Part shown: piece by piece, positions 1 through 39,705 of the stretch
How the letters are laid out: every line of letters begins with the position of its first letter
Position numbering within the stretch: the first letter of the stretch is position 1
NCBI GenBank assembly: GCA_048941015.1
Contig: JBHLNZ010000029.1
Span: 1 to 39,705, forward strand
Reading direction: 5' to 3'
Source: Promethearchaeota archaeon
GTDB taxonomy: Archaea > Asgardarchaeota > Lokiarchaeia > Sigyniarchaeales > SOKP01
DNA: 39,705 bases
The notes under the pieces: generated by a model
What the model saw: only the letters and a program-made list of their open reading frames with translations
Database searches by the model: none
Told to the model about the DNA's origin: nothing
Translations under genes and position numbers: made by a program

Positions 1-699
1 TTTAATTGGAGGAAAAGCAGTTGAAATTAAGACGATATTAGAACCGAGAAGTATCACACCAATACCAACATAAAGTACAATTTCTCGGTTAATTGATCGA
101 AATCTTGTTCTTTGTTTTAACATCTTTTTGGACAAATTCAGCTTTAGCTTTGGATGAAATAATTTAAGTAGAGTATAAATTACTTTGATAGCAATGAGAA
201 TCATGCTAAAATGTACTCCAATCTGAACTGGAATCATGAAATACCTACCAACAAAGAAGTAACCTTGAACTAAGAATCCAATAAGAACAATTAAACCTAC
301 AACTAAAACTGTCAAAGTGAGAACTTTAAAAGAAAAGGAAATAATATCGGCTAAAGGGTAAGTTATACATCGATATTTTTCTGAATTAAATTTTCCCTTC
401 TTTTTTAAATACAAATAGATTACCCTAATTATAGGATAAATAATCAAAAATAGAAACATCCAGGTAAATTCGAATTCTATTATGAAGGCAATGGATGCAA
501 ACGGTTCAAGAATGTATCTGAATAAAGGAAATTGAATTGAATAATTTGAAGAGACGTCGATTTGGTTGAGAGCATCATAGAACGTTATTGTTTTATTTCC
601 AATAATAGATAAGATTATGAGAAAAACAATCCATACTAGGAAAACAATTGATAGAATGCTGAAAAATTTATTATTTTTAAATTGTGATCGTATATTCAT
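1..699 (-). CDS. Multi-pass membrane protein, partial (runs off the window start; not in ORF track)
   Basis: ATG at 699; frame read by hand stays open for 233 codons to base 1: MNIRSQFKNNKFFSILSIVFLVWIVFLIILSIIG...VLYVGIGVILLGSNIVLISTAFPPIK, with several hydrophobic segments. Confidence 0.8.
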   Translation of the reverse strand, partial: MNIRSQFKNNKFFSILSIVFLVWIVFLIILSIIGNKTITFYDALNQIDVSSNYSIQFPLFRYILEPFASIAFIIEFEFTWMFLFLIIYPIIRVIYLYLKKKGKFNSEKYRCITYPLADIISFSFKVLTLTVLVVGLIVLIGFLVQGYFFVGRYFMIPVQIGVHFSMILIAIKVIYTLLKLFHPKLKLNLSKKMLKQRTRFRSINREIVLYVGIGVILLGSNIVLISTAFPPIK

Positions 700-756
700 A
701 ATAATTAATTCTACTAAACTACTTAATAAAGATTAAAACAAAATTGACGGGAAAAA

Positions 757-1962
757 TTAGACAATGGACTTTCCTTCCAATAAATAATTGTCTAATGTTC
801 TAAGTGAGTCTGCAAATTTTTGATATATTTTAATATCTACGACAGGTAATATTTCACAAATTTTTTTTCTTAAATCTTTTTCGTTCAATTTAAATGAACT
901 TGAGGGTTTCTTTCCTTTCAATATTAAATATAACAAGGGCATTTCAGGATTAGATGGATCTTTTTGACGATTTAAATAAGCTAATGAATGGAATAGTTTG
1001 TTAGTTATAAATTTTTCAAAGTCTATCCTCGTGCTAATTTGATGTTTGAGATGAATCGTTTTCCATATATATTTTCTATTATTTAGACGAATAATTTTTA
1101 CTTTTTTTAAGAAAACCTTATCTTTTTTTACTATTTCTACTAAAAAGATACCTCTGTTATATGAATTATCAATTGAACAGACTGCTTCTGAAGAACCGGG
1201 GTTAAAAATCCAATTATCAAGAATAAATTGTTTATGAAAATGTCCTAAAGCTAAATAACCTACTCGATGTTTTAAATGTTGAATTTCCTCCAATTTTACT
1301 CCTGGAACGTTTTCCATTTGGCCCTCTATACCGAAATGTTGTAAAAGAATATTGAATTTTTCATCATCTTTTTTTATTCCTTTTCTTATTTTAGATAACT
1401 CTTTAATTGGTCTTTCCCCAATATAACGAGTTCCATAAATTACTAAATCTTTAACTTTAATTTTTCCACCTCTATGGTTATTAAAATCATAATTTTTAAA
1501 AACTCCTTCGCAGGGAGCTTCTAGGTTACCATCAAGAAGAATAATTAAACCTAAGCTTGAAAGTACTTTTAACCATGATTGTCCTCGCTTATCAAACCTA
1601 ACTCCTCTAGAAAATTTTCGAATATCATGGTTTCCTTCTATAGCAATAATTAAAATTGAATTATTTGTGTATTCCTTAAAATCTGTTATGATTTTAATAA
1701 TTTTTATTAACTTTCCAGGAAGGATTTCTAATGAAGTAAACACATCACCACCTAATAGTATAAAATTGACTTGATTTGAGATTGCATGATATAAAGTTTC
1801 TTCAAAAGCTTGAATAAAATCATTAGCTCGGAAATCATTACGATATTGATTGCTACCAAGATGAATATCACTTGCATGGATGAATCGTACGAAATTATTT
1901 TCTTGGTTCATCTTGTATGATAAATTGTCGAATTTGACTTGAAACAGATTACTAACTGGCAT
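757..1962 (-). CDS. Mre11/SbcD-like metallophosphoesterase nuclease
   Basis: Calcineurin-like motifs HASDIHLG, GGDVF, GNHD, LLQH, ALGHFH, NPGS; real start may be ATG at 1911 (MNQENN). Confidence 0.85.
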   Translation of the reverse strand: MPVSNLFQVKFDNLSYKMNQENNFVRFIHASDIHLGSNQYRNDFRANDFIQAFEETLYHAISNQVNFILLGGDVFTSLEILPGKLIKIIKIITDFKEYTNNSILIIAIEGNHDIRKFSRGVRFDKRGQSWLKVLSSLGLIILLDGNLEAPCEGVFKNYDFNNHRGGKIKVKDLVIYGTRYIGERPIKELSKIRKGIKKDDEKFNILLQHFGIEGQMENVPGVKLEEIQHLKHRVGYLALGHFHKQFILDNWIFNPGSSEAVCSIDNSYNRGIFLVEIVKKDKVFLKKVKIIRLNNRKYIWKTIHLKHQISTRIDFEKFITNKLFHSLAYLNRQKDPSNPEMPLLYLILKGKKPSSSFKLNEKDLRKKICEILPVVDIKIYQKFADSLRTLDNYLLEGKSIV

Positions 1963-2228
1963 CTTATTTTAATTATCTGAATTAAATATAAATAGAATAT
2001 TAAACTCAGATTTTAAGTATTAGAAGCCCATTAAATAAGTGAAGTTTAATAATATCAATTACTTTTGATGTCAGCCGAAAAATATATTTATGATATGAAG
2101 TAATCCTAATCCTCATAGAAATACTACTCTAAACAATATTCTAACTTATTATGAATAGAATAATAAAAAAAAAGATAAAATTAGAAATTATGAATGGATA
2201 TTAACCGAATTCTATAATTAGCGTTTAA

Positions 2229-2310
2229 CTTATAGATAAGAAGTTAAATTCAAAATTCTCTTAATACTTCAATTTTCTTCTTACCAATTTGACTTCTTTT
2301 GGAAAATTCT
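2229..2310. repeat. Copy 1 of an 82-bp degenerate direct repeat (3' end of the HEAT gene plus downstream flank)
   Basis: Gapless manual alignment to 4362-4443, 67/82 identical. Confidence 0.8.
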
Positions 2311-3079
2311 TAATAAGTCTATTTTTATTTAAATTCTCTTTAATTATGTCTTGAAGCTGCTTATTTTCAATACTAGTATATCTTTCAAAAAATGCAAACC
2401 CATCTTTCGGACTTGATTGTATAACTACACTTAGAGTATAATTTAATCCTTTTTTTAAAATCTTGAAATTCTTAGATGTTATATCCCTTGAGTTAATGAT
2501 ATTTAAAAATATTTTATGATGGATTTCCAAAGCTTTGGAAGATACTTGTTTATTAGTAAGAACTGAAGGATGAGCTATACCAGCGGCTACAGCTCTCATT
2601 ACCAACCAATTATCTTGAAGAATCCAATTTTCCAACTTTTTTAAAACTTTAGAATGATGCTTTTTTAATAATTTTTGTAATCCAAATGCTACGGCCTCTC
2701 TTACCCGCCATCTTTGATCATTAGCGAATTCTTTTAGAATTGACAAGGATTCTTGATAAAAAGACTGATTATTTGCCCCAATAGCTCCAATCGCCCAAAT
2801 TCCACAGAATGGCAAAAATTCTTTTGGATTATTTGTAGGAGCTTTATTTGAGTTTAATTGAATTAGTGCTTGACATAAAGTCCATATATTTTCTAGTTCA
2901 ATACCATTATAATTATCAGTTAAATCAGCAAATGCATTAGCTAATTCTATATTTGCTCTTCGACTAGGAAGATCACTATTCAGCTCTAAATATTTTAATA
3001 TCTCCCTGTTCTCATTAGTCTTAAAATATACTTTTAAATATTCATTTAGTTCCTTTTGATAATTCTCTTTTTTAGTCAT
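2261..3079 (-). CDS. HEAT/ARM-repeat protein (DNA alkylation repair/AlkD-like fold possible)
   Basis: Helical repeats with HEAT-like segments 'ANDQRWRVREAVAFGLQ' and 'DNWLVMRAVAAG'. Confidence 0.6.
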   Translation of the reverse strand: MTKKENYQKELNEYLKVYFKTNENREILKYLELNSDLPSRRANIELANAFADLTDNYNGIELENIWTLCQALIQLNSNKAPTNNPKEFLPFCGIWAIGAIGANNQSFYQESLSILKEFANDQRWRVREAVAFGLQKLLKKHHSKVLKKLENWILQDNWLVMRAVAAGIAHPSVLTNKQVSSKALEIHHKIFLNIINSRDITSKNFKILKKGLNYTLSVVIQSSPKDGFAFFERYTSIENKQLQDIIKENLNKNRLIKNFPKEVKLVRRKLKY

Positions 3080-3313
3080 TAGTAAACAAGATTAAATTTA
3101 AAAAAATTATAATACAAAAATTGAAAAAAAATAAAAATAAGAACTTTTTTTCTTCTTTCTTAAGGCTCGATTTAAATATTTGATTTCGATTCCTTTAATC
3201 AAGACAACATTAAAACCTTAATAAATTAAAGATTCTAATTTATGAATTAGAATTGATGCTCTGAGATACCGAATTTAATTGATCTTAATTTTAAAGAATC
3301 TTCAACTAAATGA

Positions 3314-3511
3314 CTAAGAATTAACTGCCATGACTTCTTGAAGTTTTACTCTTTCATATACCTTCTCGATTTCATTAAGCTCTACAGTAATTAAGGTGTG
3401 TCCTCTATGTGTTTTTTCAAAAAATCTAATTTGCTCTACATTATACGGATTCATTGCATGAATAATGGCATACTTTTTACATTTAATACAAGCTCGAGCT
3501 CTAATATCCAC
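3314..3511 (-). CDS. Small putative Zn-binding protein (CxxC...HxxH)
   Basis: 65 aa; CIKC and HRGH; GTG start preceded by a GAGGT Shine-Dalgarno-like sequence. Confidence 0.7.
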   Translation of the reverse strand: MDIRARACIKCKKYAIIHAMNPYNVEQIRFFEKTHRGHTLITVELNEIEKVYERVKLQEVMAVNS

Positions 3512-3778
3512 TACCTCAACCTTTTATTAACCCACTAACAAATAAATATGTTATAAATCTATATTGAGAATGCTTTATATTTAATATTTATTCATTTTTG
3601 TTAAATCATACTAATTATTCGCTTAGATGACGTTTTGATTAAATCTTATAGCAAAATATGAATACTATAATAAGTAATATTTTATCAAACGATAGGACTA
3701 ACAATCCTATTCATCTTTAACTAAAAATTACGAATGCAATCCTTTCAATAAAAAAAAGAAAAATTTAGACTTTATCTA

Positions 3779-4279
3779 TTAATAGCGAGTTACAGCTAGA
3801 CTACTACTTCTCATAAAGTTACCTACTGTTTCCGAAAATACTACTATACTAATATTATGAGTTCCTTCCGATAATGTTAAAGAATATTGCAATGCAACTG
3901 GAATATATTGATAAGTAGCATTTCCTTGATACGGCCCTGCCCGAGTAAAAGGATCAAATAAACGTTCACCGTCCATCCAAAAGTAGAATAGCATATCAGC
4001 ATAACCTGACGGATTCGTTGCCGGAAGGATCTTTGTGCTCGTAGTAAATATCATGTCGATTGTCGCAGGAGCATTCAATTCAACAATTACATATAAATCA
4101 GGGACAGTATAATAATCTAGACCCGGGGGTGTATATATAGCTTCTTTGTAATCATACCAAAAATCAGTTTTCCCTTGATCTATCCATGTAATTAGCCCAA
4201 AACCTAAACCACCAGCACCTAATACTAATGCAATTAATCCTAAAATTACTCCACCTTTTCCCATTAAATCACACACCAT
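3779..4279 (-). CDS. N-terminally membrane-anchored hypothetical protein with a beta-rich ectodomain
   Basis: Hydrophobic GGVILGLIALVLGAGGLGFGLITW segment followed by an aromatic/beta-rich domain; alternative ATG at 4264. Confidence 0.7.
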   Translation of the reverse strand: MVCDLMGKGGVILGLIALVLGAGGLGFGLITWIDQGKTDFWYDYKEAIYTPPGLDYYTVPDLYVIVELNAPATIDMIFTTSTKILPATNPSGYADMLFYFWMDGERLFDPFTRAGPYQGNATYQYIPVALQYSLTLSEGTHNISIVVFSETVGNFMRSSSLAVTRY

Positions 4280-4361
4280 TTTAATGATTTATATATTTTG
4301 ATTTAGATTTAATAATTAAATTATGATTGTGCATTGAAAAGATATTATAATAAAAGTATGC

Positions 4362-4443
4362 CTTATAAGTAAGAAGTTAATTTGAGAATTCTTTTATATT
4401 TAAAACTTTCTTCTTACCAATTCAACTTCTTTTGGAAAATTCT
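4362..4443 (-). pseudogene. Decayed remnant of the 3' end of a HEAT-gene paralogue (copy 2 of the repeat)
   Basis: Minus strand reads ...NFPKEVELVRRKF* versus ...NFPKEVKLVRRKLKY* in 2261..3079; patchy similarity continues to ~4495. Confidence 0.7.
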
Positions 4444-4612
4444 CTAAATGGTAATCTTTTAGTAAATCCCTTGTTTGATTACACTCTTCAAGATGAAAAG
4501 TTATATGGATTATTACATAATCTTTACAATTTAGATTAAGCAAAGTAACTAAATCGAATTATATAGCTTTAAAAATATCTAAATCTAAAATAAAAATAAA
4601 AAATAGTAGTGT

Positions 4613-6022
4613 TTATTTCTTCTTTCTGCCTTTAGGTTCAATTTTTTTTATAATTATTGCTTCAGCATGAATTTTACAGTTCTTCAGAATCACTTTAAAT
4701 CCACCAGCACCACCTACTCCAGGGATGGTCATTCCAACAGTTCCCATTGGAACCATAGCACCCTCAGCTTCATACTCTTCTTCCTCTTCCTCTTCGGCTT
4801 CTAATTCGGCCCACGTCTCTACAACAGGATGACCAACTTCTTTTAGAAAGTCCCTTAGAGCATTAATGTCTTGAACCTCTTCTTCAGTAGCGATCTTTGG
4901 TAATAAGTCTTGTGGAAGGAATTCACCAACCCGTTCTTTAACAGCTTTAGGCATCCACACAATAGTTTCGATTCCACCATCATATTGTTGATATTTTGGG
5001 GATACGATGTATTGTATACTCACACCATTAAATCCAGGCATCTGTTTTCCCCCTCCAGTTTGGTTTGCCATGGCTGAGAAAGGTAAACCGTTTATAGCAA
5101 CCCCATCAAAATTTCTATCTACTATACCATGTCCATTTACTTCAGGGATATAAAAATCTATTGCTTCAAAACATCCGCAACTAGTGTGAGGGAACTCCAT
5201 TCCGCTATAAAGAAAAATTCTATTAATCTCACCAAGTGAACGCTTTTTAATCATCTCGTTTATTCCAGTAAATTCTCCTGCTTCTTTATTTAAACAGTCA
5301 CCAGGGGGTACTTCATAAATTGGTCCCTTAGGATCTACTTTTGCCGCAGCTCTAGCATCAAACCAATTTATTGAACCACATAGTGATGTTCTATCAGGAG
5401 TTATACAGCATGCATGAGTAGGAGCGAAAGACTGACATAATACACATCCATAAAACATATCTACATCTTCATCATGGATTGTTCTAGCTCTCTCATCTCT
5501 CTTTTCATATATCTGCATTGCCATTTCATATGGTTCTAAAATTGCTTTCTCATCTGTATAGAATGTAACTTGAGCTTGTTCAATTATGGGTAATTCTGCT
5601 TTATAAAGTCTGATTAAGATTGTTCCAAGCATATTAAAGGTATTTAAACCTTTTTCGAAGGCTGATTTAGAAATTCGCATCCAATTCGTATAACGTTGGT
5701 TTAAATGCATTATACCATTAACAAAATTGCAGAATTCATGCACTCTTCTTTCAAATACTGCTTCTAAATCTTCTTCTAATTGAGGCCCAGCAACTTCTAC
5801 AAGGATACCTATTGGGTATCTTTCTCCTTCTTTCATGTCTTTAATATCAGGTCCATGAAGTATAACCTGCCCATCTTTTACTTCTTTAGCTGGTTTGACC
5901 CTAACTAGCTCAAAATGCTTTTCAATTTTTGGTCCTCCTAACTCTACATACATTTGATTTGCTCTAATACGTTCGCCTTCGTAGACAGGGCCTACATCTA
6001 CAGGCATATCGGAAAAACTCAT
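4613..6022 (-). CDS. cdhC: Acetyl-CoA decarbonylase/synthase complex beta subunit (acetyl-CoA synthase)
   Basis: YEGERIR N-terminus, A-cluster motifs GCVLCQSFAPTH and TSCGCFE, GGGKQMPGF, acidic linker, archaeal C-terminal 'KVILKNCKIHAE' segment. Confidence 0.95.
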   Translation of the reverse strand: MSFSDMPVDVGPVYEGERIRANQMYVELGGPKIEKHFELVRVKPAKEVKDGQVILHGPDIKDMKEGERYPIGILVEVAGPQLEEDLEAVFERRVHEFCNFVNGIMHLNQRYTNWMRISKSAFEKGLNTFNMLGTILIRLYKAELPIIEQAQVTFYTDEKAILEPYEMAMQIYEKRDERARTIHDEDVDMFYGCVLCQSFAPTHACCITPDRTSLCGSINWFDARAAAKVDPKGPIYEVPPGDCLNKEAGEFTGINEMIKKRSLGEINRIFLYSGMEFPHTSCGCFEAIDFYIPEVNGHGIVDRNFDGVAINGLPFSAMANQTGGGKQMPGFNGVSIQYIVSPKYQQYDGGIETIVWMPKAVKERVGEFLPQDLLPKIATEEEVQDINALRDFLKEVGHPVVETWAELEAEEEEEEEYEAEGAMVPMGTVGMTIPGVGGAGGFKVILKNCKIHAEAIIIKKIEPKGRKKK

Positions 6023-6066
6023 ATTATTAACCTCCTATAACTTTCCTCTTTATTGTTTTTTAATAT

Positions 6067-6597
6067 TTATAAATTCTCAATTAATTGTTCTAAAAAATTT
6101 TTCCAATCATCATTACTCAAATTTGGAAGACTAAATCTCGCATTAGGATGCGAATATTTATCTAAGTCAATGGTTCTTAAGTGATTTTGAAAATTCTTTA
6201 GTCGACTTAGCGTTTGGCTGACATAATAGACTAAATGGCCTCCAAAAATAGCCATTCCGTATTGACCTTTTCCATCTAAGCCTTTCCAATTTGCATCAAC
6301 TAGTCTACCAGTAGTATTAATTAAGGACATATCCCATAATTTATTTTCTGGAAAATGTTCTTTTAAATACTTATAAGTATGTCCTGTAGCTATAACATGA
6401 CAATCTAATTTTTTAGCAATTTCAATGTAATAATCAGCGACTTTCTTTCCATTAAGCTCCCAGTTAATTGATTCTGCGCCAATGACAAATACCTTTTTCT
6501 TATCTGCTTTCAGAATGTTTGCCATAACTTTTGGATCAAAAACGGCGGTACCCATTTCTGGTCCGGGGATATTAGCTTTTTGGTATGGTCTTGCCAT
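6067..6597 (-). CDS. cdhB: ACDS complex epsilon subunit
   Basis: PYQKANIPGP start, WKGLDGKGQYG, YYVSQTLSRLKNF, HPNARFSLPNL; directly upstream of cdhC. Confidence 0.9.
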   Translation of the reverse strand: MARPYQKANIPGPEMGTAVFDPKVMANILKADKKKVFVIGAESINWELNGKKVADYYIEIAKKLDCHVIATGHTYKYLKEHFPENKLWDMSLINTTGRLVDANWKGLDGKGQYGMAIFGGHLVYYVSQTLSRLKNFQNHLRTIDLDKYSHPNARFSLPNLSNDDWKNFLEQLIENL

Positions 6598-6746
6598 TAA
6601 AATCTTCTCAGTTTAAGTTTTTACACAATGTATTTTATAATAATTGATATATTTTATCTTATTAAGCGTGTTTTAAAAAATTTAGTTTTATTAAATTTAA
6701 ATAAATTTGAAGGCAATTTACTAAACAAAATGGTGAGAATTGAGCG

Positions 6747-7049
6747 ATGTGTGAGTTTAAAATAATAAAGCAAAACGATGGTTCTCAGATATTGGAAGAC
6801 ATAGTGGTTTTATCCTATACAGAGAATAATGAATTATTATTCAAGGATATACTAGGAATAGGAGAGATCTTAGATTCTGCCCTAATTTATGACGTAAACA
6901 CTTTAAATCAAACATGTATTATCGTAGAGCATCCATTAATAAAAAACTTTGTCAATTTAATCAAAAATGTCAATAATAATACATTATCCAAGAACGAGAT
7001 TGAAATATTTCAAGAAAGATTGGAAGAATTAAAGGCCAGTATAAAATGA
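6747..7049 (+). CDS. cooT: CooT-family nickel-binding protein with a C-terminal extension
   Basis: N-terminal MCE motif, 'ILEDIV', 'KDILG'; divergent from cdhB/cdhC. Confidence 0.7.
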   Translation: MCEFKIIKQNDGSQILEDIVVLSYTENNELLFKDILGIGEILDSALIYDVNTLNQTCIIVEHPLIKNFVNLIKNVNNNTLSKNEIEIFQERLEELKASIK

Positions 7050-7906
7050 AAGTAGAATTTCATGATGATGCTAAAAAATTTTATGATTTAGTTAATTCAT
7101 TTTTAGTCGAACATGAAGCAGAAAATAATATTATCTTAGCTATTCTAACTACGATAATCGAATTTCCTGAAAGGTATGGAAAAGAAAAGCCTGATTTAGT
7201 CACTGTAATTGATGATGAAAAAATAAAGTTAATCTTAATTAGAACACCTCCATTTAATCCTATATTATCATATACAGATGATATAAATACTTTAGATTTC
7301 TTAGTAGAAGATTTCATCAAAAAAGGAATACAAATTCCTGGATTATTTGGATGTAAAGAAATAGCGAAAAAATTTGTGAAATTATGGTGTGCAGCAAAAG
7401 ATTTAACCTATAAACTTGTGATGAATGAAAGGATTTATAAATTGGAAAGAGTTTCTGAAGAAGCTATAGGAAATTGTGAATGTATCATAGTTGGTATGGC
7501 TTTTAAAGATTTAATTCTCAAATGGGCTCGTGAATTTATTATTGAAGCATTACCTCATGAAAAAGAAGATTCTATTATACAAAGTTTAGAACGTATTAAA
7601 AAAGATATAGAAGAAGGCAGGATATTTTTATTATTTGAAAATGGAAAGCCGGTTTCTATGGCAAGAAAAGCTGGAAAGACTCCAAATGGTAATCTTGTGA
7701 ATCTTGTTTATACTCCTCCCAATCTAAGAAGAAATGGCTATGCTACAGAATTAGTAGCCCATCTCAGTAAGTATCTTTTAGATGAAGGTAATAGATATTG
7801 CTTTTTATTTACTGATTTAATGAATCCAACTTCAAATAGTATTTATCAAAAAGTAGGCTATCGACCTGTAACTGATTATGATCAATATGAATTTATAAAA
7901 AAATAG
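7046..7906 (+). CDS. GNAT-family N-acetyltransferase (two-domain)
   Basis: VYTPPNLRRNGYA motif A; LFTDLMNPTSNSIYQKVGY; ATGA overlap with cooT. Confidence 0.85.
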   Translation: MKVEFHDDAKKFYDLVNSFLVEHEAENNIILAILTTIIEFPERYGKEKPDLVTVIDDEKIKLILIRTPPFNPILSYTDDINTLDFLVEDFIKKGIQIPGLFGCKEIAKKFVKLWCAAKDLTYKLVMNERIYKLERVSEEAIGNCECIIVGMAFKDLILKWAREFIIEALPHEKEDSIIQSLERIKKDIEEGRIFLLFENGKPVSMARKAGKTPNGNLVNLVYTPPNLRRNGYATELVAHLSKYLLDEGNRYCFLFTDLMNPTSNSIYQKVGYRPVTDYDQYEFIKK

Positions 7907-7925
7907 TATTGAACTCAAAATAGTT

Positions 7926-7967
7926 AAAAATAAAAAAAAAGAAGCGAGAAAGTCTCCAGATTTTCTC
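7926..7967 (-). terminator. Hairpin plus U-tract downstream of alba
   Basis: Imperfect inverted repeat at 7946-7967, followed on the minus strand by GCUUC and U9-A-U5. Confidence 0.45.
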
Positions 7968-7983
7968 CTGTTAATTATCTATT

Positions 7984-8268
7984 TTATTTTTTTTTTGGAG
8001 GTAGAATTTCAATCTCTATAGATGAAACATTGGTGTCTGTTCCATCTTTATTGGTAACTGTTTCGGTATCAATGCTAATTTCACCATAACTACTTCCCTT
8101 TACAAATTTATTTATAAGTATTTCTGCAACATCAACAGCTCGTGAGATAGATCTTCCTCGAGCGAGAATTTTCACTGGTTTCTCATTCAGAACAACCATC
8201 GCAGCCATTACATAACTCATTGATTTCTTTCTACCAATAAATACTTTTGAATCGTCCTTTTTCGCCAA
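7984..8268 (-). CDS. albA: DNA/RNA-binding chromatin protein Alba
   Basis: VFIGRKKSMSYVMA, ILARGRSISRAVDVAEI, NVSSIEIEI; TTG start with AGGTGA SD. Confidence 0.93.
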   Translation of the reverse strand: MAKKDDSKVFIGRKKSMSYVMAAMVVLNEKPVKILARGRSISRAVDVAEILINKFVKGSSYGEISIDTETVTNKDGTDTNVSSIEIEILPPKKK

Positions 8269-8314
8269 AAAAATTTCACCTGTTATTTACTTTTTCTTTT
8301 ATTTGAATTCTGCT

Positions 8315-8377
8315 TTATTTTTTCTTTATATTTCTTTTCTTCTTCTTACTTCGAAGTTTTGTTTTAAATTTAGCCAA
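8315..8377 (-). CDS. Putative 20-aa Lys/Arg-rich micro-protein MAKFKTKLRSKKKKRNIKKK
   Basis: Hand-translated: TTG start, TAA stop; lies between a TATA-like box and alba; may be a chance ORF. Confidence 0.35.
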   Translation of the reverse strand: MAKFKTKLRSKKKKRNIKKK

Positions 8378-8391
8378 TAATCAATTATTTG

Positions 8392-8424
8392 CTAAGTTTA
8401 ATTAACTTAGACAATGATTTAAAG
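8392..8424 (-). promoter_or_regulatory. Candidate alba promoter: TATA-like CTTTAAAT (8424-8417) and inverted repeat CTAAGTT-N5-AACTTAG (8392-8410)
   Basis: Perfect 7-bp inverted repeat seen directly; promoter role inferred from position. Confidence 0.35.
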
Positions 8425-8547
8425 GTTATGTTATTTTTATTAATTTGTCTAAATTGTACAATATCAAAATAAGAGGGTGAAAAGCATATTTATTATTCAA
8501 TTAATCATGAAAAATATGCACAAATTAATTATGTTCTTACTTAATCA

Positions 8548-9357
8548 CTACTTAGTATCCCATTCAAACTCAGTTCTCAGTTTTTGAATATAATCGTCTT
8601 GATTCTCATATTCATACCATACTGAACCTAATTTCTCTATTTTATAACCCTCAGCAAAGGTTTTGTCAAGTAAATGATTACTGCATAATTTAATTGCATT
8701 TAATACCGTTTGGTTTTTTGTAAATAAGAATCTCGCTTTATTCATAGACTCTTCTATTAAATCTTCTTTAGTATTAACAAGCTGATCGATAAGACCAATT
8801 TCTAAAGCTTTTTCAGAATAAATTTTCTCACTGAACATTAACATTTTTTTAGTCCATGGGATTCCTATTATCTTTGAAAATAAAAGTACACATCCAGTGC
8901 CGGGAAAAATTCCAGAATTTATTTCAGGCATTTGGAAAAAGCTTTCTTTTGTTGCTATTCGATAATCACAACATGTTAAAAATACAACACCTTCTCCGAG
9001 TGTTCGGCCATTAATTGCACAGATGGCAGGTTTACCATTATATAATAATTTACAAATCGATGCTGCTGTACTTTCAAGATACTTTACTGCTTTATGATCA
9101 CTTCCATCGATTTCTCCTAAGTCTATACCCGTACTGAACGAATTGCCATTATTTGTTAAGATCAAACCTCTAATCTTTTCTGCTTTTTGACAATAATCTA
9201 CAGCTTCTTTTAGATTTAATAGTAGTTCAATTGTAAAAGCATTTGACCTTTGAATTCTATTGAGAGTTATTATACCAAATCTTTTTTTAATTGAAAATTC
9301 TATATTCTCTCCAAAATCTAAATTACGTGATGACATAATTATTTTATTAATTATCAA
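8548..9357 (-). CDS. Enoyl-CoA hydratase/isomerase (crotonase) family protein
   Basis: FSTGIDL, KPAICAING, CDYRIA, QMPEINSGIFPG; likely start ATG 9336. Confidence 0.88.
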   Translation of the reverse strand: MIINKIIMSSRNLDFGENIEFSIKKRFGIITLNRIQRSNAFTIELLLNLKEAVDYCQKAEKIRGLILTNNGNSFSTGIDLGEIDGSDHKAVKYLESTAASICKLLYNGKPAICAINGRTLGEGVVFLTCCDYRIATKESFFQMPEINSGIFPGTGCVLLFSKIIGIPWTKKMLMFSEKIYSEKALEIGLIDQLVNTKEDLIEESMNKARFLFTKNQTVLNAIKLCSNHLLDKTFAEGYKIEKLGSVWYEYENQDDYIQKLRTEFEWDTK

Positions 9358-9447
9358 AAAAATAAAGTCTATCTAAAACAAAGGAATTCATTATTTAATT
9401 TTTGGTTAATAAATAAAAAATAATAATATAATTTATAAATTGAAAAT

Positions 9448-11529
9448 GTGGTTAAACTGCTTAGAAAAAAAGATTTACAAATATCTCCCAATCTGAAAAA
9501 GACTTTTAATTCAATAAACCAGCATTTATATGGTAAATCAAAATACTTAGATACCGATACGCGAACTCGCGCTAAGGAGATTATTAATTTATTATTATGT
9601 AAGTTAGTTGATGAAATAAATAAGGAACCTGATGATTTTTTGGATTTTATTATTCAGGAAGGGGAATCCGAAGAAGAATTACTTAAGAGACTTCAAAATT
9701 TCTTCAATGAAAATGTTAAGAGAAAATATCAATATATAATTGCTAATAATGAACAAATTAGTCTTAATAAGGAATTAGTATATTTGATAGTAAAAGAATT
9801 ACATAAAATATCCTTACTAGAGTCCTCAAAAGATATTCTAAGCGATGCCTTTGAAATATTTGTAAGTAAAGTTTTAAAAGAGGAAGGAGGGCAATTCTTT
9901 ACACCTCCCAACATCATAAAGTTTATGGTAAATTATTTAGATCCAGAAATAAATGCCAAAATACTTGATCCAGCCTGTGGACATGGAGGTTTTTTATTAG
10001 AAGCTAAAGATTTACTATTAAAGGAAATTTTTAACGATAAAAGATTCCCAGATAATCAGATCGAAAAAAATAGTATTGAAATAATTTCTAACTTATATGG
10101 TATTGACAAGGATTTGTTTCTAGCTAGAATAGCAAAATTATATTTAGATATATTAAGTGGAGGAAAATCTAATATTTTTTGTGAAGATTCATTGGATTAT
10201 AGTAATTATCGTGGTAAAACTAAACAGATTATTAAAGATAATAGTTTTGATTATGTTTTAACTAATCCACCATTTGGGGCTAAAATCCCTATAAACGATA
10301 AATCTCTATTAAAAAATTATGAATTAGGTTATGTTTGGAAAAACTTAAATAATGATTCTTGGGAAAAAACAGAAAAGCTTGTAAAACAACAACCACCTCA
10401 GGTATTATTTATTGAAAGATGTGTTCAATTTCTTAAAAATGGTGGAAAGCTTGGAATAGTTCTACCTGATGGCATATTTGGGAATCCAACAGATAGATAT
10501 ATCTGGGAATTTTTAGAAAGAAAGGGTAAAATTCTAGGGATTGTTTCCTTAGATCAAAATACTTTTCAACCCTACACTTGTAATAAAACTAGCATCTTAT
10601 TTTTTCAAAAACTAAACGAAATACCGTCTGATTATCATATTGATTTTGCTATTGTAGATAACGTTGGTCATGATAAAGATGGAAAAGAATTATTTGTTTT
10701 AAACAAGGATGGAAGTAAAAAATTAGATACCAATGGTATTCCTATAATCAATGATGAATTAGTCAACCTAAGTCAAAAAATTAGAGAATCTGGAAATTTT
10801 GATTACTTTAAAGAACAAAAAATTTTCAAAATTAAGTTATCTCAAATAAAAAATAAAATATTTATACCTAATTACTATACCGGTGTTGAAAAAACTTTAA
10901 AAAAATTATCTACGGATAAAAATTACTTATTAAAATCTATTAAGGATCTAATTATTGAAAAAATAATTTACACAAAAAATAATGGATATCTTCCTCGGGG
11001 AGATGAAATTGGTTCTCAAGTCTATGGCTTAGGCGATATTCCTTTTATTCGTACTAGTGAATTAAATAATTGGGAAGTCAATTTGAATTCTAACAAAAAA
11101 ACTTCGGAAGAAGTCTATGAACAATACAAGGAAAAACAAAATATTGAAGCAGGTGATATTCTTTTAGTAAAGGATGGGGGGCCAAATTTAATAGGTAAAA
11201 CAGCCTATATAACCGAATTAGATACTAAAATAATCATCCAAAGTCATATCTATCAAATTAAAGTCCTTCAAAATGAATTAAGCATTGATCCATATCTGAT
11301 TTTATATTTATTAAATTTAGATATAGTTCAAAGGCAAATACAAGCCATAACTTTTATTCAGGGAACTATAGCTACCATTGGAAATAGGATAATGGAGATA
11401 ATGCTACCTATTCCATCAAAGATTGATAAAAGAAAAGAAATTTCAAATTATATAAAAAATATTATTGAAAATAAAATAGAAACTAGAAAAAAAATTCAAA
11501 AATTATCATTAGATTTTTTTCTTGAATAA
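9448..11529 (+). CDS. N6-adenine DNA methyltransferase (HsdM-like) fused to a C-terminal HsdS-like target recognition domain
   Basis: GQFFTP, motif I ILDPACGHGGFL, motif IV TNPPF, GIVLPDG; C-terminal 'IPFIRTSEL...GDILLVKDG...IGKTA...IMLPIP' typical of HsdS TRDs. Confidence 0.88.
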   Translation: MVKLLRKKDLQISPNLKKTFNSINQHLYGKSKYLDTDTRTRAKEIINLLLCKLVDEINKEPDDFLDFIIQEGESEEELLKRLQNFFNENVKRKYQYIIANNEQISLNKELVYLIVKELHKISLLESSKDILSDAFEIFVSKVLKEEGGQFFTPPNIIKFMVNYLDPEINAKILDPACGHGGFLLEAKDLLLKEIFNDKRFPDNQIEKNSIEIISNLYGIDKDLFLARIAKLYLDILSGGKSNIFCEDSLDYSNYRGKTKQIIKDNSFDYVLTNPPFGAKIPINDKSLLKNYELGYVWKNLNNDSWEKTEKLVKQQPPQVLFIERCVQFLKNGGKLGIVLPDGIFGNPTDRYIWEFLERKGKILGIVSLDQNTFQPYTCNKTSILFFQKLNEIPSDYHIDFAIVDNVGHDKDGKELFVLNKDGSKKLDTNGIPIINDELVNLSQKIRESGNFDYFKEQKIFKIKLSQIKNKIFIPNYYTGVEKTLKKLSTDKNYLLKSIKDLIIEKIIYTKNNGYLPRGDEIGSQVYGLGDIPFIRTSELNNWEVNLNSNKKTSEEVYEQYKEKQNIEAGDILLVKDGGPNLIGKTAYITELDTKIIIQSHIYQIKVLQNELSIDPYLILYLLNLDIVQRQIQAITFIQGTIATIGNRIMEIMLPIPSKIDKRKEISNYIKNIIENKIETRKKIQKLSLDFFLE

Positions 11530-11571
11530 AATAATTAAAACCTAATTTTACAAACAAGAGAATTGAATTAA

Positions 11572-12009
11572 ATGGAAATTGAAAAGTTTTCTATGAATTA
11601 TTATAATGACGTTATCAATCTTTGGAGAAACGCAGGAATTTCGATTGGTTCTTCAGATACTTTCGAAGAAGTGAAGATAATGTTCAATAGAAATCCGGAA
11701 CTTTTTTTGATAGGAAAATCAAAAAATCGTGTGATTGCTGTAGTTATGGGGGCTTTTGATGGAAGACGTGGATATGTTCATCATCTTGCTGTTGATCCAA
11801 AATACCAAAAGAAAGGTTATGGAAAAAACATAATGGATGAATTGATGAAAAAATTCCGTAAGATGGGAGTTCATAAGGTCCATTTATTTATTGAAAAATA
11901 TAATAAAAAAACAGTTAGTTTCTACTTGAAATTAGGATGGGAAATACGAGACGATTTAATTATGATGAGTATTGTACCGAATAAAAATCTCTATAAAAGA
12001 GAAATATAA
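11572..12009 (+). CDS. GNAT acetyltransferase, YpeA-like
   Basis: MGAFDGRRGYVHHLAVDPKYQKKGYG, FYLKLGW. Confidence 0.88.
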   Translation: MEIEKFSMNYYNDVINLWRNAGISIGSSDTFEEVKIMFNRNPELFLIGKSKNRVIAVVMGAFDGRRGYVHHLAVDPKYQKKGYGKNIMDELMKKFRKMGVHKVHLFIEKYNKKTVSFYLKLGWEIRDDLIMMSIVPNKNLYKREI

Positions 12010-12045
12010 AGCAGATTAAACGTATATAAAAAGAAAAAAATTGGT

Positions 12046-13545
12046 TTAATTTTTTATAATTTTAAACTTCTTTTTTGATAATAGGACAATAGCTATACCT
12101 AAAATTGTTGTAAAACAAAGCACTCCAATATAATAACCTGGAATTGCACTTGTTGGAGTAAAGTATGCGGTAAAAACAGGATCATGGATTAATCTCCCAC
12201 CTCTATATGCTCCGTATTCAGGATAACAAGTTAAAAAGAATGCTGCCATATTTTCCGGATCAGTTTCATTATAAGCCTCTTCCATAGGAATTCCAAATGT
12301 GAATTGATTAGTTTGATTTATTACATAACCGCAAACTAGCCTTCCAAACTCACCAACTAAATCTGTCATCCCTGAAACAAAATCAATGAACTCTGCATCA
12401 GTCGCTACATCCATAGTTTGATATGAAACGTTATGTGTATGAAAAGTGGTCTCTGTTGCATTAGCTATTTCATACTGAGGCTTTCGACTAAATTTAAAAT
12501 CAAATGCAGGCACCCCGTCTAGGGTAGTCAAAACTTCATTAAGGCCAGTTGTATGATTTTCTCTTGAAATTGTTCCAAACGGAGTACTTAATGCCCAATC
12601 TTGATCTGCATATATAAAGCTCCATGTTCCAAGACATAACGAGTAATTGTCACCAATCCAATGGTCATCATAAGCTGCCATAGCCCATGGATCACTTTGG
12701 TCATCTCTGTAAGCCATTGCTCCAATTTCACCTAATTCATAATCTTGGTAAAGTGTAGCCTCTCCAGCCGATAAATCAATATCAAGTGTATAATCATAAT
12801 TGAAATAAGTAACATTACCAATGTGATGGGAACCCTCAGCATAAGTACCTGGATCACTATAATTAAATCCCCATTCAAATTGATCAATTAATGTTCTATT
12901 TATTTGTGGAACATAGAAGATTATATCCTCATAATTATAACCCCAAGTATATGTGACAGTAGAACCGCTAGCACTCCTCTGAAGTGGAGTAGCTGTAGTT
13001 GCAGGATTAGAAAAAATACTTGCATTTCTTACTCCTTCAGTTTGTGCTCCCATAAAAAAGAAGGGGCTCACTTCTTCACCTATATCCATATCATAATATC
13101 CATTATCGTTTTCATCTTCAAATACAAACCATGCGGTGTGCATCGCTGCAACCCATATTTCAGATCCAAATAAATAGGCATGTTGCCACCACATTTGTGC
13201 TGGGGTTGTATAAATAACTTCTTCTCCAGTATCGTAATCAATCATCGTTTTATTCATAAAAGCAAGCATACCCATTTCAAAATTCCCTTCTTTCATCCAT
13301 TTGGCATTCCATGTATTATTTAGCCAAGAAATCATTGGATCGATATCTTCATGATCCCAGTTAGAGTTATTAAAAACCATAACGTCCCAGTAATTTTCGC
13401 TAAAATCATGGCCTTCAAACAAGTCTTCTGGAGTTGGAGGACCATCTTGAGCGATCACAATAGTAGAATATACTCCAAAAATTAATAGTGTCATTAATAG
13501 TAATGTGCTGATAAAACAAATACTGTATCTTTTCATCTTTTTCAC
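12046..13545 (-). CDS. Secreted acidic cell-surface protein with a C-terminal IPGY-TM-basic (Loki-CTERM-like) sorting signal
   Basis: Basic-hydrophobic signal peptide; C-terminus AIPGYYIGVLCFTTILGIAIVLLSKKKFK; 13 N-x-S/T sequons counted. Confidence 0.8.
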   Translation of the reverse strand: MKKMKRYSICFISTLLLMTLLIFGVYSTIVIAQDGPPTPEDLFEGHDFSENYWDVMVFNNSNWDHEDIDPMISWLNNTWNAKWMKEGNFEMGMLAFMNKTMIDYDTGEEVIYTTPAQMWWQHAYLFGSEIWVAAMHTAWFVFEDENDNGYYDMDIGEEVSPFFFMGAQTEGVRNASIFSNPATTATPLQRSASGSTVTYTWGYNYEDIIFYVPQINRTLIDQFEWGFNYSDPGTYAEGSHHIGNVTYFNYDYTLDIDLSAGEATLYQDYELGEIGAMAYRDDQSDPWAMAAYDDHWIGDNYSLCLGTWSFIYADQDWALSTPFGTISRENHTTGLNEVLTTLDGVPAFDFKFSRKPQYEIANATETTFHTHNVSYQTMDVATDAEFIDFVSGMTDLVGEFGRLVCGYVINQTNQFTFGIPMEEAYNETDPENMAAFFLTCYPEYGAYRGGRLIHDPVFTAYFTPTSAIPGYYIGVLCFTTILGIAIVLLSKKKFKIIKN

Positions 13546-13665
13546 AATATATTCATTTTATTAGATTATCTTCAAACTAATAGTCACTTATCTATTTAAA
13601 TTTATCTCGTGGTCATATTCATCATTTATTAAAAAATCGTAGGTATAATTGAGAGAAAATAAATT

Positions 13666-13944
13666 TTAAATAACGCGATTTGAATTTTTAGCTTTTTTTT
13701 TATTTTCTATGATTATTAATTTTATGGCGTTATTAGGACATCTATGGTAGCATACTGAACATCCCCCACAAACATAATTAGAAACCACAGTGATAGCTTT
13801 TCCGTTTTCGTTGAATTCTCTAATATCGAGAGGACAATATTTTATACATGTTCCACAAGATTTACATTTAGATAATATTGTCGATGCTTTATACGTAATA
13901 CTTGACAATTCTTGAATTTTTTTAAGTAAATTTGGGGTTGTCAT
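13666..13944 (-). CDS. 2x[4Fe-4S] ferredoxin
   Basis: CKSCGTCIKYCP and CGGCSVCYHRCP. Confidence 0.85.
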   Translation of the reverse strand: MTTPNLLKKIQELSSITYKASTILSKCKSCGTCIKYCPLDIREFNENGKAITVVSNYVCGGCSVCYHRCPNNAIKLIIIENKKKAKNSNRVI

Positions 13945-14047
13945 TTTTCTAGAAAATAATCATCAAACTGACTAAAAATAACTACGTCAAGAAATTCATT
14001 ATTATTCAAAAATAATTTGAAAAAAAAGAAATGAGGAGGAAATTTAA

Positions 14048-15070
14048 TTACGAAATTTTAGAGCATAAATTTTTTAAGATTTTCTCGGCTTCTTTGGTGA
14101 AGCCTGCAACAATATCGTCTACATCCATCATAGAGTCAATTAATCCGCAAGTTTGTCCTACTGGTATCGCTCCATTTTCAACATCACCTTTAGTATACAC
14201 AATTTCATATGCTTGTAGATCCTTTAAATACTCATCCATTTCATAAGCATGTTCTTGAGCAATCTTCTGCTCTTTTGTCATAATTTCTCCATGTTCTAAA
14301 GCATATTTATTTTTTAACAATCTAATAGGACCGAACCCTCCTGTTGTTAATATTGTATCTCGAGAAGTTGCGGGGGGTATTAGAGCTTTATAGTTGGGAT
14401 GGAATTCACTTTGATTAGAAGCTATAAATCGTGTTCCCATGGCAACAGCATCGGCTCCCATTGCTAATCCTGCTGCTACACCTTCTGGACTTGCGAAACC
14501 ACCGCAGGCAATCAATGGTTTTTCAGGATATTTTCGAGCTACCTCTTGAACAAGTACTAAAGTTGAAATTCCTTCATAGCTTTGATGGCCTCCTCCTTCA
14601 GTTCCAGTTGCAACGATTCCATCGCAACCTGCAGCAACAACTTTATCAACTAACCAAAGAGCAGGAGCTACGTGGAAATGGTTAATATTTGGAGCCCTTT
14701 CTTTTAAAATCTTACTAGCTGGCCGAGATCCTCCTGCACTAGTTAATATATATACTAATTGTTCCTTTAACTTTGGATTTTCATTGCACCATTCAGTAAT
14801 TTTCTTTAACATTCTCTTATTATCAGTTTGAATTCGAGCTGTTCGAATATTTACTCCAAAAGGCTTATCAGTATGTTCAATTACATATTCCAATTGTTGT
14901 TTCATATCTTCTACTGAATTTTTACCACGTAAAGTTGCATGACTAACAACACCAAGTCCACCTGCTTCTGAAACTGCTACTGATAGCTCAGTTGTATAAA
15001 ATGGACCCATTGGAGCACTTAGAATGGGATATTTAATTCCAAATAGTTCAGTTATTCTTGTTTTTATCAT
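14048..15070 (-). CDS. Nitronate monooxygenase / FabK-like FMN-dependent oxidoreductase
   Basis: YPILSAPM, AVSEAGGLG, KPFGVN, GTEGGGH, ACGG, MGTRF. Confidence 0.88.
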   Translation of the reverse strand: MIKTRITELFGIKYPILSAPMGPFYTTELSVAVSEAGGLGVVSHATLRGKNSVEDMKQQLEYVIEHTDKPFGVNIRTARIQTDNKRMLKKITEWCNENPKLKEQLVYILTSAGGSRPASKILKERAPNINHFHVAPALWLVDKVVAAGCDGIVATGTEGGGHQSYEGISTLVLVQEVARKYPEKPLIACGGFASPEGVAAGLAMGADAVAMGTRFIASNQSEFHPNYKALIPPATSRDTILTTGGFGPIRLLKNKYALEHGEIMTKEQKIAQEHAYEMDEYLKDLQAYEIVYTKGDVENGAIPVGQTCGLIDSMMDVDDIVAGFTKEAEKILKNLCSKIS

Positions 15071-15206
15071 TTTTTAACCTTTAGGATTTAATATTATACT
15101 TGAGTAATTTTTATCTTTGAAACTAAAAAAGCTTTCTTTATTATTATTAAATTATTATAAAAGAAATGAGTAATAGTTGATTCAATTTAAATTAGGGAAA
15201 ATTTAA

Positions 15207-16067
15207 ATGGAAAATCGTATTTTTGGAAAAGTTGGAGTAAAAGTCTCAATAATCGCAATGGGAGGTTGTGGAATTGGCTATGCAGAACAAGAAGAAGCTG
15301 ATAATGCAATAAAAATCGCAATGGATTATGGAATTAATATGATAGACGTTGCACCAACTTATGGTAATGCAGAATTAAGGCTTAAACCGTGGATACAGAA
15401 ATATAGAGATCATTTTTTCTTAGCTGAAAAAACACTTAAACGTACAAAAAAAGGAGCCTGGAGGCAACTTAACCGGTCTTTAGAACGGCTTGGTACAAAC
15501 TATTTTGATTTATATCAATTTCATGCAGTCTCATCTATAGATGAATTACATCAGATACTTGGAGAAAATGGAGCAATGGAATCATTTAAAGAAGCGAAAG
15601 AAACAGGTCTGATAAAACATATCGGTATAACAGCTCATCATGATGTAAGAGTTCTTAAGAAAGCTCTTGAAATTTCTGATGAATTTGAAACAATCTTATT
15701 ACCAGTCTATGTTGCAGCAGCTGTAAATCCGAATTCTGTAAATGATTATAAAGTTATCCTTAAATTAGCTCGTGATAAAAATATTGGTGTTACGGCTATT
15801 AAAGCTATTTCTAAAGGGAGATGGTCAAAAGAACCTGATTATAGTACTTGGTATGAACCTCTTACCAAACAAGAGCTAATCGATCAAGCAGTGTGGTTCA
15901 CTTTATCTCAAGATGGAGTTACTACATACTCGTTACCTTGCGATCTGAAGTTATGGCCTTTGGTATTAGATGCTGCAAAACGTTTTCAGAAACTAGGCGA
16001 AGAAAGACAAAAAAAGATAGTTAATATAGCTAAAAATAGTGGATTCAAGCCTTTATTTCCCGAATAG
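15207..16067 (+). CDS. Aldo/keto reductase
   Basis: IDVAPTYGNAE, AEK, SLERLGTNYFDLYQFH, KHIGIT. Confidence 0.9.
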   Translation: MENRIFGKVGVKVSIIAMGGCGIGYAEQEEADNAIKIAMDYGINMIDVAPTYGNAELRLKPWIQKYRDHFFLAEKTLKRTKKGAWRQLNRSLERLGTNYFDLYQFHAVSSIDELHQILGENGAMESFKEAKETGLIKHIGITAHHDVRVLKKALEISDEFETILLPVYVAAAVNPNSVNDYKVILKLARDKNIGVTAIKAISKGRWSKEPDYSTWYEPLTKQELIDQAVWFTLSQDGVTTYSLPCDLKLWPLVLDAAKRFQKLGEERQKKIVNIAKNSGFKPLFPE

Positions 16068-16094
16068 ATTATAAGTCTAAACTACTTATAAAAA

Positions 16095-17246
16095 TTGAGA
16101 AAGGATATGCGTTTAAAAGAAATAATATTGAATACTTTTTCTCATAAAAAAATTGAAAAAATTGCATTCAGTCCAAGAATCTATTATTGGTATTTAGTAA
16201 ATAAATTATTTATGAAGTATAGATCTAATAAAAATTCTCCAGATAATATCCCCCCTAAGTATTTAAATAAAAGTCAGTTAGAAATCTACGAGATTTTAAA
16301 CGCATGCCCACGTTATTGTTTTGAAACACTTTATATAAATTTACTAGAATCAAAACTGAAACCAGATTCAGAAATTAGAATTAAAACTCTACGTGGTCAA
16401 AAAAGAGATGAATTAATTCAAATATTTAACACTCCTATAGGAAACCTAAAACAGGTAAGCGCAGTTGGTGGCGGTCTTGGAGAGCATCTTATTGAATATC
16501 CAATAAAAACTATAGATGATTTAAAAATCATGAGATATGTCTTAGAAAACACCGAAATATCATTTTCAGATAAAAATTATAAAAAAGCAGAGCAACTCTT
16601 TGGGGACAGGGGAGTCGTAAGCACCTATACCCTGCATTCACCATATCAAAAACTCATCATAGAGTATATGGGTTTTTCGCGAGCAATTCTTTTTCTTAAA
16701 CGATATAAGAATCAAATTGAAGAATTTATTAGTTTTTTAGAAAAATGGGACGACCAAATGTATAAATCACTTTCTAATTCTCCATTAAAAATTATAAATT
16801 TTGGTGAAAACATTGATGCAAACCTCAGTCCTCCTCCCTATTTCGAGAAATATCTTTTTCCTTATTATGAAAAAAGGATTAATCAATTGAAAAAATCAAA
16901 TAAATTTTGTCATATTCATATTGATGGTTCTCTTAAAGATTTACTTCCTTATCTCTCCCAATTACCTTTTGACGGATATGAGGCTCTAACAGCTCAACCA
17001 CAGGGAGATGTTTCTTTAGAAGAAATAAAACATGCAATAGGTAATAAAGTTTTATTAGATGGAATCCCGTCCATATTATTCTTACCTGAATACTCTAATA
17101 ATTACTTGGAAAAATATACAATAAAGGTTTTAGAACTTTTTTCTCCTAATTTAATTATAGGTATTTCAGATGAATTAAGCCCTAATGGGGATATTAAGAA
17201 AATTGAGATGGTTTCAAAAATAGTAGAAAAATTTAATCCCAGTTAA
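16095..17246 (+). CDS. Uroporphyrinogen decarboxylase/cobalamin-dependent methyltransferase (URO-D) superfamily protein
   Basis: TPIGNL, EYPIKTIDD, GENID, SPPYFEKY, HIHIDG, ISDEL; alternative ATG at 16107. Confidence 0.7.
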   Translation: MRKDMRLKEIILNTFSHKKIEKIAFSPRIYYWYLVNKLFMKYRSNKNSPDNIPPKYLNKSQLEIYEILNACPRYCFETLYINLLESKLKPDSEIRIKTLRGQKRDELIQIFNTPIGNLKQVSAVGGGLGEHLIEYPIKTIDDLKIMRYVLENTEISFSDKNYKKAEQLFGDRGVVSTYTLHSPYQKLIIEYMGFSRAILFLKRYKNQIEEFISFLEKWDDQMYKSLSNSPLKIINFGENIDANLSPPPYFEKYLFPYYEKRINQLKKSNKFCHIHIDGSLKDLLPYLSQLPFDGYEALTAQPQGDVSLEEIKHAIGNKVLLDGIPSILFLPEYSNNYLEKYTIKVLELFSPNLIIGISDELSPNGDIKKIEMVSKIVEKFNPS

Positions 17247-17353
17247 ATTACCTTATAAAGAATAAAAATTATTAAATTAATTATCGTATATCTATTCAAG
17301 TCAACTCATCTTAAATGCTTATTTAAAATATTCTCCTAAATAAAGTATTAAAA

Positions 17354-18022
17354 ATGATAAAACAAGCTCCTCGAATACAAGTTGCTTTGGATCTTGAAAG
17401 TTTAGATGATGCGCTGAGTATAGCAAAACAGGTTGCTCCTTATATTGATATCTTAGAAGCAGGAACACCTTTAATTAAATCTGAAGGTATACATGCTGTT
17501 CGAATGCTGAAAAAAGCCCATCCAAATAAACTAGTATGTGCAGATTTAAAAACCGCCGATGCTGGTTATCTAGAAGTTCGAATGGCTGCTAGAGCTAAAG
17601 CTGATATCGTTACTATACTAGCTGATGCTTATCATATCACAATCGAAGAATCATTGCGGGCAGCTCATGAATTTCATGTAGAAATTATGGCAGATCTTAT
17701 TATGTCTAGATTACCCTCAAAAAGATTAGCAGAAATTATTGGTGTTAATTATAAAGGTACAGAATTACATTATGCATTAGTTCATAGTGGCTTGGATCGC
17801 CAAGAATCAAGGCATTCTCCGTTATCAGAAATTGAATCTGTTGTAAATTTAAAAAATCGTCCTAGTCTAGCAATAGCAGGCGGAATTCAAGTTACAGATA
17901 TTCCTAAGTTATTAACCTATCCTTTAGACATTATTATTATAGGTGGGGCAATCACTCGCGCAAAAAATCCAAGTGATGCAGCTGAAAGAATAAGGCAAGC
18001 AATTGAAACTTCAAAAGTATGA
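17354..18022 (+). CDS. hxlA: 3-hexulose-6-phosphate synthase (OMPDC/HUMPS family)
   Basis: IQVALD, ILEAGTPLIKSEG, ADLKTADAGYLE, VHSGLD, AGGI, GGAIT. Confidence 0.8.
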   Translation: MIKQAPRIQVALDLESLDDALSIAKQVAPYIDILEAGTPLIKSEGIHAVRMLKKAHPNKLVCADLKTADAGYLEVRMAARAKADIVTILADAYHITIEESLRAAHEFHVEIMADLIMSRLPSKRLAEIIGVNYKGTELHYALVHSGLDRQESRHSPLSEIESVVNLKNRPSLAIAGGIQVTDIPKLLTYPLDIIIIGGAITRAKNPSDAAERIRQAIETSKV

Positions 18023-18162
18023 AAAAATTGTAATTTTTATTCTATTCATGATATTTATGTTCCAATAACAACAAAATATTTTCTTTTAATAATTAAATAA
18101 AATAAAATCTAATCATTAATTATTCCATTAAAATAAAGTAAAAATGTAAAAGAGGCCAAATT

Positions 18163-19419
18163 TTGCGAAAAGTTGCGATAATAGGTGTAGGAATAACACC
18201 ATTTAAAGCACGATATTTAGATAAGACTTATTTTGAGCTAGCATTTGATGCCACTAAATTAGCACTTGAAGATGCGAATAAAAATGGAGCCCAAATCTCC
18301 CATAAAGATCTCCAATCAACGGTATATGGAATTTATAATGAACTTTTTGAAAGACAATTCATGCCTGATATATTTACAAATAGTTACCTGGGAATGAATG
18401 ATAAACCCGGAACAAGAATTGCGAGTGGAGGTGCTACGGGAGGGTATACTGTACGGATGGCATATGCAGAGATAGCTTCAGGATTATCAGACTTATGTCT
18501 TTGTATAGGTTTAGAAAAATGTAATGATTGCTATGATGAACAAACAGGAACAACGACTCCAGAGGTTTTAAACGCTATTGCTTATTCAGCAGATATGACC
18601 TACGAATATCCAATGGGTATGATGGCCGCTAGTTCTTATGTATCGATGGTTAACGCTCATTATGAGGAATTTGGTAATCCAACTGAAGAACAGATGGCAT
18701 ATGTAGGCGTGAAAAATCATGGTAATGCGATGCTTAATCCAAAAGCGCAATCTCCTATGAAAATAACAGTAGAAGATGTTATGAACTCAAGAATCATCTG
18801 TTACCCTTTCAAAATGTTAGATTGTTGCTTATATTCAGAAGCTTCTGCTGCTTTAATATTAGCTCCTGAAGAAAAAGTTAAAGAATTAGGAGTTGAAAAG
18901 CCCATCTGGATAACGGGTGTAGGAGCAGCGAATACCGATTGTTTTATTGGTAATAGAGAGAGCTTAGGAAGGTTATATTCAAACATTAATGCTGCAAAAA
19001 TGGCATATAAAATGGCTGGACTTGATTATAATAAAATTAAGAATCAAATAGACTTAGCAGAGCTACATGATGCTTTTTCAGGACAAGAGGTAATCTCATA
19101 TGAAGAACTTGGATTTGTTCCATTTGGAAAGGGTGGTCCATGGATAGAAAAAAGCTTTGAAAAATCAGGAGAAGGACCATGGTTAGAAGGAGAACTCCCT
19201 TGTTGTCCTTCTGGAGGATTAATAGGATGTGGTCATGCTGTAGGAGCAACAGGAATAATGAGTACTGGAGAAGCTGCCCTCCAATTAAGAGGCGAAGCAG
19301 GAAAGCATCAAGTTCAAATTAGTAAAGGAAGAGCAATCTCACATTCTATTGGAGGTCCAGGAGCGGCTTATGCTGCAATCATAGTAATGTCAAATGAGGA
19401 GGGGTTGAAAAAGCCATGA
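18163..19419 (+). CDS. Thiolase-fold (SCP2-thiolase-like) protein lacking the nucleophilic Cys
   Basis: VAIIGVG, KNHGNAMLNPKAQ, LDCC, ELHDAF, SGGLIGCGHAVGATG; 'GATG' (Gly90) where thiolases have 'CASG'. Confidence 0.88.
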   Translation: MRKVAIIGVGITPFKARYLDKTYFELAFDATKLALEDANKNGAQISHKDLQSTVYGIYNELFERQFMPDIFTNSYLGMNDKPGTRIASGGATGGYTVRMAYAEIASGLSDLCLCIGLEKCNDCYDEQTGTTTPEVLNAIAYSADMTYEYPMGMMAASSYVSMVNAHYEEFGNPTEEQMAYVGVKNHGNAMLNPKAQSPMKITVEDVMNSRIICYPFKMLDCCLYSEASAALILAPEEKVKELGVEKPIWITGVGAANTDCFIGNRESLGRLYSNINAAKMAYKMAGLDYNKIKNQIDLAELHDAFSGQEVISYEELGFVPFGKGGPWIEKSFEKSGEGPWLEGELPCCPSGGLIGCGHAVGATGIMSTGEAALQLRGEAGKHQVQISKGRAISHSIGGPGAAYAAIIVMSNEEGLKKP

Positions 19420-19910
19420 GTGAAGAATTTAAAGAACATCAAATAAGAGATGTAATAAGAATTAATTATAAATATACTATGGGAGGTCAATCCAAATTTT
19501 TTATTGAATTATTGAATAATAAAAAATTGTTTGGCACTAAATGTACAAAATGCGGAAAAACTTGGATGCCACCAAGGATTAATTGCTCTGATTGTTATAC
19601 ACCGACGAATTGGGTAGAAGTTAAACAAACTGGAACTATAGAGGTTAGCACTATTGTATGGTATACAACATCAGCATTTATAAAAGCAATTCCCTATGGA
19701 ATAGGATTTATTAAGCTAGATGGAGCTGAAACAGCATTACTTCAAGGAATCTTTTCAGAAAATTTAGTTCCCTCTAAAATTAAAAAGGGAAAAAGAGTAA
19801 AAACTGTTTTCAATAAACTAAGAGAAGGAAAAATGACAGACTTTTTCTTTGTTCCTGAAGATGAATATGAAAATTGGATTGCGAAACCAGAATTTGAAGG
19901 AGGAGAGTAA
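19416..19910 (+). CDS. DUF35 Zn-ribbon/OB-fold protein (thiolase partner)
   Basis: CTKCG...PPRINCSDC Zn ribbon plus OB-fold; ATGA overlap with the thiolase-fold gene. Confidence 0.88.
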   Translation: MSEEFKEHQIRDVIRINYKYTMGGQSKFFIELLNNKKLFGTKCTKCGKTWMPPRINCSDCYTPTNWVEVKQTGTIEVSTIVWYTTSAFIKAIPYGIGFIKLDGAETALLQGIFSENLVPSKIKKGKRVKTVFNKLREGKMTDFFFVPEDEYENWIAKPEFEGGE

Positions 19911-19912
19911 AA

Positions 19913-20284
19913 ATGGGGCAAGCAAAAGAAAGTCTTATTAAGATAATAGAAAAATTAAACCAGAGCTCTAAAGCTAAAGACGTGTTTGTCACGAATGTTG
20001 CTGGAAAGGACGTTGACTGGGAAATGTCGTTTCAATTCAATCTTGATAATGAAAACCCTTTCTATTTAGAAGTTAGAAATCGAAAAGTAACATTATCGGA
20101 TGGGATAAAACCCGATGCGATTATAGTCATGTCTGGTGATAATAATTCAATAGTAAAAATATGTGATGGGAAAGGGGATTTCACGCATGCAATTTCTCGG
20201 GAAGAAATTTCTGTTGAAAAAGGAAAGGTGATGGATGTAATTCGCCTTACTAGAGCAATAACTATTACTCTCAAAACCAATTAA
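19913..20284 (+). CDS. SCP2 sterol/lipid-binding domain protein
   Basis: FQFNLD..FYLEV..VTLSDG..PDAIIVMS..ICDGKGD..AISREEISVEKG fits the SCP2 pattern; 2 nt after the DUF35 stop. Confidence 0.7.
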   Translation: MGQAKESLIKIIEKLNQSSKAKDVFVTNVAGKDVDWEMSFQFNLDNENPFYLEVRNRKVTLSDGIKPDAIIVMSGDNNSIVKICDGKGDFTHAISREEISVEKGKVMDVIRLTRAITITLKTN

Positions 20285-20424
20285 TTCTCTCTTTTTTATT
20301 TGAACTCAATTCATAGATAGAAATCTTTATATTGTTAGCTAAGAAATATATGAACTATCTATAATTTAACTTAAAATGTAATCCATTAATATAATAAAAT
20401 TAAAAATTATGAAGTGATAATTTA

Positions 20425-21237
20425 ATGAAAAGAGAATTTGCAGTATTAGGTATTATAATCGGAATTGTGGGAGGTTTTTTTGCAGGATGGTTAATTCCCG
20501 CGTTTATAGGCAATATAACAGGCCGTAATCTAGTTCAAAAGATAGAGACTCGCGGATCAATTATTATTGGAACTAGTGCTGATTATCCACCCTTTGAGGA
20601 CTTTAATACAACTACTGATACTTACTTTGGTTTTGATATAGATTTATGTGAATTAATCGCAGCAGAATTAGGTGTTGATATTGAATGGAGAGATATGGAT
20701 TTCGATTCTTTGATTGGTGCTTGTAAGGGAGGTACGATTGATATGATTGCAGCTGCTATGACCTATACTCCTGAACGTGCCCAACAACTAGCTGCTTCTT
20801 TAGCTTACATTAATATAAGTCAAGTTGTTATTGTTAATGCCAGTACGTCACTCTCAATTACACAATTATCGGATCTAACAGCTCTAGGAGCTGGTACAGT
20901 TGGAGTTCAATCAGGGACTACTCTTTATGATGATTTAATAGATGCCGGTTTAACAGACGAAATAACAACATTTGCAAGAGCTGACCTTCTTATGTTAGAC
21001 TTAGCAGTAACGGGAGGAATTACAGCAGCTTATGTAGATGAACCAGTTTATACTGCTTGGTCAGGGATATATAATCTCGATGTTGTATGGACTTCTGGAG
21101 AACCAGAACAATTTTCATTGTGGTGTAGACATAAATCAGCAGATTTGCTATTTATAATAAACCAAGTAATACATAAAGCCTTTCAAGATGGAACTATGAA
21201 TGACCTTTATAATAAATGGTTTGGCGGTATTCCCTAA
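20425..21237 (+). CDS. Polar amino-acid ABC transporter substrate-binding protein
   Basis: GTSADYPPFE, GFDIDL, MDFDSLI, MTYTPER, GVQSGTT; N-terminal TM anchor. Confidence 0.92.
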   Translation: MKREFAVLGIIIGIVGGFFAGWLIPAFIGNITGRNLVQKIETRGSIIIGTSADYPPFEDFNTTTDTYFGFDIDLCELIAAELGVDIEWRDMDFDSLIGACKGGTIDMIAAAMTYTPERAQQLAASLAYINISQVVIVNASTSLSITQLSDLTALGAGTVGVQSGTTLYDDLIDAGLTDEITTFARADLLMLDLAVTGGITAAYVDEPVYTAWSGIYNLDVVWTSGEPEQFSLWCRHKSADLLFIINQVIHKAFQDGTMNDLYNKWFGGIP

Positions 21238-21336
21238 TTCATACAAATTGAAAGAAAAATAATGCAAGTGGGACGATAAATCTGGGGAGCACTCGAGGCA
21301 TTTAATTAAAAGCGAAGGTTTTGAGGATTTAATATA

Positions 21337-22098
21337 ATGAAAAGAAGATATCTAATAATATTAATATTTAGCATAGGAATAATCAGTCTAGGAATTATTT
21401 ACTATTTTTTTTTTCCATTTCTTTTTAATATTTTTATTTATATTCTTTTAAGTGGATTACCTCAGACATTACTCCTCACTGGTTTAGGATTACTTGGTGG
21501 ATTTTTATTAGGTATTACACTAGCAATAATGCGTATTTATGGAAGTAAGGAACTGCAGTGGTTTTCAAGTGGTTACGAGAAGCTATTTCGTGGTGTACCT
21601 GTGTTAGTTTTGATCTATATCTTTGCTTTTGGGATACCAGGAATTTTTTGGTTCGTATCACCTGAGAATAGATCTCTAGCTGCTGTCATCTTGGCGTTAG
21701 CTCTTCGTAGTGGAGCATATCAATCTCAACTTTTTCGAGGAGCTATTTTATCAGTAAATCCAGGACAGATGGAGGCTGCTCGTTCATTAGGAATGAACCA
21801 GTTCCAGGGTTTTCGACATATAGTGATGCCTCAGGCTTTACGATTAGCAATACCTAGCTGGTCCAACGAATATGCCGTAGTTATCAAAGACTCTTCATTT
21901 GCTTCTGGAATAGGAATTATTGAGTTAACAAAATCAGCTTACCGAATATCTGTAGCTTACCGAGAAATCCCGGAACTTTGGACTTTATCAATGGTATTTC
22001 TCACAATTCTTTATTTTCTATTTACATATCCAATAACGAGATTTTTTGGAGAACGACAAGCTAAAAAACTAAAAGATATTGGGATGGGAGGTGGTTAA
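21337..22098 (+). CDS. Polar amino-acid ABC transporter permease
   Basis: [19 protein letters not shown] (EAA loop), PQALR, IKDSS. Confidence 0.92.
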
Positions 22099-22100
22099 AT

Positions 22101-22886
22101 ATAGGTGAACCTGTAATACGGATAGTTAATATTTGGAAATCATATAATGATTTAAATGTGCTCAAAGGTGTTTCTTTTGAGTTAATGGAAAAGGAAGTTA
22201 AAGTTATATTTGGACCAAGTGGTTCTGGTAAAAGTACTCTGCTTCGCTGCATTAATATGCTAAATCCGCCTGATAAAGGTGAGATATATCTCCGGGGTCA
22301 AAATCTAATGGAATCAAATGTGGATCTAAACAAAATTCGTTCACGGATCGGTATGGTGTTTCAACACTTTAATTTATTTGCTCATCTTAAAGCCGTAGAC
22401 AACGTAAGTATTGGACTTCGCCGTGTAAAAGGCTTATCGAAGGAAGAAGCCCATGAGAAAGCATTAATGGCATTAAAAAGTGTAAAAATGGTTAAATGGG
22501 CAGATCATTACCCAGCACAATTATCTGGAGGACAACAGCAGCGTGTGGGTATTGCACGCGCATTAGCTATGGAACCAGATGTAATTTTATTTGACGAACC
22601 TACTTCTGCTTTGGATCCTGAACTAATTGGTGAAGTTCTACAAGTGATGTTGGATATCGCAAAATCTGGAACCACTATGATTGTGGTCACGCACGAATTG
22701 GGATTTGCTAAAGCAGTTTCATCCGAAATGATATTTCTTGGAGACGGCATTATATTAGAACGTGGAACTCCTGAACATTTCTTTACATCCCCTGAATCCG
22801 AAAGAGTAAAGAAATTTCTTAAACAACTCGAAGTGTTATACGGAAGTCATGAAAGACTTTTGAAAATTGAAAAGAAGGAGGAATAG
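22101..22886 (+). CDS. Polar amino-acid ABC transporter ATPase (GlnQ-like); start probably upstream of the GTG at 22158
   Basis: [26 protein letters not shown]; in-frame upstream [19 protein letters not shown] matches the family N-terminus; exact start uncertain. Confidence 0.88.
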
Positions 22887-22888
22887 AA

Positions 22889-23638
22889 ATGATATTCCAA
22901 TATTTACCGGAACCGATAGAGGACCTTCTAAGTGTATTAGGGTATTGGAATCTAATGCTCTCAGGGTTTATAATGACAATGTGGCTATACGGTATAGCGC
23001 TTTTAATGGGCTTTATTATGGGACTTTTTTTTGCTAATCTTCGTCAGTATGGGGGAATAATTTTATCGAGAATTGCAACTGCTTATATAGAACTAATTCG
23101 TGGAACTCCTTTACTAGCTCAATTATTTCTTTTCTACTTTCTTCCTTATAGTCTAAGCATTCCTATCGGAAATTGGAGCTATGGGATCAGTTTTGTTCTG
23201 TTTGGAAAAGATGTAAATGTTATCCTATTAAACCATCGAGTTTTAGTTGGTCTCACCACTTTAAGTATTAATAGTTCTGCCTATCAGGCTGAATACTTCC
23301 GAGGAGCAATATTATCTGTTGGAACTGGACAACTACAAGCTGCTCAATCATTAGGAATGTCTCGTATATCTGGGATCCGCCATATAATTTTACCACAAGC
23401 GCTACGCCGTGTTATTCCTGCTTGGTCAAATGAAGCAGCATATCTTCCCAAATATACCGTTGTTGTTTATTTCATAGGTGTTATAGAACTCTTCGCGCAA
23501 GCTCATAATATTGTTGCTTACACTTTTGCATCACTCCTTACTTACATTATCGTTGCTATTATATTTCTAGTTCTTATCGCTACCATAACTAAGGGATTGG
23601 ATTATATATATAAACGAACAGCAATTCCAGGTTTATAA
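22889..23638 (+). CDS. Polar amino-acid ABC transporter permease (second)
   Basis: IRGTPLLAQL, AYQAEYFRG, GQLQAAQSLGM, PQALRR. Confidence 0.92.
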   Translation: MIFQYLPEPIEDLLSVLGYWNLMLSGFIMTMWLYGIALLMGFIMGLFFANLRQYGGIILSRIATAYIELIRGTPLLAQLFLFYFLPYSLSIPIGNWSYGISFVLFGKDVNVILLNHRVLVGLTTLSINSSAYQAEYFRGAILSVGTGQLQAAQSLGMSRISGIRHIILPQALRRVIPAWSNEAAYLPKYTVVVYFIGVIELFAQAHNIVAYTFASLLTYIIVAIIFLVLIATITKGLDYIYKRTAIPGL

Positions 23639-23866
23639 CTTATCCCAAAAAGCTAAAAATTAATTTAATAAAATTTTTTTTTTAACTTATTTAGTTATAA
23701 CTCTTAAAAAGTCAAAATCTAAATACTTTTGAAATTAGTTTTAATCTAAATCTCTTCTAGGAAACAAAAATTTTAAAAACTAAGCAAATTTGAAAAATAT
23801 CAACTTTTAAATGTACATAGAACAAAATAACTAATAAAAAAATAAAATTAAAAATGTGTTTTACAA

Positions 23867-25564
23867 ATGAGTAGTGAAAAATTTTGGTTAAAATCATATG
23901 ACAAACATGTTCCACCGACGTTAACTTATCCAAATAAAGACCTTGGAACAATTTTGACAGAAACAATGACAAAATATTCAGATAGGATTGGATTTCATTT
24001 TATGGATCGTTCTTTTCCATTTTCTGAAATTTTAGAATATTCTCAAAAATTTGCTACATTTTTACAAAAAAATGGGCTTCAAAAAGGTGATGTAGTAGCA
24101 ATTTGTCTACCTAATACCCCTCAATTTTTATTTGCAGCTTATGGAACTTATATTGCGGGAGGAACTGTTTCTGGTTGTTCTCCACTCTTAAGTCCTGAAG
24201 AGATGGCTTATCAACTAGGAGATTGTAATGCAAAAGTCGTTGTAACTATGGATATTCTCTATGAAAAAGTCTTTTCCAAATTTTTAGACAGATTGCCAAA
24301 TCTACAAGTGATTGTCCCTACAAATGTTTCTGAATTTATGGGATTTTCTGGATTTAAAGTGTTTATGGGTAAATTGATAAAAAAAATACCAAAAGGTAAG
24401 ATGGATCCATGGCCAGGAAAAACAGTAGTGCCATTTTTAAAGGCGGTAGATTTTGAAATTGATTTAAAAAAAGTTGAAATTAATCCTAAAAATGATTTAG
24501 CACTTATCCAATATACAGGAGGAACCACAGGTCTTCCTAAAGGCACTGAAATTGTTCATTCAAATTTGGTTTCAAATATGCATCAGTTCGACGTTTGGCT
24601 CAATAGAGAGAAGGGAAAAGAAATAACTTTATCAGCATTTCCCTATTTTCATATAGCAGGTTACTTTATAGGATTATTTTTGAATTATATCGGAGGTACT
24701 CAGATAATTATCGCAAATCCGAGAGATACCGATCATATTATAAAGGAACTTATTGATAAAAGACCTTCTAGTTTTGGAAATGTACCAACTCTATTCTTAA
24801 TGGTTCAACAAAATCCAAAGTCAAAAGAAATTCCACCAGAAGTATTAGATAATATTACCTTATATGTTAGTGGAGCAGCACCATTTCCACCTGAAGCTAT
24901 AAGAAATTTTGAAAAACAATTTCATTCAGAAAATAAATTCATTGAGGTATACGGAATGACTGAAACTGCTGTATTAGCTACTGTAAATCCAATGTTTGGA
25001 GAAAAGAAAATAGGATCGGTCGGTCTACCTCTACCAGACACTGATATCAAGCTTATTGATGTAGAAACAAGTGAAGAAGTAGGTATTGGAACACCTGGTG
25101 AAATCTTAATAAAAGGACCTCAAGTTACCAAAAGATATCACAATAAGCCTGAAGCGACAGCAAAAACTTTTGATGAAGATGGATATGTTCACACTGGAGA
25201 TGTTGGTGTTTTTGATGAAGAGGGATATTTAAAGATTGTCGATCGTACAAAAGATATGCTTATAGTTAGTGGCTTCAAAGTGTACAGTGTCCATGTTGAA
25301 GAAGTTATGACTAAACATCCCGATATAGCAATATTAGCTATAATTGGAATACCAAACCCTGATCGTCCTGGAGCTGAAATTGTTAAAGCTGTTATTCAAT
25401 TGAAAGAAGGCGTATCTGCGACTGAAGAAGTAAAGGATAGTATTAAGAAATATGCTGAGGAAAACCTTTCAAAGTATGAGGTTCCGAAGATATGGGAATT
25501 CCGAGAAGAACTGCCTCTAACCACTGTAGGTAAAGTATTAAAAAGAGCATTACGTGAAGAATAA
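23867..25564 (+). CDS. fadD: Long-chain fatty-acid--CoA ligase
   Basis: QYTGGTTGLPKG, YGMTE, HTGDVG, DRTKDML, GKVLKR. Confidence 0.88.
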   Translation: MSSEKFWLKSYDKHVPPTLTYPNKDLGTILTETMTKYSDRIGFHFMDRSFPFSEILEYSQKFATFLQKNGLQKGDVVAICLPNTPQFLFAAYGTYIAGGTVSGCSPLLSPEEMAYQLGDCNAKVVVTMDILYEKVFSKFLDRLPNLQVIVPTNVSEFMGFSGFKVFMGKLIKKIPKGKMDPWPGKTVVPFLKAVDFEIDLKKVEINPKNDLALIQYTGGTTGLPKGTEIVHSNLVSNMHQFDVWLNREKGKEITLSAFPYFHIAGYFIGLFLNYIGGTQIIIANPRDTDHIIKELIDKRPSSFGNVPTLFLMVQQNPKSKEIPPEVLDNITLYVSGAAPFPPEAIRNFEKQFHSENKFIEVYGMTETAVLATVNPMFGEKKIGSVGLPLPDTDIKLIDVETSEEVGIGTPGEILIKGPQVTKRYHNKPEATAKTFDEDGYVHTGDVGVFDEEGYLKIVDRTKDMLIVSGFKVYSVHVEEVMTKHPDIAILAIIGIPNPDRPGAEIVKAVIQLKEGVSATEEVKDSIKKYAEENLSKYEVPKIWEFREELPLTTVGKVLKRALREE

Positions 25565-25681
25565 TCTATAATCTAATTCTAAACCTTAATTAAGTTAATT
25601 TTTTTTATTTAAAACTAATTTAAAAATATATAAAAATCCAAATGTATTTCTTTTTCTAAATATCTTGTTTTATACTTAAAA

Positions 25682-26497
25682 ATGAATATTGAAGACTTTG
25701 AAGATATAATCTACGAAAAGGAAAAAAATGGAATATGTGTTGCTACTATTTCTAAACCCGAGAGAAGAAATGCAGTTACTTATATTTCGTTTTTGGAACT
25801 TTATAAAGTGCTAGAAGACATGGAAAAGGACAGAAATTCTAAAGTTTTAATAATTACAGGTGATCCAAAAGGGAATGCATTTACTTCTGGAGGTTATTTC
25901 ACTCCAGAAATGTTTAAAAAGTTGAAGCAGTACCCAGAAATAGACCTTATGGATATTGCACAGAAAAAATTGACTCTTAAACTTTTAAAATTCACTAAAC
26001 CTGTTATTGCTGCAATAAATGGTATGGCTATTGGAGGAGGTGTCACTATGCCTTTAGTCGGAGCAGATCTAATCTTTATGGCAGAAGATGCTTGGTTAGG
26101 TTTCTATTTTTCAAAAAGGGCAATCCTCCCGGAGTTTGGCTCAACTTTCATTCTACCATTATTAGTTGGATTTCAGAAAGCAAAGGAGATTTGCTATTTC
26201 GGAGAAAAAATTTCTGCTCAGAAAGCATTAAAACTCGGTTTAATCAATAAGGTATTATCTGAAGAAGATCTAATGCCTTATACGCGTGAGCAAGCATTAA
26301 GATTAATACCTCCCAAGGGACCAAGTTTGTCTATAAAACTAATGAAAAAAACTATGCATGATTATTTTATTGATATGTTAGAAAGGACTTTAGATCTTGA
26401 AAATAGAGGATTGAGAAAAGCATTTGCTTCTAAAGATTTTGCCGAATCGATGAATGCTCTAAAAGAAAAAAGAGAGCCTATTTTTAAAGGCCGTTAA
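25682..26497 (+). CDS. Crotonase-family protein, isomerase-type
   Basis: KPVIAAINGMAIGGG; lacks both hydratase Glu; acidic residue in LPEFG. Confidence 0.85.
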   Translation: MNIEDFEDIIYEKEKNGICVATISKPERRNAVTYISFLELYKVLEDMEKDRNSKVLIITGDPKGNAFTSGGYFTPEMFKKLKQYPEIDLMDIAQKKLTLKLLKFTKPVIAAINGMAIGGGVTMPLVGADLIFMAEDAWLGFYFSKRAILPEFGSTFILPLLVGFQKAKEICYFGEKISAQKALKLGLINKVLSEEDLMPYTREQALRLIPPKGPSLSIKLMKKTMHDYFIDMLERTLDLENRGLRKAFASKDFAESMNALKEKREPIFKGR

Positions 26498-26576
26498 TTA
26501 AACTTATACACTCGGTTTTAAATTTAATTTTTTGTTAAACTATATCTTTAAAAGTTATCTGGTTGAATTATTTCTT

Positions 26577-28130
26577 ATGATTAAAAGTAATATTGATGAA
26601 AGTAGAATAATTTCGACCTATCCTGTAATAGTAATTGGCGCTGGTCTTGGAGGCCTTGGTGCTGCGTGTCAACTAATACTTAGAAATGAAAAAGTATTAC
26701 TACTTGAAAAGCATAACGTGCCTGGTGGATTTGCTACCTCATTCGTTAGAGGTCGTTTTGAATTCGAAGGTGCACTTCATGAATTGAGTGATTTTGGATC
26801 AGAAAAAAATCAAGGAAATCTTTATCGATTTTTCGAAAGACTTGGAGTCATTCCTGATAAATTACAATTCAAGCAGATTCATGAGATGTACCGAAGTGTT
26901 TATCTTGATGGCTTTGATATAACTGTACCCTTTGGTTTAGAAAAATATACAGAAAAGTTACTTGAATTTTTCCCTCATGAAAAAGAAGGAATTCACAAGT
27001 TTATAGACATGTGCGAGAAAGTGCAAGCAGGAATAGAGTTTATTGCCTCTAAGGGAGGAAGGTATAATCCCGCTGAAGTTCTTCAAAATCATCCTTGGTT
27101 ACCAAGAATTTCTGGTTTAACATTGTTAGAATTACTTAAACGGTTTTTTAAAGATGAAAAATTAATCTCTGTTGTTTCTCAGCTCTGGGGCTATGCTGGT
27201 TTACCTCCAAAGAGATTAAATGCATATATCTATGTAGCAATGCTTATGTCCTTTCTGAAACATGGAGCAGTTTATCCTGTTGGAAGATCTCATGCTCTAA
27301 GTAATGCTATGGTACAAAGATTTCTAGACTTAGGGGGTGATGTAAAATTTAATGCTACTGTTAATAGGATTTTAACAGAAAACGGAAAAGTATGGGGTGT
27401 TGAGCTTCTAAATGGTGAAATTTACCGATGTGAAGCTGTTATATCTAATGTAAATCCTATTTGTACAACAATGAAAATGCTCCCAAGTGAAATAGTTCCT
27501 GAGAGTTATAAAAAGTCTATTTATGCCCCAGAGATCGGTCCCTCAGCATTTTCCGTTTATTTAGGATTAAACACCACTATGGATGAGTTAGGTTTAGCAG
27601 CTCATGAGACTTTTATTAATGAAACTTGGGATATGAATAAAGCTTTTGAAAATTTTACAAAATTAGAACCACCCAAATACATTGTTGCTGCTTGTTATAA
27701 TAGAGTAGTTGACGAGATTTCTCCTCCTGGAACGACTGAAGTTGTGCTTACAACCCTCCAGATGGGTAAAATTTGGCAAAGTGTTTCCCCAGACCAATAT
27801 TTCAAAATTAAGGATTACATTGCTGGAAAAATGGTTGATATGGTAGAAAAAACGCTGTGTTCTAATATAAAAGATTACATTGAAGTTGCTGAAGCTGCGA
27901 CACCACTCACATATTACAGATATTCAAAAAATATTGAAGGTGCTATCTATGGGTATAGCCAAGATATATTAAATATGCCATTACTTCGTCTTAATAGTCG
28001 AGGCCCAATCCAAGGAGTATATTTAGTAGGTGCATGGACTAATTTTGGTGGAGGTTTCTCAACTGCTATTTTGAGTGGAAGAATAGGCGCAGGGTTATAT
28101 TTAAGAGATAAAGCAAAAGGGAGGATTTAA
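26577..28130 (+). CDS. Phytoene desaturase/retinol saturase (CrtI/RetSat)-like FAD-dependent oxidoreductase
   Basis: VIGAGLGGL, LEKHNVPGGFATSF, ATPLTYYRY..GAIYG, YLVGAW..GGG; ATG 26577 preferred over TTG 26532. Confidence 0.85.
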   Translation: MIKSNIDESRIISTYPVIVIGAGLGGLGAACQLILRNEKVLLLEKHNVPGGFATSFVRGRFEFEGALHELSDFGSEKNQGNLYRFFERLGVIPDKLQFKQIHEMYRSVYLDGFDITVPFGLEKYTEKLLEFFPHEKEGIHKFIDMCEKVQAGIEFIASKGGRYNPAEVLQNHPWLPRISGLTLLELLKRFFKDEKLISVVSQLWGYAGLPPKRLNAYIYVAMLMSFLKHGAVYPVGRSHALSNAMVQRFLDLGGDVKFNATVNRILTENGKVWGVELLNGEIYRCEAVISNVNPICTTMKMLPSEIVPESYKKSIYAPEIGPSAFSVYLGLNTTMDELGLAAHETFINETWDMNKAFENFTKLEPPKYIVAACYNRVVDEISPPGTTEVVLTTLQMGKIWQSVSPDQYFKIKDYIAGKMVDMVEKTLCSNIKDYIEVAEAATPLTYYRYSKNIEGAIYGYSQDILNMPLLRLNSRGPIQGVYLVGAWTNFGGGFSTAILSGRIGAGLYLRDKAKGRI

Positions 28131-28133
28131 ATA

Positions 28134-29333
28134 ATGGAAAAAGAAGTAATGGATGATATTAAAAAATATCAAAAAGCTGAAAAGTTAAAAAAATGGCGAG
28201 ATGAGGTTCAACCTATTCCTTGGTATTATGATGGATTAGAAAACCTCTGTGATAGAATACACCCTGGAAAGCAAAAATTAAGGGTAACTGATATTGAAAG
28301 TCTTTCCCATGATACTAAATTAGTTAGATTTGTTTCAGCGAATCCTAAAAAACCTTTAGCACCATTTCGAGCGGGACAATACATTGGACTTACTGTTGAA
28401 ATTGGTAATGTACGGACTAGTCGTCCTTATTCTATAGTTTCATCACCAAATCAGCTTGCCTACTATGAATTAGGCATTAGAAAAAAATTAGATGGTTTTG
28501 TAAGTCCCTATTTAATTGATAATATTAAAATTGGAGATGTTTTTGAAGCAACAGAGCCATTGGGTACCTTCTACTATAATCCTATCTTTCATGGTAAGAA
28601 TTTGGTGTTCATTGCTGGAGGATGTGGAATCACACCTTTTATTTCGATTTTAAGAGATATTTCAGAAAGAGTACTGGATTTAAATGTTTGGTTAATTTTT
28701 GGTTGTTTAACCGAAAAAGATATTTTATTTCGGGATCTTTTAGAAAATCTTCAAAATAGGAGGCCCAATATCAAAATAAAGTATATTTTATCAGAAGCAG
28801 AATCAAGTTGGAAGGGTGAATGTGGTTTTATTACAAGAGATAAGATAAAAAGTTATATTGAAACAATCGAAAACAAATTTTTCTATGTTGTAGGAAATCG
28901 TACTATGTATTTATTTATTGATGAAGAATTAAAAGAATTAGGTATTTCAAGACACCGCATTAATTATGAAGCTTTTGGAGTTCCAGATGACATAACTAAA
29001 GTAATAGGATGGCCGCAAGAAATTGATGTTAATAGAAAAGTAAAATTAACTATTGAATTAAAAAATTATGGGCAGAAAAATCAAAAAATGTTTGAAGTTC
29101 TTTGTTCAGAGCCTCTCTTAAATAGTCTTGAAAAAGAACTAGGATTAGAACTCCAAATCGAAAGCGGATGTCGTTCAGGAGCATGTGCACTGTGTAGAAC
29201 TAAACTAATCTCTGGAAAAATATTTATTCCTCCTGAAGTAAGAATAAGAGAAGTTGATAAAGACTTTGGATTTATTCATCCTTGTGTCTCTTATCCTTTA
29301 ACAGATCTCCATTTAGATCTAACTATAACATAA
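28134..29333 (+). CDS. FNR-type NAD(P)H:flavin reductase with a C-terminal [2Fe-2S] ferredoxin domain (KshB/PaaE/Hcr-like architecture)
   Basis: FRAGQY, RPYS, GFVS, IAGGCGITP, YEAFG, CRSGACALC...HPC; 3 nt after the previous stop, with a GGGAGG SD. Confidence 0.9.
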   Translation: MEKEVMDDIKKYQKAEKLKKWRDEVQPIPWYYDGLENLCDRIHPGKQKLRVTDIESLSHDTKLVRFVSANPKKPLAPFRAGQYIGLTVEIGNVRTSRPYSIVSSPNQLAYYELGIRKKLDGFVSPYLIDNIKIGDVFEATEPLGTFYYNPIFHGKNLVFIAGGCGITPFISILRDISERVLDLNVWLIFGCLTEKDILFRDLLENLQNRRPNIKIKYILSEAESSWKGECGFITRDKIKSYIETIENKFFYVVGNRTMYLFIDEELKELGISRHRINYEAFGVPDDITKVIGWPQEIDVNRKVKLTIELKNYGQKNQKMFEVLCSEPLLNSLEKELGLELQIESGCRSGACALCRTKLISGKIFIPPEVRIREVDKDFGFIHPCVSYPLTDLHLDLTIT

Positions 29334-29388
29334 TTATTTTTTATTTTATATTATAAAGAATGATAAAAAAAATAGTAAAATCAAAAAT

Positions 29389-30213
29389 TTATTTCCAACG
29401 CCACTTAGCTTTTGTCTTAGATAATCTAGCTAATGCGCCATTTACCGCATCTTTTGTTTGAAGTAATTGGGAACTTACAAGTGTTTCTAATTCTAATCCA
29501 AAACCTGTATCTTTCCCATAGCAATCATCAATTAACTTTTTAGTTAGTCCTACAGCAAGGGGTGCAGAATCAATTAATTCATCTGTATACATTTTAACAA
29601 TTGAATTTAATTCATCGTGGGATTTAGCAACTCGATTGACAACACCAAGTCTATAAGCTTCATTTCCATCAAACTTACGCCCTGTTAAAATGATATCTTT
29701 CGTGTTTTGGATCCCTACAAGTCTTGTTAGTCTAATTGTACCACCAACGTCTGGGTTCATACCGATCTTAGATTCTAGCATATGGAATTCGGAAGATTCT
29801 GTACAAAGGCGAAAATCACATGCTAATGCTAACTCAAATGCCATGCCATAACAATATCCATTAATTATAGCAATCACAGGTTTCTCCATCTTTTCGATTT
29901 TAGTGAATATAGGATGGATCCACGTGTTTGCGAAATATCTAAAATTTCTAACAACTTTTAGATCGGGAATTACTCCTTCAGGATCTTTTTCTTGACCAGT
30001 TAGGAATTTTAAATCTATACCTGAACTAAAAAAATCATCTCCTCCAGTTATAATAACAACTCTTGTATCCGTACGTTCCACTTTATCAATTGCTTTTTGA
30101 AGACCAACCAATAAATCATAATTCATCGCATTTTTTTTTTCTAAACGATTCATTTTTATTATTGTTATCGTTTTATCCTCGTTTTCTTCTATTAATACAG
30201 CATTTTCATCCAA
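29389..30213 (-). CDS. Enoyl-CoA hydratase/isomerase family protein
   Basis: FSSGIDL, KPVIAIING, FELALACD, MLESKIGMNPDVGG; TTG at 30213 preferred because the longer call overlaps the divergent gene's start. Confidence 0.85.
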   Translation of the reverse strand: MDENAVLIEENEDKTITIIKMNRLEKKNAMNYDLLVGLQKAIDKVERTDTRVVIITGGDDFFSSGIDLKFLTGQEKDPEGVIPDLKVVRNFRYFANTWIHPIFTKIEKMEKPVIAIINGYCYGMAFELALACDFRLCTESSEFHMLESKIGMNPDVGGTIRLTRLVGIQNTKDIILTGRKFDGNEAYRLGVVNRVAKSHDELNSIVKMYTDELIDSAPLAVGLTKKLIDDCYGKDTGFGLELETLVSSQLLQTKDAVNGALARLSKTKAKWRWK

Positions 30214-30379
30214 ATTTTTTTCACTTTCTAATTTTAATTTTTGAATAGTATAATTGTATTTTGATAAAAAAATTATTTCTTTCCTTGAAAGAATTGAATA
30301 TAGACAGAATTGTAAAACCTTAAATATTATCAAAATGTAAACATCATATTTATTTTGATATAAAGAGGTGATGAGATCC

Positions 30380-30976
30380 ATGAGTCAAGAAATAGAAAAG
30401 CCATTAATAAAGAAAGTTAATAAACTTTCAAATCCTCGCATAGCTCCGCTAGAAGGAGAATGGCATAAATCAATAAATAAGGAATATAGCGTCTTAAACC
30501 AAATATTTGACGGTAAAATAATAAATGTTCACAAAACAATTGCCAGATATCCAAAATTAATGAAAAACTGGTATCCTTTTTTTGCGCATATTGTTGCTGG
30601 ATCAAGGCTTCCAAAACGAGATAGGGAAATAATTATTCTTAGAATTGGTTGGCTCTGCCAATCGGAATATGAATGGGCTCAACACGCAATTTCTGCTGAA
30701 AGTGCAGGCTTTACTGAGGAAGAGATTCAAAGAATTACAAAAGGTCCCAATGCTGAGGGTTGGAATGAGTTTGAAAAGACACTCATTCGTGCTGTCGATG
30801 AACTTCATACTAATGCTTTTATAAGTGACGTTACTTGGAAAAAATTATCAGAAAAATATGATGATAAAAAATTGATGGATTTAATTTTCACTGTTGGAGA
30901 ATATAATCTTGTTTCTATGTTCTTAAATTCCGTAGGAGTTCAAATAGAAGAAGGTAAGAAGGGTTTTCCTGATTGA
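30380..30976 (+). CDS. Carboxymuconolactone decarboxylase/AhpD family protein
   Basis: LPKRDREIIILRIGWLCQSEYEWAQH; alternative starts at 30368 and 30371. Confidence 0.82.
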   Translation: MSQEIEKPLIKKVNKLSNPRIAPLEGEWHKSINKEYSVLNQIFDGKIINVHKTIARYPKLMKNWYPFFAHIVAGSRLPKRDREIIILRIGWLCQSEYEWAQHAISAESAGFTEEEIQRITKGPNAEGWNEFEKTLIRAVDELHTNAFISDVTWKKLSEKYDDKKLMDLIFTVGEYNLVSMFLNSVGVQIEEGKKGFPD

Positions 30977-31050
30977 GCCTGAATTATTAATTTTCTAATT
31001 TTTTTATTTATCAAATTTAATTAAGGCTTTTTTAACACTTCTGAATAAAA

Positions 31051-31083
31051 ATTCATATCAATATGAAATATATTAATATGAAT
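31051..31083. promoter_or_regulatory. 14-bp inverted repeat (candidate operator) upstream of the BKACE gene
   Basis: ATTCATATCAATAT-N5-ATATTAATATGAAT, 13/14 complementary. Confidence 0.4.
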
Positions 31084-31137
31084 AAAATCTATTCTGCATA
31101 GTAATCTAAGTTTAAAATAGAAAAGAAATTTTAAGAA

Positions 31138-32049
31138 GTGATAAAAATTTCAGAAAAAGATTTATCAAATAAGTTAGTAATTAGTGCCGCATTAGCGGGG
31201 GCAGTTACTACTAAAACAAATAACCCAAATGTTCCTTATACAGCTGAAGAGTTCGGAGATGAAGCTAAAAAGTGTTATGATGCAGGCGCTGCTATAGTTC
31301 ATATTCATGCGCGAGATCCAGAAAAGGGAAATCCTGTTCACGATTTAGATCTGATTAGAGCAGTTGTAGAGAATATAAAATCAAAAGCACCAGATGTAAT
31401 CATTAACCTTAGTTCTGCCATAAGCGCAATAGCAACTCCAAAGCAACGTATTGCACCTGTTCAAACATTTAAACCCCCAATCGCGTCATTAAATACGAAC
31501 AGCATGAATTTTAGCGTAGGAGATTATAAAGCTGGAAAAGTGATAATGGGGAACACTAATATTTTCCAAAATGATTTTCGAACAATTGAAAAGTTTGCTA
31601 AAGAAATGAAGAAAGTAGGGACAAAACCAGAGATGGAAATTTATGATTTTGGTGGTATGTATAACATGCTCTTTTTGAATAAACAAGAAAATTTATTCGA
31701 ACACCCTCTTCATTTTCAATTAGTGTTTGGAGTTTTAGGAGGTATTCCTTTTAGTCCCAATAATTTAGGACAATTATTAGGATTAATGCCTGAAGGTTCT
31801 ACTTGGAGTGTATGCGGAGTAGCGAAACATCAATTCCAAGCAGGACTTAGTGCTGCTGCCTGGGGGGGTCACATACGAGTAGGATTAGAAGATAATACAA
31901 GAGTAATCTCTGGTGAATTAGCTAAAGGATCATGGGAACAAGTTGAGTGGGCAGCCCAGGTTGCAAAAATTGCAGGGCGAGAAGTCGCGACACCAGCAGA
32001 AACTAAAAAAATATTTCATCTCCTAAGAGATGATGTAGAATTAAATTGA
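31138..32049 (+). CDS. 3-keto-5-aminohexanoate cleavage enzyme family protein (BKACE/DUF849)
   Basis: NPNVPYT, AGAAIVHIHARD, KPEMEIYD, GGHIRVGLEDN. Confidence 0.9.
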   Translation: MIKISEKDLSNKLVISAALAGAVTTKTNNPNVPYTAEEFGDEAKKCYDAGAAIVHIHARDPEKGNPVHDLDLIRAVVENIKSKAPDVIINLSSAISAIATPKQRIAPVQTFKPPIASLNTNSMNFSVGDYKAGKVIMGNTNIFQNDFRTIEKFAKEMKKVGTKPEMEIYDFGGMYNMLFLNKQENLFEHPLHFQLVFGVLGGIPFSPNNLGQLLGLMPEGSTWSVCGVAKHQFQAGLSAAAWGGHIRVGLEDNTRVISGELAKGSWEQVEWAAQVAKIAGREVATPAETKKIFHLLRDDVELN

Positions 32050-32187
32050 TTTAATAACATTAAATCAAAAATTCAATTTTCTTTTTATTATATATTTCGT
32101 ATAAACAATTATTTTCTTCGATTAAAAACAATGTATTAAAAATTATAAAAATATATTTTTAAGGAATTGAAAAATAAAAAGAAAAAT

Positions 32188-32790
32188 TTAGAATGTAAAG
32201 CCCTCTGGTAATTCTGATTCATTTGTTCCTTCAACTACAAACATTAAATCCATAATTGTATAAGTAGGATTCTTAGTTCGAAATATAGGCACAACTTTTT
32301 TTCCTATCTCTGGTTCTCCTACGACTAGAACGCTCATAAGGATAGTTACCACTTCTTCATCAAATTCAACATTTATAAATTTGATGGGTTTTGGTAAGGT
32401 ATTAAAAGCTCCAGAACGATGTGTAACAATAAAAGAATGGATCTTGGCAGTTTTCTGAGCCTTTTCAGTAATATCTACAACGGTATTTTTCCTTAGGCAA
32501 TCTGGGCAAAATATTCGAAATGGTTCATAAATTGAACCTTTTGTTTCACACCTATCGTTATCACATCTTGATGCCATTAATTTTCCTTTACCAAGAGAAT
32601 CAAAAAATATAGTTTCTGCTCCATATGAGTGAATATATGTCATATCTCTGGGATTTGTAACACCTGCTAATTTTCCCGTATCTTTATTAAAAATAGGTTG
32701 ATTCTTTTCAATTATATGAAAAATTCCTCTAGGTTTATATCTTCCGTTAACAATTTCTACGAAACCCTTTTCTTTTTCTGTTTTTGGCAT
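32188..32790 (-). CDS. DUF35 Zn-ribbon/OB-fold protein (second)
   Basis: CDNDRC...RIFCPDC plus OB-fold; 4 nt downstream of the second thiolase-fold gene, with a GGAGG SD. Confidence 0.8.
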   Translation of the reverse strand: MPKTEKEKGFVEIVNGRYKPRGIFHIIEKNQPIFNKDTGKLAGVTNPRDMTYIHSYGAETIFFDSLGKGKLMASRCDNDRCETKGSIYEPFRIFCPDCLRKNTVVDITEKAQKTAKIHSFIVTHRSGAFNTLPKPIKFINVEFDEEVVTILMSVLVVGEPEIGKKVVPIFRTKNPTYTIMDLMFVVEGTNESELPEGFTF

Positions 32791-32794
32791 CTTT

Positions 32795-34216
32795 CTAATC
32801 CTCCTTTAATAAATTATTTGGATTCATTAAAATTGTACAAGTAACATGAGAACCTACTCCTGCATGAGAAATTGCTAATGCTCTTTTCGCTCCTTTAACT
32901 TGTAGGCTTGTCCAATCTTTAGGTTTTTCTCTGCCAAAGGTTTTCCATTTCTCTTCAGGTTCATGAATTTCATCCCATCGATTCCATATATGATATCCAA
33001 TCTCAGCAATTTGCATTAAACCTGTTGCTCCTACAGCATGCATACACCCAATTAATCCACCAGAAGGGTTACTTGGTAACTTCCCCGGTTTTTTAGTATT
33101 TGGGTTAATAACATATGCATCTCCACTTTCAATATAGTCTCTTCCTTCTCCGTAAGGTCTGATTCCAATATCTTCATATGTTTGAATATCACTTATTGTA
33201 AATGCATCATGAAGCTCAACTAGGTCAAGATCCTCTGTAGGATCAACAACACCAGACATATGATATGCATAATAAGCAGATATTCTAGCTGCTAAGAAAC
33301 TCGTGAAACCTGGATAACGATCTCCACCTGGAAATCTTTTTCCTAAATCATCATATTGATTTGGTTTTTCATTCGGTAAAAGAGGTATTTTCATATCTCT
33401 TCGGTCAGCTACTCGCAAAGTATGACTCCCAGCACCAATATATATCCTAAGTGGTTTATCTGTAATTTCATATGCTGTTTTTTCGTCACATACTATTCCG
33501 CATGCAGCTCCAACACTCATTAAGCAGCAATCTAAAGCACGAAGAGGATAAGCAACTATAGGTGAATTAATTACATCTTCAACTGTAATTTTCATGGGTC
33601 CTTGAGCGTGTGGATTCATTCTAGCGTAACCTCGATTTTTTACAGCTACTTCCGCCATAGTATTTCGAAATGTATCTTCTTCTTTACCAAATATTTTCCA
33701 ATATCTTTGAGCCATCACAGCATAATAGCCTGTATAAATATGTCCTAAAGGAGTTTCCCAATCTTTATCAGCAGCACATGAAATAAGATGGTTACCTTCA
33801 TCTGTTGGGACTTCATCCATTCGTTCCCAGCCCATAGCAAGAGCACAATCACTATAGCCAGAAGCCACGGTTTTAACAGCTTCCCACATAGCAGAGCCTC
33901 CTGTAGCTCCACCTGTTTTTACCCCAATATTTCCTAATGGATCCAATCCAAGTCTATCATGGATAACAGCTTCTCCCAATAGTTGATCACCAAAATGATC
34001 CGCAAAATGACCATAATAACAAGTATGAATAAACTTTTTTAATTCACTAGGCGTCATTTTCACAAAATCTGCAGCTGCAGTTAAAGCTTCGATGCATAAT
34101 TCTTCAGTTCGCTTTTCTGGAAAAGCTCTATCAAATTTCGACATTCCTACAGTAGCCAAATATACTGGACGCATTAGTTTGGGGATTTTTAATTGTTTAT
34201 CACTAAATTTTATCAT
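32795..34216 (-). CDS. Thiolase-fold protein (second) lacking the nucleophilic Cys
   Basis: KTGGATGG (Gly103), VKNRGYARMNPHAQ, LDCC, ELHDAF, SGGLIGCMHAVGATG. Confidence 0.88.
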   Translation of the reverse strand: MIKFSDKQLKIPKLMRPVYLATVGMSKFDRAFPEKRTEELCIEALTAAADFVKMTPSELKKFIHTCYYGHFADHFGDQLLGEAVIHDRLGLDPLGNIGVKTGGATGGSAMWEAVKTVASGYSDCALAMGWERMDEVPTDEGNHLISCAADKDWETPLGHIYTGYYAVMAQRYWKIFGKEEDTFRNTMAEVAVKNRGYARMNPHAQGPMKITVEDVINSPIVAYPLRALDCCLMSVGAACGIVCDEKTAYEITDKPLRIYIGAGSHTLRVADRRDMKIPLLPNEKPNQYDDLGKRFPGGDRYPGFTSFLAARISAYYAYHMSGVVDPTEDLDLVELHDAFTISDIQTYEDIGIRPYGEGRDYIESGDAYVINPNTKKPGKLPSNPSGGLIGCMHAVGATGLMQIAEIGYHIWNRWDEIHEPEEKWKTFGREKPKDWTSLQVKGAKRALAISHAGVGSHVTCTILMNPNNLLKED

Positions 34217-34524
34217 GTTTTTCCCTAAATTTTTATATTAAATTAACTTTTTTAAATAAGAATCTTGTTTATTAATAAATTCAATTAAAAGATATAAGTC
34301 TTGTTATACTCTCAATTGAGTTAAATATTTATAAATTAATTCAAATTTCATTAAAAATCTATTTTAAGTTCATCTATAGATCTCTTGCATATGTCTTGTC
34401 AACCCCAATTTTCCATTTAAATTTTTAATGAAGTTAAGATTTTATTGTTATATTTTATTTTGATTAAAATATTTCTAATTATTATAGTACTTTTTAAAAA
34501 TTAAAATTAAATATATGAAATATT

Positions 34525-35859
34525 ATGGATACTAGAATATCAGAATTTGAACCCATTCATATCCAACGCTATGTTCCCGAATTAGATTTATTAAACAATC
34601 CTGTACTAAATGCAAAAGAAAAGGAATTCTTAGCAGAGTTATACGAATTTATTGAAAAAGAGCTTGACTCTGAATTAAGAAAGTTAATTGAGTTAAACTA
34701 TCTTGTTGAGGAGCCAACTCAAGATAAAAAGAAAGAATTAGTTATTGGGATAATGAAAAAATTAGCTGAAAAAGGCTATTACTCAACTGTTTTAAACACG
34801 GAAGAATATGAAGTTGGAAGGATTACTAGAAATGCGCTTATTGCTTATGCTTTATGTGGAGGTCGTTGGAGTGAATATAGTGAAAGATATATTGCTGGTA
34901 ATTATAGCATTGAAATGGGTCGATTAGCAGGTGGAACTCTCTATTGTAATCCTGTTAATTATGCTGCTGATGATTGGCAAAAAGAAAATTTTCTAGTCCC
35001 GGTTGCTAGAGACGGTCAAATCGGGGCTTCGGCTATGACTGAATTTAATGCTGGATCGGATATCTTTAGGATGGAACTTAGATTACATGAACGAAATGAT
35101 AATATAATTGCTAAGGGTAAGAAATTATTTATTACAAATGGTATGATCGCGGATTTTATAGTATTGTATGGAAGATTAAATAATGGACAATTAGGTGCAG
35201 TCATAGTAGATACAGAACATCAACAATTAAAAGATTTTAGAAGCACCAGAATCAGAACTTATGGAATGACAGATGCTTTTGTTAGTCGATTGATATTTGA
35301 CAGAGTTGAAATCCCAAAAAAGAATATTCTTCACGGACATGGATTGGATATAGCTTTTCACCAATTAACAGAGGAACGATTGGTAATTAGTGCTGAAGCT
35401 TTAGGAGATACTATGAAGAAATTACTCTATTCTCATGCTTATGCTCTGCAACGTAGACAGTTTGAAAAGAGGTTGCACCAATATCAAGTTATCCGTTTCC
35501 CCATTTCCCGAAAAATCCGTGAATTAAATCTTCATATTTCTGCTTTAATCAACTATGCGAGACAGCTTGATGAAAATCCTGAATTAGGGAGTTCAAAATT
35601 AATGGCTGCTAATGCTATGGGACTAAAAATAAGTGCTACTGAATTAGGCTTCGAAAGTGCAATTCATTGTTTCAGAACTATGGGTGGAAGAGGATTTACT
35701 AGGCAATATGGTAATGAGATCGGACTTCTAGATCCTTATTGTATGTTGCACGGTGGTGGATCAAACTACGTATTAGAAGATAGCGAATCAAGAAGATTTT
35801 TCAAGTATAAACCTACTCGTACTGAACGAGAAGATTTTATTCCAAGAATAGATTATTAA
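34525..35859 (+). CDS. Acyl-CoA dehydrogenase family protein (divergent)
   Basis: AMTEFNAGSD, GKKLFITNG, LTEERL, RRQFEK, MGGRGF, HGGGSN (Gly at the usual YEGT Glu, Glu present in the IVD/LCAD-type position). Confidence 0.85.
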   Translation: MDTRISEFEPIHIQRYVPELDLLNNPVLNAKEKEFLAELYEFIEKELDSELRKLIELNYLVEEPTQDKKKELVIGIMKKLAEKGYYSTVLNTEEYEVGRITRNALIAYALCGGRWSEYSERYIAGNYSIEMGRLAGGTLYCNPVNYAADDWQKENFLVPVARDGQIGASAMTEFNAGSDIFRMELRLHERNDNIIAKGKKLFITNGMIADFIVLYGRLNNGQLGAVIVDTEHQQLKDFRSTRIRTYGMTDAFVSRLIFDRVEIPKKNILHGHGLDIAFHQLTEERLVISAEALGDTMKKLLYSHAYALQRRQFEKRLHQYQVIRFPISRKIRELNLHISALINYARQLDENPELGSSKLMAANAMGLKISATELGFESAIHCFRTMGGRGFTRQYGNEIGLLDPYCMLHGGGSNYVLEDSESRRFFKYKPTRTEREDFIPRIDY

Positions 35860-35949
35860 TTGGATTTAAACTATGTTTTCTCTCTTTACTTTTATTAAAA
35901 ATTTCCAGAGCATAAGTTATTATATTAATTATCTTATTTTATTCAGATA

Positions 35950-36921
35950 ATGGACTTTTATTACAATTTCGAAAGTTTTGATATAACTCCTTTAGTAGAA
36001 CATTATATCGGAAAAAAAATTGAAGATTTATTTCCGAATTATAAAATTATTTCAAATAAAATGGGCAAATTTATAAATATTTCATTCAATATAGAATCTC
36101 TGCCAATTGATCTAAATTTAATGTTATCAAAAAAAAAATTACTACGTAACCTTAAAACAGTTTACTATGTTGGAGAATACACAGAACGTCAATTATTAAA
36201 GAGAGGAGTAAAAACACTTTACGATTTAAAATTAAATTTAAAGTATAGAAGTTCAGCAAAAGAGATTTTAGATTTAATTGAAAATAAAAAATTTAACAAA
36301 TTGTGTGAAAATAGGTATATTAATGATTTAGATGTATCATTTTGTTTTAATTTGGAAGATTTACTATTTCTTGATATTGAGACAATAGGAATATATGACA
36401 GTCCAATCATCATTTTAGGGATTGGATTTTTTAAAAACTCTCTATTCAATATTCATGTTTTTTTTGCGAGAAATATAGGAGAAGAGATTTCTATTTTTGA
36501 ACACTTCAAATCAAATATTCTTCCTAATTTTAAAGTATTTATTACTTATAATGGAAAAAGTTTCGATATTCCTTATATTGGAAACAGATTCTTGTATTAT
36601 TACGATGAGAATCCTATGATTTCCAAGGAAGATTCTCCATATGAAAAATCTAATACAAAATATCATCACATTGATTTATATCATAATTGTAGGAGAAAAT
36701 TTAAAGGTATGTTTGAAGATTATACGTTAACTAATATGGAACAAAAATTATTAGGTTTCAGGAGAAAAAATGAATTACCAAGTAGTTTAGTAGGATTATG
36801 TTATAAAATGTATCTTGATGACCCATTAAGACACGTAGGATTGATAAAAGAAGTTATAGAACATAATTATTGGGATGTTTATTCTATGCCATTAATCCTT
36901 CAAAAATTACTTGAAGAATGA
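35950..36921 (+). CDS. YprB/RNase H-like (DEDD) exonuclease-domain protein
   Basis: FLDIETIG, TYNGKSFDIP, HIDLY, EHNYWDV; N-terminal HhH-like YVGEYTERQL. Confidence 0.85.
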   Translation: MDFYYNFESFDITPLVEHYIGKKIEDLFPNYKIISNKMGKFINISFNIESLPIDLNLMLSKKKLLRNLKTVYYVGEYTERQLLKRGVKTLYDLKLNLKYRSSAKEILDLIENKKFNKLCENRYINDLDVSFCFNLEDLLFLDIETIGIYDSPIIILGIGFFKNSLFNIHVFFARNIGEEISIFEHFKSNILPNFKVFITYNGKSFDIPYIGNRFLYYYDENPMISKEDSPYEKSNTKYHHIDLYHNCRRKFKGMFEDYTLTNMEQKLLGFRRKNELPSSLVGLCYKMYLDDPLRHVGLIKEVIEHNYWDVYSMPLILQKLLEE

Positions 36922-36950
36922 TTTATTAGAAATAAAGCATAACATCATTT

Positions 36951-38135
36951 ATGTATCAAAAGCATAATGATTATGATTTTACTTTAGAGACATTAGACTC
37001 GCTCAATAACAATATCGATATTGTAAAGCTTAATTCTAACAAAAAATCTTGCTTTTTAGGATTTGATGGATATGTTGATTCTCTCTATTCTGTTGTACAG
37101 AGTAGAAAAAGTGCGATTGAATGGAAGAGAATGGAAAGTATGAAAAGTTTTGGCGAATTATTAGTAAAAGTTGCAGGAAGTTCAGCAAGTGTAGAAAGAA
37201 TTTTAAAAAAAAGAATTTTTGGAGGGTTTGCTCCAAATACAGCAAGAGTTCTAAGTAATCTTGGTGTGAAAATATATTTAATAGCGTCTTTAGGTGTTCC
37301 ACAGTATAGTAAACATTTTCAAACTCAACCTTTAATAGAACCATATTCAATAACAAATCCTGGACAAACTTTAGGGTTAGAATTTGATGACGGTAAAGTA
37401 ATGATAACCGATTTTGAACCCATTTTAAAAATAAACTGGCAAACAATCATTAATAAAATACCAAAAGAAAATTTAATTGAAATGATTAACAGATCAGATG
37501 TAATGGGTTTTGGACATTGGTCTATGATACCGAATTTGAATGACATTTGGATACATTTTTTAAATGAACTTTTTCCATCAATTTCTAACTTAAAAGAAAA
37601 ATTATTTTTTGTCGATATTGCTGATATCCGAAAACGTTCAAAACAAGATATAAAGGATTTAATTATAATATTACAAAAAATAAATGAACAAATTCCCGTA
37701 ATGTTAAGTGTTAATGATCAAGAAGCTATAGAGCTCGCTAAAACTTTTGAAAAGGTTAAAAATATTGATCCAAATAAAAAAAATTTTGCTGATTTTATAG
37801 AAGGAGGAAGAAACATTAATAAAATCACTCATCTATCATATTTAGTAATTCATTCTCCTCATTTTGCAACAATTTCCACTTTAGATAATCATTATTGGAT
37901 TACGGAAGGATTCACATCAAAACCAAAATTCACTGTTGCTGCTGGAGATTATTTCCATTCTGGTACTGTATTAGGTTTAGTGTGTGGATTAACACCTCCC
38001 GAATCTATACTATTAGGTAATGCTTTAACAGCTATATTTGTGAGAACAGGCTATCCACCTAATTTTCGAGATTTAAATGAAATTTTACAAAGATATCTAA
38101 AATTCATTGAAAATGATATTCCTAATTTTCCTTAA
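36951..38135 (+). CDS. PfkB/ribokinase-superfamily protein
   Basis: GFDGYVD, GGFAPN, LEFDDGKVM, C-terminal TVAAGDYFHSG signature. Confidence 0.7.
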   Translation: MYQKHNDYDFTLETLDSLNNNIDIVKLNSNKKSCFLGFDGYVDSLYSVVQSRKSAIEWKRMESMKSFGELLVKVAGSSASVERILKKRIFGGFAPNTARVLSNLGVKIYLIASLGVPQYSKHFQTQPLIEPYSITNPGQTLGLEFDDGKVMITDFEPILKINWQTIINKIPKENLIEMINRSDVMGFGHWSMIPNLNDIWIHFLNELFPSISNLKEKLFFVDIADIRKRSKQDIKDLIIILQKINEQIPVMLSVNDQEAIELAKTFEKVKNIDPNKKNFADFIEGGRNINKITHLSYLVIHSPHFATISTLDNHYWITEGFTSKPKFTVAAGDYFHSGTVLGLVCGLTPPESILLGNALTAIFVRTGYPPNFRDLNEILQRYLKFIENDIPNFP

Positions 38136-38211
38136 AAATGAATAATTAGATTGAAATTAAAAAATGTTAAGAAACTTTAATTCTTACTGAATATTTAATA
38201 ATTTGATTCTT

Positions 38212-39705
38212 ATGACAGATTTAGTAAACAAATTATTCGACAAATCTTGGAATTACCATACAAGAAGTTCAATAATTACTCGTTTACAGCAGCAAGAATA
38301 TGATATCTTTATTATTGGAGCAGGCATTACAGGTGCAGGTGTTGCAAGAGAAGCTGCAATGAGAAATTTAAAAGTGGCTTTAGTTGACATGCAGGATTTC
38401 TCTGCTGGAACTTCTTCAAGAAGCTCAAAGTTAGCCCATGGAGGTATTAGATATCTTGCTCATGGAGATATGGACTTGGTAAAAGAAGCTACAAGAGAGA
38501 GAAATTGGATGAGAGTTCATATTCCTCACCTTGTTAGACCGATCCCTTTTCTATTTGTACAATTAGAAAGTGGAAAATATAACAAACGAACTATTATAGG
38601 AGCAGTTAAAATCTATGACTTTCTAAGTGATAAGGATTCGGAATTTAAGAATTATAAAAGCTACCAATGGTATTCTCCTGAAGAAATTTTTAAAATGGAG
38701 CCTGAATATATAAGAGAGGGAAATTTAGGAGGAGCAGTATATTATGATAATAATGTTGACGATGCAAGGTTGACTATTGAAACTATTAAAGAAGCAGTTA
38801 TAAGAGGAGCAGATGCTGTCAACTATTGTAAAGTAGTGGGTTATCTCAAAACTGACGGAAAAATTAGAGGCGTAAAATGTAAGGATCTGGAAAATGGTTT
38901 AAATTTTGAAGTAAAAGCGAAAATAGTTGTAAATGGTACAGGAATTTGGACCGATGAATTGATTGAAAAATATCCTAATGAAATACCTAAACCGCTGATT
39001 CGACCAACTAAAGGTGTTCATCTACAATACCACCGTAAGCATGTCAAAAATCGAATGGCTACCATAATTACATCAATTATAGATGATAGATCTTTTTTTG
39101 TCCTTCCAAGAGATGGAGATTTTACAATTATAGGAACTACTGATACAGATTATCGTGGAGATTTAGCAAATCCGTATTGTAGTAAAGAAGATGCTGATTA
39201 TTTAATAAAGTCAGTTCAATATTATTTTCCAAATGCAGAATTAGATTATAAAAATATATTATCAACATATGCGGGAATAAGACCTTTAGTAATGCAAAAA
39301 GGAAAATCAGAAAGTGAAATTTCTCGAAAACATATAATATTTTTTTCTGATGATGGTCTTTTAACGATTACGGGAGGAAAATTAACCGAATGGCGAGCAA
39401 TGGCGGAGGATCTATTTAATCATATCGAAGAAAGACAAATTTTTCATAATATAAAGAGAGAAAAGCATTTTTCAAGACAATTCTTTCAAATTAGCCTTGA
39501 AAAAGAAGTTTGGAACACTAAGTTTAAAGAATATAAACTCGCTTTAGATGAAGACATTGTCAATCATTTATATCAACAATATGGTAAAGGCGCATTTATA
39601 ATTCTTGATCTAATTAAAGATAATGATTACCTTAAAGCACGTATTATTGATGAAAATTATTTTATTAAAGCTGAAATTATCTATGTTCTTCGTTATGAGT
39701 TGACT
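38212..39705 (+). CDS. glpD: FAD-dependent glycerol-3-phosphate dehydrogenase (GlpD/GlpA family), partial (runs off the window end; not in ORF track)
   Basis: ATG 38212; IIGAGITGAGVAREAAMR, DFSAGTSSRSSKLAHGGIRYL, DDARL, RPTKGVHL, IGTTD, YAGIRPL, ITGGKLT. Confidence 0.9.
   Translation, partial: MTDLVNKLFDKSWNYHTRSSIITRLQQQEYDIFIIGAGITGAGVAREAAMRNLKVALVDMQDFSAGTSSRSSKLAHGGIRYLAHGDMDLVKEATRERNWMRVHIPHLVRPIPFLFVQLESGKYNKRTIIGAVKIYDFLSDKDSEFKNYKSYQWYSPEEIFKMEPEYIREGNLGGAVYYDNNVDDARLTIETIKEAVIRGADAVNYCKVVGYLKTDGKIRGVKCKDLENGLNFEVKAKIVVNGTGIWTDELIEKYPNEIPKPLIRPTKGVHLQYHRKHVKNRMATIITSIIDDRSFFVLPRDGDFTIIGTTDTDYRGDLANPYCSKEDADYLIKSVQYYFPNAELDYKNILSTYAGIRPLVMQKGKSESEISRKHIIFFSDDGLLTITGGKLTEWRAMAEDLFNHIEERQIFHNIKREKHFSRQFFQISLEKEVWNTKFKEYKLALDEDIVNHLYQQYGKGAFIILDLIKDNDYLKARIIDENYFIKAEIIYVLRYELT

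Follow-up and report, generated by a model that had tools for sequence, protein, structure and literature searches.

What does a thiolase fold do once its catalytic cysteines are gone? The question is raised by a locus from a Promethearchaeota archaeon (assembly GCA_048941015.1, contig JBHLNZ010000029.1), where a Cys-less thiolase-fold protein (P0001) is encoded beside a DUF35 protein (P0002) and an SCP2-fold protein (P0003). We analyzed a stretch of 39,705 nucleotides around these genes, which is referred to as the window, together with related loci from genomes and metagenomes. The operon probably specifies an uncharacterized C-C-cleaving complex for greasy acyl-CoAs. Our tentative reading is that the three genes encode a single non-thiolytic lyase complex of the retro-aldol type, whose reaction and substrate we infer from its active-site residues, partners and gene context.

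Operon organization and gene neighbourhood

The features of the locus are listed in Table 1. A preliminary description of this DNA had proposed a tightly coupled three-gene operon, and direct reading of the open reading frames and their junctions confirms it: the DUF35 start overlaps the stop of the thiolase-like gene (ATGA) and a gap of 2 nt separates the DUF35 stop from the SCP2 gene. The T-rich tract that follows is plausibly an archaeal oligo-T terminator marking the end of the operon. The order thiolase-like/DUF35/SCP2 recurs in about 70 of the 80 Promethearchaeota genome loci. The DUF35 and thiolase-like genes occur together in 73 of 80 and are also paired in distant relatives; the SCP2 gene joins the pair in the Asgard branch only. 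These figures come from a scan of genome contigs, which covered close Promethearchaeota relatives only, and from a metagenome scan that returned about 10 distant loci. Operon DNA is present in sediment and mangrove metagenome runs, and no RNA run is among those listed. Some orthologues are split by intron-like inserts of about 30 nt.

Table 1. Features of the operon and its surroundings in the window.
Feature	Position	Strand	Remarks
FabK/NMO-family FMN oxidoreductase	14048..15070	-	Recurrent divergent upstream neighbour (35/80 loci)
AT-rich intergenic region	18023-18162		140 nt; GAGG motif at its end
GAGG Shine-Dalgarno-like motif	18152..18155	+	8 nt 5' of the TTG start; sequence read directly
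Cys-less thiolase-fold protein P0001	18163..19419	+	418 aa; TTG start
DUF35 protein P0002	19416..19910	+	164 aa; zinc ribbon and OB fold
SCP2-fold protein P0003	19913..20284	+	123 aa; GGAGGAG just 5'
T-rich tract	20285..20301	+	T6 at 20292-20297; directly 3' of the SCP2 stop
Amino-acid ABC transporter	20425-23638		Intervenes here between the SCP2 and ligase genes
FadD-like acyl-CoA ligase	23867-25564	+	
Crotonase-type enoyl-CoA hydratase	25682-26497	+	
CrtI/carotenoid-isomerase-family FAD oxidoreductase	26532-28130	+	
PaaE-like FAD/NAD/2Fe-2S reductase	28134-29333	+	
Second Cys-less pair (P0004 and P0005)	32188..34216	-	Clade differs from that of P0001
DUF35 protein P0005	32188-32790	-	Beside P0004
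Thiolase-like protein P0004	32795-34216	-	473 aa; KTGGATGG, HDAF, GCMH; 684 bits to NF004982 (cut-off 695)

One arrangement recurs in Asgard loci. A FabK-like oxidoreductase lies upstream of the thiolase-like, DUF35 and SCP2 genes, which are followed by the ligase, the crotonase, the CrtI-like FAD enzyme and the PaaE-like reductase. In several genomes the ligase and crotonase genes lie directly 3' of the SCP2 gene, and the CrtI-like and PaaE-like genes travel with them in related loci. Loci of distant homologues hold a ligase, a MaoC hydratase, an acyl-CoA dehydrogenase (ACAD), the thiolase-like and DUF35 genes and a further ligase, following the module logic of the steroid side-chain ligase/ChsE/ChsH/Ltp2 set. 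A 3-hydroxyacyl-CoA dehydrogenase of the 3HCDH type lies within 6-7 kb in just 3 of 160 loci, in a screen that covered this type of dehydrogenase. Recurrent ligase, hydratase and ACAD neighbours with a rare 3HCDH fit a hydratase-plus-lyase route. Elsewhere, the genome encodes four 3HCDH-type dehydrogenases and two canonical Cys thiolases.

Active site of the thiolase-fold subunit

P0001 has an archaeal/SCP2-type thiolase fold, matching Pfam families PF22691 (4.5e-24) and PF00108 (4.3e-07) and superposing on thiolases with Foldseek TM scores of 0.8-0.9. Its best scores against NCBIfam thiolase-domain models (PRK06064, PRK06365, archaeal ACAT equivalog) stay below the curated cut-offs, at 301 bits against 420, 287 against 695 and 242 against 600. 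Four motifs define its active site: GGATGG (89-94), HDAF (302-305), GCGH (355-358) and SHSIGG (393-398). In HMMER alignments to solved thiolases, Gly90 takes the position of the nucleophilic Cys in 7YVY and 6ESQ (AACASG), His302 that of the His in HD[AC]F and His358 that of the His in GHP, in agreement with the preliminary description, which had also read the C-terminal loop as free of Cys. The acid/base Cys is missing from both of its possible sites, with Ala304 in HDAF and SHSIGG in the C-terminal loop. Both oxyanion-hole His are present and invariant in the clade, and the resulting tetrad is G90/H302/A304/H358 (G-H-A-H). Because Gly90 replaces the nucleophile, P0001 is unable to form an acyl-Cys intermediate. 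Active-site loops 60-66, 121-155, 210-224 and 353-358 have pLDDT values below 50 in the monomer model.

Conservation and phylogeny

The preliminary description had recommended a thiolase tree with active-site mapping. On this tree, which was built without solved reference sequences, P0001 falls in a separate clade (support 97-99) whose G-H-A-H tetrad is unlike those of thiolases and Ltp2. The clade extends to Thermoplasmatota, Helarchaeota, Nitrospirota and further bacteria. The tree shows at least six losses of Cys, a common event in this part of the superfamily. Prior characterization of the clade as ordinary thiolases would have undone the earlier proposal; no paper on it was found in the literature searched.

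The motifs GGATG, HDAF, GH and SIGG are invariant across 108 homologues of 50-94% identity, and D303 and the GG loop are equally strict over that range. Residues R17, Y58, N59, Y141, Y224 and E226 of P0001 are invariant and specific to the clade. Its sole clade-wide Cys is Cys123 (E118-K-x-x-D122-C123), kept in 106 of 108 members at a site where canonical thiolases have Val or Ala. The thiolase-like gene has a dN/dS of 0.03-0.045, with dS saturated. Taken with the clade support, this value indicates a working protein rather than decay; a degenerating pseudogene is ruled out by a dN/dS of about 0.04 and invariant motifs.

Cys356 had been put forward earlier as a relocated nucleophile. Conservation rejects this candidate: 28 of 54 distant clade members have Ala, Thr or Gly there and only 26 have Cys, while G90, H302 and H358 are invariant. 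The same Cys is also found in ordinary Cys-containing thiolases.

Partner proteins and the predicted complex

P0002 passes the Pfam cut-off for PF12172 (25.3 against 23.2) and lies just below that for PF01796 (26.2 against 27.1). The four Cys of its zinc ribbon (C43xxC46...C57xxC60) are all invariant. By sequence, P0003 matches SCP2 weakly (Pfam E=1.3e-3; 19.4 against a cut-off of 21.3). Its fold confirms the assignment: the model has a pLDDT of 93, the best Foldseek matches consist entirely of SCP2 proteins (AF1534, E 4.7e-07), and Atlas clusters of its type carry the SCP2 name. Its invariant stretch is G86-K-G-D-F-T-H-x-I-S-R-E97.

In the model of the complex, SCP2 is predicted to dock at the thiolase/DUF35 junction with a score of 0.82, the best control scoring 0.00. 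Of 80 solved complexes, 58 reached this mark, as did 2 of 110 mismatched pairs; because our model was built on our own alignments, this calibration applies approximately. SCP2 is predicted to contact the thiolase at residues 175 and 204-215 and DUF35 at residues 80-93 and 115-120. Contacts agree between runs to 97% or more, and partner pLDDT is 88 or higher. No solved structure with SCP2 bound in trans to a thiolase/DUF35 pair is known to us, so the model is unlikely to have scored by reproducing a known complex. The unfused, SCPx-like layout suggested in the preliminary description is thus borne out in the fold of the third gene product and, at the level of prediction, in its docking. As a free SCP2 on such a complex, P0003 would be a testable prokaryotic analogue of SCPx. 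A search for SCP2 fused to a thiolase or DUF35 protein gave a single long profile match, a 350-aa protein with an FAD-binding domain, found as one member on one contig and probably a gene-call artefact.

Comparison with characterized systems

The closest relatives of P0001 are archaeal acetoacetyl-CoA thiolases, at E values of about 1e-44 and 1e-30 for 7YVY and 6ESQ (best matches 1e-44 and 9e-41) and Foldseek TM scores of 0.80-0.90. The complex of M. thermolithotrophicus (thiolase/HMGCS/DUF35; 6ESQ/6ET9) and the P. furiosus thiolase (7YVY) share HDxF, GHxxGATG and an adjacent DUF35 with it. These enzymes keep the nucleophilic Cys (AACASG), whereas P0001 has Gly90, as well as Ala304 at the Cys of HDCF; the operon lacks HMG-CoA synthase and has an additional SCP2 gene. 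Eukaryotic SCPx, or SCP2-thiolase type 1 (zebrafish 6HRV/6HSJ; E 5e-36), belongs to the same HDxF-type subfamily, as do the trypanosomatid SCP2-thiolases and TbSLP. In SCPx, a thiolase with the Cys/His/Cys/His set is joined to SCP2 in one chain and DUF35 is absent, in contrast to the unfused, Cys-less and DUF35-dependent system described here.

The steroid side-chain retro-aldolases TcLtp2-ChsH2(DUF35) (6OK1) and CtSal-Shy(DUF35) (9MYR) also have a thiolase fold with Gly at the nucleophile site and a DUF35 partner, and their substrates are hydrophobic, as those of P0001 would be. Their genes likewise lie with a ligase, a dehydrogenase and a hydratase but no 3-hydroxyacyl-CoA dehydrogenase, and the Gly-Gly loop GG[AT]TG is common to the P0001 clade and the Tyr-type, Ltp2-like group. 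The hydroxyl of the substrate is bound by the main chain of this Gly in both CtSal (Gly89) and TcLtp2 (PMC12329534). HDxF corresponds to YDHF/YDCY, the first residue of which is the aldolase base; the catalytic residues are Tyr294/Tyr344 in Ltp2 (YDHF) and Tyr302/Cys304 in CtSal (YDCY) (PMC12329534). By motif spacing, alignment to SCP2-type thiolases and the motif correspondence of PMC12329534, these catalytic sites hold His302, Ala304 and His358 in P0001. The base Tyr is replaced by His302 of the invariant HDAF, and the acid (Tyr344 in Ltp2, Cys304 in Sal) is absent, with Ala304 and His358 there by motif spacing. The tetrads differ accordingly: G-H-A-H in P0001, C-H-C-H in thiolases, G-Y-H-Y in Ltp2 and G-Y-C-Q in Sal. 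The two aldolases are also more remote (E 7e-19 and 8e-16; Foldseek rank 47-48), and in them DUF35 forms part of a MaoC hydratase fusion, whereas P0002 is a standalone protein.

TbSLP has YDCF in place of HDAF. The benzoylsuccinyl-CoA thiolase BbsAB (7PXP) and the acyltransferases PhlABC/MucABC have thiolase-like and DUF35 zinc-finger genes side by side, as here, but BbsB and PhlC/MucB retain the nucleophilic Cys, and PhlC/MucB have lost HDxF, the reverse of P0001. The archaeal thiolase-like protein ST0096 of Sulfolobus tokodaii (4YZO) is Cys-less at the nucleophile site (TSGSGG) with both His kept (HDMA, GHPIGASG) and a TM score of 0.76-0.90 to P0001; it differs in loop motifs and clade, and is the best PDB match of an Ltp3/4-like paralogue (C126). 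No functional data on ST0096 or PFC_04095 were found in the literature searched. Membership of P0001 in the Ltp2, Sal, TbSLP, PhlC or BbsB families fails on the defining residue of each. The preliminary description holds in its sequence features, its layout and its view that the enzyme is neither a classical thiolase nor of the Ltp2 type, to which Sal, TbSLP and PhlC can be added; its Cys356 nucleophile falls.

Proposed function and alternatives

The retro-aldol lyase that we tentatively favour would be built on a thiolase-fold dimer flanked by DUF35 subunits, with SCP2 at the thiolase/DUF35 junction. Its two retained His would polarize the thioester and stabilize an acyl-CoA enolate, such that a C-C bond may be cleaved or made without covalent catalysis. 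The most likely reaction would be retro-aldol cleavage of a 3-hydroxyacyl-CoA to a carbonyl compound and acetyl- or propionyl-CoA. A retro-aldolase was also among the suggestions of the preliminary description, with branched, isoprenoid or steroid acyl-CoAs as candidate substrates, and the gene context is compatible with such chemistry. His302 would take the place of the catalytic-base Tyr of Ltp2/Sal, and the acid may be one of the clade-specific Tyr224, Tyr141 and Tyr58, or His358. The substrate could be supplied by the neighbouring acyl-CoA ligase, dehydrogenase/oxidoreductase and enoyl-CoA hydratase and, being hydrophobic, would be handed over by SCP2. Several points count against this lyase. 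Both characterized thiolase-fold aldolases have Tyr at the His302 site, and the Cys304His variant of CtSal is inactive, so His is no proven substitute in this scaffold. P0001 is nearer to genuine archaeal thiolases than to Sal/Ltp2 in sequence and fold. The missing dehydrogenase gene is weak evidence, from a screen of the 3HCDH type, and in the window an amino-acid ABC transporter intervenes between the operon and the ligase and hydratase. A further-reaching version of the proposal seems doubtful: that P0001 represents a hitherto unrecognized, Cys-independent His/His class of thiolase-fold C-C lyases, joined by DUF35 and a lipid-delivering SCP2 of its own in a three-part complex, through which Asgard archaea would cleave 3-hydroxyacyl-CoAs beyond the reach of ordinary beta-oxidation. 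Its substrates might include tertiary alcohols derived from isoprenoid chains with beta-methyl branches, and the complex would correspond in archaea, with its parts unfused, to the thiolase-SCP2 pairing of eukaryotic SCPx.

Rather unlikely, in our assessment, is a pseudoenzyme or scaffold that binds acyl-CoA and, via DUF35, organizes the hydratase, dehydrogenase and reductase, with SCP2 as a lipid-loading arm. Loss of both catalytic Cys would suit such a role, as would the repeated Cys losses on the tree and in this genome, and DUF35 mediates assembly in the archaeal thiolase/HMGCS complex (PMC12329534) and the Sulfolobus fatty-acid-synthase complex (bioRxiv 10.1101/2024.07.05.601840). However, the invariance of H302, D303, H358, the GG loop and SIGG at so low a dN/dS exceeds what a scaffold should need, and no gene for a second catalytic partner is a constant neighbour. 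Less likely still, P0001 would remain a thiolase or Claisen enzyme but use an unusual nucleophile: Cys123, or the thiol of free CoA in a direct attack on the 3-keto group. Beyond the near-invariance of Cys123, Glu118, at +28 relative to the nucleophile site, matches the active-site base Glu116 of PhlC in spacing, which would put the Cys123 loop near the pocket; the nearest relatives in sequence and fold are true thiolases, and the oxyanion-hole His residues are intact. Yet with HDAF and SIGG there is no acid/base Cys that could donate a proton to the departing enolate, Cys123 is missing from P0004, the second G-H-A-H paralogue, no 3-hydroxyacyl-CoA dehydrogenase in the cluster supplies a 3-keto substrate, and Cys356 is excluded by conservation. 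We consider other enolate chemistry improbable, be it decarboxylation of malonyl- or 3-carboxyacyl-CoA or alpha-proton exchange on branched acyl-CoAs by a racemase or isomerase. The His/His pair could stabilize the enolate required, a branched-chain logic suits an SCP2-delivered lipid, and the Cys-less TbSLP decarboxylates malonyl-CoA at a kcat of 0.005 s-1 (cited in PMC12329534). That activity is very low, though, and the authors of the TbSLP work have come to suspect that it is an aldolase; CtSal does not act as a decarboxylase (PMC12329534), and no carboxylase gene recurs in the neighbourhood. Once defined, the G-H-A-H reaction would extend the catalytic repertoire of the thiolase superfamily and give a clearer view of the handling of hydrophobic acids by archaea in anaerobic sediments.

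Other Cys-less thiolase folds in the genome

Asgard archaea are rich in thiolase-fold/DUF35 pairs, with 3.8 reported per genome (bioRxiv 10.1101/2024.07.05.601840), and these pairs are now counted as ketothiolases when the fatty-acid metabolism of the closest relatives of eukaryotes is inferred. The nucleophilic Cys is absent from four of the six thiolase folds encoded in this genome. As these four cannot be thiolases, such counts overstate thiolytic capacity. One of them is P0004, which forms the second Cys-less pair of the window with its own DUF35 protein (Table 1).

Organization of the operon

The contig is part of a 3.6-Mb Asgard genome with a GC content of about 31%, and its closest protein relatives are labeled Hermodarchaeota, Promethearchaeia, and Promethearchaeota. 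Direct reading of the sequence bears out the coupled three-gene layout claimed in the preliminary description. Gene 1 starts with TTG, with GAGG 8 nt upstream at the 3′ end of an AT-rich 140-nt spacer, and its stop overlaps the start of gene 2 (ATGA). A 2-nt gap separates genes 2 and 3, GGAGGAG lies ahead of the gene 3 start, and a T-rich tract follows the gene 3 stop. These features suggest a single three-gene transcription unit. About 12 kb upstream, the contig encodes archaeal CODH/acetyl-CoA synthase subunits; the organism therefore probably has the Wood-Ljungdahl pathway.

Features of the contig (C60) and of other contigs of the host genome (C9, C87, C126)
Location	Strand	Feature
C60:4613-6597	-	CODH/acetyl-CoA synthase subunits (CdhC-type beta, epsilon)
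C60:12046-13545	-	499-aa ORF
C60:18163-19419	+	Gene 1, P0001, thiolase fold, 418 aa
C60:19416-19910	+	Gene 2, P0002, DUF35, 164 aa
C60:19913-20284	+	Gene 3, P0003, SCP2 fold, 123 aa
C60:32188-34216	-	Second Cys-less pair: 473-aa thiolase-like protein (KTGGATGG/HDAF/GCMH) and its own DUF35
C87:25947-28592		Canonical Cys thiolase directly behind a 480-aa ORF matching the DUF35 profile
C9		Canonical thiolase and DUF35
C126:13052-16455		DUF35, two adjacent degenerate thiolase folds, DUF35 (loci L003/L005)

P0001 has the archaeal/SCP2-type thiolase fold (Pfam PF22691, PF00108) and scores under the cut-off for all NCBIfam models. P0002 has an OB domain along with a zinc ribbon whose four Cys are all intact. 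P0003 matches SCP2 weakly by sequence (Pfam); its model has an SCP2 fold (pLDDT 93), its top PDB matches are all SCP2 proteins, including archaeal AF1534, and its protein-atlas clusters are likewise SCP2.

Active site and phylogeny

Alignment to solved thiolases shows that the residues of P0001 had all been assigned correctly. Gly90 aligns with the nucleophilic Cys, His302 with the HDxF His, Ala304 with the HDCF Cys, and His358 with the GHP His; the SIGG loop near the C terminus contains no cysteine. The resulting G/H/A/H set differs from the C/H/C/H of SCP2-type thiolases, as well as from G/Y294/H296/Y344 in TcLtp2 and G89/Y302/C304/Q352 in CtSal (PMC12329534), so that the earlier view of a protein neither classical thiolase nor Ltp2-type holds. 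While the Gly is common to the P0001 clade, TcLtp2, and CtSal, the clade has His where the latter two have Tyr; TbSLP carries a YDCF motif (PMC12329534). PhlC and MucB retain the Cys and have lost HDxF (PMC12960953), whereas the P0001 clade lacks the Cys and keeps the HDxF His. Our literature search found neither a characterized enzyme with the G/H/A/H combination nor a paper on this clade.

The motifs GGATG, HDAF, GH, and SIGG are invariant across 108/108 full-length homologues (50-94% identity) from Asgard lineages, Thermoplasmatota, Helarchaeota, Nitrospirota, and bacteria. Comparison with five orthologues gave dN/dS values of 0.03-0.045 (thiolase-like gene), 0.02-0.11 (DUF35), and about 0.15 (SCP2), with synonymous sites saturated. 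By these sequence measures, the clade is constrained and not a broken thiolase.

A thiolase tree with active-site mapping, as had been proposed earlier, was built with FastTree from 147 proteins (representatives from a 1.84-billion-protein library search and host genome paralogues). It places P0001 within a Cys-less clade with support of 97-99, and this part of the superfamily has seen at least six losses of the nucleophilic Cys. The common GG[AT]TG loop only suggests kinship with the Tyr-type (Ltp2-like) group, as the tree does not resolve its deep branches. The solved proteins most similar to P0001, in sequence as well as in fold, are three genuine thiolases (P. furiosus 7YVY, M. thermolithotrophicus 6ESQ, and zebrafish SCP2-thiolase), ST0096, and BbsB; Sal (9MYR) and Ltp2 (6OK1) rank below these.

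Two G/H/A/H proteins are encoded on the contig, each beside a DUF35 gene. The second, bordered by genes for BKACE and acyl-CoA dehydrogenase, falls outside the P0001 clade and in another one close to NF004982 (684 bits, cut-off 695). Elsewhere in the genome, the C87 pair is probably the organism's mevalonate-pathway complex. The second C126 fold, which carries GGTTGG and a Tyr at the HDxF site (VYSPF), is Ltp2/Ltp3-4-like; its best PDB match is ST0096 (4YZO).

Gene neighborhood and modeled complex

Among 80 Promethearchaeota genome loci, DUF35 is present in 73 and SCP2 in 70, the triad being seen wherever the contig extends far enough; it also occurs in most Loki-type metagenome loci. Distant homologues (50-55% identity, four motifs kept) retain DUF35, and no SCP2 gene was found at their loci. 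Asgard loci recurrently show a divergent FabK/NMO-family oxidoreductase upstream and a FadD-like ligase, crotonase, CrtI-family FAD enzyme, and PaaE-like reductase downstream. This downstream set adjoins the triad directly or, as here, behind an inserted amino-acid ABC transporter. The 499-aa ORF matches nothing in Pfam or NCBIfam, yet several related loci carry a conserved copy (56-65% identity) next to their FabK-like gene.

Two distant loci have the gene orders ligase, MaoC hydratase, ACAD, thiolase-like, DUF35, ligase (L107) and ACAD, thiolase-like, DUF35, ligase (L159). A 3HCDH-type 3-hydroxyacyl-CoA dehydrogenase lies near 3/160 loci; the host genome encodes four of these and two canonical thiolases elsewhere. 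A ligase, desaturating enzyme, and hydratase with a second ligase and no dehydrogenase would follow the logic of aldolytic steroid side-chain pathways, a comparison that by itself is weak evidence.

P0001, P0002, and P0003 were modeled together with a separate alignment per chain and SCP2 as the scored partner. The median score was 0.82 (best control 0.00), with contact agreement of at least 97% between runs and partner pLDDT of at least 88. The score mark is met by 58/80 solved complexes and 2/110 mismatched pairs, counts that are only approximate here because our model used its own alignments and three chains, unlike the calibration set. In the predicted interface, SCP2 residues 86-110 contact thiolase residues 175 and 204-215 and DUF35 residues 80-93 and 115-120. 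The invariant GKGDFTHxISRE of SCP2 falls within residues 86-97; two further SCP2-like ORFs of the host genome lack this variant. The thiolase segment immediately precedes a PFKxLDCCLYSE stretch that, by homology, may line the pantetheine tunnel. As a prediction, the model supports binding of SCP2 to the thiolase/DUF35 pair. The unfused SCPx-like layout proposed earlier holds.

Functional interpretation

The triad belongs among the known thiolase-fold/DUF35 complexes as a variant. The reading we tentatively favor is that it encodes an acyl-CoA lyase complex of retro-aldol type, which would act on hydrophobic substrates by non-covalent catalysis. R17, Y58, N59, Y141, Y224, and E226 are invariant in the clade and rare in canonical thiolases. 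That P0001 is a scaffold or pseudoenzyme seems unlikely, given the constraint on the clade. It is rather improbable that P0001 is a thiolase with another nucleophile, for which Cys123 and free CoA would be candidates. Cys356, earlier put forward as a relocated nucleophile, is not a conserved one, since it is Ala, Thr, or Gly in 28/54 distant members and its equivalent is also present in Cys-containing thiolases. This alternative survives with another residue: Cys123, the sole clade-wide cysteine (106/108), stands five residues past the family-wide Glu118-Lys119, and Glu118 matches by spacing PhlC Glu116, an active-site base (PMC12960953). Other enolate chemistry on the same fold is more doubtful still.

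Variation among related loci

In some genomes (L054, L168, L177, L071), two tandem copies of the whole triad, 78-88% identical to the proteins described here, point to recent operon duplication. Gene 1 contains no inserts in our contig. Its orthologues in other Promethearchaeia genomes (L016-L018, L023-L026, L047, L059, L068, L071, L075, L079, L085, L087, L098), 82-92% identical apart from the inserts, carry 28-35-nt inserts with in-frame stops at seven recurring positions (gene nt 32, 376, 441, 454, 538, and 921, the last with two different inserts). Each folds as a hairpin with exon-exon pairing at its flanks (helix-bulge-helix-like), and stem changes between genomes are compensatory; the inserts resemble mini-introns of the tRNA type (BHB), here interrupting a protein-coding gene.
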